A stretch of DNA of 64,000 bases from an uncultured Candidatus Binatia bacterium (GTDB taxonomy: Bacteria > Desulfobacterota > Binatia > Bin18): positions 192,001 through 256,000 of the forward strand of contig OZ243961.1 of the NCBI GenBank assembly GCA_965214605.1, in the 5' to 3' direction. Below, one piece after another: positions 1-64,000 of the stretch (its first letter is position 1; the number at the start of each line of letters is the position of its first letter). The position numbers were made by a program, and so were the translations under genes. The notes below the pieces were generated by a model. The model saw only the letters and a program-made list of their open reading frames with translations. It searched no databases and was not told where the DNA came from.

Positions 1-4
1 TACC

Positions 5-361
5 ATGGAGCAGGAGGAGTTCTCGATTAGCGACGCGACCGCGCACCGTATCAATCGGGCCAAAGCCCAGGCTAGAACAGTCGTTGCGGTGGGCACAACC
101 ACTACCCGAGCCCTCGAATCAGCCTGTGATCCCGCCGGTTCTGTCCGAGCCGGTCGACAGCAGACCGACCTGTTCATCTATCCGGGCTTCCGCTTTCGGG
201 TGATTGACGGCTTGATCACCAATTTTCACCTGCCCCGTTCGACCCTACTGATGCTGGTAGCCGCCTTTGCCGGGAGAGACTTGATCCTGCGTGCCTACGC
301 CGAGGCGGTTGCCCAAGGTTACCGTTTTTACAGCTATGGCGACGGCATGTTCATTGTGTAG
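5..361 (+). CDS. queA: S-adenosylmethionine:tRNA ribosyltransferase-isomerase, C-terminal part (gene begins before the window)
   Basis: Motifs [28 protein letters not shown] and [10 protein letters not shown]; directly upstream of tgt. Confidence 0.95.
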
Positions 362-483
362 GGGAGCGGAAAGGAAGGCGGCCTCTCCGGGTGTGTCTGC
401 TCCAGACTCTTGGTAGACCAACCGCCTCAGGGGGTGAGTTGCACGCTCGTCGAAAAACGCATACAACAGCCCGGCAAGACTAG

Positions 484-1629
<1,146 letters not shown>

Positions 1630-1641
1630 AGGGGAAGCGCT

Positions 1642-1989
1642 ATGGGAAGTCTAGCCTATGCCCAAGAGGGAGCTGCCGCCGGACCCGGTCCGTTAGTCCA
1701 ATTTCTACCTCTCGTGCTGGTCTTCGCGGTGTTTTATTTTCTGTTAATTCGTCCCCAACAACAAAAGGCCAAAGCCCATAAAGTCATGCTGGGGAATCTG
1801 AAACGCAACGATGAAGTTGTGACGGCCGGGGGCTTGCACGGCAAAATCGTCGAGGTCGGAGAGGCCGACGTCAGGCTTGAAATTGCCTCAAATGTCCGCG
1901 TCCGGGTTGACCGTTCACGGATTGAAACCCTACTTGGCGGCAAGGGCAGAAAAGACACCAAAGAAGGGCGGGACGGGAAGGATAAGTAA
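1642..1989 (+). CDS. yajC: Preprotein translocase subunit YajC
   Basis: FYFLLIRPQQQK and VVTAGGLHG; lies between tgt and secD. Confidence 0.95.
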   Translation: MGSLAYAQEGAAAGPGPLVQFLPLVLVFAVFYFLLIRPQQQKAKAHKVMLGNLKRNDEVVTAGGLHGKIVEVGEADVRLEIASNVRVRVDRSRIETLLGGKGRKDTKEGRDGKDK

Positions 1990-3572
1990 TGGCTAGGGGG
2001 CTTGGGTATCGAATCGCTCTGGTTGCTGGCCTGACCGTGTGGGCGTTCGTCTATCTGATGCCCTCGCTACCGGCAGTGCCCGACTGGTGGCGCGCCGTAT
2101 TGCCCTCCAACCATATCCGATTGGGACTCGATCTGCAGGGCGGCACCCATCTCCTGCTTGAGATCGACTTGGACGAGGCGCTCAGGAACAACCTTGACCG
2201 CACGATTGCTGAGATTCAGCGCATCTTGGACGACGAGGCGATTCGTGTGACAACCATTAGCCGCGAAGACCGAGCTCTTCGTCTCCGGTTGCCCGACCAA
2301 GACGCCAAAAATCAAGCCGAAACTGTACTGTCCGAATGGTTTCCCAACCTCGTGCCAGACGGGGCGCCACCGGCCGCAGACGACGAAATTACGCTGGTCT
2401 ACGACAGCCGCCAGGTCCGCACCGTGCACGAATACGCCATCGACCAAACTCTTGAGACACTGCGCAACCGGATTGACCAGTTTGGGGTGACTGAACCGAT
2501 TGTCCAACGCCAGACCGATCAGTTTAGTGGAGAAGAACAGGTGGTCGTCCAGCTGCCCGGCATCCAAGATGCCGAGCGGGCCAAACGGCTCATCGGCCAG
2601 ACCGCGGTTCTGGAGTTTAAGTTGGTGGCCGTGCCTGGCACGGCAGAGGGAGGCACGATCACACTGAACGGACAGGATCGTGATCCGCTGTCCGGTGAGA
2701 TTATTACTTCGGAATATCGGCTCGAAGAGCGGACCTTAATGACCGGCGAGGCGGTTGCCGACGCGCGGGTGCGTCCCAGCGTTGATATTGAGGGGCCGTA
2801 TGTTGAGCTGATTCTGAGCAGTGCCGGCTCTCGGGTGTTTGAAGAAATTACAGGCGCCAATGTCGGTCGTGAGCTCGCCATCATTCTTGACAATACCGTG
2901 TACTCGGCGCCCCGTATCCGTGAACGTATCGGCGGTGGCCGGGCGTCGATTACGGGTGACTTTGATATTAAAGAGGCTCGCGACCTCGCCATTGTTTTGC
3001 GGGCCGGAGCATTACCGGCTCCAGTGACTATTGCTGAGGAGCGAACCGTCGGACCCTCGCTCGGTCAGGACTCAATCCGTCAGGGCGTGCATTCCTTTAT
3101 TATCGGCGGCGTCATCGTTGTGGTGTTCATGGTCATCTACTATAAGCTGGCCGGGTTACTGACCGATTTTGCGGTGCTGCTCAATATTCTGTATCTGCTG
3201 GCCGCCCTGGCCATGTTTGAGGCCACTCTGACCCTGCCCGGTATTGCCGGGATTATTCTGACGGTCGGTATGGCGGTTGATGCAAATGTGTTGATTAACG
3301 AACGGATACGCGAAGAGTTGCGGCGTGGCAAAAGCGCCCGGGCCGCGGTCGAGTCCGGGTATGAAAACGCTCGTCCGGCCATCGTTGACTCAAATATTAC
3401 GACCTTTCTGTCAGGCTTGATTCTGTTTCAGTTTGGCTCGGGACCGATCCGAGGATTTGCCGTCACGCTGTGTATCGGGATTGTGAGTACCGTCTTTACC
3501 GCGGTGGTGGTGACCCGGATTGTGTACGACTATTTCTTATCGAAGCATCGTGTGGCGGAACTGAGTGTATAA
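1989..3572 (+). CDS. secD: Protein translocase subunit SecD
   Basis: LGLDLQGG, RIDQFGVTEP, LRAGALPAP, GMAVDANVLINERIREE. Confidence 0.97.
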   Translation: MARGLGYRIALVAGLTVWAFVYLMPSLPAVPDWWRAVLPSNHIRLGLDLQGGTHLLLEIDLDEALRNNLDRTIAEIQRILDDEAIRVTTISREDRALRLRLPDQDAKNQAETVLSEWFPNLVPDGAPPAADDEITLVYDSRQVRTVHEYAIDQTLETLRNRIDQFGVTEPIVQRQTDQFSGEEQVVVQLPGIQDAERAKRLIGQTAVLEFKLVAVPGTAEGGTITLNGQDRDPLSGEIITSEYRLEERTLMTGEAVADARVRPSVDIEGPYVELILSSAGSRVFEEITGANVGRELAIILDNTVYSAPRIRERIGGGRASITGDFDIKEARDLAIVLRAGALPAPVTIAEERTVGPSLGQDSIRQGVHSFIIGGVIVVVFMVIYYKLAGLLTDFAVLLNILYLLAALAMFEATLTLPGIAGIILTVGMAVDANVLINERIREELRRGKSARAAVESGYENARPAIVDSNITTFLSGLILFQFGSGPIRGFAVTLCIGIVSTVFTAVVVTRIVYDYFLSKHRVAELSV

Positions 3573-4493
3573 ATGGAACTGATCAGACCCGGAACCAATA
3601 TTGACTTTCTGCGCTATTCCAAAATCGCCGCCGTCTTTTCTAGCCTGATGGTCATGATCGGTCTGATCACCTTCTTTGTCCGGGGCGGGTTGACCTATGG
3701 GGTCGATTTTGCCGGCGGAACGATTGTGCACGTGAAGTTTAGCGACCCGCCTACTATTGCCGAAGTCCGCCAGGCCTTGTCCGAAACCGATATTCAGGAT
3801 CTATCCGTGCAGGATTTCGGCCTGTCTGGAGATGAATTTCTGATTCGTATGGCTGCGCCGGAGACGGATATTACTACCGACAGGAGTCAGACGAGCCCCT
3901 CCGTTCAGGTCCAAGATACCCTTAAAGAACGCTTTGGCCCGCGCTTGCTGCCCATCCAACGGGTCGAAACGGTCGGACCCAAGGTCGGGCGCAATCTACG
4001 GACGCGGGGCATTCTGAGCGTGCTGTTTGCAGCCGTAGTCATGGGGACCTATATTGCCTTTCGATTTCAGCTCAGTTTTGGTATTGGCGCGGCGGTCGCG
4101 CTGTTTCATGACGTACTCATTACGGCCACCGCACTGCTGCTAATGGATGTAGAGTTTGATCTGCCGATTGTGGCCGCCTTTCTGACCGTCATCGGCTATT
4201 CGGTCAACGATACGGTAGTCGTGTGTGACCGGATTCGGGAAAATCTCCGCAAAATGCGCCGGGAGACCCTCGCGACGATCATTCGGCGTAGTATCAATGA
4301 GATGCTCAGTCGGACGCTGATTACCTCTGGGACGACCCTGATGGTTATTGTGGTGCTGTATTTTTTGGGTGGATCGGTCATCAACGGTTTTGCTTTTGTC
4401 TTGCTAGTCGGTTTCACGGTGGGCACCTACTCTTCGATCTATGTTGCCAGCCCGATTGTTTTGCTATGGAGCGGGGAGGGGAGACGGCGGTGA
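3573..4493 (+). CDS. secF: Protein translocase subunit SecF
   Basis: GVDFAGG, VGPKVG, GYSVNDTVVVCDRIRE, GTYSSIYVA. Confidence 0.97.
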   Translation: MELIRPGTNIDFLRYSKIAAVFSSLMVMIGLITFFVRGGLTYGVDFAGGTIVHVKFSDPPTIAEVRQALSETDIQDLSVQDFGLSGDEFLIRMAAPETDITTDRSQTSPSVQVQDTLKERFGPRLLPIQRVETVGPKVGRNLRTRGILSVLFAAVVMGTYIAFRFQLSFGIGAAVALFHDVLITATALLLMDVEFDLPIVAAFLTVIGYSVNDTVVVCDRIRENLRKMRRETLATIIRRSINEMLSRTLITSGTTLMVIVVLYFLGGSVINGFAFVLLVGFTVGTYSSIYVASPIVLLWSGEGRRR

Positions 4494-6265
4494 GTCCGTC
4501 CCCGCTCCACGGTCTTCCTCAAAAACGCTGGCAGCTCCGCCCGGCCAATCATGAACGGCTGCGGCAGCTTGAGGCTGGGTCTAGCCCGATATCGCCCCTG
4601 GTTACCCGTCTGCTGGTCAACCGTGATCTTGACACACCGCAGAAAGTCGCCGCCTTTTTAGCGCCTACTCTGCGGGCGGGGCTGCGCTCGCCCTTGCTCT
4701 TTCCAGATATGCAACGCGCCGCCCAGCGCGTGCTGCGCGCCCGCGCCCAGGCTGAGCCGGTGTGTATCTATGGCGACTACGATGTTGATGGCGTTACCGG
4801 CAGCTCGCAACTGGTCCTGTTTTTACGTGAACTGGGTATGCGGCCTGATGTGTATATCCCGCACCGCACGCGTGAGGGGTATGGCCTGAACGCGACAGCC
4901 ATACACGAGCTTGCCAGAGGTGGCACGCGGCTGCTGATCACGGTCGACTGCGGAGCGTCTGCGCATACCGAAGTAGAACTCGCCCAGCGTTTGGGCATAG
5001 ATGTGATTATCTGTGATCACCATCAGGTGCCCGAGCAGCGTCCCCCCGCCTATGCGGTGCTCAACCCGATGGACAAGGCCTGCTCGTTTTCCTTTTCCGG
5101 CTTGGCCGCGACTGGGGTGGTGTTCTACCTCTTGATGGGGATCCGTATGGCCATGCGTGAACAGGGCGAAACCGGTCTACCGGACGTGCGTCACTACCTA
5201 GACCTGGTGTGCTTGGGCACGGTTGCCGACCTAGTACCGCTGGTCGAGGAAAACCGTGTTTTCGTCAGCTATGGCTTACGGCGTATTGCCGACGCGCAGC
5301 GGCCGGGTATTCGAGCTCTCAAAGAGGTCAGCGGTGAGGCCGAGGTGTCGAGCAGCTATGTCGGCTTTCGACTCGGGCCACGCATCAATGCTGGGGGACG
5401 TCTAGCCGAAGCCCACAAGGCGGTCGAACTGCTGACAACCGCCGATATGGAACGGGCACGGGTGCTGGCCGCGGACTTAGATTTAGAGAATCGGGCCCGT
5501 CAAAACATTGAGCACCAGATGCTTGAGCAGGCCATGTGTCTGGCTGAAGCACTGCCCGATTTGACCCAGCGCAAGAGTCTGGTCCTAGCCTCCCCGGACT
5601 GGCATCCAGGCGTGATCGGTATCGTTGCCTCACGGCTCGTCGAGCGCTTCTCGCGGCCCACCATCATGATTGCTGTAGACGGACAGATGGCCAAGGGGTC
5701 TGGACGGAGTCCCAAAGCTTTTCATCTGTACGAGGGACTGTCTGTCTGTGCCAGCCTCCTTGACAGCTATGGCGGGCATCGTCAGGCAGCCGGCCTCTCG
5801 ATTCGGGCTGACCGTATTGCCGCTTTTGCCGAGCAATTTGAGGCCGTGGTCCACCAGCGGGTCGGGGCTGAGGAATTGCTCCCGGTTATCGAAATTGATG
5901 ACGAACTTGATCTGGCCGCGCTGAGCGCCGCTACGCTCGATGAGATTCGTCAGCTTGAGCCGTATGGACAGGGTAATCCCGAGCCAGTCTTTTGGGCGCG
6001 CAAGGTGGAAGTTGTGTCCCAACGAGTTGTTGGGGCCGATTCGACACGCGGTAAAGTTGGCCACTTAAAGCTTGTGCTGCGTTCGGCCCAGGGGGGAAAT
6101 CCGGTTGATGCCATCGGCTTCGGCTTCGGACATGTGTCGCTTGAGCGGGGCGCGCGGCTAGATATAGTCTATACGCCGACGCTCCATGTGTGGAATGGCT
6201 TGTCTGGTTTACAGCTCCGGGTGCGAGACCTCAGAATTACCTCCCCCGGCGTGGCCCACCAATAG
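4490..6265 (+). CDS. recJ: Single-stranded-DNA-specific exonuclease RecJ
   Basis: YGDYDVDG, DHH, GTVADLVPL, GPRINAGGR, GGHRQAAG; GTG at 4490 overlaps the secF stop (start uncertain, 4466 possible). Confidence 0.95.
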   Translation: MSPSPLHGLPQKRWQLRPANHERLRQLEAGSSPISPLVTRLLVNRDLDTPQKVAAFLAPTLRAGLRSPLLFPDMQRAAQRVLRARAQAEPVCIYGDYDVDGVTGSSQLVLFLRELGMRPDVYIPHRTREGYGLNATAIHELARGGTRLLITVDCGASAHTEVELAQRLGIDVIICDHHQVPEQRPPAYAVLNPMDKACSFSFSGLAATGVVFYLLMGIRMAMREQGETGLPDVRHYLDLVCLGTVADLVPLVEENRVFVSYGLRRIADAQRPGIRALKEVSGEAEVSSSYVGFRLGPRINAGGRLAEAHKAVELLTTADMERARVLAADLDLENRARQNIEHQMLEQAMCLAEALPDLTQRKSLVLASPDWHPGVIGIVASRLVERFSRPTIMIAVDGQMAKGSGRSPKAFHLYEGLSVCASLLDSYGGHRQAAGLSIRADRIAAFAEQFEAVVHQRVGAEELLPVIEIDDELDLAALSAATLDEIRQLEPYGQGNPEPVFWARKVEVVSQRVVGADSTRGKVGHLKLVLRSAQGGNPVDAIGFGFGHVSLERGARLDIVYTPTLHVWNGLSGLQLRVRDLRITSPGVAHQ

Positions 6266-6285
6266 GGCACAGGTTCCTGTGTCCG

Positions 6286-6314
6286 TTGACCACATCTAAG
6301 CGGTATGGTATACC
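6286..6314 (+). promoter_or_regulatory. Putative sigma70 promoter for the downstream methyltransferase
   Basis: TTGACC-N17-TATACC with TG just upstream of the -10; follows a hairpin at the recJ 3' end. Confidence 0.5.
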
Positions 6315-6365
6315 GCGCGAACCGAGGGGGAACAACACATAGCTACTTGGGATAGGGAGGGTGCC

Positions 6366-7061
6366 GTGATTTATGGGCAGAAAGAAGGGGTGCTGAAAAA
6401 TCCTCATGAGAGTAAAATATACTCTCGTTTCTCCCATTTCTATGATCGGATTTTTACTCGACTTTTCACTGAGCGGATTACGAATGCCGTTCAGGCTCTG
6501 AATATTCAGCCGGGCGCAAAGGTGCTTGAAGTCGGAGTCGGAACCGGTCTGTCGCTAGCGGCTTATCCTGCGCATTGCGAGGTGACGGGCATTGATTTGG
6601 CGCCTGATATGCTGGAGCGGGCGCGGGAAAAAACGTTCGACAATGGCTGGCGCCATATCCGGCTGCGGGAAATGGACGCCTTAAATCTCGATTTTCCGGA
6701 CAACTCGTTTGACTATGTGACCTCATTTCACGTTATCAGCGTCGTGCCTGACCCGGTCCGAATGATGAACGAAATCCATCGGGTGTGTAAGCCCGAGGGT
6801 AAGGTCGTCATTATTAACCATTTTCGGACGACAAAACCCGTGATTGGACCGCTTGTCGGTGCACTCGACCCGCTCACCCGGCGTCTGGGATGGAGTGCTT
6901 CACTGCGTTTGACGCAGGCGTTTGGCGAGGTGCCGATTCGGATTGAAAAGCGTTTTAAAACGTCTCCGTTATCGCTGTTCACCGTTGTTGTGGCTGAGAA
7001 CGAGAAGCAGGCCCGCGACAGACACCAACTGCAGGAAAACAGGACGGCCCATCCGTCGTAG
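6366..7061 (+). CDS. Class I SAM-dependent methyltransferase, PmtA-like phospholipid N-methyltransferase
   Basis: VLEVGVGTGLSL, GIDLAPDML, SVVPDP and N-terminal Y-x-R-x3-FYD resemble Rhodobacter-type PmtA. Confidence 0.75.
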   Translation: MIYGQKEGVLKNPHESKIYSRFSHFYDRIFTRLFTERITNAVQALNIQPGAKVLEVGVGTGLSLAAYPAHCEVTGIDLAPDMLERAREKTFDNGWRHIRLREMDALNLDFPDNSFDYVTSFHVISVVPDPVRMMNEIHRVCKPEGKVVIINHFRTTKPVIGPLVGALDPLTRRLGWSASLRLTQAFGEVPIRIEKRFKTSPLSLFTVVVAENEKQARDRHQLQENRTAHPS

Positions 7062-7073
7062 GCGGACGAACTC

Positions 7074-7637
7074 CTATTTCGCCCGTGATAGATAGTTTCC
7101 TGTCTCGGTATCGACCCTGACGGTTTCTCCAATTTCAATAAAACCAGGGACGCGGACAACCAGCCCGGTTTCGGTCGTGGCCGGTTTGAGTTCATTGTTA
7201 ACGGTTGCGCCCTTGAGGGAGGGGGGCGTGTCCTCAACCTTGAGGTCCACGGTCTTGGGCAGGGAAATACCAACCGGCTGGTCGTTATGCAGATCGACCT
7301 TGATCATCAGATTAGGCGTCAAATATTGGACCGCCTCGCCTAGACTGTCCTGTGACAGCTCTATTTGTTCATAGCTCTGGGCGTTCATGAAGTGATAGGC
7401 ACCGCCAGATTCATACAGATACTGCATCTCTTGTTGGTCAAGCACCGCCCGCTCAATTTTGTCGTCTGAGCGAAACTTGTTTTCGGTCTGCAGACCGGTG
7501 CGCAGGTTGCGCAGCTTGGTCTGGACAAAGCCGCGTTTATTGCCTGGAGTGATGTGTATCAGCTCCATCACACGATGGGGGGCGTCATGATACACAATGA
7601 GCATGCCCACTCGCAGCTGGGTTGCCTGTACAAACAT
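7074..7637 (-). CDS. efp: Elongation factor P
   Basis: HITPGNKRGFVQTKLRNL, KPATTETG, VPGFIEIGE, VDTETGNYLSR; ATG at 7637 with upstream GAGGAG. Confidence 0.93.
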   Translation of the reverse strand: MFVQATQLRVGMLIVYHDAPHRVMELIHITPGNKRGFVQTKLRNLRTGLQTENKFRSDDKIERAVLDQQEMQYLYESGGAYHFMNAQSYEQIELSQDSLGEAVQYLTPNLMIKVDLHNDQPVGISLPKTVDLKVEDTPPSLKGATVNNELKPATTETGLVVRVPGFIEIGETVRVDTETGNYLSRAK

Positions 7638-7663
7638 AGGGGACTCCTCCGTTGAAAAAGAAC

Positions 7664-8080
7664 TCAGTGCAACTGATCTTCGGGTGGCGCTGGTGGGGCA
7701 AAGATCGGCGACCCGTGGTGATGGACCATCAACCATTCACCAGCCCGCTTTTCGAAGACGTTCGTGCTTAAAACCTGGGAACGGGAACCGCCGTCTGGGC
7801 CGCTTGATTCGAGATTTTCGATCAACACGACCCAGGCCAGGTCACCTAGCACCTCAACCCGGACATCGCTCAGGGTAAATCGCATCGATTCCGTATTGGT
7901 AAAAATCCGCTCCCAGCTCGCCATCACCGGCCCCCAGCCGCACAAGAGCGGCCAGCCCGGATGGACACATTTGATATAGCTCTCTTGTAACCATCTCTTT
8001 TCCATCTCGCGCATCTCTAGTGTTTCAAAGGCTTGATAGAAGGCTCGATTGGCGGTCAGCACGGCGCTGTGTTCGTCCAT
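7664..8080 (-). CDS. NTF2/SnoaL-like domain protein
   Basis: ANRAFYQAF, CVHPGW, TNVFEK...W.MVHHHGSP. Confidence 0.85.
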   Translation of the reverse strand: MDEHSAVLTANRAFYQAFETLEMREMEKRWLQESYIKCVHPGWPLLCGWGPVMASWERIFTNTESMRFTLSDVRVEVLGDLAWVVLIENLESSGPDGGSRSQVLSTNVFEKRAGEWLMVHHHGSPIFAPPAPPEDQLH

Positions 8081-8535
8081 AGCTTTTCCCTCTTTACGGT
8101 ACAAGTGCCTTTTGGCCTAGCGCAAAAGAGTAGCCTGTTGCAAGCCCATCCTCTTGTGTTTGACGTCTTTTCCCTGGCATACTGCGCGGACCGCCCAATC
8201 GTTTGCCTCAGGAGGCGCCGGTAGTGGGATGACCTCGCTGTCAAAATGCCGTCAGGGAGTGCTCGCGCCTCTGTCCGATTTTGGTCCGTGGGCGTATAGC
8301 TTGAATACGGGAGTCGGCTGGGCTGCAGATTCACCATCTGGTATTGATAAAGGCAGGGTGGTGGACGGCTATAAAATATATGAGGAGCGGCGACGAGGCG
8401 GAGACTATGAGGCAAGACGGAGTCTGTCAGATGGTCGGCCCTGGGCTTTCCTCTCATTCTTTGCCGTCCACGGCCCTCTTCTCAGCAGATCTTTCCGAAC
8501 ACAAGTGAAGACTCTCCCTTAGACGAGGTGGTACG

Positions 8536-9747
8536 GTGAAACAAGCACTCCAGGGGGTAAAAGTTCTTGATTTTACTCAGGTCATGGCGGGACCGTTTTG
8601 CACCCTGCTGCTGGGCGACCTTGGCGCTGATGTGGTCAAGATTGAGCCGCCGAGCGGGGATTCAACGCGTGGCATGGGCGGACGCCAGGGTATGGAGAGT
8701 ACGGCATTTTGGGCCATCAATCGTAACAAACGTGGTATGGTCCTCAACCTCAAACACCCCCAAGCCCAAGAGTTGGCCCGGAAGCTGGCGGCTTGGGCCG
8801 ATATTTGGGTTGAGAACTATCGTCCGGGTGTCATGGACGCCTTTGGCCTGGGCTACACCGACCTGCGCCAGATCAACCCGGGCCTGATCTATGCCTCGGT
8901 GTCGGGCTTTGGTGCAACCGGACCGTACGCCAAAAAGGGCGGCTTTGACCTCGTCGCCCAAGGTATGTCGGGCATTATGTCGGTGACCGGAGAAGAGGGG
9001 CGTCCGCCCGTCAAATGTGGTGTGCCGATCACCGATTTAGCGGCGGCCCTGTTTGCCACCCAAGCGGTTCTGGCCGCCTATATCCATCGTCAAAATACGG
9101 GTCAGGGACAGTATATCGACACTTCGCTGCTTGAAGCCGGCATAGCCCTATCGATCTGGGAATCGACCCAGTACTTTTCGCGGAGAGAAATTCCCGAACC
9201 CATGGGCTCGGCCCACCGCATGTCCGCGCCGTATCAAGCCATCAAATGTGCAGACGGATACATCAATCTCGGCGCGGCCAACACCCGCACCTGGCAACGT
9301 TTTGCCCAAGCCATTGGTCGCCCCGAGCTGCTTGAGCGCCCGGAGTACGAAAATGAGCGTCAACGGGTCGTCAACCGCCATCTGTTAACCCGGGACATTG
9401 AGGACGTGACCAGCACAAAGACTCGCGCTCACTGGCTGGCTGTGCTCGAAGAAGTCGGCGTGCCGTGCGGGCCCATCCTCAATTATGCCGAAGTCTTTGA
9501 CGATCCCCATATCCAGGCCCGCGGCATGGTTCAGGAGATGAATCACCCGGTCGGGGGCAAGGTGCGGGTGCTCGGCCCGGCAGTGAAATTGTCCGAGACA
9601 CCAGCCCGTCTTACCCGCTGCTCGCCCCTCTTTGGCGAGCACACGGCTGAGCTCATGCGTGAGCTTGGCTATTCAGAGGCCGAGATTCAGGAGCTGAGCG
9701 AGGCGGGAGCAGTAGTGTTAGGTGCCGAGGAAGCCCAACCGAACTAA
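8536..9747 (+). CDS. CoA transferase, family III (CaiB/BaiF)
   Basis: VLDFTQVMAGPF, LGADVVKIEPP, NRNKR, ENYRPG, FDLVAQGMSG. Confidence 0.93.
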   Translation: MKQALQGVKVLDFTQVMAGPFCTLLLGDLGADVVKIEPPSGDSTRGMGGRQGMESTAFWAINRNKRGMVLNLKHPQAQELARKLAAWADIWVENYRPGVMDAFGLGYTDLRQINPGLIYASVSGFGATGPYAKKGGFDLVAQGMSGIMSVTGEEGRPPVKCGVPITDLAAALFATQAVLAAYIHRQNTGQGQYIDTSLLEAGIALSIWESTQYFSRREIPEPMGSAHRMSAPYQAIKCADGYINLGAANTRTWQRFAQAIGRPELLERPEYENERQRVVNRHLLTRDIEDVTSTKTRAHWLAVLEEVGVPCGPILNYAEVFDDPHIQARGMVQEMNHPVGGKVRVLGPAVKLSETPARLTRCSPLFGEHTAELMRELGYSEAEIQELSEAGAVVLGAEEAQPN

Positions 9748-10014
9748 GGCTCTTTTCGGAGGAAAACACAGAGAAGTCCGAGCATGGCACCGAGTTGGCC
9801 GATCTCCAGAATAAGGGGTTGTCGGCGAGATCTTCTTTGCTCGGTCAGTGCTGCGCCAACAGGTGGGCTCCATAAATAAACACGACTCCGGCCAGTGTTG
9901 CCAAAGGCAGGAGGCGGGAATGGCTAGCATCATGGGCGGCTGGCAGTAGACTACTCGCCCCGAGATACAGAAGCACGCCGGCAAACCATCCCAGCAGTAA
10001 GGCTAACTGCGGCG
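9714..10014 (+). repeat. 301-bp direct repeat, copy 1 (CoA-transferase 3' end, intergenic DNA and a duplicate ZIP 3' end)
   Basis: Matches 15256-15556 with 6 substitutions by manual comparison. Confidence 0.95.
9845..10014 (-). pseudogene. Duplicated C-terminal fragment of the ZIP transporter
   Basis: Encodes PQLALLLGWFAGVLLYLG...AHLLAQH, the same as the end of 15387-16127, but has no 5' part. Confidence 0.9.
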
Positions 10015-10017
10015 GAT

Positions 10018-10146
10018 TTGACACACGAGTTTGCCGCAACAAGAAATGGCATCCAGATCGCTTCAATCGAAGATTTCGAGAATGTTCAAGGGTCGGATTT
10101 GGGTGATAAACTTGAAGGTGATCAAAACGCGAACACACTCGACGCG
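10018..10146 (+). pseudogene. Fragment of an RTX-like (hemolysin-type Ca-binding) protein gene
   Basis: IEDFENVQGSDLGDKLEGDQNANTLD resembles the IENVxGS..DxLxGDxxANxL repeat unit. Confidence 0.5.
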
Positions 10147-10567
10147 CCTCGCATGTTGGGGTCGACGCGGGCTGGGCCACGCCGACCGCGCCGTTTCCCG
10201 CGATCGGGCGTGGGCATCTGCCTCCGGCATCGTGAGCGACGCTTCGGCGATATCCGGGTCTTACCGGGCGCCGCCCGGAGCAGCCGATCCTCCCGTTGCG
10301 GTCGGCGAGCGCGAAGTGCCGGAGGCAGGCGGCGGCGCCATTGCGGCCGCGAGGTCAGTGGGGACATCGCGGCCCGCCAAGCCCGCGCTTGCGTCGTCGC
10401 CGTTCGCCAACCCGGCTATGAAGAGCACGTTCGGGTCGTTCCGTATCGACGAATAGACTGCCAAAGCCGTTCACATAAGCATAGCGATTCGATACCGGGT
10501 CTCGCGTACATCGTTGCCGATCTCTCTTGTCGCTGGCTCGATCCTAATCGGCGGCTGTCAAGTTTGT

Positions 10568-11167
10568 TCACGAGTTCACCCGTCTCATTCGTCTACTCAG
10601 GTCGTATCTGCAGTTGGAGCGGTTGCTGAAGGCGGCCTCAATCAGAAATTCGAGCCTAGACTTGTTTATTCTTTCCCACGGCGCGACGGAAATCGTGACG
10701 TCCTTCCTCAGAAGATTGTCGATGATCCGATCAGGCATGTACGGATATCGTCGCTTATATTCCGACCGCTGATCGATACTCGTCCATGACGTAACGCCCG
10801 GATACAACAGCTTCTTTTCCTGAGCGCCGTAGGGTGCGTTGAAAGTGTCGGAAATACCTGGCAGATTTATGACCACTATCCCCGACCTCTTGTTCACCGA
10901 GCCGTTGTACATGCTCGAATGAATCTCCCAATCGACATGTTTTCGCCGCTTGGTCTCGCTTCCCACTAGTACAATAGTTACCGTCGAATCCCTGAGATAC
11001 CTGTCTCTTATCGCGCGACGGATCTGCTCATCGGCCCAGTCATCCGGGATGTCGTCGGTGTCAACAGAGCGGTCCACGAATATCGCATTCTCTGCGCCGA
11101 ACCTGCCCAGCGCATCCTTGTACCCCTGATCCCTGCCGTGATGATAGCTAATGAATACCTTGTGCAC
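10568..11167 (-). CDS. ThsB-like TIR protein (MTH538/DUF1863 type)
   Basis: HKVFISYHH, IRDRYLRDSTVTIVLVG and KHVDWEI (catalytic Glu position); GTG start at 11167 with a GGAG RBS, overlapping the SLOG gene end. Confidence 0.85.
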   Translation of the reverse strand: MHKVFISYHHGRDQGYKDALGRFGAENAIFVDRSVDTDDIPDDWADEQIRRAIRDRYLRDSTVTIVLVGSETKRRKHVDWEIHSSMYNGSVNKRSGIVVINLPGISDTFNAPYGAQEKKLLYPGVTSWTSIDQRSEYKRRYPYMPDRIIDNLLRKDVTISVAPWERINKSRLEFLIEAAFSNRSNCRYDLSRRMRRVNS

Positions 11168-11987
11168 CGCTATCTCCGTTGCCGACGGCCCGGCGAAGAC
11201 CTCGCGATACGAGCGTGAGCGCTTCCTGAATGTGCGGTGTCCGGGCGAGCACGGCGTTTTCCTCGCGGGACAGACCATTGCGGAGGTCGTCCGGGGAATA
11301 GGGACGAAAGCGCTCTCGACCGACCCAGTCACCGCGTGAACCTGCCCAGCGCTCGGCAAAGCCCATCGTCTCCGCAATGTCTCGGGAACACCCTCCGAAC
11401 CCGCCGAGCACGAAGACCGGCTGCCCGGCTTGCAGAGACAGGTATGTTTCCTCCGCGATACCGGGCATTGTCCCCTTGTAGTCGGCGACCCTTCCGCCGA
11501 GCACGATCCGCGCCCGAGTATCGCAGCGCATGACGGTTCGCATGGCCGTCAGCCCTTTCGTCCACTCCTCGTCATCAGGCTCATGCGCTGGAAGTTTCAG
11601 CCGCTGTTCCCAGGCCAGACGCTCGCCGTCGTCGGCGAGGAAGACGAGGCGGGCAGCAACCTCGTGTTCGGCGGAGAAGGTGGCGAGATCGTTGGGGGTC
11701 ATCCTTATATGCACCGGCCACGCCAGATAGTCGGTCACGACGATGGTCCCGTCGTGTCGCGGATGGTTCCGATAGCGTCCCACAAGCTCGAACAAGAGCT
11801 CCGTAAATCCGTGTTGTCGCAGGTCTCCGCCGTAGGCCAGACTCCTTCCCGAGGCCAGAACATGCAGCGCAATCTCGGCCATTGCATCGCGCAAATGCCC
11901 GTCGCTCAATCCAAACGCCTGCAAGTCGGGGCTCTCCGAAACCGAGATTCCGATCGCGGTCGCTGTTTTGGTCTGGGATAGGGTCAT
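11148..11987 (-). CDS. Stand-alone SLOG-superfamily protein (LD_cluster2-like)
   Basis: IGISVSESPDL, LAYGGDLR, YLAWP, RIVLGG, MPGIAEE, PVFVLGGFGG; ATGA overlap with the upstream TIR gene. Confidence 0.8.
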   Translation of the reverse strand: MTLSQTKTATAIGISVSESPDLQAFGLSDGHLRDAMAEIALHVLASGRSLAYGGDLRQHGFTELLFELVGRYRNHPRHDGTIVVTDYLAWPVHIRMTPNDLATFSAEHEVAARLVFLADDGERLAWEQRLKLPAHEPDDEEWTKGLTAMRTVMRCDTRARIVLGGRVADYKGTMPGIAEETYLSLQAGQPVFVLGGFGGCSRDIAETMGFAERWAGSRGDWVGRERFRPYSPDDLRNGLSREENAVLARTPHIQEALTLVSRGLRRAVGNGDSGAQGIH

Positions 11988-13159
11988 CGACGTTCCTCCA
12001 GCCATTCCGTCAGGGTCCGCACACGCACATCCGGGGCAATCTCCGATAACAGTCTCTGCTCGTCGGCGCCCATCAAGGGGTCAGGATATACGATCACCGG
12101 AGCCGAGTCCTCGCTGCCAGGGGGCAATGCCGCCAACGTGATCAACTCGGGCGGCCGGGCCGTGAACAGGACGCCCGGAGAATCTGCAAGATGTTGCCCG
12201 ACTCGGCAAAGCCACAACCAGGTGCGGAAGACCTCATCCAGGAGGCAGCCCGCGACCGTTCCGATCCGGTCCGTTCGGCCCGGTTCCATGCGGACGACCG
12301 GCACGTTACCGAGATACGGCATTCCGCGCGGATCGATGTCGCGCACGCAATCGACAACGAGCATCGGCACCAGACGACGCTTTGCCTCAATGACCTCACG
12401 GCGGCACCATTCCCGGGTGGAGTAGGAATCGGTGTGCACCGCCATGACGGCGCCGGCACCGATCTGGTGTCGCAGGACCTCTCCGAATGGCAACCCAGGT
12501 GGGATGTCATGGACGTCAAAGAAGCTTGCGAGCGGGCTGTGTCTGTGGATCCAGTCACGGATGTCGTGGGCCACGGACTCACCGTCCTTGTCATGCTTCG
12601 AGTGACTGATGAAGACCTGGATTTTCTCCAGATAGCGCTCGGGGGACGCCCCCCCATCCGGTCGCTGGAGCTCGTCGAGGCGATGCCGGAGCATGCGGCA
12701 GAATTCATGGGTCAGGTCCGAGGTCAGCCGTCGATGCTGGTCCGTCTCTCGCTCCTCCCACAGATCCCAACGCAACGCTTGCTGATCAAGCCCCAGCTCG
12801 AGCCCTCGACGGTCGATCGTCACCGGAAAGAAGCCCACGGGGACTCCCCTTGTCCGTGCGGCCCGGGCGATATCGCGGACATAGTCGGGCCATTCGGGAT
12901 CGTCGACCAGCATCGCCTCGGCCAGAACGACGACCGCCGTAAACTCCGCGTCTTCCCAGTCGATCGCCAAAGGCGTGGACGCGCCCGGCACGGGGGGATC
13001 ACTACGCTCAAGGACACTCACCCCGTGCTCTTCGCCCACGGTGTTATAGAGATCTCTGCCGTAGTCAGTGCGGAGCCGATCCGCAATCTTCCTGCCATCC
13101 GCATAGGAAGGATGCCACATGACATACACCGCGAAGAGCGGGCGGGTCGATAAATCCAT
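11984..13159 (-). CDS. TIR-domain protein: divergent N-terminal domain, TIR and C-terminal extension
   Basis: VFISHSKHD, FFDVHDIPPG, TDSYSTREWCRREV, PYLGNVP; C-terminal VYPDPLMG..E. Confidence 0.85.
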   Translation of the reverse strand: MDLSTRPLFAVYVMWHPSYADGRKIADRLRTDYGRDLYNTVGEEHGVSVLERSDPPVPGASTPLAIDWEDAEFTAVVVLAEAMLVDDPEWPDYVRDIARAARTRGVPVGFFPVTIDRRGLELGLDQQALRWDLWEERETDQHRRLTSDLTHEFCRMLRHRLDELQRPDGGASPERYLEKIQVFISHSKHDKDGESVAHDIRDWIHRHSPLASFFDVHDIPPGLPFGEVLRHQIGAGAVMAVHTDSYSTREWCRREVIEAKRRLVPMLVVDCVRDIDPRGMPYLGNVPVVRMEPGRTDRIGTVAGCLLDEVFRTWLWLCRVGQHLADSPGVLFTARPPELITLAALPPGSEDSAPVIVYPDPLMGADEQRLLSEIAPDVRVRTLTEWLEERR

Positions 13160-13348
13160 GGTGGTACCGGTCTAATCCCTTCGCAGTTCTTCAGGCAAAC
13201 GATCCGTTCAGCACGGGCCGCACCCATTTTCGAGGTTCATTCGCGCAACCGCGACCGTGGTGGTCTCGTCATCGCACCATAATGCAAACCGCACTGCAGC
13301 CGGAGCTCGCGGTCCACGCTCTTCGGCGCGCGGGCCCGTGCCTGCGCC

Positions 13349-14480
13349 TTACTGCCCAAGGTCCCTCTCGACCCGTTGACCATGCACCGGTCCAGAGGGC
13401 TCGCGGTCCTTCGCCGCCTGCGCATCCCGATCGACGCTCTCGGCGATTGGGCGGTGTCTCCACGATCCGCCTCGCTGTCGCGCGCCAACGCCCCTTCTCT
13501 CTGGACCCCGGCTTCCGCATCCTTGGCGGGCACGCCCTGTACCCCCTCGCCAGTCCCCTCCGGCTACTAAGATACGCTCTCCAGTCACGGCTTTCAACTG
13601 CTCGTGCAGCCTCGCCGCATCGTCAGTTAGCAGCTCGGCCCGGTTCCGCGCCCGGCTGATCTCGACGTAGAAGCTCTTCTGCGTGGTGAGATGAGGGTGG
13701 TTCGCCTCCATCGCGGCGATCACGTTGGCGACGGTGCGCCCCTGGAAGGCCTGCACCGTCGAGGCCCAGGCGTGATTGAGATGGCGCAACTGCGGGTCGC
13801 CTTCGCTCAGGCTGAGCATGCGCGCCCATCGTTGAGCCGGAACGATACACGGCCGTTGTTCACCCCGGTTACCTCTACGGTGTGGCTGTTGACGAGCCCG
13901 AGGCCGGTGTCGTTGCAGGTCCAGCGGACGCGGTCTCCGGCACGGAGCTCGATCCCCTCCACGCAGTAGACCTCACTGCCGCCCTGCCGTCCGCCGATCT
14001 CCCCCGGCTTCCAGCGCACCATGCCTCCTTCGCTGCCTTCCAGCAGGACCTCGCGGGTCTCGTGATCGACCCCGGCCACCTGCCGTCCTTGCCCCGGACC
14101 ATGTTGGCGAGGACCGCGTGGGTGTGGAGCTGGGGGGCGAGGTTGCGGGAGGTATCGTGACGGAAGGTGGCGGCCACCGTGCTCTGGTTGGCGGCGCGGA
14201 CCATGCGGCCGGTCTCCGGTGTAGCCGCATGCGGGTTTCGGCCGCGTTCGTCTCAATCCAGGCGAGCGTGCGCGCGACGGCCCGGTCGTGGGCACCGACC
14301 ACTCGGCTGTCGCCGCCGACCAATGCGATAGGGAGACGGATTTGGGCGCCGAGAAGGTGAGGTCGCGGCCGGGCCGGTGGATGCGGTTGCCGTCCTTGGC
14401 GAGGAGTACGAGCCGGCGCGCCGCTGCCGTCAGGCGCCCTGCAATGGTTGTCGGCCTTGAACACCTCCGGCCCAGCGGGC
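13349..14480 (-). pseudogene. MOBF (TrwC/TraI) relaxase-helicase pseudogene with frameshifts and a large internal deletion
   Basis: HRPGRDLTFSAPKSVS, AHDRAV and FRHDTSRNLAPQLHTHAV, joined directly to the helicase C-terminus (HAWASTVQAFQGRTV, FYVEISRAR). Confidence 0.9.
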
Positions 14481-14655
14481 TGGATCCCGAGCTTCATCGA
14501 ACGCCTTGGTGGATCTCGCCGGCGCATCGGCGAGCCTCGCGTGGTGGCCTTCAGGTCGGGATCCTCGCTGGCGCTCTGGCATCGGCCGCTGCCATCGACC
14601 GCCGGGACCGTCTCTCCCTGTCGGACTGCGGCGCCGTCGCCGCGCGGTTGACGGA

Positions 14656-15255
14656 CTACGGTGTCCGGCCCGGTCCGTTCCCGGCCGCCCGCACCGCCTC
14701 CGCCCTCGGGATGAACCGCTCGGCGGCCCTAGGGCGGCTCACATACTTGAGCCGGATGGGGGCGATCGGGAGCGGCCCAGGAAAGCGGAGCCAGCCGTGG
14801 AGGCTCTCCAGCTGCATGATCTCCGAGGTGAGGGCGCGCGCACAGCTCGCACTTGGGCGTGAACGAGACGCCGTCGCGGATGGTGTTGGCGCCGTAGGAG
14901 AACCCTTCGGCCATCTCCTCGACCTCGCTGCGCCCGAGGCTGTCGGCCGACCACTGCACGGTGTCGCAGTCGGGTGCGGCAAGCACCACGCGGGGCCGCG
15001 GCCCGAGGTGGTCTCGGCGCCGTTGCGCCCGTGGAGGTCGCGGAGCGCCGAGATCACCTGGATGCCGAGCACGAAGCAGTCACCGAACTGGCGCGACTCG
15101 GCGAGCCCCGGCTGGAGCGAGGGGACCTGGTGGAGGGTGGGGAGCTCGTCAAGCACGACCCAGATGCGGCGTGCGTCGTCGTGGTCGAGCGAGAGCATGG
15201 CGTTGACCGCGATCTTGAGCCAGGTAGAGATGAGGCCTCGCAGGCTCGGTACTGG
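14656..15255 (-). pseudogene. Type IV coupling protein (TraD/TrwB) C-terminal pseudogene
   Basis: WVVLDELPTL, ESRQFG.CFVLGIQ, SYGANTIRDGVS and SEIMQL spread over shifted frames; 5' part missing. Confidence 0.85.
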
Positions 15256-15556
15256 AGTGTTAGGTGCCGAGGAAGCCCAACAGAACTAAGGCTCTTTTCG
15301 GAGGAAAACACAGAGAAGTCCGAGCATGGCACCGAGTTGGCCTATCTCCAGAATAAGGGGTTGTCGGCTAGATCTTCTTTGCTCGGTCAGTGCTGCGCCA
15401 ACAGGTGGGCTCCATAAATAAACACGACTCCGGCCAGCGTTGCCAAAGGCAGGAGGCGGGAATGGCTAGCATCATGGGCGGCTGGCAGGAGACTACTCGC
15501 CCCGAGATACAGAAGCACGCCAGCAAACCATCCCAGCAGTAAGGCTAACTGCGGCG
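15256..15556 (+). repeat. 301-bp direct repeat, copy 2
   Basis: Matches 9714-10014; contains the functional ZIP 3' end. Confidence 0.95.
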
Positions 15557-16127
15557 TGGCGAGCGTCACATAGGCTTGGAGCCACACGCCGGAGAGAGGT
15601 GCGAGGGCGGTCAGCCCCAACATTGCGGTGGTCGCCCGGGGCGAGTGCCGGGTGCCCAACATCAGGCTCGCCACGCTGGCACCGTCGGCCAGTTTATGGA
15701 GAGTCACTCCTAATGCGATCGCCCAGCCGATATGGTCGTGAATGTGAAAGCCTTTCCCAATGGCAAATCCGTCAATTAGGCTGTGGACCATAATGCCGAG
15801 GGCTCCCAGCCCTCCGGCATGGGAGACATGGGCATGATGGGCTTCTCGCTCTTCGGGGGGGTCTCGGTCGTGGGTGGCATACTCAAGCACGTAAAAACAC
15901 AAAAATCCGCATACGCAGGCGAGCTGCAGGTGGTGGTACTCAAGGAGACTATCGGTCGAGTTCAAGAGCGCTAAGGCGTCGGGCAAGATCTCCACTAAGG
16001 CCCCGGTCATCAGGGCCCCGGCGCAGAAGGCAAACAGCACGCCTTGATAAGACCGAAAACGGAGGGCCAGCACTCCGCCGACTAGGGTGAGGACGCACGT
16101 AGCGCCTGCAATCCAGAAAGCAGTCAT
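15387..16127 (-). CDS. ZIP family metal transporter
   Basis: Multiple TM segments, His-rich loop, HSLIDG and HKLADG metal-site motifs. Confidence 0.9.
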   Translation of the reverse strand: MTAFWIAGATCVLTLVGGVLALRFRSYQGVLFAFCAGALMTGALVEILPDALALLNSTDSLLEYHHLQLACVCGFLCFYVLEYATHDRDPPEEREAHHAHVSHAGGLGALGIMVHSLIDGFAIGKGFHIHDHIGWAIALGVTLHKLADGASVASLMLGTRHSPRATTAMLGLTALAPLSGVWLQAYVTLATPQLALLLGWFAGVLLYLGASSLLPAAHDASHSRLLPLATLAGVVFIYGAHLLAQH

Positions 16128-16184
16128 ATGAGGAAGCAGACTATACTACTGCGACAGAGTTGTAAGTAGGGTGCTCTGCCCGTG

Positions 16185-16868
16185 TCACGCTGCTGGCTCC
16201 TGCGTACCAAACAGCCCTTCCTTGCCCTCTTTGACTAGCCAGGGCAGTATGCTCAAAGCGGCGGCCGGGTCTGCCCACCACCAACCTAGGAGCGCATTGG
16301 CTCCCAGACCGAGCAGGAGTGTGAATGACAAATACGAACAGGCGAGGGTTTCTTTTGCCTCGGCCCGCAGAGCCTGACTCCCGACGACAGCCGCCGCCCG
16401 AAGTTTTCCAAGGGACACGAGCGGCATAATTGTCAGTGAGAGGCCAGCCAGGACAATACCAATGAGGCTTTCGTGTGGGGCTTCCCGCTGCCACAATATC
16501 CAGCCGGCCTGGCCTAGCACGTACACGGCCAGAGCAAAAAACGAGACGCCTACAAATTGGTGTAACCGACGGTCTGCGCGTGCTATGCGTTCTATGGCAA
16601 CGCCTTGCAGCTCAAGCGCGAGACGCCACAAGAGGACCCCGGCGGCGAGGAGTTCAATCAGGCTGTTGAGGCCAAACTCAATCAGCGCAATACTCGCCGC
16701 TTCGGTACCGGCCCACAGCGCAATCACCGCTTCGACGATGTTATACAGCATCGTCGCAATAACGAGGCCAAGGCCAATCCGTAGCCAGCGCTCGGACGGC
16801 GTGCGGGGGGGAATCCCGACCGCAGCTCCGGGTCCCATTTTTCTCCACCTCCACCAACCATTATCCAC
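16185..16868 (-). CDS. CDF-like cation transporter (short, TM-only type)
   Basis: YNIVEAVIAL, FGLNSLIE, ALRAEAKETLACSYLS, WWADP; start uncertain. Confidence 0.75.
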   Translation of the reverse strand: MDNGWWRWRKMGPGAAVGIPPRTPSERWLRIGLGLVIATMLYNIVEAVIALWAGTEAASIALIEFGLNSLIELLAAGVLLWRLALELQGVAIERIARADRRLHQFVGVSFFALAVYVLGQAGWILWQREAPHESLIGIVLAGLSLTIMPLVSLGKLRAAAVVGSQALRAEAKETLACSYLSFTLLLGLGANALLGWWWADPAAALSILPWLVKEGKEGLFGTQEPAA

Positions 16869-17721
16869 TGGTCCTATACCGCCGAACTATCCACCCGCCC
16901 ACCACTAGCAGGCAGAGACACGCTGCAGCCATCTGTCCAGGAGGATAGTCGTAGTAGTTGGCTAGGACAAAGGCTGACACGTCTGTTACCAGCGAGACGG
17001 CCGGGGCGATCACAAACATTTGCCGACTTTCCCGACAGACATTTTTGGCCGCCAGGGCCGGGAGCACCAGACTGGCAAAGCTGAATACTACGCCGGAGAC
17101 ATGGATGGAAAACCCGACCGCCAGCCCCAGCCAGACCGCAATCAGGCCGTTCCACACCTCTACCCGCAAGCCGACCGCACGTGCCATTGTCGGGTCGATA
17201 ACCAGCAGCAGCGCTTGATAGGAATATCTCCACAGCATTATAGCCGTGCCCAGCAGCATGGCGGTAAAAATCCACACGTCGGTCCGTCTGGCGCCGATGA
17301 TGGTGCTGGATGACAGTCGGTTGATCTCTTCCATACCGATGGGGCTGTGGGCCATCAGCAGGATGGCTAGGCTGACCGACACCAGAAAGACCCAGCCGGT
17401 AAGGGCTTCGTGGGTTTCTTGGCCGCCACCCCGGTTGCCGCTGGCCGTCAGCAGGGCGGCCAATACGGCAAACACGCCGCCCATTGCCGAGTGGAAGAGG
17501 TCGGATCGCCACCAGCTGTGGATATCCTGACTGATTACACCGCCCAGCCATATACCGATAGCAATGCCCAGCATGGAAGCCTGAGAGACCGCCGCGCCAA
17601 TAAAAATCTGATCTCGGGCCACGACGAGGACGCCGATAAGGGACAGCAGCAGGCCGATCAGCCAGCCAGACACATAGGCGTAGTGAAACAACGGCCAGGA
17701 GGCGAGAAAGTTGTCGATCAC
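16861..17721 (-). CDS. Metal ABC transporter permease (ZnuB-like)
   Basis: Hydrophobic, GVLVVARDQIFIGAAVSQ, DPTMARAVG; operonic with the ATPase and binding protein. Confidence 0.85.
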   Translation of the reverse strand: MIDNFLASWPLFHYAYVSGWLIGLLLSLIGVLVVARDQIFIGAAVSQASMLGIAIGIWLGGVISQDIHSWWRSDLFHSAMGGVFAVLAALLTASGNRGGGQETHEALTGWVFLVSVSLAILLMAHSPIGMEEINRLSSSTIIGARRTDVWIFTAMLLGTAIMLWRYSYQALLLVIDPTMARAVGLRVEVWNGLIAVWLGLAVGFSIHVSGVVFSFASLVLPALAAKNVCRESRQMFVIAPAVSLVTDVSAFVLANYYDYPPGQMAAACLCLLVVGGWIVRRYRTSG

Positions 17722-18485
17722 CCCGAACTCCCGGCCGCGGACAGGGGGTTGGTGTCGGCTTGGACCTGAGGCAGCCGCCCTGCTGTTTGACCGTAGAGCT
17801 GTTCAAGCCTGTCAGCGGTAAGCATCTGAGCGCGTGTCCCAGCTGCCAGCGTCCCGCCGGTGATAAACCCGATGTGGGTGGCGTAGCGGGAGGCAATTGT
17901 CAGCTTGTGGGTAACAAACAGAACTGTGTTGCGCTCCTCGGTGTGAAGGGCGGACAGGGTTTGCAGGAAAGCATCCTCCGTAACCAAGTCGAGATGATTG
18001 GTCGGCTCGTCTAGGAGCAGGAGGGTCGGACGACGCACCAGAGCTCGGGCTACCAGGACCCGCTGGCGCTGGCCGCCGGACAGCGACCAGTAGTCCTTGT
18101 CAGCCAGGTGGCCCAGCCCCATTTTGTCCAAGGCCCAGATCAAGCGCCGGCGCCGCTGGGCCCGAGCCACGCGGATGCCCACCAGGCCCAGCAGCGCAAA
18201 CTCACCGACTGTCATGGGCAGGCTGGGGTTGATCTCGCAGTCCTGGGGGACAAAGCCAGTGCACTCCAGGTGGCCCAACCGAGGAGGAAACACCAGCCGT
18301 CCGGCCTGGGGCTGAAGTATGCCCAGCAGGCCGCGTAACAGGGTGGTTTTGCCAGTCCCATTCCGGCCCAGGAAGCACCAGAACTCGCCGGCGTGGACGG
18401 TCAGATTCACGTCGGCGAGAACGACCTTGTGTCCGTAGCCAAGGGACAAGGACTGGGTTTGCAGGACAGTCTCAGGACCTTCCAT
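17718..18485 (-). CDS. Metal ABC transporter ATP-binding protein (ZnuC-like)
   Basis: GRNGTGKTT, LSGGQRQR, LLLDEPT. Confidence 0.9.
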   Translation of the reverse strand: MEGPETVLQTQSLSLGYGHKVVLADVNLTVHAGEFWCFLGRNGTGKTTLLRGLLGILQPQAGRLVFPPRLGHLECTGFVPQDCEINPSLPMTVGEFALLGLVGIRVARAQRRRRLIWALDKMGLGHLADKDYWSLSGGQRQRVLVARALVRRPTLLLLDEPTNHLDLVTEDAFLQTLSALHTEERNTVLFVTHKLTIASRYATHIGFITGGTLAAGTRAQMLTADRLEQLYGQTAGRLPQVQADTNPLSAAGSSG

Positions 18486-18487
18486 GC

Positions 18488-18901
18488 CTAGGGAGCCGGT
18501 GTTTCGGACGCTGAATTGAGACAGGTCCGGCACAGGTGTCGGTTCAGCAGGTGGCTGGTAGCCAGAATGACAGCGCCGACACTCACTAGGGTTATCTCTA
18601 ATCTTCCTTCGGCAAACAGGCGACTAGCGGTAATTGCTGCCACTGCCGCGGCTAAGAGGAAGAAGGGTTGGCCGCCTCTATGGAGACGGAATCCCCAGCA
18701 CAGGTTGCTCAGGGCCAGGATGATGGCAGAGCTCAACAGGACAACTTCTGTCATTTCGTCTGCCAGAAAACTCAGGCTGAGGAATGGTAGGACTGCTACC
18801 AGAAGCGGAGTGAGCAGGCAATGGGTAGCACACACCAGAGATAACCCGGCTCCGAACTGGTCAAGCCATAGGCAAAAAGGGGCAACGCCCCGTTGGCTCA
18901 T
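18488..18901 (-). CDS. MerC-domain membrane protein
   Basis: LDQFG..LSLVCATHCLLTP, four TM segments, C-terminal H..NRHLCRTC. Confidence 0.75.
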   Translation of the reverse strand: MSQRGVAPFCLWLDQFGAGLSLVCATHCLLTPLLVAVLPFLSLSFLADEMTEVVLLSSAIILALSNLCWGFRLHRGGQPFFLLAAAVAAITASRLFAEGRLEITLVSVGAVILATSHLLNRHLCRTCLNSASETPAP

Positions 18902-19929
18902 GTCGCGCCCCCCAAGACCGAGGCGAGCTGTGTGACGTTATAGTCAAGCATGGCCAGATAGGTGTCGATGCCGGGCCGGGAAGCCACCTGGTCAGCCATG
19001 TTGACGATAGTTACGCTGGTATTGCTGGCCACAAACTCAGCGTAGCGGGAATCATAATAGGCCACGGCTAGAATAGCTTTGACCTGGTTCGTCTGTATCA
19101 GCTCAATGACAGTCTGCATGTGGCTGGTTGTTGGCGGAATCCCGGGTAGGGGTTCGAGGTAGGCAAGGATGTTGAGGCCGAACAGATGGGCAAAATAGGG
19201 CCAAGCGTTATGATCGCCAACGATATTTGCCCCTTCATACGGCTGCATCATGCCTAGCCAGCCGGCCAGCAGGGCTTCTTCGCCCTGACTATCAAGGAAC
19301 TGGACGAGCTGGCCGCGTTCGACCAGCAGGGCTAGCTTTTCAAAGTCGTACTTATGAAAGAGCGCTTCACCGACCAACGCGACGCCAAGCCGCTGGCGGA
19401 AGTCCTGGTAGCGCCGGGCAAAGTCCTCGCTGGCGCCTGGACGCAGGGTTGACAGCCGATCGCGGAGTAAGCCGGCAACGCGTAGGCCATTCACAGGATT
19501 CAGCAGATAGTGGGGATTGCCCAGGGGATGAACATCGCCTAGAGACCGATCGACTGTTGTGGTTGGAATCTCAAGCGGGGTAACGACAACCGAGGCGTCG
19601 ATATATCCTGGTCTGCCGGTCTGCAACCGGGCGTTCCGCGAACTGGACAGCAAGGGCGGGGCCCAGCCGGTTTCTAGGTCAAGGCCAATCTGAACGTAGG
19701 CGTCGCACTGGTTCAGGGCTTTAATAAAGCTCGGCTTGGGGACAACAAAATGGGGATCTTCTGTGCCTTTGGCAAACACGGTGACGGCGACCTGTTCGCC
19801 GCCGATCTCACGGACGAGGCTGCCGAGTTCGGGCACGGTCGCGCAGACCTGAAGTGGCTGGGCGTAGGCCAGAGCGGACACACTAAGACTCAGGATAAAA
19901 CTGCAAATGACAGGGCGGATGATGAACAC
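18898..19929 (-). CDS. Metal ABC transporter substrate-binding protein (ZnuA/TroA-like)
   Basis: EDPHFV, GDVHPLGNPHY, EPLPGIPPT..H; GTG start at 19929 after AGGAGG. Confidence 0.9.
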   Translation of the reverse strand: MFIIRPVICSFILSLSVSALAYAQPLQVCATVPELGSLVREIGGEQVAVTVFAKGTEDPHFVVPKPSFIKALNQCDAYVQIGLDLETGWAPPLLSSSRNARLQTGRPGYIDASVVVTPLEIPTTTVDRSLGDVHPLGNPHYLLNPVNGLRVAGLLRDRLSTLRPGASEDFARRYQDFRQRLGVALVGEALFHKYDFEKLALLVERGQLVQFLDSQGEEALLAGWLGMMQPYEGANIVGDHNAWPYFAHLFGLNILAYLEPLPGIPPTTSHMQTVIELIQTNQVKAILAVAYYDSRYAEFVASNTSVTIVNMADQVASRPGIDTYLAMLDYNVTQLASVLGGAT

Positions 19930-19939
19930 AGGAATCCTC

Positions 19940-21622
19940 CTAGAAGTTATGGGCCGGATGCGCTCCATATAGCCACTCGAAGCCCAGCCATACGCTGTGG
20001 GCGTTGGAGTCGAGATGCGAGGCATCATCAAAGTTGTACTGGAGGCGAAGGCGCGAGAACTCTGAGGGGCGCCACGAGAGAAGTGGGGAGAGGCGGTGGC
20101 GATCATTCCGAAAGGGGTCGTTCCGTCGGCCGCCAATGCTGGGACCGCTCCCGCCAGCGTAGTCATAGCGCAGGCCGGCCGCCCAACCGTAGCGAAAGCC
20201 GTACAACAGCTGGGTGTACAGACCCCAGTCTTTCAGGGTCCGACCATACAGAATTTCTTCGTCTTCTTCATGAGTGTAGCGGTCGGCGTGAAAATCGCGC
20301 CGCATGATCTCAGTCTGCCAGCTCAGGAAGGGCCAGCCCCGGAAGTTACCGTCGGGGTTCCATCGCCATTTCATATCCAGGCCGTAGATCCACGTATCGC
20401 CGTCGTCGCCGGTGGCGTTTGGCCCGTACAGCCCTGAGACGCCGAGCACTCCGGTGATGTTGTCGGTGAGATTGATTGAGTTGTTCCAGCGGGCCAGATA
20501 GACAAAGTCGCCAAACCCGTCAAAGACATTCCGGCCGGCTGGACGACAGCCGATCAGGGCGCACTCTAGGGCGTGGCCGTTCTCCGCAGTATGGCCGTGG
20601 TCTTCGTCGTGATCGCCCAGGTGGTCTTCGTCATGATCGTCTAGGTGGTCTTCGTCATGATCGTCTAGGTGGTCTTCGTCGTGATCGTCTAGGTGGTCCT
20701 CGTCATTACTGGCGACGTGATTCTCCTCGTGGCCGTGCCCTCCACCGGCGTGGCTGTGGCGTTCGCCTCGGAAGCTGACCATCTGGACCCCGTTGGCATT
20801 CTGCATGCCGAAGTGCAGCTCCGAGAACCACGGGGTCGGAGTGAGCCACGAGGTGCGGAAGCCGGTCTGGCGCATGCCGTCGCCGCCGAACAGACGCGAG
20901 TTTACGACCGGTTGGTCGATCCAGTCCCACTGGTGAGGGTGCTGGGTGTTGATCTGACCGAATTCGGTAAAAAAGTGACCAACTTCCAACTGAAGGTTAT
21001 AGGGCAGGGCGGTGCTTGTCAGAAAGGCTTCTTCCAGCTCAACAATGGTTTCGCCTTCGACCGGGTCAATGGCGCTGATCAGATACATCTCTCCCCGAAA
21101 ATAGGGGTCAACCGCGGCGCTCAGAGACAACTCGGCCTGCCCCAGAGTGAAGCCGCGTCTGTTCGGTTCGTGCGCCCCGCCCTGGATGGTAGACAGAGCT
21201 TCGCCTTTTTCACTGGAGCCGCCAGCGTAAAATAAGACATCGGCCGCAATATCGATAAGACGCAGCTGCGCTCCGCCGCCCAGGGGGCGCGACCACAGAC
21301 CCTCCGGCCGTGCCCTGAGCGATGGCTGACGGCCTTCGGCCAGGCTCTGCCGAATGGCTTTGTCGAGCGGAGAGTCGAGCTGCTCGGTAAAAGCACCCGC
21401 TTCGGTCTGTTGTTGGATGCGTTCCTCATTGGTCGCGCCCTCTCGCTGCATTTTGAGAATCGTGTTTTGTAGATGTTGAACGGTTTCTTGTAGGCTCTGA
21501 ACTTGCTCCTTGAGGGCTTCCATCTCAGCGGCCCGCACACTCGTGGCAGCGAGTACACTTCCCCCCAAGACGGCGGCTCCACAAACAAGCCGGCACAGTA
21601 TGTTTGTATATATCATCCTCAT
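19940..21622 (-). CDS. Outer-membrane beta-barrel receptor with a His/Asp-rich insert (zinc-uptake type)
   Basis: Signal peptide, coiled coil, AVDPYF, HPHQWDW, PSEFSRLRLQY and terminal GAHPAHNF; precedes the metal ABC genes. Confidence 0.75.
   Translation of the reverse strand: MRMIYTNILCRLVCGAAVLGGSVLAATSVRAAEMEALKEQVQSLQETVQHLQNTILKMQREGATNEERIQQQTEAGAFTEQLDSPLDKAIRQSLAEGRQPSLRARPEGLWSRPLGGGAQLRLIDIAADVLFYAGGSSEKGEALSTIQGGAHEPNRRGFTLGQAELSLSAAVDPYFRGEMYLISAIDPVEGETIVELEEAFLTSTALPYNLQLEVGHFFTEFGQINTQHPHQWDWIDQPVVNSRLFGGDGMRQTGFRTSWLTPTPWFSELHFGMQNANGVQMVSFRGERHSHAGGGHGHEENHVASNDEDHLDDHDEDHLDDHDEDHLDDHDEDHLGDHDEDHGHTAENGHALECALIGCRPAGRNVFDGFGDFVYLARWNNSINLTDNITGVLGVSGLYGPNATGDDGDTWIYGLDMKWRWNPDGNFRGWPFLSWQTEIMRRDFHADRYTHEEDEEILYGRTLKDWGLYTQLLYGFRYGWAAGLRYDYAGGSGPSIGGRRNDPFRNDRHRLSPLLSWRPSEFSRLRLQYNFDDASHLDSNAHSVWLGFEWLYGAHPAHNF
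20597..20704 (-). repeat. 24-bp tandem repeat, about 4.5 copies, encoding (DEDHLDDH)n
   Basis: Units such as gtggtcttcgtcatgatcgtctag begin at 20597, 20621, 20645 and 20669, with a partial unit at 20693. Confidence 0.95.
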
Positions 21623-21802
21623 GATTTCCTGTTCCTGTCTCGTCTCTGTGACAGAGATATAGGTGAGGCGACGCAGAACAGCGGGAGTGGGTCAATATCA
21701 GCACCCTAGACCTGTTGCCCCGCTTTCAGTGAGAGGCGAGTATGGACGGCGACTCGCACTGAGCTGATCTTATCGCTTCACACGTGTGAGTTGGCCCGAT
21801 AT

Positions 21803-22150
21803 TCAGGCACGGTAGGCCCGCAACCGGAGTCTGGAAACGGATATGAATGACCGAACAACAGGGGGAGCACGTGGGCTGCCAGAGCACAAATAGTCGGCCG
21901 CAGCGTGTTGCTCGGCCCTAATGGATAGACACAGGGTGGTGTACAGATAAACGACCGCAGTTGGGATATGGACGAGAAGGGCAGGGTTCTGTCCTCCTGT
22001 GACGCACAGCACACAATCTTGCTGGGCGAGACTGCCTGCGGGCTCGCTGTGAATATGAGAAACTCTGGCGGAGGACACGCACAACAGAACGAGCAGACTC
22101 AGCAGGGCTAGGCTTTTCTGCCAGGATACTAGGTGCTGTTTTTGCCACAT
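21803..22150 (-). CDS. DUF2946/CruR-like leader protein (TM, HxH, CxxC, RAPP)
   Basis: MWQKQH...LALLSLLVLLC...SHIH...DCVLC...SPRAPP; first ORF of the operon, upstream of the OM receptor. Confidence 0.7.
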   Translation of the reverse strand: MWQKQHLVSWQKSLALLSLLVLLCVSSARVSHIHSEPAGSLAQQDCVLCVTGGQNPALLVHIPTAVVYLYTTLCLSIRAEQHAAADYLCSGSPRAPPVVRSFISVSRLRLRAYRA

Positions 22151-22158
22151 GGATACTA

Positions 22159-22191
22159 TTGCAATTCTATAGCAAGTACTTCCAGTGTCAA
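22159..22191 (-). promoter_or_regulatory. Sigma70 promoter overlapped by a Zur-like box
   Basis: Minus strand reads TTGACA-N16-TAGAAT; imperfect palindrome TTGCAA-N5-TAGCAA (22159-22175) covers the -10. Confidence 0.65.
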
Positions 22192-22303
22192 GAGGTTTGA
22201 AAGCAAAAGACGCCCGAATACAGGGGGAGCAAGGATGAAGTGTCCTCTTGCGAGTGCTGGGCAAGGTGTGACAGAACAGGCCCAGAGAAGAAAGGAGTGT
22301 GTG

Positions 22304-23377
22304 ATGCCGGACTCACAGTTTGACAAAGCAAAAGCTGAAGCTTTTTCCAAAAAGATGCTCAGTATCCTCAACGACGCCAGTGTGGCCCAGATGATGGTCA
22401 TCGGCCATCAGGTCGGCCTCTTTGACACGCTGGCCAGCCTAGCCCCATCCACGAGTGAACAAATCGCGAAGGCAAGTAACCTAAACGAGCGCTATGTGCG
22501 CGAGTGGCTCGGCGCCATGGTGACCGGCCGGATCGTGGACTATGATCCGGCTGACAAAACCTACCGGCTCCCGCCTGAGCATGCCGCCGCTATCACACGG
22601 GCAGCGGGACCAAGGAATCTGGCGGCGATGATGCAAATGATCCCGATGGTGGCCAGAGTTCAGCAAGGCATTATTGATAGTTTTCGCGCCGGGGGTGGCG
22701 TACCATATTCGGCCTACGGGGACTTTCATAAGCTGATGGCCGAGATGAGCGGAGCCGTGCATGATGTGTCACTTGTTGACATCACTCTGCCCCTCATTTC
22801 CCAGATAGTCGACCGTTTACGCACCGGCATCGACGTTCTCGACGTCGGCTGTGGCAGTGGTCACGCGGTGAATCTGATGGCCAAGGCGTTTCCACACAGC
22901 CGCTTTACTGGTTACGATTTCTCAGAAGAAGGTATCGTTGCGGGCCAGGCGGAAGCGCAAGAGTGGGGCCTCACCAACGTCAAGTTTGCCGTCCAAGACG
23001 CGACCGAACTAGGCGATGTCAACCTGTACGACTTCATTACCGCTTTCGATTCCATTCATGACCAGGCTCATCCTCGGGCCGTGCTCAAGGGGATTGCCGA
23101 AGCGCTGAGGCCTGACGGTACGTTTCTGATGGTGGATGTGAACAGCTCAAGCCATTTAGAGGAAAATCTCGACCACGTCTTGGGACCAATGATGTACACT
23201 GTCTCGTGTATGCATTGAATGTCTGTCTCATTGGCCCTCCGTGGTGAGGGTCTCGGGGCAATGTGGGGCAAACACAAGGCGTTGGAGCTGTTGAGCGAGG
23301 CTGGGTTTAGTCAGGTCACGATAAAAAACGTCAAGCAGGATATGCTGAATAACTACTACGTCTGTACCATGGGCTAG
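22304..23377 (+). CDS. wHTH + class I SAM methyltransferase with an in-frame TGA at 23216-23218 (selenocysteine candidate, otherwise a pseudogene)
   Basis: [22 protein letters not shown]; the frame continues past TGA as [21 protein letters not shown]...EAGF to TAG at 23377. Confidence 0.8.
23224..23260 (+). other. Candidate bacterial SECIS hairpin
   Basis: UGUCUC/GGGGCA lower stem, GGCCCUC/GAGGGUC upper stem, loop CGUGGU beginning 21 nt after the UGA. Confidence 0.5.
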
Positions 23378-23388
23378 AAGACAGGGCG

Positions 23389-24096
23389 TCACCGGTGAAC
23401 AGGTGGGTACTCGTCGCGCAAGATCGCGAGGTCATGCACCACCTGTTCAATCAAATCTGCCTCATCGCCCCGGTAGTAGACACGGATACGAAACTCCGGG
23501 TCAACGAGCACAAAACGGTCGCTGTGGACGATTTGTTCGAGCCTCTTAGCCGGTCCGTGGCCCGTATGAGACCCTTCTGGCCGCGCATTCATCATCGCTA
23601 GCTGAAAGCCGTCTCTGACCAAAGGCTGAACGACGTTCAGCTCACCGGTCAGAAAAACCCAGCGCTTGGAATCAGCGCCATACCTGTTGGCATAGTCCTT
23701 GAGTCGCTGCGGCGTGTCCCATTCCGGATCAACACTGAAAGAGACTAGCCGAACCGAGGGCTGGTCGGTCTCTTCAAGCCTGGTTTGTAGCTTTGCCATC
23801 TGGACCGACAGCAGAGGGCACACGCCGGGGCAGCGGGTAAACACAAAATTTGCCACCCATATACGGCCGGACAAAGACTGGCGACCGAAAGGCTGACCAC
23901 TATGAGCAAATAGGCGAAAGTCCGGGACAGTCCGGTGGACCGGTAAACGGTCCGGTGAGCTCGACAGCGATGGTGTTTCGAAGGTCTGCCATACCAAGAC
24001 GCCGCTCATCCCCAGCAGCACGACAAACAAGAGCCGCCACACGATTCTGAGGAGTGGCAGTGGAGTGAAGGAGACACTATTGCTTGGTGCATTCAT
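23389..24096 (-). CDS. SCO family copper chaperone
   Basis: N-terminal TM, FTRCPGVCP (CxxxC), SVDPEWD, HSDRFVLVD. Confidence 0.9.
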   Translation of the reverse strand: MNAPSNSVSFTPLPLLRIVWRLLFVVLLGMSGVLVWQTFETPSLSSSPDRLPVHRTVPDFRLFAHSGQPFGRQSLSGRIWVANFVFTRCPGVCPLLSVQMAKLQTRLEETDQPSVRLVSFSVDPEWDTPQRLKDYANRYGADSKRWVFLTGELNVVQPLVRDGFQLAMMNARPEGSHTGHGPAKRLEQIVHSDRFVLVDPEFRIRVYYRGDEADLIEQVVHDLAILRDEYPPVHR

Positions 24097-24102
24097 AGCG
24101 GA

Positions 24103-25476
24103 CTACGCGCTCTTCTCGGTAAAGGGATACGGAAGCAGATGGTCTTCTGCCCGCAAGGCGTCGATTGAAGCACACCCCAGGAGCCGCATAGTATCCTCGA
24201 TTTCTTTCTTCAGGATGACAAACGCTTTGCGAACCCCTGCTTCGCCACCAGCTCCAAGACCATAAATATACGCCCGTCCAGCCAGCACGGCATCGGCTCC
24301 ATGCGCCAAGGCAATGACAACATCTCCGCCTGACCGGATGCCGCCATCCAACAAGATCTTCATCGCAGAGCCTTTCAATTTGGCCGCAATATCTTTCAGC
24401 ATGTACAAGGTCGGGTATACTCGGTCCATTTGGCGTCCGCCATGGTTGGATACGACAATAGCATCCACTCCATGATCGACCGCAAGCTGAGCATCTTCGA
24501 CACACTGGACCCCCTTGATAATAATCGGCTTATCCTCTCCCCAGATTTGTCGAATCCAGGGCAGGTGCTCCCAGGTGACAACGGAAGCGCGCAGTTGAGT
24601 CCCAATATCAGCGTACGGCATTGGCTGCCCATCGTTCTGGATAACGTTTCGGAACCGCATCAGCCCGTTGTCCGCATACAAGCTCTTGAGCCAGGAGAGA
24701 TGCCGTATCATCTGTGGTCCAAATTGCAATTTCTGGAATGGAGTGCCATTGATCGCCTGTGGGGCCCCCATCCATTCGTGGCGGGCGCGATTGCCAGGCA
24801 CAGCCGTATCAATAGTGAGCACCAGAGCGGAGTAGCCCGCTTTTTTTGCCCTCTCAATACCCCTGGCCGCTATCTCTTTTCCACCAACTAGATACAGCTG
24901 ATACCAACACGGTCCTTTTGAGGCCGCCCTGACTTCTTCCAGATCAGTGCCTGTCAGCGTTGAGAGCGCGCATATCGTTCCTGCTTCCCCGACAGCCTTG
25001 GCCGCGACAGCCTCTCCACGAGGCCAGAGCATCCTGAGACTTCCTATCGGTCCGGCGATAACGGGCAAGTCAATAGTCTGCCCCAGAATTTCAGTCCGCA
25101 TCTCTACCGATCCAAGCTGTACTCCCGATCTTGGCTTAAAACGTTCTCTTTGAAAGGCTGCTATATTATCCCTGAGAGTGATCTCATTATCGGCTCCGCC
25201 GCGATAATACTCTCTCACAATTGGCGGTACCCGCTTCTCCATCACCTGACGAAGGTGATCTATGGTGACACACTTTTCAACTGCTTTAGCCCATCGCTCG
25301 ACACTCCTGACATGGGCGCGCCGGAGGTATAGCTGAAGCAAGTTCAGTCGTCCCCTTCGTCCGCTTGGTCGAAGATCGTCAGCCTCTTCAACAAGACCTA
25401 CGGTTTCATCCATGCTCTGTCTTGAAGACGAAAGCGTCGGGCTTTGATCAAGGGGAGATGGATGAAGATCACCCAT
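24103..25476 (-). CDS. FMN-dependent alpha-hydroxy-acid oxidase/dehydrogenase (LldD-like)
   Basis: WYQLY, IIKG, SNHGGRQ, DGGIRSG.D, GRAYIYGL; ATG at 25476 after GGAGG. Confidence 0.9.
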   Translation of the reverse strand: MGDLHPSPLDQSPTLSSSRQSMDETVGLVEEADDLRPSGRRGRLNLLQLYLRRAHVRSVERWAKAVEKCVTIDHLRQVMEKRVPPIVREYYRGGADNEITLRDNIAAFQRERFKPRSGVQLGSVEMRTEILGQTIDLPVIAGPIGSLRMLWPRGEAVAAKAVGEAGTICALSTLTGTDLEEVRAASKGPCWYQLYLVGGKEIAARGIERAKKAGYSALVLTIDTAVPGNRARHEWMGAPQAINGTPFQKLQFGPQMIRHLSWLKSLYADNGLMRFRNVIQNDGQPMPYADIGTQLRASVVTWEHLPWIRQIWGEDKPIIIKGVQCVEDAQLAVDHGVDAIVVSNHGGRQMDRVYPTLYMLKDIAAKLKGSAMKILLDGGIRSGGDVVIALAHGADAVLAGRAYIYGLGAGGEAGVRKAFVILKKEIEDTMRLLGCASIDALRAEDHLLPYPFTEKSA

Positions 25477-25804
25477 ACGACGGTCCTCCGTAGTGCTCGG
25501 ACCTAAAGACTGCAGTATGCACGAAGCGATCGGACAATATTTCTTATTGACACGTATTGATAAATGAATTGCCAACGTTTGAAACGTATCTTAGAGGATA
25601 TATGCACCGTTTCGTGATGAGTCCTTCAATATCTCATCTCCAGGTCCACAGGCAAGGGTATGGCGGCAGGGCACGGGAAAAGCTGGCAAGACAAAACAGC
25701 TGTGCTAAGAGAGTCTGTTCCAAGCCGATATCCAGTGGGTCCCGGTATATGCCTTCGCGTGGAAGCGAGCGGGAAGGCGATATTTTTATGAACCTACGGG
25801 GCCG

Positions 25805-26042
25805 ATGCAGAGCCTGAGGCCGGCTGTGTTGGTCAACGACTGTGGGGCGATCACTATTGATGCTGAGCTGTGAGACGGGCAGGAATATCCCGTTCGGGCT
25901 TTTCCCGACAGGGGTGTCTCCTGTATCCATCGGCCCGATCTGTCGCTTGCTCTCCAAGAGGTATTGGCAGATCAGCCTCAGGTTATGTACCCAGATCAAA
26001 ATGTTGTCTCGCCTGCTGAGCCGTTGGTTCTCAAAACCTAGG
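25805..26042 (+). pseudogene. Relic of a COG0523/CobW GTPase metallochaperone
   Basis: AVLVNDCGAITIDAEL* followed by GVSCIHRPDL resembles AVxVNDFGxINIDAEL...GCICC..RxDL; internal stop present. Confidence 0.55.
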
Positions 26043-26335
26043 GTCACCGTACCAAAGACAATCTGACGGACCGAAGAGTTTGTCCGTTTCACTAATCCAA
26101 CAAAGGCTGTTTTCCTACGACGGAGCAGAGACTAGAGGAAGTCCGCCTCTCGCCCTAATCACCAGCTCGTGTTCATACTAGGAACAGCTTCACGCCCGAG
26201 GACCCCGCAGGCCGAGTGTTGTTCTCTCCTATCGCACGTCAATTAAGATAGTCCTGATCTTAACACCGTTCTAATTGCAAAATGGAACAGCTCTTTATAC
26301 AATGAAAAAATCAGGGACAGGCAAGGAGCAGGTCG

Positions 26336-26785
26336 ATGAAGCCATCTCAGCCCTCTCATTCTTCGATGAGCGAAATACGGGCCAGTATCCGCGCCGCCGG
26401 ACTGCGCGGCACAATGTCTCGGATTGCGGTGTTGAGCTATCTACAGTCGGTGACAACCCCGCTTAGCCATGCTGAAATCTTTAACGCGCTGGAGGAGCAA
26501 GGATTTGATCGGGCCACGATCTATCGTAACCTAGTTGATCTCACCGAGGTCGGCCTTCTGGTGCGGACGGATGTTGGGGACCATGTGTGGCGTTTTGAGC
26601 TGCGTCGGAGTGGTCCAGATGGACGGCAAGCTGAGCACCCGCATTTCATGTGCACGGATTGTGGCGAAGTCTCCTGTCTTCCTGCAGTGAGCGTCAATAT
26701 AGACCCGCCAACAGCGGTGCCGCGTTCGGTGCGTGTTCAACAAGTCGATGTGCAGCTCAAGGGCTTGTGCGATCGCTGTACATAG
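26336..26785 (+). CDS. Fur-family transcriptional regulator (Zur-like)
   Basis: GLRGT..RIAVL, DRATIYRNL, HPHFMCTDCG, GLCDRC. Confidence 0.9.
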   Translation: MKPSQPSHSSMSEIRASIRAAGLRGTMSRIAVLSYLQSVTTPLSHAEIFNALEEQGFDRATIYRNLVDLTEVGLLVRTDVGDHVWRFELRRSGPDGRQAEHPHFMCTDCGEVSCLPAVSVNIDPPTAVPRSVRVQQVDVQLKGLCDRCT

Positions 26786-27285
26786 GACATTGGAGGTCTA
26801 TCCATCCCGGGCGCCTCTAGGATTCTTCTGCCTCTGGGGCGGCGATAAGCACCATATCGCCCTCGCTAGCCAAACAGAGGAGGGGATGCTTAGATCAACG
26901 CTCTGGAGTCGGTAACCAAAAGAACACCTGTAAAAAGATGTTTTCATATGATGCTTCCCTACGCCCTTACACAAGCCGTTGAGCAGCGAGGCCTGCCCCT
27001 ATGATAGTGCAGACGACAGGTCCTCTTTCTTTTGATGAGGGAATGGCCGGGACCCTACGGTTCCTTATGCCGGCGCAAGCTGCGATCAATAACTGGATGG
27101 CCGTAGGTGCGGCACGCGCCACCTCTAATTCCGCAATTCACGAGGAAACCCACAGCCATCACTGGACTTGATTCGTTCATCAGAGCGGGCGTAATGGGGC
27201 CTTCCTCCGAAAAGGACATATCTGTCCTGTCAGCTCCTTCCGTTAAGGGAGCCCCGGATCTGGGATATGTTGGAGGCCGTCCCTG

Positions 27286-27468
27286 TTTCGTTCCTATCAG
27301 CTGGACGAGTTCCTGATTCTGTTGCCCGACCTCCGTGGGTGGCTCCCGCCGGGGCCTCTGGCCCATCACGTCAGCGACTTGGTCGGACGCGTTGGTTCCA
27401 AACGCATTCTGCGCACTGTACGAGAGGGAGGGGCGGCTTATGAGCCGCCGTTGATGGTGAAGAGTCTG
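27286..27468 (+). mobile_element. IS1182-family transposase N-terminal remnant
   Basis: FRSYQLDE..LLPDLRGWLPPGPLAHHVSDLV...YEPPLMVK with frameshifts. Confidence 0.65.
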
Positions 27469-27598
27469 ACACCGCTGGGCTCGCGTGGTGAGAGGCTGGC
27501 TCAGGTGGTCCGAGAGAGCCAGTAAGATATGTCGGGCTACCATGGGGTGTTTCGGAGGTCATCTTGTATGGACAGAGGATCCCAGCTCGGTCGTACCA

Positions 27599-27920
27599 CT
27601 AAATTATACGGAGCTGTCCAACGTGTATTTGAAACAACGCTCCTGAGGGCCGATTGCAGTAGACGCCGCTAAAGGCAACTGCAGGGGCATTGTTATCGTG
27701 GCGGGTGAAGAGGCATTGGGTCTGGCCCTTAAGCTTGTGGATCTCTAGCGGATGTCGCAGCTCCATGCCAGTATCTATGAACTCGTTGCCACCAACAGGC
27801 CAAAGGAGGAGGTGGGGGGTTCCCACCCACTCCGGGAAAACTCCATCGCGGTGGGAGGGTAATAGAGAGGGAGAAAGAGGCGGCGTGGATACCACTACCA
27901 ATAATCAGCCACTGAAGCAT
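27599..27920 (-). pseudogene. FAD/NAD(P)-binding oxidoreductase N-terminal remnant
   Basis: MLQWLIIGSGIH Rossmann start, then TGMELRHP...RPSGALF in another frame. Confidence 0.5.
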
Positions 27921-28396
27921 GGGTGCCTTTCGTCTGAGAAAGAGACCGACTGATCTACATGCGTCCGCTCAGCACGCGTATTCATCGTGGAGACAAATCG
28001 TCAAGAAAGCCGCAGACTCCCAAACAAAGCTGGTCGCGGGAAGAGAGTGTGTCGGTGTCAATAAGACGTTGAATTGATAGAGATGGGTGACGGAGTGTAT
28101 TTGTAGCCCAGTGCACCACTAGGCTATGTTTCGGCGGAGCAAATATACGGACACTCTATGTCATCTTGTCTGCAACAGGTCGCCTTGTGGTGTTTGAGTG
28201 GTCGGACCTTGGCACGAGCCACCCGCTGTCCAACGCTCTACACATAGCGAGTAGGGCTCCAGACCTTTGTAAAAAGAGATAGACACGCAGGCCGGGTGAG
28301 CAGGGTGGAATCCGGTATCCGGCAGGGGAGCTATCTTTAGTTGGAATCCTCGTGTATGATAGGGGTCTCCACAGCTGGGTAAGGAGTACGAAATCG

Positions 28397-28711
28397 ATGG
28401 CAAGCCGCATCCGAAAAAACGATACCGTTCAGGTCATGACCGGCAAGGATAAAGGCAAGATGGGCGAGATTCTCCAGGTTTTTCCGGAACAAGGCCGGGT
28501 CACGGTCCGCGGCCTCAATATGGTCAAACGCCACGTCAAACCGAACCAGCAACAGCAGCAGGGCGGTATTGTTGAGAAAGAGGCGCCCCTCCACATCTCC
28601 AATGTCATGCCGCTTGACCCTGACGACGGCCGCCCGACCCGGGTCGGGTTCAGGATTATTGAGGGGAAAAAGGTTCGCGTCGGTAAGCGAACGGGCAAGG
28701 TGCTCGACTGA
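28397..28711 (+). CDS. rplX: 50S ribosomal protein L24, orphan Cys-free copy
   Basis: IRKNDTVQVMTGKDKGK (KOW), GGIVEKEAPLHISNV, PTRVG; not flanked by rplN or rplE. Confidence 0.95.
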   Translation: MASRIRKNDTVQVMTGKDKGKMGEILQVFPEQGRVTVRGLNMVKRHVKPNQQQQQGGIVEKEAPLHISNVMPLDPDDGRPTRVGFRIIEGKKVRVGKRTGKVLD

Positions 28712-28733
28712 CCGGGCCGTCCATCGACACCAG

Positions 28734-28766
28734 AAAAAAAGCCGACGGAGTGCGTCGACTTCTTTT
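28734..28766 (-). terminator. Intrinsic terminator after rpmG, possibly bidirectional
   Basis: Minus strand AGUCGACG-loop-CGUCGGCU followed by a U-run. Confidence 0.6.
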
Positions 28767-28782
28767 GCGGGCTCGCCCGCTG

Positions 28783-28938
28783 CTATTTCAGGCGGGTCTC
28801 TTTATAAATGACGTGTTTACGAGCCACTGGATCGTATTTTTTGAGCTCGAGTTTATCCGTCATGGTCTTTTTATTTTTGGTCGCAATGTAAAAGTGACCG
28901 GTTCCGGCCGACGATTCCAGTTTGATTTTTTCGCGCAT
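28783..28938 (-). CDS. rpmG: 50S ribosomal protein L33, zinc-free (C-) form; below the ORF-track size cutoff
   Basis: Manual translation [51 protein letters not shown]; AGGAGG RBS. Confidence 0.95.
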
Positions 28939-28965
28939 GGTTTATCCTCCTTTTGCAAGGCCCGT

Positions 28966-29202
28966 CTACACTTTGACACCGCGCTGACGCATATCTTTTA
29001 AGACTCGTTCGATACCCAGCTTATCAATCGTCCGAATCCCACGTGCGCTTAAACGTAAGCGTATCCAGCGTTTCTCGCTCGCAAGCCAAAACTTGTGGGT
29101 CTGCATGTTTGGAAGAAAACGCCGTCTTGTTTTGTTGTGGGCGTGGGATACATTATTCCCGGTGCGTGGGCGTTTGCCAGTGACCGGACACAATCTCGAC
29201 AT
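28966..29202 (-). CDS. rpmB: 50S ribosomal protein L28, long form without CxxC
   Basis: [31 protein letters not shown]; upstream of rpmG. Confidence 0.95.
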
Positions 29203-29332
29203 GAAAAAGTCTCCTCAGTATTGTCTTACTAGCCGGATGGGGAGCGGCCCTTATAGCATAGCCGATTCCAGAGGGCTACGGTGCGCGTCTTTTTGACGGG
29301 TAAACCGGTGCTGCCCGTCGGGTGAGAGGGTG

Positions 29333-29824
29333 TTAAGCCGTGAGCTTCTCACATTCGGCTATCGTCTTCACACACGCCTCAGCGGTTTCAATGCAGATGG
29401 CGTGATGGTGATGCTTGCGGCATTCGTCTTCACAAGCTTTGCAGATGGCAATGCAGACCTGGGCAAAGTTGCTAAGCTGGGCTGAACTCGCAGCCCCTAG
29501 AGTGGCCAGAGCTTCAGACACTGCTATCATCTCCTGGTTGCGCATAGCGCAGGCGGCCAGCGTGGTGTCGCCCGCGGCAAACTGCTGAAAACAGTGCTGG
29601 AGGCACATTTGTCCGATGCCGGCACACTCGAGCGCGGTCAAAACGAGGGAGCGATGCCGGGTTGCTGGATTCACCGCTGGAGCGGCGTGTTCATGAGGGC
29701 TATGGCTGTCGGCGAGTACCGGGCTGGCCAAAGCGGCTAGGCCGAGACTCGTTGCGCCCATCAGCGCACCGCGTCTGGTCAGTAGTGGAGAATGATCGGT
29801 CTGTACGGCGTCATTTTTACTCAT
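29333..29824 (-). CDS. Tat-exported four-helix-bundle copper storage protein (Csp1/2-like)
   Basis: TRRGALMG twin-Arg signal; repeated CxxxC motifs (CLQHC, CIAICKACEDEC). Confidence 0.85.
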   Translation of the reverse strand: MSKNDAVQTDHSPLLTRRGALMGATSLGLAALASPVLADSHSPHEHAAPAVNPATRHRSLVLTALECAGIGQMCLQHCFQQFAAGDTTLAACAMRNQEMIAVSEALATLGAASSAQLSNFAQVCIAICKACEDECRKHHHHAICIETAEACVKTIAECEKLTA

Positions 29825-29853
29825 ATGCACTCCTCAGTATGATTGTGTTCGGC

Positions 29854-30975
<1,122 letters not shown>

Positions 30976-31848
30976 TCAGGGTGCGTAATAATCCTGAGGT
31001 GTACCACTGGGGCTTATCAGGAAGCAAGGCTGAGTCCACATCCTATCGTTCCTTACTCTGGACCGTCTTAGATAGCGGCAATCCAAATAGCGGTCTGAGA
31101 CATTGCGCGCCCGAGGCACGAGTACTCCGCTCCTTCGAAGATTCTCTTTAGCCGACAATTTTTGTGCTTGACCTGATCTGGCTGGTACACCTCATAGTGA
31201 TGCGTAAGACGTTACTGGCCCTGCTCCTCTTCGGTCTGACCTCAGTGGTGTCTTGATAATCAACAACTTCCGGATGCGGTCATGGGGCACTGCTATGCCA
31301 AGAGGGCGGTTCCTGGGACCGTGCTGTTCTATGGTCTACTTGTAACTGCCTTAATGGTCGGTCTCCCTTCCTTGGGTGCTGGACAGGTTATGCCACTACC
31401 GGGTTGCAGGTGAGCGTCGCTCGTCGTCAAAAGAGAAACTGCCTTCCCAAGATGGGACCTCTCCCGGGTACGTACTGGCCGGTTCTGATAGAACCGATGT
31501 CGCTTCGAGAATAAAGTCGGCTAGCCTCATTCCGCCACAGGTAATGTGGAACAGTCCGTGGCGGTGTTCACGTGAACATTCAATAATACTCTCAGCGATA
31601 GTGACGATTTTCAGCAACCTTACACGGTCGCGAAAGGAGTCTTCCAAATGATGGGTTTTGCCACCGACGGTGAGGAATTGTGTTCCGGGCGTGACGGGCG
31701 GAAACCAGCCTTTTGGTACAACAACGGACAGGAGAGAAGCGAGGCGGACGTCGGGGCCGTGCGGGTGGGGACACCCCTGGATTCGTCACAGCTCGGAAAG
31801 CGATGCGGACGGCGATGATATACGAGGCCGGCGAGCGACCACCGTCGC

Positions 31849-33270
31849 TTAACCCCATTTATCCAGCTCCTGCAAGACCTCAAACAATATCCGGGTGGCC
31901 TGGCCTAGGCTGGCCAACGGAATCCGCTCGTTGGGACCGTGCACCCCATAGTCTTCCCCGGCTTGCAGCGCAATCCCTGAGAAACCGTAGCTGATAATAC
32001 CTTTTGCACGAAAATAACGGCTGTCGGTAAAGCCGGTTAGCATGCTGGGCAGGACAAGCGCCTCGGGATGATTGCGCTTGGCTACAGCGCGGATGGCGCG
32101 AAATAGCGGCGTATCGGCCGCAGACGAGACCGGTGGAAAGTTGAGCAGGACCGACAGCTCAACGTGGGGATCGTTCACCACTTCGGTCAGTGTCGCGATA
32201 AAGTGTCGGGGGTCCTCACCGGGCAGCAACCGGCAGTCGAGTTCGGCGCTGGCCTGGGCGGGGACCGAGTTGGTCTTTTGGCTACCGCTGAGCACTGTTG
32301 GAGAAATCGTATTCCGAACCAGGGCGTTGTTACGGGGGTGGGCGATGAAGGCTTGACGAAAATCTGGGTCGGCCAGGGCGCGTTCAAGATTACGGTACTG
32401 ATCCGCTGTTTCGTCATTCTGACGCTCGGCCAGGGCTGAGAAATAGGCCTGCACCGCCGGTACAACCTTGATCGGGGTGGTATAGTGCCCAATGTTGGTC
32501 AGAGCGCGCAGCAGACGGGTGACCGCACTATCGGGCCGGGGGACTGAGCCGTGGCCGGGGGGCCCCTCAGCTGTCAGCCGAATCCAGCAGGGCGACTTTT
32601 CGGCCACGCTGACGGAGTACGAGACTGTTTCTCCCTCATAACGAATCCCGCCGCCCTCAGTCAGCAAAAATTCGGCGTCCTGAATACGGTCAAAGTGCGT
32701 GTCAAGAAACCAACCCGCCCCATGTTGGCCGCCGGTTTCTTCGTCGCCGGTTCCCAGAAAGATAATATCGCGTTTGAGGTCAATGGCGTGGCGTTTGAGG
32801 AGTGCCATGGCCAGAAACTGGACGACGGCCGTGCCCTTGCAATCAAGCGCTCCCCGGCCATAAATATGGCCGTCTTTGACCACGCCTGAAAACGGCTCGA
32901 CATCCCAGTTGTCGGCATGGGCGGGCACGACGTCCATATGGTGGAGCAGAATGAGCGGCTTTTTTTCGCCGCTGCCGGTGAGCTGGGCGGACACAATCCC
33001 ACGGTCAGGCTGGGACTCGTACACCTGAGCCTCAAGGCCCTCTTTGGTCAGCTGGTCTTTCCAGAAACGGGCTGCGGCCATCTCGTTGCCCGGAGGATTG
33101 GTGGTGTCGATCTGGATATAACGGCGCAGCAGTTGAGCGGCTTCCCGCTCAACCTCGGCCCAATCGGGCTGAGCCGCTGTAATCGGGGGGTACAGCAGAA
33201 GGAGACAGACGAGCAGCCCGATACACCTAACGGGCTGCTGGCGGTGCAGAAACGACGCGGCTTTACGCAT
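31849..33270 (-). CDS. M20/M25/M40 family metallo-hydrolase, secreted
   Basis: HHMDVVP, YGRGALDCKG, DEETGG, GHGS, HGPNERI; N-terminal hydrophobic signal. Confidence 0.88.
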   Translation of the reverse strand: MRKAASFLHRQQPVRCIGLLVCLLLLYPPITAAQPDWAEVEREAAQLLRRYIQIDTTNPPGNEMAAARFWKDQLTKEGLEAQVYESQPDRGIVSAQLTGSGEKKPLILLHHMDVVPAHADNWDVEPFSGVVKDGHIYGRGALDCKGTAVVQFLAMALLKRHAIDLKRDIIFLGTGDEETGGQHGAGWFLDTHFDRIQDAEFLLTEGGGIRYEGETVSYSVSVAEKSPCWIRLTAEGPPGHGSVPRPDSAVTRLLRALTNIGHYTTPIKVVPAVQAYFSALAERQNDETADQYRNLERALADPDFRQAFIAHPRNNALVRNTISPTVLSGSQKTNSVPAQASAELDCRLLPGEDPRHFIATLTEVVNDPHVELSVLLNFPPVSSAADTPLFRAIRAVAKRNHPEALVLPSMLTGFTDSRYFRAKGIISYGFSGIALQAGEDYGVHGPNERIPLASLGQATRILFEVLQELDKWG

Positions 33271-33459
33271 ATTTCTTCCAAACTGAAAGCTGAGGTTCAA
33301 CCCCACCCTCCATAAGCTAATCCGCCAGAGGAAAAAAGGCAAGCGCGGAACACGCTAGATTTTTTCCCTATACACGATATAGTAACTCAACAAATCCTTG
33401 AACCCTTTCTCTTGGGATAAATTGGATGGGGGCTTGGGGAGGACTGGGGAGGCAGGGCA

Positions 33460-36400
33460 GTGAGGATCAAACAGATTGAACTCCTTGGATTCAAATCCTT
33501 CAAAGATAAAACTCTGCTGACATTCCCGGTTGGGGTGACAGCCATTGTCGGTCCAAACGGGTGTGGAAAATCCAATGTGGTGGACGCCTTACGCTGGGTC
33601 TTGGGTGAGCAGAGCTCCCGTCAGCTGCGCGGCTCCGAAATGGGTGACGTTGTCTTTGCTGGCACCCAAGGAAATCCCCCGCTAGGTATGGCCGAGGTCA
33701 AGCTTGTGCTCGAAAATACCGCCTCCCCAACCGCCCCGTTGCCTCAAGCAGTTGGCAGAGCTGATACCATGGGCCAGATCGCTGACGGCTGGACCGAGAT
33801 GATGGTCTCCCGCCGCTATTTCCGATCAGGTGATTCTGAGTATTTTTTAAACAATATTCCGTGCCGATTGCGGGATATTGTTGAGTTTTTCCTCGGCACC
33901 GGGGCGGGCAGCAAGGCCTATTCGATTATTGAACAGGGACGGGTTGAGCATCTGATCAACGCGAAAGCGGATGAAATTCGGGTGCTGATTGAAGAAGCCG
34001 CCGGCGTCAGTTTATACCGCAGCCGTCGTCTGGCCGCCGAGCGAAAGCTTGAGCGTACTCAGGACAATCTGGCCCGGGTGGCCGATCTCCTGTCCGAAAT
34101 GGAACGTCGGCTGGGCGTACTCAGGCGTCAGGCCAACAAGGCTGCCCAGTACCACGCCCTGCAAGGAGAGCTGAAAACCGTAGACCTGACGCTCCTGTGT
34201 AAAGCCTACCAAGCCCTGCTCGATGAATTGGTCGGTCTTGGCGCGCGCCGGACGGAGGTTGTTGCCGAGCAAACCGGCCTCGAACATCAGATTCAGCAGC
34301 TTCAGGCCGAGCACGCTCGAACGCGGGCAGCTTTAGAAGACCAAAAAGCCTCCCTACGCGCCAGCGAGGAGCGAGGTCACGCGATACACAGCGCCCTTGA
34401 GCAGAGCGAACAGCGCAGACAGTTTCTCCGGCAACAGGAACAGCGGGCTGCCGATAGAGCCGACGCGGCCCAAACCGAGTTGGCGGCTGTGGAGAAACGC
34501 CGGGGCGTAGTCGACAACGAGATGAAAAGCCTGGCCGAGCAGGCCAGCCAGGGCCAGATCCGGCTGGCTGAGGAAGAAGCAGTGCTCCAGCGCCATGAAC
34601 AGGACAGCATCCGGCTGCGGCGCACCCTTTTGGCGTCTGAGGCAGCGGCCGAAGAGTTAAAAACCGAGCTCGTTGACCTGCTGACTCAGCACGCTCAGGT
34701 CCAAAACGGGCTCGCCTATGCCCGTCGCCGGAGGGAAGAAGTGGCAGAACGCCTGCAAGTTTTAGCAGCTGAGGCTAACCAGGTCTCGGCCAGCTTGGCC
34801 AAGACTGGGCAGGATCTGGACACGACCCGCAGGCGGGCGACCGAACTGCACGAACGCCTGGAACTCGGCCAGCGGGAGCGGCGTGAGAAAACCGACGGCC
34901 TACGAACTGTGGTGAGCATTGGGGAAGAGCTGGAGCAAGAGTTGACCGGAGCCCGGGCCAAACAGGCCGAGCTACGCACCCGGCTCTCTACGCTCGAAGA
35001 GATGGAGCAGGGCTATGAGCGCTATGCGCCCGGGGTGCAGTCGATTATGGCCGGAGATGAATCGCTGAGCCAGGTGGTCGGGGTTGTTGCCCAGATGCTT
35101 GATGTACCGCATAGCTATGAACGGGCGGTGGCCGCTGTGCTGGGTGAAAAACTCGAGTATATCGTCGTTGCCGAGGTCGGTGACGGGCTCACGGCGGTCG
35201 AGTACTTGCGTCAGACCGAGGCGGGCCACGGCAGCTTTATTCCACTCCACCCCCGTTGCAGCGCACAGCCCCTGGGCGTGTCCCAACAAAACGGTCACGC
35301 TCTGACCGTCGGTCAGGGCGTGTCTGTGGTCATGGCTTCGGCCGAGCCGGATGAGGTGACTCCTCTGCTCAGCCTGCTGTCGGTTGAGCCGCAGTGTCGT
35401 GAGGTGGTCGAGACGTTGCTGGCCGATACCTTCTTGGTACCTAACCTGCAGACTGGCCTGCAGTACTGGCAGCGCGACCGCCAGCCACGAACCTTCGTGA
35501 CGCTGCGTGGCGAGGTTCTGACCGCCCAGGGTGTGGTCAGTGGCGGGAGTCAGACCTTTGCCCAAGAGGGTCTGTTGGAGCGACGCCGGGAAATTCGTGA
35601 TCTGCGCGACCAGGTCGAACAGCACGAGGACGTTGTCGCCAACCTGGTCCGGCGGCGTCAAGAGGCCAAGCAGAGCCGACAAGAGCTAGAAGGCGAGTTG
35701 GCCCGTTTAGAGGAGCAGAACCGTGTCCTAAGCGAAGAGAGACAAACGCTACAGCGCCGGGTCGCTCAACTCGAAGGCGAACAGCACCGCCTGCTGGATA
35801 AGCAAGAGAGCGTTGGCTATGAATACCAAACCCTGGAGGAGGAGAAGAGGGGGCTGACCACTGAGATTGCAAGTCTCGCTGCCCGGGAGTCCGAGCTGGA
35901 CAGTCAGCGCCAAGAGCGAGAAGATCGGCTGGCCGAACGCCAAGAGCAGGTTGCCCAGACAAAGGTTTCGCTCGAACACCAGCGAAAGGTGTGTGATGAA
36001 CTGCGGGTGCGGGTGGCCGAGCGCCGTGAGCGCCAGGAAGGTCTGCGCCTCCAGCGCTTGCGTCTTCAGGACCAGCAGACTGAGCTGTCCGAACGCGCCG
36101 ACCTCTGCCAAACCGAACACCGCACCGCCCAGGGAGAGGCCGAAAAGATGCGGGCCGACCTGTCTGTACAGGCAGCCAGCGTTGTCCAATACCAGGCCGA
36201 GCTGGCCGCGGTGAGCCAAGAACAGGAACGCCGGCAAGCGTCGTGTGCCCAGCTGGGGGCGGAGTGTCGTGTGTATGAGGAACACCTCGAGCAGTGTAGA
36301 GCCGCCCGGAGCCGGCTCCAAGAAGAGAAAACCCGGCTTGAGGTCAAGAGCGCTGAAAAACGGGTCAGCTGCGATCATATCAATACGGCTGGATATGATC

Positions 36401-37101
36401 GCTACGAGGTCGCTATTCCTGGAGTACTGGCCGTGTATGTGCCCAACCTGCTTGAGATTGAAGCAGGTGAAGAGCGCCGCCAAGAGTTGCGTAACAAAAT
36501 CGGTCGCCTCGGCGAGGTCAATCCCGGCGCGGCGGCTGAGCTGACCGAGGTCGAAGAGCGCTATACGTCTCTGAAGACACAGGAGGCGGATATACAAGCC
36601 TCAATTGCCGACCTGCAGAGTACGATTGCGAAGCTTAACCGAGAGTCACGCGACCGGTTCAAAGAGACCTTTGGCATGGTCGACGTGAAATTTCGTCAGG
36701 TCTATGAACGTCTGGTCCAAGGCGGAACCGCCCAGATTGGGCTGACCGATGACAATGATCTGGTCCACAGCGGGGTAGAAATCTCGGTCCAGCCGCCCGG
36801 CAAACGTTTACGCTCCCTGCAGCTTCTGTCCGGTGGCGAGAAGGCGCTGGCCGCGTTGAGTTTTACCTTCGCCCTGTTTCTGATTCGTCCCAGCCCGTTT
36901 TGTGTGTTAGATGAGGTCGACGCTCCGCTCGACGATGCCAACGTTGACCGCTTTAACCAACTGGTCAGAGAACTCAGCCAAACAACTCAGATGGTCTTAA
37001 TCACCCATAATAAACGGACAATGGAAGCCGCCTCGACCCTGTACGGCGTGACTATGCAGGAGCCGGGCGTATCAACCGTGGTCTCAGTGAGTCTCTCCTA
37101 A
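33460..37101 (+). CDS. smc: Chromosome segregation protein SMC
   Basis: GFKSF, GPNGCGKSN, hinge and coiled coils, LSGGEK, LDEVDAPLD. Confidence 0.97.
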   Translation: MRIKQIELLGFKSFKDKTLLTFPVGVTAIVGPNGCGKSNVVDALRWVLGEQSSRQLRGSEMGDVVFAGTQGNPPLGMAEVKLVLENTASPTAPLPQAVGRADTMGQIADGWTEMMVSRRYFRSGDSEYFLNNIPCRLRDIVEFFLGTGAGSKAYSIIEQGRVEHLINAKADEIRVLIEEAAGVSLYRSRRLAAERKLERTQDNLARVADLLSEMERRLGVLRRQANKAAQYHALQGELKTVDLTLLCKAYQALLDELVGLGARRTEVVAEQTGLEHQIQQLQAEHARTRAALEDQKASLRASEERGHAIHSALEQSEQRRQFLRQQEQRAADRADAAQTELAAVEKRRGVVDNEMKSLAEQASQGQIRLAEEEAVLQRHEQDSIRLRRTLLASEAAAEELKTELVDLLTQHAQVQNGLAYARRRREEVAERLQVLAAEANQVSASLAKTGQDLDTTRRRATELHERLELGQRERREKTDGLRTVVSIGEELEQELTGARAKQAELRTRLSTLEEMEQGYERYAPGVQSIMAGDESLSQVVGVVAQMLDVPHSYERAVAAVLGEKLEYIVVAEVGDGLTAVEYLRQTEAGHGSFIPLHPRCSAQPLGVSQQNGHALTVGQGVSVVMASAEPDEVTPLLSLLSVEPQCREVVETLLADTFLVPNLQTGLQYWQRDRQPRTFVTLRGEVLTAQGVVSGGSQTFAQEGLLERRREIRDLRDQVEQHEDVVANLVRRRQEAKQSRQELEGELARLEEQNRVLSEERQTLQRRVAQLEGEQHRLLDKQESVGYEYQTLEEEKRGLTTEIASLAARESELDSQRQEREDRLAERQEQVAQTKVSLEHQRKVCDELRVRVAERRERQEGLRLQRLRLQDQQTELSERADLCQTEHRTAQGEAEKMRADLSVQAASVVQYQAELAAVSQEQERRQASCAQLGAECRVYEEHLEQCRAARSRLQEEKTRLEVKSAEKRVSCDHINTAGYDRYEVAIPGVLAVYVPNLLEIEAGEERRQELRNKIGRLGEVNPGAAAELTEVEERYTSLKTQEADIQASIADLQSTIAKLNRESRDRFKETFGMVDVKFRQVYERLVQGGTAQIGLTDDNDLVHSGVEISVQPPGKRLRSLQLLSGGEKALAALSFTFALFLIRPSPFCVLDEVDAPLDDANVDRFNQLVRELSQTTQMVLITHNKRTMEAASTLYGVTMQEPGVSTVVSVSLS

Positions 37102-38075
37102 TGGCCCTGTTGTGGCGAAAGAAAACTACGCCCGAGCAAAAACAGTCAATCTGGCGGCGTGGTTTGTCCCGCTTACGCCAGGTCTTTCGCGCGCCGCTGG
37201 ATCGAATCTTACGCGGCCGGCCTATTGATGACGCCCTGTTTAATGACCTAGAAGAAGTCCTGATCGGCGCGGATGTGGGCGTGCACGAGGCCCTGCTCCT
37301 CATCGACCGGCTGCGAGCTCGTTGCCAGCGCGATCGCCCGACTGACGGAGAGGAACTGAAAGCCTATCTGAAAGAGGAGATGATCGGGCTTTTGCCGACT
37401 TCCGGCCCACCGTTAGTCGGTCAAGCCCGGCCCTGGGTGATCCTGATGGTTGGTATTAACGGAGTGGGGAAGACAACCACCCTGGCCAAGCTGGCGGCTC
37501 GCTTTGGCCAGGAACAAAAAACAGTGTTATTCGTGGCAGGAGATACCTTCCGAGCCGCGGCTATCGAGCAGCTCGAGGTCTGGGCCGATAGGCTCGGCGT
37601 AGAGGTCATTAAACATCGGAGCGGAGCTTCTCCGGCAGCGGTGGCGTTTGACGGGGTTCGAGCCGGGATTGCCCGTCAGGTTGACGTCGTGCTGATCGAT
37701 ACCGCAGGACGGTTGCACACCAAAACGCCGCTCATGGAAGAACTCAAAAAAGTGCACCGGGTGGTCGCCAAGGAACTCCAGGGAGCCCCTCATGAGGTGC
37801 TGTTGGTGCTCGACGCGACAACCGGCCAAAACGCTCTGAGTCAGGCGCGGACCTTTCAGGCCGCGTTTCCGCTGACCGGAGTGATCCTGACAAAAATGGA
37901 CGGCTCTGGAAAAGGCGGAGTGGTGTTATCCATTGCTGAACAGCTCGGCGTCCCGATTCGGGGAGTTGGCCTAGGGGAGGGGACCGAAGACCTGCACGAC
38001 TTTGAGGCGACCGCATTTGTTGAGGCGCTTTTTTCTCCTGAGGACCCCGAAACTTCTCTTGACTCACAGGGCTAA
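37101..38075 (+). CDS. ftsY: Signal recognition particle receptor FtsY
   Basis: GINGVGKTTT, DTFRAAA, DTAGR, TKMDG. Confidence 0.96.
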   Translation: MALLWRKKTTPEQKQSIWRRGLSRLRQVFRAPLDRILRGRPIDDALFNDLEEVLIGADVGVHEALLLIDRLRARCQRDRPTDGEELKAYLKEEMIGLLPTSGPPLVGQARPWVILMVGINGVGKTTTLAKLAARFGQEQKTVLFVAGDTFRAAAIEQLEVWADRLGVEVIKHRSGASPAAVAFDGVRAGIARQVDVVLIDTAGRLHTKTPLMEELKKVHRVVAKELQGAPHEVLLVLDATTGQNALSQARTFQAAFPLTGVILTKMDGSGKGGVVLSIAEQLGVPIRGVGLGEGTEDLHDFEATAFVEALFSPEDPETSLDSQG

Positions 38076-38119
38076 GGACACTACACTCGGTTTGAACTTT
38101 TCCTTTGCTTTTAGATGAT

Positions 38120-38362
38120 ATGGCTGTACCAAGCCTGAAACTTCTTGAGGAAAAGCTCAATGAGATGCTGGAGCGCCACGAGCGACTTTGCCAGGAGAAA
38201 GCGGTATTGACGCAGCGCCTGAGTGAGCAACAGCAAGCAAACGGCCGTCTACGTGAACAGCTCCAGCAGTACGAACAGGAACGAGAGGAAATTCGGACAA
38301 AGCTGGAACGGATTCTGAGTCAGTTTGACGGGCTTGGAATAGAGTTGAGCGACGAGAGATGA
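38120..38362 (+). CDS. zapB: Cell division coiled-coil protein, ZapB-like
   Basis: 80-aa coiled coil (LEEKLNEML...EREEIRTKLERIL) directly before zapA. Confidence 0.7.
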   Translation: MAVPSLKLLEEKLNEMLERHERLCQEKAVLTQRLSEQQQANGRLREQLQQYEQEREEIRTKLERILSQFDGLGIELSDER

Positions 38363-38366
38363 GGCG

Positions 38367-38681
38367 ATGAAATCCTTGGTTGAGGTCGAAATCTTCGGCC
38401 AGACTTTCACGGTCAACAGCGAGGAGCAGACCCAGTACGTGAAAGAGTTGGCCAACTATGTTGACCAGCGTATGCGTCAGATAGCGAGCAGCACCAAAAC
38501 CGTCGTCCCCCTTCGGATTGCAATTATGGCGGCTCTGAGCATTGCAGAGGAGCGCCACAAAGCCAGTCAGCGAGAACAAGAGATCCAAGAAGAAACAGAA
38601 CGTCTTTCTGCGGTTTTGCTTGAACGGATTGAGCAGAGTGAAAAGAACCAAGGCGTAAGCAATGGCCGTGTCGTCTCATAA
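38367..38681 (+). CDS. zapA: Cell division protein ZapA
   Basis: VEIFGQTF, LANYVDQRM, IAIMAALSIAEE. Confidence 0.9.
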   Translation: MKSLVEVEIFGQTFTVNSEEQTQYVKELANYVDQRMRQIASSTKTVVPLRIAIMAALSIAEERHKASQREQEIQEETERLSAVLLERIEQSEKNQGVSNGRVVS

Positions 38682-38945
38682 GACGTTGTGTCTTCCTCAT
38701 CGCCAGTCTAAACGTCTTCTCCGCAGGATTTGCTAAACCGCCGATCCTAGGCTGAGACGCTCCCATCCAGTTCTGTCATCCGGTTTTCTCCGTGCCACAG
38801 CCGAGGGCCTGGTGGAAGGTTCTTCCACCAGGCAATTTGAGGGATGGAGGAAAAATCCCCCCGATACAACTGAAATGTCATTGGGAGGTGGTTTTACACG
38901 TGTAAAGGCCCTCCGACCCTGGGGATGGAAGGAGGTCAGTGATAG

Positions 38946-40508
38946 ATGAGGTCATTGCTCTACTGGTTAATTGGAGTGGTGCTCGGCGGCGTGGGGGTGT
39001 GGGTGCTCATACTACTGCGCCAACGTTGGCAGCAGGAAACAATCGTCAACGCTGAGGAAGCAGCGAAGAGCATTCTGGAGGAGGCCCGAAAAGAATCGTC
39101 CGTCATCAAGAAGGAAGCCGAGGTACAGGCCAAAGAGGTTCTCTTACAGTCAAGGACGGAGTTTGAGAAAGAACGCCGTGAACAGAAGAAAGAGATTCAA
39201 CAGAGCGAGCGACGTTTACAGAGCCGTGAAGAAATCCTTGAGAAGCGGGCGGTAACCTTGGACAATCGGGAAACCGAGCTGTCGCATCGGGAGAGGGGTT
39301 TTAAAACCAAAGAAGAGGCGCTCGACGAGAAAACACAAAAGTATCAGGGCTTGATAGAAGAGACTCGTCAGAAGCTTGAGCAGATTGCGGAAATGAACCG
39401 CGAGGAAGCAAAAAATGTCTTGCTCGAACAGATGATGAGTGACGCCCGTAGTGAGGCGGCGCGTCAGATCATGGCCATCGAAGAAGAAGCCCGTGATGAG
39501 GCCGAACGTCGGGCTAGGAAGATCATCAGCGTTGCGGTCGAGCGTCTGGCCGGTGAGTTTGTGTCGGAACGCACTACCGCGGTAATTCCCCTGCCTAGCG
39601 ATGACATGAAGGGACGTATTATTGGTCGCGAAGGGCGCAACATTCGTGCTATTGAGGCGGCCACCGGCGTTGACCTGATCGTTGATGATACGCCGGAAGC
39701 CGTGCTGATTTCGAGCCATAGCCCCATCCGCCGAGAGATCGCCCGGGTGGGACTCGGACGGCTGATCTCTGACGGCCGGATTCACCCAAGCCGGATTGAA
39801 GAGGTGATCAAAAAAGCCGAACAAGAGGTTGAGGAGGCGGTCCGCGAGGCTGGCCAACGGGCTATCTTAGAATTGGGCGTTCATGGGGTGCATCCGGAGA
39901 TTGTTAAGCTCATCGGCATGCTGAAATATCGCTACTCCTACGGTCAGAACGTACTGATGCACTCGATTGAAACCGCCTATGTGTGCGGGATCATGGCCGC
40001 TGAGCTGGGCTTAAATGAAAAACAGGCCCGACGAGCCGCCCTGCTGCACGACATTGGTAAAGCAGTGTCTCACGAAATTGAGGGCTCGCACGCCATTATT
40101 GGCGGCGATGTGGCTCGCAAATACGGCGAATCGGCCAAGATCGTCAACGCCATTGCCGCCCATCATGAAGAGGTCAAAGCCGAGACCGTGCTGGCTCCCC
40201 TCGTGGACGCCGCCGATGCGCTGTCTGGGGCCCGACCTGGCGCGCGGCGGGAGGTGCTCGAAAGTTACGTCCGCCGTCTGGAGGATCTGGAGCAAATCGG
40301 CCGCTCTTTCAGTGGTGTCGAAAAGTCGTTCGCCGTACAGGCCGGCCGCGAGGTGCGGGTCATCGTTAGTCCCGGCTCGGTGACGGACGGCGAGGCCGCC
40401 CTCTTAGCCCGTGAGGTGGCCAAGAAGATCGAAGATGAGATGACCTATCCGGGTCAGATCAAGATTACCGTGATCCGGGAGATGCGGGCGACCGAGTTTG
40501 CCCGCTGA
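38946..40508 (+). CDS. rny: Ribonuclease Y
   Basis: N-terminal TM, coiled coil, KH (MKGRIIGREGRNIR), HD (LLHDIGK). Confidence 0.97.
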   Translation: MRSLLYWLIGVVLGGVGVWVLILLRQRWQQETIVNAEEAAKSILEEARKESSVIKKEAEVQAKEVLLQSRTEFEKERREQKKEIQQSERRLQSREEILEKRAVTLDNRETELSHRERGFKTKEEALDEKTQKYQGLIEETRQKLEQIAEMNREEAKNVLLEQMMSDARSEAARQIMAIEEEARDEAERRARKIISVAVERLAGEFVSERTTAVIPLPSDDMKGRIIGREGRNIRAIEAATGVDLIVDDTPEAVLISSHSPIRREIARVGLGRLISDGRIHPSRIEEVIKKAEQEVEEAVREAGQRAILELGVHGVHPEIVKLIGMLKYRYSYGQNVLMHSIETAYVCGIMAAELGLNEKQARRAALLHDIGKAVSHEIEGSHAIIGGDVARKYGESAKIVNAIAAHHEEVKAETVLAPLVDAADALSGARPGARREVLESYVRRLEDLEQIGRSFSGVEKSFAVQAGREVRVIVSPGSVTDGEAALLAREVAKKIEDEMTYPGQIKITVIREMRATEFAR

Positions 40509-40535
40509 GTAACAAGGAAGGAAAGTGAAGAAGAC

Positions 40536-41738
40536 ATGGCTCTGTCTGTGGCAGACCAGTTACGCGAAATTCAGCGCGGGACGGTTGACATTATTCCGCT
40601 TGAGGAACTGAAACGGAAGCTGGAAACGGGTCGTCGGCTCCGGATCAAGCTCGGGGTTGATCCCACTTCTCCCGATCTGCACCTCGGCCACACGGTGGTG
40701 GTCAATAAACTGCGCCAGTTTCAGGAGCTGGGGCATGTGGTGATTTTTTTGGTCGGCGATTTTACCGGCATGATCGGCGATCCAACAGGCCGCTCAGAGA
40801 CCCGTAAGGCGCTCACCCGCGAGCAGGTCCTGGAAAATGCCGAAACCTATACCAAGCAAGTGTTTAAGCTCCTGGATCGGAACAAGACCGAGGTCCGTTT
40901 TAACTCCGAGTGGATGGACACCTTCACCCCGTCCGACTTTATCCGTCTGTGCGGTCGGTACACGGTTGCCCGTCTTTTAGAACGGGACGACTTCTCGAAA
41001 CGCTATAAGGAGGGTATGCCTATTCACGTCCATGAGCTCCTGTATCCGCTTGTTCAGGGCTACGACTCGGTTGCCCTTGCGGCTGATGTTGAGGTTGGGG
41101 GGACGGATCAGCGCTTCAATCTGCTAGTCGGACGTGAACTCCAGCGCGGCCATGGCCAGGAACCGCAGGTCATTCTCACCTTACCCCTGCTCGAAGGCAC
41201 GGATGGGGTACAGAAGATGAGCAAATCGCTCGGCAACGCCATTGGTATCGCCGATCCGCCCAACGAGATGTACGGCAAAATCATGTCGATTTCCGACACT
41301 ATGATGGGGAAATACTACGAGCTGTTGAGCACGGTCGATAGTGACCAACTTGAGACCATTCAGCGCGGCGAGGTCCATCCGATGCAGGCCAAAAAGCAGC
41401 TGGCGGCCGAGCTGATTACCCGCTTTCATAATAGGACTGCCGCGGAAGAGGCTGCGGCTGACTTTGCCCGACGTTTTCAGCGCCGCGAATTGCCCAGCGA
41501 TCTGCAAGAGATCCCCTGGGCCGACAGTGGGGCCGAGGTCTGGATCTGTTATCTGCTGCGCGAGGCCGGTCTGACAAAATCGACGAGCGAAGCCCGACGT
41601 ATGATCCAACAGGGGGCGGTTCGTCTCAACCAGGAGCGGGTAGACAACCCGGATCTCAGGGTCCCGACCCAGGGCGAGACGATTGTCCAAGTCGGGCGGC
41701 GGCGGATTGCCAAGGTCGTCTTTGGCCCCCCGGTCTAG
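40536..41738 (+). CDS. tyrS: Tyrosine--tRNA ligase
   Basis: [17 protein letters not shown]-terminal S4 domain. Confidence 0.97.
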
Positions 41739-41757
41739 CCTCGGCCGGGAGAGTCTC

Positions 41758-42717
41758 ATGCGCGAGTCTGCGAACCCAAGGTTGACGAGAGTCCCTTCTT
41801 GCTCAGGTGATCGTCCTCGTCCACCTCATCAGTACCAGTGCGGCTTTATTGCCATGATTGGGCGTCCCAACGTTGGCAAGTCGACTCTGTTGAATACCCT
41901 GGTTGGGGAAAAACTCGCCATTGTGACTCCCAAACCGCAAACGACCCGGACCCGGCTGATGGGGGTCAAAACGCTTTCCCGAGCCCAGCTGATCTTTATT
42001 GATACGCCGGGCATCCACGGCCACACCGGCTCTCTCCTCAATCGGCACATGGTCGAACTGGCCTTAGGATCCGTAAAAGAGACCGATATGGTGCTGTTCC
42101 TCGTCGATGCTCAGCGCGGCATTATGGATGGCGACGAAAAGATCGCCGCCCGTCTCAGCGTCCTTCCTACACCGGTCATCGGGGTGGTGAATAAGATTGA
42201 TCTGGTGCCACGACCGGCTCTGCTGCCGGTGCTAGAGCGTTTGGCCGGACTCTTACCTCATCGAGAGATCGTTCCGGTCAGCGCCTTGCGCGACACGAAT
42301 ACCGCCGAACTGCTGCCCACCCTGATCCAGTTCCTCCCGGTCGGTCCGGCCCTGTATCCGAGCGATGAACTGACCGATCAGAGCGAGCGAGTGTTAGCCC
42401 AAGAAATGATCCGTGAGCAGCTTTTTTTTAATACCCAACAAGAAATTCCGTATACGACAGCAGCGGTTGTCGAAGAGTTTACCGAGAGGGCTGACAAGTC
42501 GCTGTTGGTTATTCGGGCCGCGATCCACGTTGAACGCGCCTCGCAGAAAGGGATTGTGATCGGCAAAGGCGGCGCTCGGCTCAAGAAAATCGGTCAGGCT
42601 GCCCGGCGGCGGATGGAAGCCTTTTTTGGCTGCAAGGTCTTCTTAGAGCTGTTTGTCAAAGTTTCCAAAGACTGGACGAACCGGGCCAGCCTGCTCAAGG
42701 AACTTGGGATCTCGTGA
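41758..42717 (+). CDS. era: GTPase Era
   Basis: GRPNVGKST, PQTTR, DTPG, NKID, KH motif IVIGKGG; start uncertain. Confidence 0.95.
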   Translation: MRESANPRLTRVPSCSGDRPRPPHQYQCGFIAMIGRPNVGKSTLLNTLVGEKLAIVTPKPQTTRTRLMGVKTLSRAQLIFIDTPGIHGHTGSLLNRHMVELALGSVKETDMVLFLVDAQRGIMDGDEKIAARLSVLPTPVIGVVNKIDLVPRPALLPVLERLAGLLPHREIVPVSALRDTNTAELLPTLIQFLPVGPALYPSDELTDQSERVLAQEMIREQLFFNTQQEIPYTTAAVVEEFTERADKSLLVIRAAIHVERASQKGIVIGKGGARLKKIGQAARRRMEAFFGCKVFLELFVKVSKDWTNRASLLKELGIS

Positions 42718-44052
42718 GGTTCGCACCTGTCACCGCTGTCCGCTCAGACCGTTCAGCTGAGCCCCACAGCAAAGGGAAGATCGCATGCTGAGGGATGACC
42801 ATGGGGATGAATGGCGTGCGGGCTCTCCCTTCTTCTCTTGTCTCCTGCCATGGTCAGCCGCATACTTTGCGCAGTGCGGTTCGGATACCGAGGCTGTGAG
42901 AGCCGCCGCTCTCTTTGCTATCCTCCCGGCCTACGTTATTCACTTTGCCAGCCCGACCATTCACATCGACATGGCAGAATTAACGCCCTAGTGGGAGGGA
43001 TGGCTCGGTTCCCGTGGTTGCCGCTCATCGTTCTGGATGAACAAAGCGACCCCGACCTCCCCCACGCTGCTCCCGTTCTCTAAGGGCCCTTCACCTAGCC
43101 ACTCGAGAGGGACGCCGCCGATGGGGTGCAGGGCATGACACCACACAGGTCGGGGCGGAGTGGTATCCGTGGTGGATTTTCCGATCGCATCGTTCGGAGC
43201 CCACTTGGCCTCTAATGGTGTCCTCATCTCTACTAATCGCGAAGAAGGGCGGCCAAGACGCCCTCCGGCTCTTCCTTATCGCTGACCGTCGCCTTCTCCA
43301 CCATGCTCCCGTTCAAATCGTATCGTTTTGTTGAATACTCTCCGCTCGTTGCGGTCAGTTTACGAGGGTGGTTAAAGATAATCGCTGTTCGCTCTACGAC
43401 TCGGCCGGAGACGATAATTCGTCTCCGGGCCGGCTTGTTTTTTGTCGTCGCTCTGCGCGTCCGATTGACCCGGCATATGTGCCACGAGTTCCCCCGCGTC
43501 TTGAGGCCATGCGGGTGGGGTGGGATAGTGAGCCCACAACACGTCAAAAGGGGCACGCGTTTTTCACATCAACAGGGAGGATTTTCCGCGCCTGTGTTCT
43601 GGAATACGCGCCATCTCTGTATGGCCGAGCTTGACCCCGACCTGATACGGATCTCTGTCTGAACAGTGGACCGAGGACCGATGTGACCCAGGACAGAGTG
43701 AGCCTATCGGCAAAGGTGATTTTCGCAAGTTCGGCTCTGAATACGCATTTGCCGATGACGCCTGTCAGGAAGGCACCGCCATTTTCGATACAGACCCCCT
43801 TATGAAAAAAGTGTATTCCGCTCAGTATACAACGGTGTACAGAAGTGGTGGTGGAGCAAGCAGACGGAGCGCTCCCCGAAAACGACCGGGGAGCAGAGAG
43901 CGAGTACTTCCTCCCCCTGGGGATTTTTCCCAGAACGCATGCACTGTCTTCAAACAAGCGCTGCGTCGCACTCTCCAAACCCCAGCCCGGAGGTCACAGA
44001 AAGCACTGCGTGTCCCGGGATCTGAAGACAGGCGGATCGGAGAAGAGGACCT

Positions 44053-45423
44053 ATGGGAATACTGGCCCGCATTGGGTTGGCCTTGACCCACTGGACGGAA
44101 CGTTGGGTTCCTGATTCGTGGGTTATTGCGGTGATGCTGAGCCTGCTTGTTGCCTGCTTGGCGATGACAGTCGGAGGCGCATCGCCGGCGACCACACTGC
44201 AGGCCTGGGGTCAGGGTTTATGGACCCTGCTCAGTCTGGCCATGCAGTTCACCCTGATGATGGTCTTAGCCTATGCCTGCGCGGTGTCTCCGCCGCTCAG
44301 ACGGGCCTTTGTGTGGATGGCCGCCTGGCCTAACCCGGCTCGACCCCGTCAAGCGATTGTCCTGATGGCATGTTTCTCAACTCTCACCGCCTGGCTTAAC
44401 TGGGCGTTCAGCCTAGTGGTGACCGCCGCCTTTCTGCCGTTTGTGGTGAGAACCAATCCGCGGGTCGATTTCCGTTTGCTCGTCACCTGCGCCTATTTGG
44501 GAGTTGGCACCGTCTGGCATACTGGTCTATCCGGCTCGGCTCCGCTCATTATTGCGACGCCGGATAATTTTCTGATCCAGGCCGGCGTGCTGACCGAGAC
44601 CGTACCAACGACCCAGACCCTGTTTGCGTCGTTTAATCTTGGCTACGCGGTCCTGGCCGGCCTAGGAGGGATACTGATTGCCGCCGCTCTGGTGCCCTCA
44701 GCGGCCGAGGCGGTCACGGTATCCGAGACTCAGGTCGAGCGTCTCTCCTTGGGCCATGTGCTCCAAACCCGCCCGTCAAGCCTGATGCCGGCCGAACGTT
44801 TAGAGTGGTGGCCGGGCTGGTCGTTGATCGCGAGCGGGGCGTTGTTGCTGTATCTGGTCTCACAGCTCAGCAGCCTCGGATTTGGCCGGGCCTGGACGAT
44901 TGATAATTACAACCTCTTGTTCATGGCCCTCGGCCTGTTGCTGCACTGGCATCCCAAGTCATTTTTAGCCGCGTGTGAGGACGGAATCAAAAATACCTGG
45001 GGGATTGTGATCCAGTATCCCCTGTACGCTGGTATTTTTGGTCTGATGATGTATACAGAGTTGGGCCGAGCGCTGACCCGCTTGTTTGTGAGTGCTGGCT
45101 CGCCGCGAACCTTCCCGCTGATTGCATATCTGTACTCCGCGGTCCTAAACTATTTTATTCCTTCCGGCGGCTCAAAGTGGATTGTCGAAGCTTCCTACCT
45201 CCTGCCAGCCGGACAGTCTTTGGGCCTGTCGATCCCAACGGTGACGCTGAGCTACGCCTACGGCGATACGACGACCAATCTGATTCAGCCATTTTGGGCG
45301 ATTCCTATCCTGACTGTCGCCGGCCTCCGTTTTGGCGACATCATGGGCTACTGCGTTATCATTGCGGGCTTAATGCTGGTGTTTAATGTGCTGGCCCTGC
45401 TGCTGATTCCGCTGCAGTTGTAA
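44053..45423 (+). CDS. Short-chain fatty acid transporter (AtoE family)
   Basis: ERWVPDSW, AMQFTL, GLSGSAPL, FIPSGG, NLIQPFWA. Confidence 0.88.
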   Translation: MGILARIGLALTHWTERWVPDSWVIAVMLSLLVACLAMTVGGASPATTLQAWGQGLWTLLSLAMQFTLMMVLAYACAVSPPLRRAFVWMAAWPNPARPRQAIVLMACFSTLTAWLNWAFSLVVTAAFLPFVVRTNPRVDFRLLVTCAYLGVGTVWHTGLSGSAPLIIATPDNFLIQAGVLTETVPTTQTLFASFNLGYAVLAGLGGILIAAALVPSAAEAVTVSETQVERLSLGHVLQTRPSSLMPAERLEWWPGWSLIASGALLLYLVSQLSSLGFGRAWTIDNYNLLFMALGLLLHWHPKSFLAACEDGIKNTWGIVIQYPLYAGIFGLMMYTELGRALTRLFVSAGSPRTFPLIAYLYSAVLNYFIPSGGSKWIVEASYLLPAGQSLGLSIPTVTLSYAYGDTTTNLIQPFWAIPILTVAGLRFGDIMGYCVIIAGLMLVFNVLALLLIPLQL

Positions 45424-45424
45424 C

Positions 45425-46213
45425 TTATCGCCCCTGAAACACCGGCTTGCGTTTTTCGACAAACGCTCGGACAGCTTCTTTCGCATCTTCGCTGCCGGAC
45501 AGCTCATGGGTCATGTTCTGCTCAAACCGATAGCCATCACGCAGATCCATGAACTCGATACTATTCATGGCGTGTTTGGCCAGACGGATTGCCAGCGGGC
45601 TTTTGGCGGCAATTTCCTGAGCCAGAGCGTGGCTGGTGGCGAGGAGTTGATCGGGAGGGACAACGGTCTCCACAATGCCCCTGCGGTACAGTTCTTGGGC
45701 TCCGACCCGCTCGCCGGTGTACATCATTTTGCGCGCCTTATATACCCCAAACAAGCGCTGGGCGTGCCGCCCACCGCCAAGGAGACCCACATCGATCTCG
45801 GGCAGGCCGACCAGGGCTCTCTCGGACGCGATCAGTATGTCGCATGAGGCCAGCAGGGCTAGTCCACCGCCCAGCGCCGGACCGTTGATCGCTCCAATCA
45901 CCGGTACCGAACACTCGAGGATGGCGTGAAACGCCTCGCGGGCCGCCCGTGAGTGTGCCCACATCGCTCCGGGCTGAGGTTGTTGCTGGCCTTCAAGCGA
46001 AGACGAACGGGCCTTCATATCGGCCCCGGCGCAAAAGCATTTGCCGGCGCCGGTAAAAACCGCGGCCCGTACCTCGGAGCGGTTGTTCAGTGCGTCAAAC
46101 GCGGCCTGAATTTCGTTGAACATCTGACGGTTCATGGCGTTGACCGGCGGGCGGTCGATGGTGACCGTGGCAACGAAATCGCGCATTGTGGTCTTGATGA
46201 TCTCCATATCCAT
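45425..46213 (-). CDS. Enoyl-CoA hydratase/isomerase
   Basis: FCAGAD, AINGPALGGG, GLPEIDVG, AFVEKRKP. Confidence 0.9.
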   Translation of the reverse strand: MDMEIIKTTMRDFVATVTIDRPPVNAMNRQMFNEIQAAFDALNNRSEVRAAVFTGAGKCFCAGADMKARSSSLEGQQQPQPGAMWAHSRAAREAFHAILECSVPVIGAINGPALGGGLALLASCDILIASERALVGLPEIDVGLLGGGRHAQRLFGVYKARKMMYTGERVGAQELYRRGIVETVVPPDQLLATSHALAQEIAAKSPLAIRLAKHAMNSIEFMDLRDGYRFEQNMTHELSGSEDAKEAVRAFVEKRKPVFQGR

Positions 46214-46237
46214 AGTCCTGTGGTAAGCGATACGCTG

Positions 46238-47401
46238 TTATCTGAATAAGGACCGGGCAATCACCATCCGGTGCACCTCTGAGGGCCCTTCGCCAATCCG
46301 TCGTACACGGGCTTCGCGATACCAGCGCTCTAGAGGAAACTCCTTGGTCACCCCGTAGCCACCGTGAATCTGGACCGCGTTGTCAATTACCCGGCCCAAA
46401 ACCTCGCTCGAATACAGTTTGGCAATCGAGGCCTCAAGGCGGGCGTCCTCCCCCCGGTCGGCTTTCCAAGCCCCGTCCCAGATCAACCAGCGGCTCGCGC
46501 GCAGTTCGACTTCGGCATCGGCCAGCATCCATTGGATGGCCTGGCGTCGACTGAGCGGCTGGCCGAATGTTTCGCGTTGTTTGGCATGTTCGATAGCCAT
46601 CCGCTGGGCGGCGACAGCCACGCCGAGATTGGCGGCCGAGTACGGAAAGCGGGCCTTGGTCAGGAGATCAAAACACAGAAACAACCCCTGACCCTCTTCC
46701 CCAATCATCTTGTCGGCCGGCACCCGACAGTCCTCAAACGAGACCTCATTGGGAACCGATACTGTCCGGATGGTTTTGAACGGACGCGGGGTGAAGCCCG
46801 GCGTGTCTTTGTCAATAATGAAGCAGCTAATACCTTGGCGGCCTTTTTCCGGAGCGGTCCGCACAAAGACGACTCCCCACTCGGCGAGGTGGGCGTTGGA
46901 AATAAAAATCTTTGTGCCGTTGATGATCCACGAATCGCCGTCTTTAACGCCTCGACACTGAATAGCTCCGGCCGGGTCCGAGCCACCGCCGGGTTCGGTA
47001 ATAGCAAAAAAGGTTTTGAGGCCGTCCCGCAAGGTCGGTACGGCGTAGCGTTGGATCTGATCGAGCGTGCCGGCGTAAATCGGGGCTGGTGGATAGCGGC
47101 CGAAGGTTCCACAGCCCGGGTTGTACAGGCCCATCCGGTGCTGAGCCATTTCTTCCAACACCACCGACATGCCAAAGGTATTGACTCCCCCGCCCCCGAA
47201 TTGCTCAGGGGCAGCCAAGCACCACAGGTCGGCCTTCTTGTTCTGAGCCATCAGGCGTTGGTAGTCTGCCTCTGGGAGATCCGGGGCGTCGGGGTCGAGC
47301 TGCTGTTCGAGCGGAAGGATCTCTTCGCGGATAAAACGCCGAACTTGATCTCGGAGCAGGGTAAGCTCCGGAGGGAGGCGAAAGCCGTGGAATGCTTCCA
47401 T
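46238..47401 (-). CDS. Acyl-CoA dehydrogenase
   Basis: AITEPGGGSD, INGTKIFI, QIHGGYG, RIGEGPSEV. Confidence 0.93.
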   Translation of the reverse strand: MEAFHGFRLPPELTLLRDQVRRFIREEILPLEQQLDPDAPDLPEADYQRLMAQNKKADLWCLAAPEQFGGGGVNTFGMSVVLEEMAQHRMGLYNPGCGTFGRYPPAPIYAGTLDQIQRYAVPTLRDGLKTFFAITEPGGGSDPAGAIQCRGVKDGDSWIINGTKIFISNAHLAEWGVVFVRTAPEKGRQGISCFIIDKDTPGFTPRPFKTIRTVSVPNEVSFEDCRVPADKMIGEEGQGLFLCFDLLTKARFPYSAANLGVAVAAQRMAIEHAKQRETFGQPLSRRQAIQWMLADAEVELRASRWLIWDGAWKADRGEDARLEASIAKLYSSEVLGRVIDNAVQIHGGYGVTKEFPLERWYREARVRRIGEGPSEVHRMVIARSLFR

Positions 47402-47419
47402 AACGGTACCTCGGCGGTG

Positions 47420-47845
47420 CTAATCGACACGCCTGAACTTGGGGATGGTCACCGCTGCGGTGACATCGTCGAAAACGACCTCGACCGGTAAATCTAGCCT
47501 GAGTTCGTCGGGCTCGACGTCCGTTAACCAGCTGACTAGCCGCACGCCTTCTTCCATCTCTATCACAACTGGACTATAGGGCACCATGTCAGCAAACTGG
47601 GCGAGCATGGGCTGGACGGCGGTGGTCCACGAGAAGACCTTGCCTTTACCGCTCGACTGGGCCCACTCCCAGTTGAAAGACCCGCATTTGGCACACATAT
47701 CACGGGGTAAGTGGCGCCAAGTGCCACAGTCGGTGCAGCGCTGAAAACGGAGCTGGTGTTGTTTGCAGTAGTCGTAAAACTCGATGGCCATGCTGTTGCG
47801 CAGCTTCGGGAGGGGGCGTGGATAGGCGTTCGTTTCTTGTGCCAT
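47420..47845 (-). CDS. DUF35 Zn-ribbon/OB-fold protein
   Basis: QRCTDCG...CAKCGS, GKVFSWT, EEGVRLV; next to a thiolase-fold gene. Confidence 0.88.
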   Translation of the reverse strand: MAQETNAYPRPLPKLRNSMAIEFYDYCKQHQLRFQRCTDCGTWRHLPRDMCAKCGSFNWEWAQSSGKGKVFSWTTAVQPMLAQFADMVPYSPVVIEMEEGVRLVSWLTDVEPDELRLDLPVEVVFDDVTAAVTIPKFRRVD

Positions 47846-47847
47846 GG

Positions 47848-49026
47848 TTACCTCCGTAAGATGGCCAGGCTGCCGTCTCCAAAGTCGCCCCAGCCAGTCA
47901 CTAAGCCCAGCTCGGCATCGTTGACCTGTCGTTCGCCAGCCTCGTGGCGCAGCTGGCGGGTGGCCTCGGTAATATGGTTCATGCCCCATACGTGGGCTTC
48001 CGAGTGCAGTCCGCCGTGGGTGTTGATGGGCAGTTCACCACCCAGCTCCAGGCGCCCGCCCTGGACAAAATCACCGACCTCGCCACGTTCGCAAAACCCT
48101 AAGGCTTCGAGCTGGAGCAGAACGACGTAGGAGAAACAGTCGTAGATCTCAATGAAGTCAATATCCTTGTGCTCAACGCCGGCCATCTGAAAAGCGTTCG
48201 GAGCGGCAAAACTCAGGCCGATGGTGAACGGATCGGGCCGTGAGGGAATATCGTCGGCCGGATAGGGGTGCCCCTCTGCCACTCCCGAGATGTAGACCGG
48301 ATCGTGCTTCAGATCTTTGGCTCGCTCTGGCGAGGTCAGCACGACTGCGCACGCTCCGTCGGTTTCCAAGCAGCAGTCGAACAGGCGGAACGGTTTTGCC
48401 ACCCAGCGGGCGTTCAAATAGTCTTCCATGGTAAGCGGACGGCCACACATATAGGCTTTGTCATTCAACTGGGCGTGCTTGCGTGAGGCAACCGCTATCG
48501 ATCCCATGGCTTCGTCCGGCGTGCTGTACAGCTCTTTGTGGCGGGTGGCCAGCCAGGCGTACCACTGGACGGGCACAGACGCCCCGTAGGGCAAATAATA
48601 TTCGCCAATGGTGGTCGCCATAACGCCCGGAGCCCCACTGCCGCTGCCTCCTTCAGGACGCCCCAGGTTACGAACCCGCATGGCCGAGTAGCCGTTCCAG
48701 CCGAGCGGAATCAAGACGTTTTTGGCCACGCCACAGGCCACGGCCATAGCCGCGCTTTGCAGAGAGGTCACCGGGCTGGCGCCACCCATGTGGACGGTGA
48801 CCGAGTACCGCAGATCCTCAATGCCCAGATTGGCCGCAAAATGTTCAGCCGTTGACGGGAGGGGAGGCGGAATAATGCCGTCAATATCGTGCGGGCTGAG
48901 ACCGGCATCGTTGATGGCCCGCATTGAGGCTTCTAGCATCAGAGACAGGTCGGTGCGATCCGAGCCTCGGGTAAAGTCCGTCTCGCCGATCCCGACAATG
49001 CAGGCTTGATTTTTCAGTGAGTACAT
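47848..49026 (-). CDS. Thiolase-fold protein (SCP-x/Ltp2-like)
   Basis: [27 protein letters not shown]; GGAS stands where thiolases carry the nucleophilic Cys. Confidence 0.85.
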
Positions 49027-49907
49027 AGTTCCTCCTTTGTAAGGACTCCCGCGCGGGATCGTACACTGGACGGAGGCGGATTGTAAAGTCAAAACGGGAG
49101 GCATTGCCTCTGCCGGGGTCCGCAGCAGACACACCGCATGGAGACCTTAAGTCGGGTCGCCCGCTCAGTACAACCAGCCGTGAGACCGGCGCGGAGTCGC
49201 TTCCTGTGCCGGACGATGGAGAACAGCCTTCGCCTCCGACGACACAGTGGAGGTTGCCCGGAGCAGGTTCACGGGCTGAGGACTGCCGGAGAGGAGTTTT
49301 TGCGGGGAGTAGGGGCCACTGTTGGGGTTCTCTAGTGTTCCCCTGAGGAGGGGAAGTGATTGTTGTGCATGGAACGAAAGCGCACGGCACTCGGAGTGTT
49401 GACGAGCACCTCTCCGTATGCGGGGCTCTGGGTGCTATTGCTCCTCACAGCCCGAACTCATCGCTAGGGCCGAGCCCCACGAACTGCGCAGGAAGCGTGG
49501 ACAGGATTCGGACTCTGATGTGTGCCGAGTGGAAGGACGGTTTGTCATGTTGAACCGCTGGGGCTGATGTGAATGGACCGCGCGGGACGGTCTCCCTTTG
49601 TCCCTGATTGTATTTTCAGAACTCGCCTACGCATGGCGCTGAGGTTGAGAGCCTGCCTGGTAGCCGGCGCGGATCCGAGCGCCCGATACTAATCTAGAGC
49701 ACCGGTTACTAATTCGCCTCCTTCCATCACCATGGCGATGGAAACCGACTGCGGTATAGAGCGGACCCGAGATTGGTTCGTCGATGGCACGCTTACAAGA
49801 CACTTGAATGTGTGGAGCAACGCTATCCGCCCCCCGATTTTCGTTGATGAACCGGCGTACTCCCCTCGCTTTCCGGATCGAGCGCTTTGGGCTATCTTGT
49901 AGGAGAC

Positions 49908-50819
49908 ATGAAAATTCGACACCTCTTTGAGACCCAAGCCCAAACGTTTTCCTTTGAGTTTTTCCCACCCAAAAATCCGGCCGATGTTGAGCAGTTGTTT
50001 GTCCGTGCCCGTGAGTTAAAGCCGTTTGGACCGAGCTTTATCTCGGTGACGTATGGGGCGGGGGGAACGACTCGGAAAAATACGATTGATCTGGTGTGCC
50101 GCTTTCAGGATGAGCTGGGGCTTGTTGGCATGACCCACCTGACCTGTGTGGGGCATACTCAGGTTGAGTTGCGGACGATCCTTCAAGAATTGCGGGTGCG
50201 GGGGATTGAGAATGTTATGTGCCTACGGGGCGACCCGCCGCGCGGGCAGGCCAGCTTTGAGCCGGTGTGGGGCGGTTTCGCTCACGCCAATGAACTGGTC
50301 TCGCTCGCCCGTGCCAGCGGCGACTTCTGTATTGGCGTGGCCGGCTACCCAGAGCCTCACCCTGAGAGCGAGAGCAGGGAGCTTGACCTGCTGCGGCTCC
50401 AGTACAAGGTTGACTGTGGGGCGGATTTTGTCATTACCCAGCTGTTCTACGACAATCGGGACTATTTCGACTTTGTGGACAGGGCCGGTCGGCTTGGCCT
50501 TCCGTGTCGAATTATCCCGGGGATTATGCCGATTGTGAACTATCACCAGATTGTCCGCATCACTCGGCTGTGCGGGGCAGTGATTCCGGCCGCACTCGTC
50601 GCCCGTCTGGAGCCGGTTGCCGATGACCCACAGGCGTCCCAAGAGGTTGGGATTGAGTGGGCGTGGCGGCAGTGTGAAGAACTGCTCGAACAAGGCGCAC
50701 CCGGTCTCCATTTCTATACGCTGAACCGCTCCGAGGCGACCAAGCGGATTTTTGAGCGTTTGCACCACGGCCCGGTACAGGCTCTCCTCCCCTCAGGGCC
50801 CTTCGACCTGAATCCCTAG
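49908..50819 (+). CDS. metF: Methylenetetrahydrofolate reductase
   Basis: SFEFFPPK, SVTYGAGG, HLTC, LRGDPP, TQLFYDN, HFYTLN. Confidence 0.95.
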   Translation: MKIRHLFETQAQTFSFEFFPPKNPADVEQLFVRARELKPFGPSFISVTYGAGGTTRKNTIDLVCRFQDELGLVGMTHLTCVGHTQVELRTILQELRVRGIENVMCLRGDPPRGQASFEPVWGGFAHANELVSLARASGDFCIGVAGYPEPHPESESRELDLLRLQYKVDCGADFVITQLFYDNRDYFDFVDRAGRLGLPCRIIPGIMPIVNYHQIVRITRLCGAVIPAALVARLEPVADDPQASQEVGIEWAWRQCEELLEQGAPGLHFYTLNRSEATKRIFERLHHGPVQALLPSGPFDLNP

Positions 50820-50891
50820 CCATCCCCATTCCTCCACCATTGACGCTCCGTCTCCTGACGCGATATTGTCACTGGGTGAGGAGGCGCGCCT

Positions 50892-51929
50892 ATGCCGAGC
50901 CCAGATGAAGCCACCGCCTTTCTTGACGGCCTGTCACAGTTCAACGTCGGCCCCTTATGGAAGGTGCTGGGACAAATATTGACGCCTGAGCCCCGCACCC
51001 GGGCTCTTCCCCATCTGTGGTCCTGGCAAGAGCTGCGCCCACAGCTATTGCGGTCAGGCGAGGTCGTGACTGCCGCTGAGGCCGAGCGGCGGGTGTTGAT
51101 GCTCCTCAACCCAGGTTTGGAGGGCCGTGTGGCCACGACCACGACTTTATACGGCGGCTTGCAGCTCATCCTGCCCGGGGAGATCGCTCGGACTCACCGC
51201 CATACGCCCAATGCGCTGCGTTTCATTATAGAAGGCGAGGGCGCCTATACGGTCGTCGACGGCGATAAAATGACGATGGCCCCTGGTGACTTTGTTCTCA
51301 CTCCTAACTGGACCTGGCACGACCACGGCAGTGAAGGCGATCAACCCGTGGTGTGGCTCGACGGCTTGGACCTTCCGCTGGCATCCCTGCTGGAGAATAT
51401 TTTCACCCAACCCTTTCCCCAGGAAGTCCAGCCTGTCACCAAGCCGCTCAATGCGTCTGTGGCCGTCTACAGTAAGGGGGGGCTGTTGCCCAGCTGGCAG
51501 CGAGCGGTTGACAACGGCCGGTCCGGGCTTTTGAAATACGCCTGGACAGACGCCTATGCTATGTTGATGAGTCTGGGCAAAGACAAGGAAAGTCCGTTCG
51601 ACAGCGGCCTGCTCGAATATGTGAATCCAGTGAATGGCGGACCGTCGCTGCCGACCATGGCGAGCTTTCTGCAGCGCTTAAAACCCAACCAAACGACCCG
51701 GGCTCACCGCCACAGTGCCAGCGCGGTCTATTTGGCCGTGCAGGGTCACGGTCGTACGTATATAGACGGACGTGCCTATGATTGGGCCCCGGGCGATGTG
51801 TTTGCCCTGCCTCTGTGGGCGGCGCACAGCCACCAGAATCGCTCGGCCAATCAAGACGCCTTGCTGTTTTCGTTTACCGACGCGCCAGTGATGCGGGCGC
51901 TAGATTGGTATCGGGAGCAGGCGCTGTAG
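50892..51929 (+). CDS. Gentisate 1,2-dioxygenase-like bicupin
   Basis: AERRVL.L.NPG, HRHTPNALRF, WTWHDH, WLDGLDLP. Confidence 0.85.
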   Translation: MPSPDEATAFLDGLSQFNVGPLWKVLGQILTPEPRTRALPHLWSWQELRPQLLRSGEVVTAAEAERRVLMLLNPGLEGRVATTTTLYGGLQLILPGEIARTHRHTPNALRFIIEGEGAYTVVDGDKMTMAPGDFVLTPNWTWHDHGSEGDQPVVWLDGLDLPLASLLENIFTQPFPQEVQPVTKPLNASVAVYSKGGLLPSWQRAVDNGRSGLLKYAWTDAYAMLMSLGKDKESPFDSGLLEYVNPVNGGPSLPTMASFLQRLKPNQTTRAHRHSASAVYLAVQGHGRTYIDGRAYDWAPGDVFALPLWAAHSHQNRSANQDALLFSFTDAPVMRALDWYREQAL

Positions 51930-51941
51930 AGGAGTCCTCGT

Positions 51942-52967
51942 ATGCTCCAAACCATGATCGTCGGCAGCCTGCCGCGTCCGACCTGGCTCGTTCCACCCCA
52001 CCGGATGTATGTGTCCTGGCAGCTTGATGAGACCCAGCTGGCCGAAGGCTGCGACGATGCGGTCGTGCTGGCGATTGCCGACCAGGAACGGGCCGGGCTC
52101 AATATCCTGACCGATGGCGAGCAACGCCGCCGGCATTATATCTGGGGCTTTTGTGAAGGGCTGACCGGCCTTGATTTTGATCGCCTGGCGAAGATTGAGA
52201 CCCGTGGCAACCGTTACGGTATCCGGGTCGATGCAGCCCGGGTGGTGGGGCCTCTCCGGCGGCCCAAAGCCATTCTTGTTGATGCCTTGCGCTTTTTGAA
52301 ACAGCATACTAGCAAGCCTGTCAAGGTGACTTTGCCCGGCCCCATGACCACGGCCGACACCCTGGCCGACGAGCACTACGGGAGTCGCCAGACTCTGGCA
52401 ACCGAGATCGCCAACGTGCTCAACGAAGAGGCAGTCGAGTTAGCCGAAAACGGCTGCGATATCATCCAGTTCGATGAACCGTGTTTTAATATTTATCTAG
52501 ACATGGTCGAGGACTGGGGTATCCGTACCCTTGAGGGAGCGGCCAGAGGCGTGGGAGCTAAAATTGCGGTCCATATTTGCTATGGCTACGGTATTCCCCC
52601 AGTAGTCGAGTGGAAAAGCCGTAATACCGAATGGAGTCATTACGAACGAACGCTACCCCTACTGCGAACTAGCGCCATTGATATGATTTCGGTCGAGTGC
52701 GCTGCTTCGGGAGTCGATCCCTCGGTCTTGGCTCTGGCTCAGGGTAAAGACCTGATGGTCGGGGTGATTGATGTCGGCACCGAAGAGATCGAATCCCCGC
52801 AGACCGTGGCGTCCCGTATTCGTACCGCCCTGCAGTATGTTGAGCCACAGCACCTCTATCCGTGCACCGATTGTGGGATGATTCCGCGCTCGCGGACCGC
52901 AGCCCAGGGAAAGATGAAGGCCCTGGCAGACGGGGCTTGGCTGGTCCGCTCGGAGTTGATCGGCTAG
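51942..52967 (+). CDS. Cobalamin-independent methionine synthase, catalytic-domain-only (MesD-like)
   Basis: GSLPRP, DGEQ, PGPMT, QFDEP and Zn ligands HIC...E...CG; HICYGYG. Confidence 0.85.
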   Translation: MLQTMIVGSLPRPTWLVPPHRMYVSWQLDETQLAEGCDDAVVLAIADQERAGLNILTDGEQRRRHYIWGFCEGLTGLDFDRLAKIETRGNRYGIRVDAARVVGPLRRPKAILVDALRFLKQHTSKPVKVTLPGPMTTADTLADEHYGSRQTLATEIANVLNEEAVELAENGCDIIQFDEPCFNIYLDMVEDWGIRTLEGAARGVGAKIAVHICYGYGIPPVVEWKSRNTEWSHYERTLPLLRTSAIDMISVECAASGVDPSVLALAQGKDLMVGVIDVGTEEIESPQTVASRIRTALQYVEPQHLYPCTDCGMIPRSRTAAQGKMKALADGAWLVRSELIG

Positions 52968-52988
52968 GGGGGGCTGGCGAGGAAAAAG

Positions 52989-53099
52989 ATGGGGTATCTA
53001 CGTGAACTGTTTGGTGGTAACCCGTTATTGATGGGAGCGTTTCTCGGGATCGTCATTGCCGCAACGGTTATTTTCCTTGCCGAGCGGAGGCGATCCTAA
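52989..53099 (+). CDS. Putative 36-aa single-TM small protein
   Basis: MGYLRELFGGNPLLMGAFLGIVIAATVIFLAERRRS; GAGG RBS; followed by a terminator. Confidence 0.5.
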   Translation: MGYLRELFGGNPLLMGAFLGIVIAATVIFLAERRRS

Positions 53100-53120
53100 A
53101 GCGGAGCGGCCATTGAAAGG

Positions 53121-53148
53121 GTTCCTCTTCCCGGCCGGGAAGAGGAAC
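53121..53148. terminator. Perfect 28-bp palindrome between convergent genes (bidirectional terminator-like)
   Basis: gttcctcttcccgg|ccgggaagaggaac. Confidence 0.65.
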
Positions 53149-53156
53149 TGAGCCGC

Positions 53157-53711
53157 TTAGCCCTCAATACCGAGTCGCTGCTTGCCCTCGGCCGAGATCA
53201 TCTCCGGTCCCCAGGGCGGATCCCAAACGACCTGCACGTCGGCCTCTTCGACTCCCGGCAGGCTCTCAATCCGGTGCTGGGCATCCATAGCAATGGCCGG
53301 ACCCATGCCGCAGCCCTGCGCGGTGAGCGTCATCTTGACCTCGACTTTGCTCTCGCCGTTGGGCAGCGACTGCAGCTGCATATCGTACACCAGCCCTAAG
53401 TCCACAATATTTACCGGAATCTCGGGGTCATAGACATTTTTGAGGGCCGCCCAGACCTGCTCTTCGCTGAGCGTTCCATCGTCTGCTTCCGAGGCTGTTT
53501 CTGCTTCCACTGTGGGCCGTTTGCCAATCGCGTCGGCATCGGCATTCGACACTCGATACAAGCCGCCCAAGGTTGGCAGCTGGAGGGTATAGGTGTCGCC
53601 AAGGGCCTGGGTAATCACGCCCGGCGTGCCCTTGGGGATGATCACAGTTGTTCCCTGAGGGATCTGCACGACTTCACAGTCTCTCTGAAACTCGATTTCT
53701 TCATAGCTCAT
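53157..53711 (-). CDS. sufT: Fe-S cluster assembly protein SufT-like (DUF59)
   Basis: ITQALG, VYDPEIPVNIVDLGLVY, MTLTAQGCGMG, VWDPPW. Confidence 0.88.
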   Translation of the reverse strand: MSYEEIEFQRDCEVVQIPQGTTVIIPKGTPGVITQALGDTYTLQLPTLGGLYRVSNADADAIGKRPTVEAETASEADDGTLSEEQVWAALKNVYDPEIPVNIVDLGLVYDMQLQSLPNGESKVEVKMTLTAQGCGMGPAIAMDAQHRIESLPGVEEADVQVVWDPPWGPEMISAEGKQRLGIEG

Positions 53712-53788
53712 CAGGCTCTTCCTTTCGTCTACGGAGTAATATAATTTAGACGAATAAGGTCCATGATGTCAATTCGAAAAGCGCGGCT

Positions 53789-54712
53789 TCAGCCCTTATC
53801 TCGAAAATCCTTGAAGGCTGCCCGGACCAAATCCGGGCGGTCTTCCTGCACATAGTGGCCGCTTCGTAAAATGACCGAGATGTCCGAGGTGGGGATCTCT
53901 TTGTTGAGCTGGCGGCCGACCTCCAGCGGTACAAAGGCGTCGTGCGGTCCCCAAACCAGCAGGGTCGGGATATCCATTTGGGACAACGTGGGCGTGATTT
54001 CTTGTTCGAGCACCAAACCGGCATCAAACTCTCGGATCAACTTCCGTAGGCTCGTCCATGCTCCAGGGTCGTCCTGATAGGGCGCTAGATAGGGCCTGAG
54101 AGCGATATCGCTCATCTTGTCCTGGTCTTCCACCCCGGCTCGGAAGACGCGTTTGAGAAACCAGTCGCCGGTCAACAGCCGACCGAGCCCAGGCAGGCCG
54201 AGTAAACGGACGTTGAGGGGCGGGCTGTTGTCATACAGTGGGGCGCCGACCAGAATGAGCTTGCGGACTGCTTCAGGGTTTCGAACCGCGTGCAGAGCGA
54301 CGATCAGGGCTCCGACCCCGTGACCGCCAAGGATTGGATTTTCCAGATTGAGCTCTTGCAGAAAGGTGCTGAGCTGGGAAGTGTAGGTTTCAATATCGTA
54401 GCGCCGATCCTGAGGTTTTTCCGAATAGCCGAAGCCCATCAGGTCAAGGGTATAGACGGTTGTGCCGTAGGTCAGACCTGGGATGATGTTGCGCCAGATG
54501 TAGGACGAGGTACCAAGTCCGTGTAATAAAACCATTGGTCGGCCCAGACCTTGTTGGTCATAGTGCAGAGCTACTCCGTCGATGTTGATGTATTTTTTAT
54601 CGGGATATTTCTCTTGCAGGGCCGCGCCGGAGAGGCTGGATTGCGAGCCGCAGGCGGCCACTAGTAGAGCCACGGCGAATAGTCCCGTCCTCATCCACAT
54701 CCGATTTTTCAT
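53789..54712 (-). CDS. Alpha/beta-hydrolase-fold lipoprotein
   Basis: Lipobox LVAAC, LLHG, DLMGFGYS, SGHYVQED; nucleophile elbow reads GHGVG. Confidence 0.85.
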   Translation of the reverse strand: MKNRMWMRTGLFAVALLVAACGSQSSLSGAALQEKYPDKKYINIDGVALHYDQQGLGRPMVLLHGLGTSSYIWRNIIPGLTYGTTVYTLDLMGFGYSEKPQDRRYDIETYTSQLSTFLQELNLENPILGGHGVGALIVALHAVRNPEAVRKLILVGAPLYDNSPPLNVRLLGLPGLGRLLTGDWFLKRVFRAGVEDQDKMSDIALRPYLAPYQDDPGAWTSLRKLIREFDAGLVLEQEITPTLSQMDIPTLLVWGPHDAFVPLEVGRQLNKEIPTSDISVILRSGHYVQEDRPDLVRAAFKDFRDKG

Positions 54713-54869
54713 ATGTCTCCCCGCTTTCTTGGTCGCTTCCTCGGAACGCGAAGTTTGACACGCCTGAGGCGGACACGCACAATGGCGGCGACTCTTCTGT
54801 GAGGCTCCCGGTACTGTAGCGTTACGCTGGGCTTCCGACAAGGGGGTGCTGCGGATTAAGGAGGAGAAA

Positions 54870-55523
54870 ATGGCACAACACGAGTTGTTTGAAATCATGG
54901 CATCAACCCGGAGTATGCGCCGTCTGAAACCCGATCCGGTTCCAGACGAGCTTATTTACCAAGTCCTGGATGCCGGGATTCGAGCGCCGAGCGGGACCAA
55001 TACTCAAAACTGGCGTTTTGTGGTGGTCAAAGACCCGGATATCAAAAAACAGGTGGCTGCGGTCTACCAAAAGGGCTGGGCCCAGGTGGAACAGATGTAC
55101 GGGAGCCGCCCCGGACCCGAACATATGGAAGAGGGCAAGTTTCGCCGTCTGATCGACGCTGCTTCGTATCTGGCCCAAAACATGGCCGAGGTCCCGGTCC
55201 TCCTGTTCGCCTGTCTCAAAGAACGGGCTATGCCGCCTGAGCTCGCGGCGAGACTCGCGCGTTTGTCCGGCTCAAGTATTTATCCCGCGGTCCAGAATAT
55301 GCTGCTGGCATGTCGCGCCCTAGGACTCGGTGCCACCCTGACAACGGTTGCCTCGCTCCACGAAGAAGCAATTCGGACCGTTTTACAGCTGCCCGCAGAC
55401 GTTTCGACCTATGCCTTGCTGCCAATCGGCTACCCTATGGGCAGGTTTGGACCAGTAACACGCGTCCCAGTTGAAGAGGTGAGCTGTGTCGATCAGTGGG
55501 GAACGCCGTTCAAAAAAGGCTGA
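54870..55523 (+). CDS. Nitroreductase family protein
   Basis: RSMRRL, APSGTNTQNWRFVVV, QNMLLACRALGLG, PIGYP. Confidence 0.9.
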   Translation: MAQHELFEIMASTRSMRRLKPDPVPDELIYQVLDAGIRAPSGTNTQNWRFVVVKDPDIKKQVAAVYQKGWAQVEQMYGSRPGPEHMEEGKFRRLIDAASYLAQNMAEVPVLLFACLKERAMPPELAARLARLSGSSIYPAVQNMLLACRALGLGATLTTVASLHEEAIRTVLQLPADVSTYALLPIGYPMGRFGPVTRVPVEEVSCVDQWGTPFKKG

Positions 55524-55550
55524 CACTGGGCTGGAGAGGACCGGATGGGC

Positions 55551-56054
55551 TCATCCCTTCCGGTTTTTCTCGTTCAACAGGGTGGTAATCGCCCACTCAT
55601 AGCCGTCAACCAGCGCCATCCAGGCCGAAGCCAGCAGGTCGCGCGATTTTCGCATGGTGCTCCACTGCTGCTGACCGTCGCTAAATTTCATAATCGACAC
55701 CACCTCGGCGGCGGTCCCACTTCCGCCCCGGTGGGTGTACAACTCGACGAGCCGTACATCTCTGATGATAAGCGGAAAATGGTGGAGTAAGACCCGGCGC
55801 AAAGCCGAATCTAGGGCCTGGACGCCGCCCACCCCCTGGGCAGTCTCACTGTCTTCCTGGCCGTTTATCTTGACAACCACCACGGCGTCTATAGCACGAT
55901 GTCCTTCCCACTCTTCATCAACCACCCGCCAGCGGACGATTTCGAATGGTGGACAGTAGCTCTGGTCTTGCCGCCAGCGGGCCACATCTTGCGATGCCTG
56001 GGGCGTTGCGACGGCGTCGAAGAATTCCTTGGACGGTTGCTGGTGTCGTGTCAT
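55551..56054 (-). CDS. Stand-alone LeuA/CimA-type allosteric (regulatory) domain protein
   Basis: AQGVGGVQALDSALR, SGTAAEV, WSTM...ASWMALVDGYEW resemble the citramalate synthase C-terminus. Confidence 0.65.
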   Translation of the reverse strand: MTRHQQPSKEFFDAVATPQASQDVARWRQDQSYCPPFEIVRWRVVDEEWEGHRAIDAVVVVKINGQEDSETAQGVGGVQALDSALRRVLLHHFPLIIRDVRLVELYTHRGGSGTAAEVVSIMKFSDGQQQWSTMRKSRDLLASAWMALVDGYEWAITTLLNEKNRKG

Positions 56055-56102
56055 GGAGACTTCCTGTGAGTGCTGAGTGAGACGCTTGATGGACTGGGCA
56101 TT

Positions 56103-56342
56103 TTACTCATCCCCTAAGGTGTCCCAGTGAATTTCCCAAAATTGGGGCAGGGGTGGGGCAAACTCGAAATGCCCGCCAAAGCACGCAAAGCTGGGTTGAT
56201 GGGATAAACGCTCACGCAGCAGATGGAGATACTCCTCAAGCTCACGCTCACTTGGGCCACCCGACGCGCTGCTAGCGGTCGGGGCGCCTATATCCATGCG
56301 CCGGCGGTGGCCACATTTTTGACAACTGATATCGACGTGCAT
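56103..56342 (-). CDS. Hypothetical small protein with CxxC
   Basis: CQKCGH...CFGGH; fills the gap cleanly and is codirectional with its neighbour. Confidence 0.55.
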   Translation of the reverse strand: MHVDISCQKCGHRRRMDIGAPTASSASGGPSERELEEYLHLLRERLSHQPSFACFGGHFEFAPPLPQFWEIHWDTLGDE

Positions 56343-56417
56343 AGGTTCCCCTGGATTTGTTGCCCTGAACCAGATACATAATACTGCCTACATGACTCCA
56401 AAGGAGGCTGCAAGCGC

Positions 56418-56771
56418 ATGCCGTTGGTCACATTTGTTAAGCAAGAGCTGAGTGTTGAGGTGCCCCAAGGGGCGAACCTGCGAGAAGTAGCGCTGGAGCA
56501 TAAAATTAACCTGTACACGTTTCCTGATAGCTTACTCAACTGTCGGGGTCGCGGCCTGTGCGGCACCTGTCGGGTGCAGGTGGACGATCATCGGGCGCTC
56601 TCCGAACGCACGATAGCGGATGAAAAAAAGAACGGCTGGGAGGGCAAAACCTACCGTTTAGCCTGCCAAGCGCAGGTGCTTGACGATGTGTCGGTTGTCA
56701 CGAGTCCGCGCCGGCTCCTGGGCTGGATGAACCATCCGACTTACGCCAGTATGAAAAAAGAAGGCGCCTAA
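56418..56771 (+). CDS. 2Fe-2S ferredoxin
   Basis: NCRGRGLCGTC...RLACQ. Confidence 0.88.
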   Translation: MPLVTFVKQELSVEVPQGANLREVALEHKINLYTFPDSLLNCRGRGLCGTCRVQVDDHRALSERTIADEKKNGWEGKTYRLACQAQVLDDVSVVTSPRRLLGWMNHPTYASMKKEGA

Positions 56772-56881
56772 TTGTCTAAGCCCAGACCACGACATCTTGT
56801 AGATCAGTGGGTGTTCTTGTCAAAGGGATAGCGCTTTGATAGGAAAAACTATGCTCATAGTGGCAAGCATAGTCAGAACTG

Positions 56882-58413
<1,532 letters not shown>

Positions 58414-58444
58414 CACGAAACACTTTTCGCGCTAACACAGCCCT

Positions 58445-59971
58445 ATGATTCTTATCCTTGACTTTGGCAGTCAGTACACCCAGCTGATCGCTCGACGCGT
58501 GCGGGAGGCCCAGGTGTATTGCGAAATTCATTCCTACTCACTGGCAGCCAAGGCCATCCGCGAGCTGCAACCGGAGGGTATCATTCTGTCGGGTGGACCG
58601 GCCAGTGTGTACGAGGCCGATGCACCCATGCTGGAGGCGGCGGTGATTGATACGCCGGTGCCTTTTCTGGGCATCTGCTACGGTATGGGAGTCTTGCACC
58701 AGCTTGCCGGGGCCAAGATCGCCAGGGCTGAGCGACGCGAGTTTGGGGCGGCCCGGCTGTTTGTTGACGACAGGCGTGATCTGTTTGCCGGATTTTCAGA
58801 TGCCGATTCCAGCCAGGTGTGGATGAGTCACGGTGATAAATCAGAGCGTCTGCCGGACGGCTGGTCTGTGCTGGCCCATTCGCCCAACTCTCCAATCGCT
58901 GCCTGCCGCGACGCCTCAGGACGCCTGTTTGGCGTGCAGTTTCATCCCGAGGTGGTCCATACCGAGCGCGGGCGCGAAGTGTTGCATAATTTCCTGTTTC
59001 AGGTCTGTGGCTGCCAGCCCAACTGGACGATGGAAGGCTTTGTCGAGTACGAGATCGGCCGCATCCGTGAACAGGTAGGCGACGGTCGGGTGGTGTGCGG
59101 GTTGAGCGGTGGTGTGGATTCCGCGGTGGTGGCCGCCCTACTCAGCCGGGCGATCGGTGAGCGCCTGACGTGCATTTTCGTGGATAACGGTCTGCTGCGC
59201 CAGGGCGAAGCCGAACAGGTCGAGCAGACCTTCTCCGACCTGGAGATTCGACTGCGGTGTGTGAATGCAGCCGAACGCTTTCTCAAAAATCTGAGCGGCG
59301 TTGAAGACCCGGAGCGCAAGCGCCGTATTATCGGCCACACCTTTATCGACGTCTTTGAAGAAGTTGCCCGACCGTTGGAGGCCGACTTTCTGGCCCAGGG
59401 GACTCTGTATCCGGACGTAATTGAATCGGTGTCGTTCAAGGGCCCGTCGGCTACCATCAAAAGCCACCACAACGTCGGTGGCCTGCCTGAGCGCATGCGG
59501 CTGGCCCTGATTGAACCCTTGCGTGAGTTGTTCAAAGACGAGGTCCGGGGGCTGGGGCGGGTCTTGGGGCTGTCTGAGGAGATTGTTGGACGCCAGCCTT
59601 TCCCCGGTCCAGGGCTGGCTATTCGTCTGCTGGGCGCGGTCGAGGAGTCACAGCTGGCGCTCCTACGCCAGGCCGACGCCATCGTTGATGAGGAGATCCG
59701 AGCGACGGATTTCTACCATAAAATGTGGCAAACCTTTGCCGTCCTGCTCCCGGTCAAAAGCGTTGGGGTGATGGGAGACGCCCGGACCTACGAGAACGTG
59801 GTCGCTATTCGGGCGGTTGAGAGCGTAGACGGTATGACCGCGGACTGGGCCCGGTTGCCGCACGAGGTGCTGAGCACCATATCGAATCGCATCATCAATG
59901 AAGTCCGAGGGATCAACCGGGTCGTGCTGGATATTTCTTCTAAGCCGCCGGCAACGATTGAGTGGGAATGA
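58445..59971 (+). CDS. guaA: GMP synthase (glutamine-hydrolysing)
   Basis: [37 protein letters not shown]. Confidence 0.97.
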
Positions 59972-59977
59972 TTCCAC

Positions 59978-60061
59978 GTCTGGCAGTATCAGGCAGGTAA
60001 ATTCACTATAACCCATTGTATTAAATGGGTTTTTTCTTATATTGTCTGGCAGTATCAGGCA
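59978..60061 (+). repeat. 18-bp direct repeat pair flanking an inverted repeat (att-arm-like island edge)
   Basis: gtctggcagtatcaggca at 59978-59995 and 60044-60061; aacccatt/aatgggtt at 60010-60031. Confidence 0.75.
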
Positions 60062-60276
60062 TTCTCTAGCACCGTCAAGCAAGCTTTTTTAATGGTATAT
60101 TTGCAGGTAATCTGGAGTACGACAAAAGTGAAAAGAGGTACTTCGCATCTAGCAAGTTTAATCCACGTTTTTTTAAGCCCGATTCAGATCAGTATTTATC
60201 GCAACTACGCATGGTCACTGACGGAAGCAGCGCGCCGCAGGAGACCTGGCTGTCAAAACTACCCGACGTCGCATGG

Positions 60277-60811
60277 ATGCTGATACCGTATCGTCGGATC
60301 GAACTGCCGTCCTTCGTTCACTGCTAGCAGCTATACGAGAAGAAAAGCTGTTGAAGTTCGGTACCAGTCAATGAGCCCGAACCGACCAGAGGCAATCTGG
60401 CGTGTCATAAACCCACATGCATTTGGAAGCGACGGGCTCCGGTGGTATGTGCGGGCTTATTGCCACATCTCACACATGTTCAAAGACTTTGTGCTTTCGC
60501 GTTGCCTTAAGTGCCACGAGGCCGGCGCGGCCGAAGCGAAAGCATCAGAAGATAAGCAATGGCACGACATGATAGAAGTAAAGCTCATTCCCAATCCGAA
60601 GCTTTCAGAGTTACAACAAAGAATAATTACCTCAGATTACGATATGAAAAACAATTATTTATCTCTTAAACTCAGAAAGTCTCTCATCTGTGATTTCAAC
60701 AAGCGATTCCGCTTAGATGTCGCCAACGCCTTGGACGACCCCCAGGAAGTGCCGGTTGTGGTTGCTGATAAAGAAGCCTTCGATAACGCACTCAACGAGG
60801 CCATGGGGTGA
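60277..60811 (+). pseudogene. 5'-truncated, frameshifted WYL-domain regulator (CapW/BrxR-like)
   Basis: VRYQSMS, PHAFGSDGLRWYVRAYC, FKDFVLSR, PNPKLS; frameshift near 60300 and no N-terminal wHTH. Confidence 0.75.
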
Positions 60812-60889
60812 GTGTCGGAGACAAATTGTTCACAGGCAAGCGAGGTGCTCGGTTTGCATGTTGAACAGGCGGACACTCGGAGGCCGAGA

Positions 60890-63800
60890 ATGACGGATAC
60901 AAAATCAGCGACATTGGAAGACCTGAAAGCTGGTGCTTCAGTTCAGGGTTTGACGCCCTCAGGAACAGCCAAGGTCGTCAATATAGAGTGGTTTGGCGAC
61001 CAGGCCGTAAAAGTGATATTTGAGGATTCTAACGGTAGTGTTCAGGATCGCCTCATCTCCCGGGATGAGGAACATACGCTCAAAATCGCATCTGCCGGAA
61101 GAACATGGTCTTTTGATGCAGACAGCGAACTGCTGCGCCTAGTAACTGAGGCGAACAGAATCAAACTCGCACATCATTTCGATCCCTATCTCGCCATTCA
61201 CACGAGCCTTGTTCAGCCACTCCCGCACCAGATAACCGCCGTATATGGAGAAATGCTGCCAAGACAGCCGCTTCGTTTCTTGCTCGCCGATGATCCAGGC
61301 GCAGGCAAGACGATAATGGCCGGGTTGCTGATCAAGGAGCTGATTGCCAGAGGCGATCTTGAGAGGTGCCTCGTTGTGGCACCAGGCAGCCTAGTCGAGC
61401 AATGGCAAGATGAGCTTGGAGAAAAGTTCAATCTGGAGTTCGACATTCTGAGCCGGGACATGATCGAAAACTCCCGATCAGGCAATCCGTTCAATGATCG
61501 GAATCACCTGATTGCCCAGCTGGACGTGCTATCTCGTAATGAAGAGCTACAGGAGAAGCTCATTCGCTCGAACGAATGGGATGTCGTAATCTCGGACGAA
61601 GCGCACCGGATGTCTGCGAGCTATTTTGGCGGAGAGGTGAAATACACCAAGCGCTATCAACTCGGACAAAAGCTTGGCCGAATATGCCGCCACTTGCTAT
61701 TGATGTCGGCGACACCTCACAACGGCAAGGAAGAAGATTTTCAGCTCTTCATGGCGCTCCTCGACGGGGACCGCTTTGAAGGTCGCTTCCGAGATGGCGT
61801 GCATTACGCCGACACGGAAGACATGATGCGCCGCCTCACCAAAGAAGAGCTGCTGAAGTTCGACGGCACGCCGCTATTCCCAGAGAGACGCGCCTACACG
61901 GTCAAATACGATCTGTCTGATGAGGAAGCCTCGCTTTACGCGGCGGTCACGGAGTATGTCCGAACCGAGATGAACCGGGTCCAGCGCTTCGCAGAGGAAG
62001 ACGGCAAGAAGCGGAACAACGTAGGGTTTGCTCTGCAAATCCTACAGCGCCGCCTGGCCTCTTCACCGGCAGCCATCTACCAGTCTCTGAAACGTCGTCG
62101 TGAAAGGCTGGAGAACGAGCTTGCCGAAGCCCGGCTTATCGCAAGAGGCAAAAAATTTGACCTTTCGTCGAGCGCTGAAATGCTCAGCGACGAAGTGCTG
62201 AAAAACATCGACGAGTATGGCGAGGACGAAGTCGAGGAATTTGAAGAGACGATTTCGACAACAGCAACCACGGCCGAGAGTGTTGAGCAGCTGGAGATCG
62301 AAGTCGATACGTTGAAGCGTTTGGAGCAGCAGGCACTGGTTATCTTACGCTCCGGCAAAGACACCAAGTGGCTTCAGCTGAACAAGATACTTGATGATGA
62401 GTTGATGATCGACAGTGAAGGTATACGTCGAAAGCTGATTATCTTCACAGAAGCAAAGGACACATTGAATTATCTTGCAGGAAAAATTCGAACGCGACTG
62501 GGTAAACCAGAGAACGTCGAAGTTATACACGGCGGGGTAGCACGAGAAGAGCGTCGAAAGGTCATCCACAGATTCATGCAGGATCGGGATTTGATGATTC
62601 TGGTGGCTAACGACGCCGCTGGCGAAGGTGTAAACCTTCAGCGCGGGCATATGATGGTCAATTACGACCTTCCCTGGAATCCCAACAAAATCGAACAGCG
62701 GTTCGGTCGAATCCACCGCATTGGGCAGACAGAGGTGTGCCACCTTTGGAATCTCGTCGCGGCAGAGACGAGAGAGGGAGAAGTATATGCGCGATTACTT
62801 GAAAAACTCGAAACAGCCCGGAGCGCACTCAAGGGGCGTGTCTACGATGTTCTGGGAGAATTATTCGAAGGCACATCGTTAAAGGACTTGCTCTGGGATG
62901 CAATCCAATACGGAGAGCGAGACGATGTAAAAGCAAACCTCTTCAAGCAGATCGACGGAGCGGTTGATTACCACCACATCGAACATCTTTTGAAGAAACG
63001 AAAACTAACAAACGACATGATGCCCGAGTCTGCGGTTGAGAGAGCCCGCCTCGAAATGGAACGGGCAGAGGCGCAGCGATTGCAGCCGCATCACATTCAA
63101 AGTTTTTTCATTGAAGCATTCAAGCATTTGGGTGGCCGCATCAAGGATCGGGAAGAAGGCCGGTTCGAGATCACGCATGTTCCAGTACGAGTACGGGAGC
63201 GGGACAGGCTAATCGGAACCGGTGCGCCTATTCAAAAGCGTTTTGAGCGTGTTTGTTTCGACAAGCAGTTCATTAACCGGCAGCCCGTCGCCGAGTTCGT
63301 GTGCCCGGGTCACCCGCTGCTAGAGTCAGTAATAAGCTTGATTCGCGAGCAATATGGCGATCTCATGAAGCTCGGCGCGATCATGGTAGACGAGACCGAT
63401 CCAGGCGAGGATATTCGAGCTGTCTTCTTGCTGGAACACAGCATAGAAGACGGACGGAAAACAAGTTCAGGCGCAGCACAGATTGTATCTCAACGACTGC
63501 AATTCGCGAGCATTCAGGAAGACGGAACAGTTACCAATGCGGGGATAGCACCACATTTGAATTTGCGAGCGGTAACTCCCGACGAGACAGATACAGTCAG
63601 GCAAAACCTTACTGCCAACTGGCTTTCAGATGATCTGGAATCGAAGGTCAAACAGTTCGCCATCATGGAGTTGGCTCAAGGACACCTCAAGGAGGTAAAG
63701 GAAAGACGACTACCTGAAGTAGAGAAGACCGAGAGAGAGGTTCAAGCACGCCTCAAGAAAGAGATAAATTTCTGGGATTCACGGGCCTTTGAGCTTAAAG

Positions 63801-64000
63801 AGCAAGCAAAGTCCGGCAAGAAGACCCGGCTGAATTGGGAGAATGCACAGCGCAGGGCTGAAGACCTAGCTGACCGATTAAAGCGCAGGATGGAACAACT
63901 CGCCCAAGAGAGAAGCATTACTGCTTCCGCACCTGTAGTCCGTGGAGGATTAATAGTAATCCCACAAGGTCTCCTCAGCAGAGCAAACGCAGAAGGGGAA
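60890..64000 (+). CDS. SNF2-family helicase (runs off the window end; absent from the ORF track)
   Basis: ATG at 60890 after GGAGG; PLPHQ, LLADDPGAGKT, SDEAH, SATPHNG, GEGVNLQ, NYDLPWNP, EQRFGRIHRIGQ; frame spot-checked to 64000. Confidence 0.92.
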   Translation, partial: MTDTKSATLEDLKAGASVQGLTPSGTAKVVNIEWFGDQAVKVIFEDSNGSVQDRLISRDEEHTLKIASAGRTWSFDADSELLRLVTEANRIKLAHHFDPYLAIHTSLVQPLPHQITAVYGEMLPRQPLRFLLADDPGAGKTIMAGLLIKELIARGDLERCLVVAPGSLVEQWQDELGEKFNLEFDILSRDMIENSRSGNPFNDRNHLIAQLDVLSRNEELQEKLIRSNEWDVVISDEAHRMSASYFGGEVKYTKRYQLGQKLGRICRHLLLMSATPHNGKEEDFQLFMALLDGDRFEGRFRDGVHYADTEDMMRRLTKEELLKFDGTPLFPERRAYTVKYDLSDEEASLYAAVTEYVRTEMNRVQRFAEEDGKKRNNVGFALQILQRRLASSPAAIYQSLKRRRERLENELAEARLIARGKKFDLSSSAEMLSDEVLKNIDEYGEDEVEEFEETISTTATTAESVEQLEIEVDTLKRLEQQALVILRSGKDTKWLQLNKILDDELMIDSEGIRRKLIIFTEAKDTLNYLAGKIRTRLGKPENVEVIHGGVAREERRKVIHRFMQDRDLMILVANDAAGEGVNLQRGHMMVNYDLPWNPNKIEQRFGRIHRIGQTEVCHLWNLVAAETREGEVYARLLEKLETARSALKGRVYDVLGELFEGTSLKDLLWDAIQYGERDDVKANLFKQIDGAVDYHHIEHLLKKRKLTNDMMPESAVERARLEMERAEAQRLQPHHIQSFFIEAFKHLGGRIKDREEGRFEITHVPVRVRERDRLIGTGAPIQKRFERVCFDKQFINRQPVAEFVCPGHPLLESVISLIREQYGDLMKLGAIMVDETDPGEDIRAVFLLEHSIEDGRKTSSGAAQIVSQRLQFASIQEDGTVTNAGIAPHLNLRAVTPDETDTVRQNLTANWLSDDLESKVKQFAIMELAQGHLKEVKERRLPEVEKTEREVQARLKKEINFWDSRAFELKEQAKSGKKTRLNWENAQRRAEDLADRLKRRMEQLAQERSITASAPVVRGGLIVIPQGLLSRANAEGE

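Follow-up and report, generated by a model that had tools for sequence, protein, structure and literature searches.

Candidate Thoeris-like anti-phage cassette with a split TIR-SLOG protein and a ThsB-type TIR in a Candidatus Binatia genome

Described Thoeris types combine a signal-making TIR protein with SIR2, membrane, caspase or other effectors. The locus considered here, on contig OZ243961.1 of an uncultured Candidatus Binatia bacterium (assembly GCA_965214605.1), consists of two TIR genes and one SLOG gene coupled by overlaps, and the first-pass annotation of this DNA had noted that none of the usual effector genes accompanies them. The locus raises the question of whether these three genes form a defense system in their own right and, if so, which of their products might sense infection, carry the signal and act as the effector. 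All coordinates below refer to the window, by which we mean the whole stretch of DNA analyzed (64,000 nucleotides).

Organization of the operon and the surrounding insert

The operon lies on the minus strand and comprises the gene of a large TIR protein (positions 11984–13159; 391 aa), a SLOG cluster2 gene (11148–11987; 279 aa, with its ATG at 11987, or 285 aa if an alternative in-frame ATG at 12005 is used) and the gene of a small ThsB-type TIR protein (10568–11167; 199 aa, with a GTG start), all three on that strand and each an intact open reading frame. Direct reading of the sequence verified the previously annotated coordinates as well as the coupling of the genes, which consists of an ATGA sequence in which the stop codon of the large TIR gene overlaps the SLOG start codon (11984–11987, minus strand) and of 20 nucleotides shared by the end of the SLOG gene and the beginning of the small TIR gene (11148–11167, minus strand). 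The ATGA junction, which falls at the linker position of the fused proteins described below, is identical in 10/10 fully intact related loci; the 20-nucleotide overlap recurs in most intact relatives. The small TIR gene begins with GTG in the window and with ATG at the same position in 12 relatives with an intact copy. A scan for consensus sequences revealed no promoter-like site directly upstream of the operon; no terminator-like site was found, and no tRNA is present within the window.

Each of the three proteins matched a single Pfam family, with no SIR2, Macro or caspase domain among them, and the highest 19-residue Kyte-Doolittle hydropathy value in any of the three was no greater than 1.04, indicating no hydrophobic stretch that could serve as a membrane segment. 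The initial observation that SIR2, Macro, transmembrane and caspase genes are missing from the trio was therefore borne out.

The three frames are also whole within an insert that is otherwise wrecked, as had been described: the region at 13349–15198 (minus strand) contains only fragments of conjugation genes, distributed over several frames and including pieces of a TrwC relaxase, a UvrD_C_2 piece and pieces of a TrwB/TraD coupling protein. The insert is flanked by a 300-nucleotide direct repeat, the left copy of which (9714–10013) contains the 3′ ends of convergent CoA-transferase and ZIP genes and the right copy of which (15256–15555) is 98% identical to it. Contigs from four sequencing runs cover the trio, and none of those listed joins across the whole insert; no RNA run is listed among the sequencing runs that contain this sequence. 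The eroded mobile element at 13349–15198 is the carrier that brought the cassette, which would have reached this genome on a conjugative element that later decayed around it.

The large TIR protein

The large TIR protein contains a TIR_2 domain (PF13676, residues 182–274; Pfam E = 5.9e-12) within a TIR core that extends approximately from residue 179 to 308 (window positions 12236–12625), preceded by an N-terminal accessory domain (residues 1–172) and followed by a C-terminal accessory domain (residues 309–391). In its AF2 model (pLDDT 85.9, pTM 0.89), the core most closely resembles the TIR domain of SARM1 (9hq0_A; Z 15.3, rmsd 2.4, 122 residues aligned) and also matches TIR-SAVED (7qqk; Z 10.1); a Foldseek search with the whole model returned mostly low-TM two-domain Rossmann proteins. 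The best PADLOC match of the protein, a weak one, is to the SAVED_TIR effector model, and its best NCBIfam match is to ThcB4 (NF058526), at 36.1 bits against a cut-off of 220 and with the TIR core alone covered. No match was found among PDB sequences using phmmer. Full-length homologues form more than 120 clusters.

The relation of the N-terminal domain to known domains was undetectable in three comparisons: hhalign against a ThsB alignment gave a probability of 0.2%, a profile of the domain matched no PDB sequence, and its Atlas matches were unnamed clusters together with TIR_2 clusters, the latter possibly fragments of the same family.

The glutamate E255 of the core (codon 12395–12397, minus strand) belongs to an REWCRRE motif, sits in YSTREWCRREVIEAK and is invariant in 46/46 aligned homologues. 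TIR NADases possess an SxWCxxE motif, and because of this motif we presume E255 to be the catalytic position.

The SLOG protein

The assignment of the second protein to SLOG cluster2 is strong (PF18163, residues 10–221; Pfam E = 3.7e-71, 240.2 bits against a cut-off of 25.3). This family comprises 2024 representative clusters at 50% identity. The motifs YGGDLR, MPGIAEE and GGFGG are nearly invariant, and all are retained in the window copy. The AF2 model of the protein (pLDDT 91.8) is closest in structure to the SLOG domain of BcThsA with bound 3′cADPR (7uxs_A; Z 15.8, rmsd 3.4, 183 residues aligned), behind which LOG enzymes trail (Z ≤ 12.7); LOG and LOG-like enzymes among the matches include 1rcu (Z 14.0) and 5ajt (Z 12.7). 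The predicted fold is consistent with a presumed role of this protein as the signal receptor. Sequence comparisons returned chance-level matches in the PDB (phmmer), nothing in PADLOC and no NCBIfam match at E ≤ 0.1, and no toxic domain is recognizable by Pfam in the stand-alone 279-aa chain.

A split form of a common TIR-SLOG2 fusion

Among the matches listed for longer relatives of the SLOG protein, 113 of 120 carry both PF18163 and PF13676, mostly in chains of 630–730 aa. Two of these fusions were examined for colinearity with the window pair. In the first (P0121, 657 aa), residues 1–384 correspond to the large TIR protein (42% identity, E = 4e-110) and residues 396–653 to the SLOG protein (51% identity, E = 9e-89), in the same order as the window genes; the second (P0140, from Gloeothece) is likewise colinear with the large TIR protein and then the SLOG protein. 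Judged by these alignments, the large TIR and SLOG proteins each correspond to one half of a common single-chain TIR-SLOG2 protein, divided at its linker, in agreement with the earlier proposal of a split TIR-SLOG fusion.

The partnership of the two proteins, for which a structure prediction had been suggested, is supported by a model of their complex (ipSAE 0.86, versus 0.04 for the best of three controls; at least 92% of contacts agreeing between runs; partner pLDDT at least 86). That mark is reached by 116/157 solved complexes and by 2/215 mismatched pairs, a comparison to be read with the knowledge that halves of split genes tend to pass tests of this kind and that the alignments were self-supplied. 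In the model, the SLOG protein docks on both accessory domains of the large TIR protein, the N-terminal and the C-terminal one, and not on its TIR core. The modeled interface involves residues 26–30, 48–52 and 362–365 of the large TIR protein and residues 23–31, 71–75 and 250–252 of the SLOG protein.

SLOG2 domains are also found fused to EF-G-like and TPR regions, and one related locus (L045) encodes a large TIR protein, 48% identical to that of the window, directly upstream of a SLOG2 protein that carries its own patatin domain. The large TIR protein can accordingly not be viewed simply as one interchangeable effector among several, and it might be an obligate partner or a signal maker instead of the effector.

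The small TIR protein

The small TIR protein belongs to the ThsB_TIR family (PF08937; Pfam E = 3.4e-21), and its PADLOC matches, to ThsB and PDC-M50B, are weak (E = 2e-10). Its Glu81 (codon 10925–10927, minus strand), located in the VDWEI motif within HVDWEIHSS, is invariant in 19/19 homologues, so that the locus contains the ThsB-type TIR gene with a conserved Glu that is expected of a Thoeris system. A phmmer search of the PDB aligned the protein weakly (E = 0.045) to Bacillus cereus ThsB (6LHY), and it is because of this alignment that we presume Glu81 to be the catalytic position. The glutamates first noticed in the EWCRRE and VDWEI motifs of the window are thus kept throughout the aligned homologues of both TIR proteins. 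By analogy with Thoeris, the small TIR protein is the presumed sensor and signal maker of the operon.

Distribution, mobility and selection

The trio recurs in 36 loci from metagenome-assembled genomes of at least seven phyla. DNA similarity between these loci and the window extends at most over positions 10564–13178 and includes all three genes as one block, the boundaries of the cassette coinciding with the gene ends to within a few bases. No sequence motif at the ends is common to all of 11 copies, and subsets of the 11 share a leader or trailer of approximately 45–50 nucleotides. A neighborhood survey identified no conserved fourth gene, as no cluster of open reading frames outside the trio occurred in more than 5/37 loci; an extra effector gene that is regularly present in homologous loci and deleted in the window, which would have undermined the original proposal, is accordingly not seen. 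Defense or mobile-element domains flank 7/10 intact loci.

Intact copies among the 36 loci number 27 for the SLOG gene, 16 for the large TIR gene and 13 for the small TIR gene, counts that are biased toward SLOG because the loci were found with that gene; at least one gene is broken in 26/36. Median dN/dS values among intact copies are 0.18, 0.15 and 0.11, indicating that the intact copies are under purifying selection, a result that applies to those copies and says nothing about that of the window.

More distant relatives include both split and fused versions, accompanied by one to three small TIR genes, in E. coli, on plasmids of Klebsiella, Pseudomonas, rhizobia, Priestia and Aureispira, and in a cyanobacterium. 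The E. coli version, an operon at L044:4121–8024, is present in 39/5426 complete genomes and adjoins a DS-4 homologue, DS-4 being a validated system. The idea that the system might be rare or peculiar to the window is contradicted by this wide occurrence. The place and orientation of the small TIR gene vary in distant relatives (L029, L031 and the Klebsiella locus), and in several relatives two or three different small TIRs are present. One or more small TIR genes nevertheless lie within approximately 3 kb of the TIR-SLOG2 core in 9/9 annotated plasmid or E. coli relatives, with the neighboring small TIRs confirmed by Pfam as ThsB_TIR or TIR_2 in 6/9 of these loci.

Comparison with known systems

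PADLOC (weak ThsB, SAVED_TIR and PDC-M50B matches) and NCBIfam (nothing above any cut-off) both left the trio unassigned, in keeping with the view that it does not exactly match a described subtype. Type I Thoeris, composed of a ThsB TIR and a ThsA SIR2-SLOG protein, resembles the trio in its ThsB_TIR-family gene with a conserved Glu, in its SLOG domain (that of the window having a predicted fold nearest to the 3′cADPR-bound ThsA SLOG) and in the joining of a signal-binding domain to an NAD+-consuming domain. Unlike type I, the window trio has a TIR_2 domain with two accessory domains in place of SIR2, a SLOG domain of a different family (PF18163) and sensor and enzyme halves encoded by separate genes; having neither a SIR2 family (Pfam) nor a ThsA match (PADLOC), it does not belong to that type. 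The Macro-TM and caspase-like effectors of types II and IV were not found by Pfam or PADLOC, and no hydrophobic stretch is present.

Type III Thoeris (van den Berg et al. 2024), as described elsewhere in the literature and by the NCBIfam models NF058525 and NF058526, consists of a ThcA SLOG protein and ThcB1–4 TIR proteins, with uncharacterized signaling. The suggested relation to this multi-TIR type stands with respect to architecture, since the trio is likewise a multi-TIR operon with several TIR proteins and a SLOG protein, and ThcA is the only NCBIfam match of the E. coli, Klebsiella and Priestia SLOG2 relatives. It does not extend to the protein families as represented by the NCBIfam models: the ThcA model (NF058525; 184 positions, versus approximately 280 residues for SLOG2) gives those relatives 19–23 bits against a cut-off of 110 and does not match the window SLOG protein at E ≤ 0.1, and the ThcB4 score of the large TIR protein is similarly far below threshold. 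With the ThcA model, no reference type III locus was found in 401 genomes of the window's phylum or in 14 control genomes.

Close counterparts are also found in the single-chain TIR-SLOG cluster2 proteins, such as the 'TIR domain-containing protein' of Gloeothece citriformis PCC 7424 plasmid pP742404 and those of Priestia megaterium and Aureispira, which are homologous and colinear over the full length of both window proteins and are adjoined by small TIR genes; they differ in being one polypeptide where the window has two genes with an ATGA overlap. TIR-SAVED (Cap12) CBASS effectors and SARM1, which resemble the large TIR core, are also TIR NADases activated by ligand-driven assembly, but their ligand module is SAVED or ARM rather than SLOG and their upstream signal derives from a CD-NTase or a metabolite ratio rather than from a TIR. 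The DS-4 system (NTTI; DeWeirdt, Mahoney and Laub 2026, PMC13092281) is a TIR-containing operon of the same E. coli island, and its TIR is a close homologue of L044:11053–11544, but its five genes (thymidylate synthase, kinase, base-hypermodification protein, TIR and hypothetical) include none of the window trio.

Our literature search found no experimental work on split or fused TIR-SLOG2 and no publications on SLOG cluster2 or PF18163 under those names. The phrase 'TIR-SLOG-based antiviral systems' occurs in one computational paper (PMC9503650), and the term 'SLOG' is absent from PMC13069673. Six accession numbers of the E. coli homologue are absent from the portions covered of three supplements of Wang et al. 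2024 (32 clusters tested, 20 of which gave no protection), supplement 2 listing GenBank ids only, and from the portions covered of the DefensePredictor supplements.

Proposed mechanism and alternative explanations

We believe, at roughly even confidence, that the trio is one self-contained, mobile, Thoeris-like candidate anti-phage cassette that combines a split TIR-SLOG2 protein with a ThsB-type signal. In this mechanism, for which type I Thoeris and ligand-activated TIR effectors such as TIR-SAVED serve as analogues, infection would lead the small TIR protein to make an ADP-ribose-derived signal from NAD+; the SLOG2 protein, reassembled with the large TIR protein into the modeled complex, would bind that signal; and binding would drive assembly of the large TIR protein, whose TIR domain would deplete NAD+ and abort the infection. 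We thereby infer a division of labor in which the ThsB-type protein is sensor and signal maker and the large TIR protein is an NADase effector, the latter assignment being complicated by L045, where the large TIR protein is paired with a SLOG2-patatin fusion.

That same locus would fit a type III-like wiring, which we regard as unlikely, in which both TIR proteins are sensors and signal makers (in parallel or as a hetero-oligomer) and SLOG2 is the output, either as a LOG-type nucleotide-destroying enzyme, as its LOG and LOG-like structural matches might suggest, or as a platform for patatin, EF-G-like and TPR outputs. The fold of the SLOG protein is, however, nearest to the ligand-sensing ThsA SLOG, and the stand-alone chain has no recognizable toxic domain of its own. 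ThcB4 is indeed the best NCBIfam match of the large TIR protein, but its score and that of ThcA lie far under their cut-offs, and the fusion of a signal maker to its own receiver, as this wiring would require in 113/120 of the longer relatives listed, would be odd for a diffusible signal.

Wang et al. 2024 (PMC11350192, section 6) report that short-TIR systems made of a single protein can protect E. coli, which provides a precedent for a reading that we consider quite unlikely, in which two independent systems travel together: a complete large TIR-SLOG2 pair that directly senses either infection or a nucleotide made by phage or host, and a small TIR that is a separate single-gene defense. The small TIR gene is the most often lost of the three (13/36 intact), varies in place and orientation, and in several relatives is represented by two or three different genes. 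It is nonetheless tied to the SLOG gene by the 20-nucleotide overlap in the window and most intact relatives, it is found in 9/9 annotated loci, and the DNA similarity across phyla spans all three genes as one block.

It seems to us improbable that the cassette is silent in this genome, a remnant spared by chance while its element decays and either unexpressed or no longer functional: the fragmentary remainder of the insert, the broken genes in 26/36 related loci, the ATG-to-GTG change and the lack of a promoter-like site just upstream in the consensus scan would agree with it, but three uninterrupted frames spanning 2.6 kb retain the two Glu residues and every nearly invariant SLOG motif, translation can validly start at GTG, and intact copies elsewhere (though uninformative on this one) are under purifying selection.

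Implications

If the trio acts as a single Thoeris-like cassette, it might, more tentatively, represent a TIR-to-TIR relay, in which the signal of a small TIR activates an architecturally different TIR by way of a fused or free SLOG adaptor docked on a pair of accessory domains unique to this family. The large TIR-SLOG2 unit would then be a universal receiver to which patatin, EF-G-like or TPR outputs are sometimes added, and the 2.6-kb cassette would move as a unit among at least seven phyla. We found in the literature no tested system whose receiver enzyme is itself a TIR. Were the relay to exist, the product of the receiver's enzyme, which is also a TIR, might feed back on SLOG. The occurrence of TIR-SLOG2 in complete E. 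coli genomes and on plasmids of Klebsiella, Pseudomonas and Priestia makes this question directly testable, and the natural split at the linker offers a means to separate the sensor and enzyme halves and to probe the control of TIR by SLOG. The cassette would provide a clean example of a three-gene defense unit exchanged across phyla.

Three intact genes within an eroded element

The three genes occupy the minus strand as uninterrupted open reading frames that encode a large TIR protein of 391 amino acids (11984-13159), a SLOG protein of 279 amino acids (11148-11987, counted from the ATG at 11987; an alternative in-frame ATG lies at 12005) and a small TIR protein of 199 amino acids that begins with GTG (10568-11167). 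The junction between the large TIR and SLOG genes reads ...CGTCGATGACC..., with the ATGA at 11984-11987 common to stop and start, and the SLOG frame ends at a TAG (11148-11150) 20 nt past the GTG at 11167. This direct reading of coordinates and junctions agrees with the first-pass annotation, which had described three intact minus-strand frames joined by an ATGA and a 20-nt overlap. The start codon of the small TIR gene (11165-11167) is GTG in the window, versus ATG at the same codon in 12 intact relatives.

Comparison with Pfam placed a TIR_2 domain at residues 182-274 of the large TIR protein (E 5.9e-12), a SLOG cluster2 domain (PF18163, here SLOG2) in the SLOG protein (E 3.7e-71) and a ThsB_TIR domain in the small TIR protein (E 3.4e-21). 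Both TIR proteins had been said to keep their glutamate, and both do: Glu255 of the large TIR (within REWCRRE) is invariant in 46 of 46 aligned homologues, and Glu81 of the small TIR (within VDWEI) in 19 of 19. The claim that the trio holds no transmembrane effector was likewise upheld by the lack of a hydrophobic stretch in any of the three proteins. We conclude that the trio is real, and more than a chance neighbourhood.

A 300-nt direct repeat (copies at 9714-10013 and 15256-15555, 98% identical) encloses a 5.5-kb insert that contains the trio, flanked on one side by a CoA-transferase gene (8536-9747) and on the other by a convergent ZIP transporter gene (15387-16127). Beyond the trio, the insert retains only gene remnants spread over several frames (TrwC relaxase, the end of a UvrD_C_2 helicase, TrwB/TraD coupling protein), as expected from the earlier description of the neighbouring genes as wrecked; no integrase is left in 9714-15555, and 10014-10567 holds no recognisable gene. 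We interpret the insert as the eroded remains of an integrative conjugative element. The genome has one copy of the trio, and SLOG2 was found in one of 401 sampled genomes of the phylum (the window's own), which fits horizontal acquisition.

Contigs from four sequencing runs (X1-X3 and X5) were also aligned to 9000-16500 (78-182 per run, 28-68 of them only 90-95% alike), and summed contig depth over the trio (10506-13266) exceeded that of its flanks in X2, X3 and X5. The divergent contigs and the extra depth, from contigs that are short, suggest that several cassette variants are present in the same samples.

The trio as a mobile unit

A scan of one genome per species, in which a locus was counted if it encoded a SLOG relative, yielded 36 loci (48-78% identity), all from metagenome-assembled genomes (MAGs). 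Their hosts belong to Pseudomonadota, Binatota, Gemmatimonadota and Rhodothermota (lineages checked for the last three), to Thermoanaerobaculia and Vicinamibacterales (which we take to be Acidobacteriota), and to Acidimicrobiia and Dehalococcoidia (presumably Actinomycetota and Chloroflexota, respectively). The gene order large TIR, SLOG, small TIR recurs among these loci, and their nucleotide similarity to the window is confined to 10564-13178, corresponding to the trio and a few additional bases. We clustered open reading frames of at least 80 amino acids from the 36 loci and the window to look for further conserved genes. Every cluster represented in more than five loci lay inside the trio span, on the sense or antisense strand, and no flanking gene was common to more than five of the 37 loci. 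There is therefore no conserved fourth gene, and the trio stands, as proposed, without a conserved extra effector gene beside it.

With an intact gene defined as one open reading frame covering at least 90% of the query, the trio is fully intact in 10 of the 36 loci (one of which, L009, is without the usual small TIR start codon). Counted singly, intact copies number 27 for the SLOG gene, 16 for the large TIR and 13 for the small TIR, a tally that favours SLOG because the loci were found through it. Median dN/dS values for intact copies of the three genes were 0.18, 0.15 and 0.11 (approximate, with dS near 1). Defence- or mobile-element-type domains are found in the flanks of seven of the 10 intact loci (GmrSD_N, AAA_15/AAA_21, Schlafen AlbA_2, DUF499/DUF7680/DUF1156, further TIRs and IS transposases); the remaining three are flanked by housekeeping genes or by nothing identifiable.

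In four MAGs of different lineages (L010, L011, L013 and L014), DUF7680, DUF499, GmrSD_N or AAA_15 is present on one side of the trio, with a methylase-type DUF1156 gene on the opposite side, as though larger defence systems of one kind had taken up the trio repeatedly. Conserved stretches of ~45-50 nt, absent from the window, precede the large TIR gene in L001, L003, L011 and L022 and follow the small TIR gene in L003, L011 and L013.

The large TIR and SLOG proteins are halves of one protein

A search with the SLOG protein among proteins of 490-2000 amino acids gave 199 matches, 120 of them listed. PF18163 and PF13676 occur together in 113 of those 120, mostly in proteins of 630-730 amino acids. 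In six of the remaining seven, the partner of PF18163 is patatin, EF-G domains III/IV/C or TPR (two proteins each); the seventh has only PF18163. In one such relative (P0121, 657 amino acids), residues 1-384 match the large TIR (42%) and residues 396-653 match SLOG (51%); a cyanobacterial protein of 689 amino acids (P0140) is arranged likewise (29% and 36%). Because both are colinear with the pair, the ATGA overlap corresponds to the linker position of the fused proteins. These results establish the pair as a split TIR-SLOG fusion, as first suggested.

At a threshold of E<=1e-3, an exhaustive search placed 2024 representative clusters in the SLOG2 family. In the top 150, SLOG2 forms the C-terminal domain of a 654-733-residue protein in 26 cases and the N-terminal domain of an 872-1134-residue protein in three, and 121 are proteins of at most 421 residues, fragments included. 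In P0125 and P0126 (582-588 amino acids) and P0131 and P0191 (872-897 amino acids), SLOG2 is N-terminal to EF-G domains III/IV/C or TPR repeats. A protein labelled Tanacetum cinerariifolium (P0127, 1176 amino acids) combines SLOG2, TIR_2, ThsB_TIR and three other Pfam families, and may reflect bacterial contamination of a plant assembly or the merging of gene models.

The modelled complex of the large TIR and SLOG proteins gave an ipSAE of 0.86, versus 0.04 for the best of three controls; 116 of 157 solved complexes score that high, as do two of 215 mismatched pairs. The model runs have at least 92% of contacts in common (partner pLDDT at least 86), and the predicted interface involves residues 5-71 and 360-388 of the large TIR, which belong to its accessory domains and not to the TIR core. 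The model supports, without showing, docking of SLOG on those domains, in a test that split-gene halves tend to pass and with alignments made for this analysis.

The large TIR model itself (pLDDT 85.9, pTM 0.89) has a core (residues 179-308) closest to the SARM1 TIR (Z 15.3, rmsd 2.4 Å, 122 residues), with B. cereus ThsB at Z 11.3 and TIR-SAVED at Z 10.1; its flanking domains had no assignable relative in fold, profile and sequence comparisons. The SLOG model (pLDDT 91.8) has its closest fold match, which need not imply a common ligand, in the 3'cADPR-bound SLOG domain of B. cereus ThsA (Z 15.8, rmsd 3.4 Å, 183 of 196 residues), then in a LOG-like protein at Z 14.0, a second ThsA, DprA, enzymes of the LOG type and the part of TRPM channels that binds ADPR.

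One metagenome locus (L045) is a complication, as it encodes a 1125-residue SLOG2-patatin fusion. Directly upstream, with overlapping stop and start, is a 445-residue protein that aligns with the large TIR from end to end at 48% identity; downstream come a WD40 protein (1027 amino acids) and two further TIR_2 frames. Since the large TIR is kept where SLOG2 has a presumptive effector of its own, its behaviour is that of an obligate SLOG2 partner, not of one effector among several interchangeable ones. The stretch L045:6667-17707 (large TIR, SLOG2-patatin, WD40 and two TIR_2) is an expanded version of the system.

Small TIR genes accompany the core in annotated relatives

A tblastn search of plasmids with the fused protein returned 11 records, three with an unbroken match and eight with a match in at least two parts. 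We examined eight of the 11, together with an E. coli chromosome found via Klebsiella DNA (a match to part of that query, 69% at ~71% identity, occurs in 39 of the 5426 complete genomes of the species, and in the 10 records listed of those 39 the large TIR, SLOG and small TIR genes all lie under the match). At least one small TIR gene lies within ~3 kb of the core in all nine loci. Klebsiella pKpnB199 carries a divergent ThsB_TIR and then the split pair; Priestia, the fused protein with ThsB_TIR, a 240-residue partner and another TIR; Gloeothece, the fused protein with TIR_2; P. veronii, ThsB_TIR, the split pair and two more TIRs; Roseicitreum, ThsB_TIR and the split pair; and E. coli, a 242-residue protein, two ThsB_TIR and the split pair (domain assignments checked for these six). 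Aureispira has the fused protein among three TIRs, Methylorubrum the split pair and two TIRs, and Mesorhizobium a TIR and the split pair.

The ~240-residue protein (L044:4121-4849 in E. coli, L040:3853-4575 in Priestia) is conserved between the two hosts (36% identity, E 3e-47) and has no Pfam or NCBIfam match. It adjoins a ThsB_TIR gene of the extended TIR-SLOG2 operon in both, and is absent from the window's minimal cassette. The E. coli operon is ~2.4 kb from a homologue of DS-4, which comprises five genes and is reported to defend E. coli (PMC13092281), and the TIR of this locus is almost the same as the DS-4 TIR sequence given in that work. Operons combining a small TIR with nucleotide-metabolism genes stand beside the TIR-SLOG2 core in E. 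coli (L044:10397-14005, resembling DS-4 with its thymidylate synthase and kinase), Mesorhizobium (L049:115-3030) and Roseicitreum (L043:123-2483), the latter two including an NTP pyrophosphohydrolase or uracil-DNA glycosylase. A functional link between core and operon is possible.

Relation to known systems and proposed mechanism

PADLOC gave no match for the window's SLOG and weak matches to TIR models for both TIRs. NCBIfam also gave none for SLOG; the large TIR came closest to the type III Thoeris model ThcB4 (36 bits where the cut-off is 220, TIR core only), and the SLOG2 relatives from E. coli, Klebsiella and Priestia scored 19-23 bits with the ThcA model (cut-off 110). Type III, known here from descriptions and family models, is summarized in a preprint as multiple TIR proteins and a SLOG effector, with signalling uncharacterised. 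The suggested relation to this multi-TIR type therefore holds for the architecture pattern, which the trio shares, but not for the family models, by which it falls outside. Our literature search found no paper mentioning SLOG cluster2 or PF18163, and found the term 'TIR-SLOG' once, in a computational survey (PMC9503650). It found no experimental test of the TIR-SLOG2 family, which the type III paper or the supplements to a preprint on 29 putative Thoeris types may describe.

On the model of type I Thoeris and of TIR NADases switched on by a ligand, the ThsB-type TIR would sense infection and make an ADPR-derived signal, SLOG2 would bind that signal, and the docked large TIR would assemble and deplete NAD+; we give this scheme about an even chance. 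It is unlikely that both TIRs are signal makers and SLOG2 the output, a reading that the large TIR kept with SLOG2-patatin speaks for. We doubt somewhat more that the large TIR-SLOG2 pair and the small TIR are independent systems; the divergent Klebsiella gene speaks for this and the nine of nine loci against it. A copy silent in this genome, where three intact frames lie among conjugation-gene pieces, is improbable. The cassette is a split, minimal representative of the large TIR-SLOG2 family with accessory ThsB-type TIRs. We assign it to Thoeris-like TIR signalling rather than to a category of its own, and the TIR-SLOG2 system is directly testable in E. coli.

Follow-up and report, generated by a model that had tools for sequence, protein, structure and literature searches.

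Rv2258c of Mycobacterium tuberculosis, a structurally solved protein (PDB 5F8C, 5F8E and 5F8F), joins a winged helix-turn-helix domain to a class I SAM-dependent methyltransferase domain, and to our knowledge no substrate has been assigned to it. The same architecture, including an N-terminal winged-helix dimerisation domain, is found in the COMT-type enzymes DnrK, ASMT, MmcR, DsyB, DtpM, SgvM and RedM, which are small-molecule O-, C- and S-methyltransferases; we know of none among them that is Cys- or Sec-dependent. The accessible text of the RedM paper places Rv2258c among the structural homologues of RedM.

Bacterial selenoprotein families are credited at over 100 in the portion of PMC13326102 available to us, and several selenoproteins described elsewhere are methyltransferases. 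The accessible part of the table in PMC13188914 includes ArsM, MGMT, MduS, the UXPK-star methyltransferase and two ArsM fusions. ArsM (NF008823), a Sec-containing arsenite methyltransferase, is tabled there before the heading "Predicted with high confidence", while MduS, the "methyltransferase domain-containing selenoprotein" of Haft and Tolstoy (2025), occupies a single row of the same table, with the entries PF13649, CxxU and 2 Sec.

Here we describe an Rv2258c-like gene at 22304-23377 of the window, by which we mean the whole 64,000-nt stretch of DNA that was analysed, from an uncultured Candidatus Binatia bacterium. From comparative sequence analysis, this gene very probably encodes one 357-residue selenoprotein, in which UGA 23216-23218 would be read as Sec in place of a conserved Cys, with insertion via SECIS and SelB. 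Computed support comes from the pairing of TGA with Cys codons, the conservation of the TGA, the coding constraint after it, the RNA-level constraint on a downstream hairpin, and the Sec machinery of the genome.

The gene and its predicted product

The TGA at 23216-23218 closes an ORF begun at ATG 22304, leaving an N-terminal piece that ends ...YTVSCMH. The initial annotation had noted that the same frame continues beyond this stop, and re-reading the sequence gave the same result, with 52 further codons, no second stop before the TAG at 23375-23377, no other lesion, and a total length of 357 aa; the residues after the TGA read [17 protein letters not shown]...NNYYVCTMG. Given that stops close the frame upstream of ATG 22304, the gene contains a single in-frame TGA. 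Homologues have their start codon at the same residue. The features of the gene are as follows.

22291..22297, + strand: Shine-Dalgarno-like AAAGGAG, 6 nt 5' of the start codon, read from the sequence
22304..23377, + strand: full gene, 357 codons including one UGA (predicted Sec305), plus TAG; PDB 5F8C match and AlphaFold2 model
22376..22600, + strand: Rv2258c-like winged helix-turn-helix, residues 25-99; Pfam PF21320, E 1.1e-35
22823..23305, + strand: class I SAM-dependent methyltransferase domain, residues 174-334, running across the UGA; PF13847, E 7.8e-24
23207..23209, + strand: Cys302 codon, first residue of C-M-H-U, kept in 16/16 distinct Sec-form genes
23216..23218, + strand: UGA, predicted Sec305; TGC/TGT in 33/33 readable no-stop loci, TGA in 18/18 Sec-clade genes
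23219..23374, + strand: 52 codons after the UGA, encoding the end of helix 294-311, helix 322-332, and strands 335-342 and 349-356
23220..23274, + strand: possible lower stem, 23220-23231 with 23263-23274; constrained fold of -19.9 kcal/mol, weakly supported
23233..23252, + strand: candidate SECIS upper stem-loop (7 bp, loop CGUGGU); conserved pairing, low synonymous variation and the four bSECIS criteria

The winged-helix assignment to PF21320 scored 122.1 bits against a cut-off of 24.1, and the methyltransferase region was matched by several further Pfam models, among them PF13649 (62.5 bits against a cut-off of 27) and PF08241; the glycine-rich motif VLDVGCGSG lies at residues 178-186. PDB 5F8C (Rv2258c) aligned with the read-through protein over residues 11-354 (E 8.5e-121), and an AlphaFold2 model built on 20 sequences (pLDDT 84.7) superposed on Rv2258c with a TM of 0.93, an rmsd of 1.6-1.9 and 53% identity. 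By sequence and by model, then, the predicted protein is an Rv2258c-like enzyme, with a winged-helix domain and a class I SAM methyltransferase domain. The fold of the model points to a COMT-type small-molecule SAM methyltransferase, and methyl transfer is its predicted activity.

In the model residue 305 lies inside helix 294-311, and the segment encoded after the TGA carries two core strands of the Rossmann fold. A 304-residue product would miss both, given that strands 335-342 and 349-356 are encoded after the TGA.

Distribution of the TGA and its pairing with Cys

We fetched 56 loci (L021-L076) from related genomes and from named genome records and read the codon at column 305 in each. The codon was TGA in 20 and TGC or TGT in 33, the remaining 3 being unreadable (one contig end and two weak unrelated matches). 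The proposal that the TGA sits on a conserved Cys was thus borne out in all 33 of the readable loci that have no stop at the site. The Cys-forms came from Chloroflexota, Actinomycetota (including Mycobacterium and Rhodococcus), Acidobacteriota, Myxococcota, Nitrososphaera and other groups, and two paralogues in the same genome, 33% identical, likewise have Cys at the site.

The pairing extends to the wider family, which numbers 3626 representatives at E 1e-10 or better. Cys occupies the site in 79 of the 80 nearest full-length proteins. For column counts we used 150 representatives from a clustering of the family at 50% identity; column 305 is Cys in 107 of the 134 that have a residue there, and about ten of the 27 others appear to be out of frame. 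Column 302 behaves differently, with Cys in just 30 of the 137 representatives counted; among the 79 nearest Cys-forms it is Cys in 30 and Thr in 48. On these counts the first Cys of C-M-H-U is not a family feature, though it is present in every Sec-form. The motif around the site had been given in the initial annotation as SxxHCMxVSLA.GG.GLG.MWG. In 20 aligned sequences 13 of its positions proved to be invariant (S301, H304, C305, M306, S309, L310, A311, G314, G316, L317, G318, W321 and G322), and V308 was nearly so (at least 90%).

Recurrence of the TGA at the same column in other genomes was a check set beforehand, and such recurrence was found: the 20 TGA loci represent 16 distinct orthologous genes, to which a metagenome scan added further cases. 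Records carrying the TGA gene are labelled Binatia or Binatota, with one exception labelled Thermodesulfobacteriota. The TGA form is present in 8 of 41 related genomes; these belong to two genera of the family that the window comes from, apart from one genome that falls in another GTDB family. The metagenome scan, made with the narrow codon pattern M-H-TGA-M-[S/T]-V-S-L, returned 5 matches, of which 4 were contigs of the same clade (82-85% identity) and 1 was a chance match. Of 401 Actinomycetota genomes sampled, 77 had a homologue, and none of the matches listed contained a stop; five genomes in this tally are flagged as unpublished, and no conclusion here depends on them.

A quick maximum-likelihood tree of 66 rows, from which exact duplicates and rows with a matched stretch of <300 residues had been left out, placed the 17 Sec rows in one clade (SH-aLRT 99), with P0042, a Cys-form metagenome protein, as its sister. 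This topology fits a single switch from Cys to Sec in the ancestor of one Binatia clade.

The sequence after the TGA bears the marks of a translated frame. Pairwise Nei-Gojobori dN/dS was 0.03-0.13 for codons 306-357 and 0.06-0.13 for codons 100-304, dS reached 1.0-2.5 between the most distant Sec-forms, and the nucleotide changes after the TGA fell mostly at third positions. In the Sec-clade genes compared the internal TGA was kept in 18 of 18. Codon invariance alone does not separate Sec from a stop, because the terminal TAG is equally invariant (18/18).

Of the 120 top clusters listed from the protein database, 40 were exactly 304 residues long and ended ...SCMH, which shows that public gene calls break off at the TGA. 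Given that the public calls end at residue 304, the proteomes of the Binatia are in this respect systematically mis-annotated.

The hairpin downstream of the UGA

The initial annotation had described a two-stem hairpin after the UGA, of which the upper stem-loop stood up to comparison and the lower stem did so only in part. The upper element is present at 23233-23252, where a 5' arm GGCCCUC (23233-23239) and a 3' arm GAGGGUC (23246-23252) form 7 bp around the apical loop CGUGGU (23240-23245), which has G at loop position 2 and begins, as had been claimed, 21 nt after the UGA. Every cell of the upper stem is paired across the orthologues (100%), 6 of its 7 pairs never vary, and the remaining pair changes from G-U to G-C; the loop is CGUGGU or CGGGGU in 12/12 aligned sequences. 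For the lower stem 88.9% of cells are paired, and 2 of its 11 pairs break in other orthologues. The energy of the hairpin alone is -10.5 to -11.7 kcal/mol, and that of 57 nt is -21.8 kcal/mol.

The accessible part of PMC13188914 gives a bSECIS model with an apical loop of 3-9 nt and an upper stem of 4-16 bp (Fig. 2 legend), a G in the first two loop positions that is mostly followed by G or U, a UGA-to-loop distance of 16-37 nt, and an MFE at or below -7.5 kcal/mol. Against this description the hairpin at 23233-23252 falls inside the model on all four counts, with a 6-nt loop on a 7-bp stem, a loop G, a spacing of 21 nt and -10.5 kcal/mol, and its loop also fits the SelB-type consensus N-G-[G/U]-N-N, as far as that consensus is set out in the text available. 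The selD gene of the same genome has a comparable element, namely a GGUCC/GGACC stem with the loop GGC, 17 nt after its own UGA.

Constraint at the RNA level was seen in the synonymous variation of the 16 distinct genes. Counting degenerate codons whose residue is conserved, 2 of 8 vary in the hairpin (codons 310-317), whereas in the rest of codons 100-357 the figure is 127 of 160 (Fisher p 0.002). Of 161 sliding windows, the pair lying over the hairpin gave the two lowest values. The variable hairpin sites are one in the loop and one in the stem, the latter being the G-U to G-C change.

Other measures of the hairpin weighed on the opposite side. No pair was altered on both sides, and the shuffle control equalled the observed value, there being too little variation for compensatory changes to register. 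The 65-nt fold 23216-23280 was not better than its shuffles (z = -0.87), and by the same criteria that we applied here 3357 of 136137 genomic TGA triplets (~2.5%, about 1-in-40) have an equally good or better downstream hairpin. Moreover, the Cys-forms L044 and L049 fold a similar stem, and Sec-forms and Cys-forms overlap in their MFE ranges, at means of -22.3 and -19.8 respectively. The similar stem in a few Cys-forms arises because the Ala-Leu and Glu-Gly codons are mutually complementary, and the hairpin partly follows from the conserved peptide A-L-x-G-E-G. We therefore regard it as supportive and not decisive. The site may have been pre-adapted by this self-complementary peptide motif, and the case would then illustrate how the codons of such a motif can ready a site for a SECIS hairpin.

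Selenocysteine machinery, independent contigs and gene neighborhood

The genome (4.37 Mb, 99.99% complete) was found to hold the whole set of selA, selB, selC and selD genes for which a search had been advised. The matches to selA (583 bits), selB (382 bits) and selD (388 bits) are all above curated cut-offs, an in-frame TGA occupies the usual active-site position of selD, and a tRNA-SeC with anticodon UCA adjoins selA. Across genomes, selA occurs in 8/8 of those with the TGA form, yet also in 39 of 41 relatives; its co-occurrence is therefore uninformative and amounts to a necessary condition only.

A mistaken TGY-to-TGA call was looked for in sequence data from elsewhere. Contigs from run X6, which belongs to another study, cover 23178-23328 with 0 differences, the TGA included, while run X5 yielded no contig over 23168-23311. 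Separately, in run X17, an RNA library, contigs of a relative (~86-89% alike) span the site; contigs of this kind cannot show transcription.

The surroundings of the gene vary. In the same genus it is flanked on one side by a ZIP / CDF / ZnuABC block and two unknown ORFs and on the other by SCO1, an FMN dehydrogenase and Fur, an order found only in the same-genus loci L022-L025 and L033. Elsewhere among the Sec-form loci the adjacent genes are unrelated ones, of hydrolase, luciferase-like, AMMECR1 and ABC types. A metal-linked operon had been considered, and this reading was dropped when the neighbor order turned out to be confined to same-genus loci. The gene appears to stand alone, no neighbor being conserved beyond the genus, and among the Sec-form loci compared there was no conserved neighbor that would point to a substrate.

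Candidate roles of residue 305

Sec almost always replaces a chemically active Cys, and the switch from Cys to Sec therefore directs the search for the chemistry to residue 305, whose neighboring His is often conserved. This pointer applies to an uncharacterised family with thousands of members, the structurally solved M. tuberculosis protein among them.

The methyl-acceptor pocket of COMT-type enzymes is lined by the helix that follows strand 5. Sec305 would sit on the corresponding helix, between strand 5 and the C-terminal strands, and by analogy with these enzymes it probably lines or adjoins that pocket. The pair H252-D253 we take to be the His-Asp after strand 4, the general base in COMT-type enzymes; H252 is His in 122 of the 144 family representatives that have a residue at that column. 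His304 precedes Sec305, and Cys302 lies one helical turn before it.

Two roles for the residue can be drawn from such analogies. We tentatively propose, as the likelier of the two, that toward the acceptor substrate Sec305 would behave as a nucleophile or as a soft ligand. It is possible, if on the unlikely side, that Sec305 and Cys302 would form a selenenylsulfide redox pair gating activity. Among the 27 of 134 representatives that are non-Cys at column 305, some have Ser, Ala or Gly with His304 retained, and because of these members methyl transfer as such cannot depend on Cys305.

A more far-reaching reading would make residue 305 a catalytic nucleophile or a soft-atom ligand throughout the Rv2258c family, in which case the family, including the M. 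tuberculosis protein, would not consist of plain O-/N-methyltransferases; we think this unlikely. The associated idea that the acceptor-pocket Cys or Sec would be used for covalent catalysis or for metalloid or chalcogen binding, as in ArsM, is equally doubtful, and the candidate substrates that it suggests by analogy, namely arsenic, selenium, tellurium, mercury or a thiol/selenol, are correspondingly speculative.

Alternative readings of the UGA

If the UGA is decoded as Sec, a ribosome reaching 23216-23218 would meet SelB carrying Sec-tRNA(Sec), recruited by the mRNA stem-loop at 23233-23252, Sec would be inserted where the relatives have Cys, and translation would go on to complete the methyltransferase fold with its last two helices and two beta-strands. 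Several other accounts of the stop were considered. It was not unreasonable to consider an error of sequencing or assembly that turned TGY into TGA, a possibility for which nothing speaks beyond its prior plausibility; with the TGA present in 16 distinct genes of separate assemblies, in 4 metagenome contigs and in the run contig of another study, we regard its probability as negligible. A pseudogene, in which a nonsense mutation of the Cys codon has left the downstream frame to decay, would need one change only (TGC/TGT to TGA) and would be in keeping with public gene calls that stop at 304 aa, with the loss of similarity after residue 297 in one member of the clade (P0040), and with the absence of the first 98 codons from one genome's copy (L028, the same as L043). 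Set against this, dN/dS after the TGA is 0.03-0.125 over 16 distinct genes that have no further stops or frameshifts, from which it follows that a decaying pseudogene is excluded, and we give this account hardly any weight.

Translation of the downstream frame could also come about in other ways. The gene might be split, with a stop at the UGA, a restart at the adjacent AUG, and chains of 304 and 52 residues that assemble into one methyltransferase; an ATG does lie directly 3' of the TGA, and a split gene would likewise show purifying selection in the downstream frame. Nevertheless, the Met after the site is ancestral (Cys-forms read H-C-M) and is no new start, the break falls exactly on the Cys codon, the 18 genes compared, at dS above 1, never have TAA or TAG in this place, the spacing to a SECIS-type hairpin with constrained synonymous sites is right, and in the model the cut would lie within helix 294-311, all of which leaves the split gene very improbable. 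Selenium-free read-through by a near-cognate Cys, Trp or Arg tRNA, with a hairpin that merely slows termination, is very improbable too: sequence cannot tell which residue is inserted, and the hairpin is without covariation, but the genome has the complete set of Sec genes, its selD employs the same device, the loop fits the SelB-type consensus as it appears in the accessible text, and leakiness of this sort would waste most of the product of a strongly constrained gene. Decoding of the UGA as Sec within a single 357-residue protein is thus the reading that we prefer.

Comparison with known methyltransferases and selenoproteins

The initial annotation had stated that this family was not known as an established selenoprotein family, and this agrees with its absence from NCBIfam and from the table passages of PMC13188914 that were available. 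The Binatia protein scores far below the NCBIfam cut-offs of the Sec-related methyltransferase models, with 36.6 bits against 263 for NF008823, 35.3 against 575 for NF041536 and 28.8 against 510 for NF041537 (both arsenite methyltransferase selenoprotein fusions), and 27 against 460 for NF047649 (the UXPK-star methyltransferase). No NCBIfam model is above cut-off for the whole protein, nothing significant was returned for 82 residues around the Sec, and nothing for the winged-helix part of the N-terminal piece.

In the literature searched we found no paper joining Rv2258c with a selenoprotein and nothing on DVU1556, and MduS was met only in the review PMC13188914. Titles and abstracts on Binatia and selenocysteine held nothing on this gene, and no such methyltransferase occurs in the passages found of the Sargasso and GOS papers. 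The "methyltransferase" selenoproteins of Ostreococcus and Thalassiosira are named, in the text accessible, with no family detail. The word "methyltransferase" does not occur in the BSepDB supplement text, which may be partial, and the family table of that database could bear on novelty.

None of the methyltransferase selenoproteins in the accessible part of the PMC13188914 table is described as Rv2258c-like or as bearing a winged helix. MduS comes near the Binatia protein in having a PF13649 domain (62.5 bits in the Binatia protein) and a CxxU motif (C302-M-H-U305 here). It differs in that two Sec are listed as against one UGA, and its table row, the one source for this comparison, does not mention a winged-helix domain. 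Taking sequence evidence together, the locus is almost certainly a true selenoprotein gene and a conserved one; its family, which may overlap with MduS, we did not find catalogued. As one more bacterial selenoprotein family, it would be an incremental addition.

ArsM, as far as the accessible text describes it, is like the Binatia protein a class I SAM methyltransferase that carries Sec in place of a functional Cys, and it is thereby a precedent for Sec in a methyltransferase pocket. In contrast to the Binatia protein, ArsM is without a winged-helix domain, and its motif is UxxG, whereas that of the Binatia protein is CxxU.

By fold, TnmJ (PDB 8G5S) has the same structure and domain order (E 1.2e-47, TM 0.85) but lacks Cys at the site, where the aligned stretch reads ...LYSVPAS.... 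The COMT-type enzymes from DnrK to RedM match more distantly, with Foldseek E values of about 1e-15 to 1e-16, TM 0.52-0.72 and only 14-18% identity to the Binatia protein. Rv2258c shares with the Binatia protein the same two-domain architecture over its full length and the same motif around the site, and differs from it in belonging to a different phylum and in having Cys where the Binatia gene has UGA.

Hairpins in Cys-forms and atypical members of the Sec clade

A 7-bp hairpin is already foldable at the SECIS position in two Cys-forms of the methyltransferase from Chloroflexota (loci L044 and L049). That some Cys-forms can fold such a hairpin is explained by the conserved peptide A-L-x-G-E-G, because the codons for this peptide are self-complementary, and it is possible that the hairpin constituted a pre-adaptation that eased the switch from Cys to Sec.

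Two members of the Sec clade depart from the common form. The copy in genome G002 (L028, identical to L043) retains the TGA together with the hairpin and the reading frame that follows, while its first 98 codons, which correspond to the winged-helix domain, are swapped for unrelated sequence containing stops; this copy is either 5'-truncated or rearranged. In the case of protein cluster P0040, a Sec-clade member from a 3991-base contig (84% identical), similarity ends entirely after residue 297 and 81 further residues follow, a divergence that probably reflects a frameshift or assembly error shortly before the TGA.

Contigs of a relative, roughly 86-89% alike to window 23036-23377, were found in the marine metatranscriptome library X17, and these span the TGA and the portion downstream of it. 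Given that contigs cannot show transcription, they offer only a hint.

Gene neighbourhood

Metal-homeostasis genes flank the methyltransferase gene in the window: upstream of it lie a ZIP transporter, a cation-efflux protein and ABC uptake genes of the ZnuC/ZnuB/ZnuA type, and downstream of it SCO1/SenC and a Fur-family regulator. Their link to the methyltransferase is kept only inside the genus. Two ORFs without a Pfam match are also kept beside it in same-genus loci, at 70-77% (560 residues) and 56-61% (153 residues) identity.

Window 15387-20166 (-), 23389-24096 (-) and 26336-26785 (+): metal-homeostasis neighbourhood
Window 19940-21622 (-): ORF of 560 residues
Window 21803-22264 (-): ORF of 153 residues

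selD and tRNA-SeC of the source genome

G000:C1:1898298-1902224 (locus L009), minus strand: selD, with in-frame UGA (...KAAG-U-AGK...)
G000:C1:3622980-3626070 (locus L013), strand opposite to selA: tRNA-SeC gene

The selD of the source genome is a selenoprotein gene in its own right and directly adjoins selB; 17 nt past its UGA comes a hairpin of its own, in which a GGUCC/GGACC stem closes the loop GGC. The tRNA-SeC gene lies immediately beside selA, whereas in some lineages, according to PMC13188914, it is embedded in selB.
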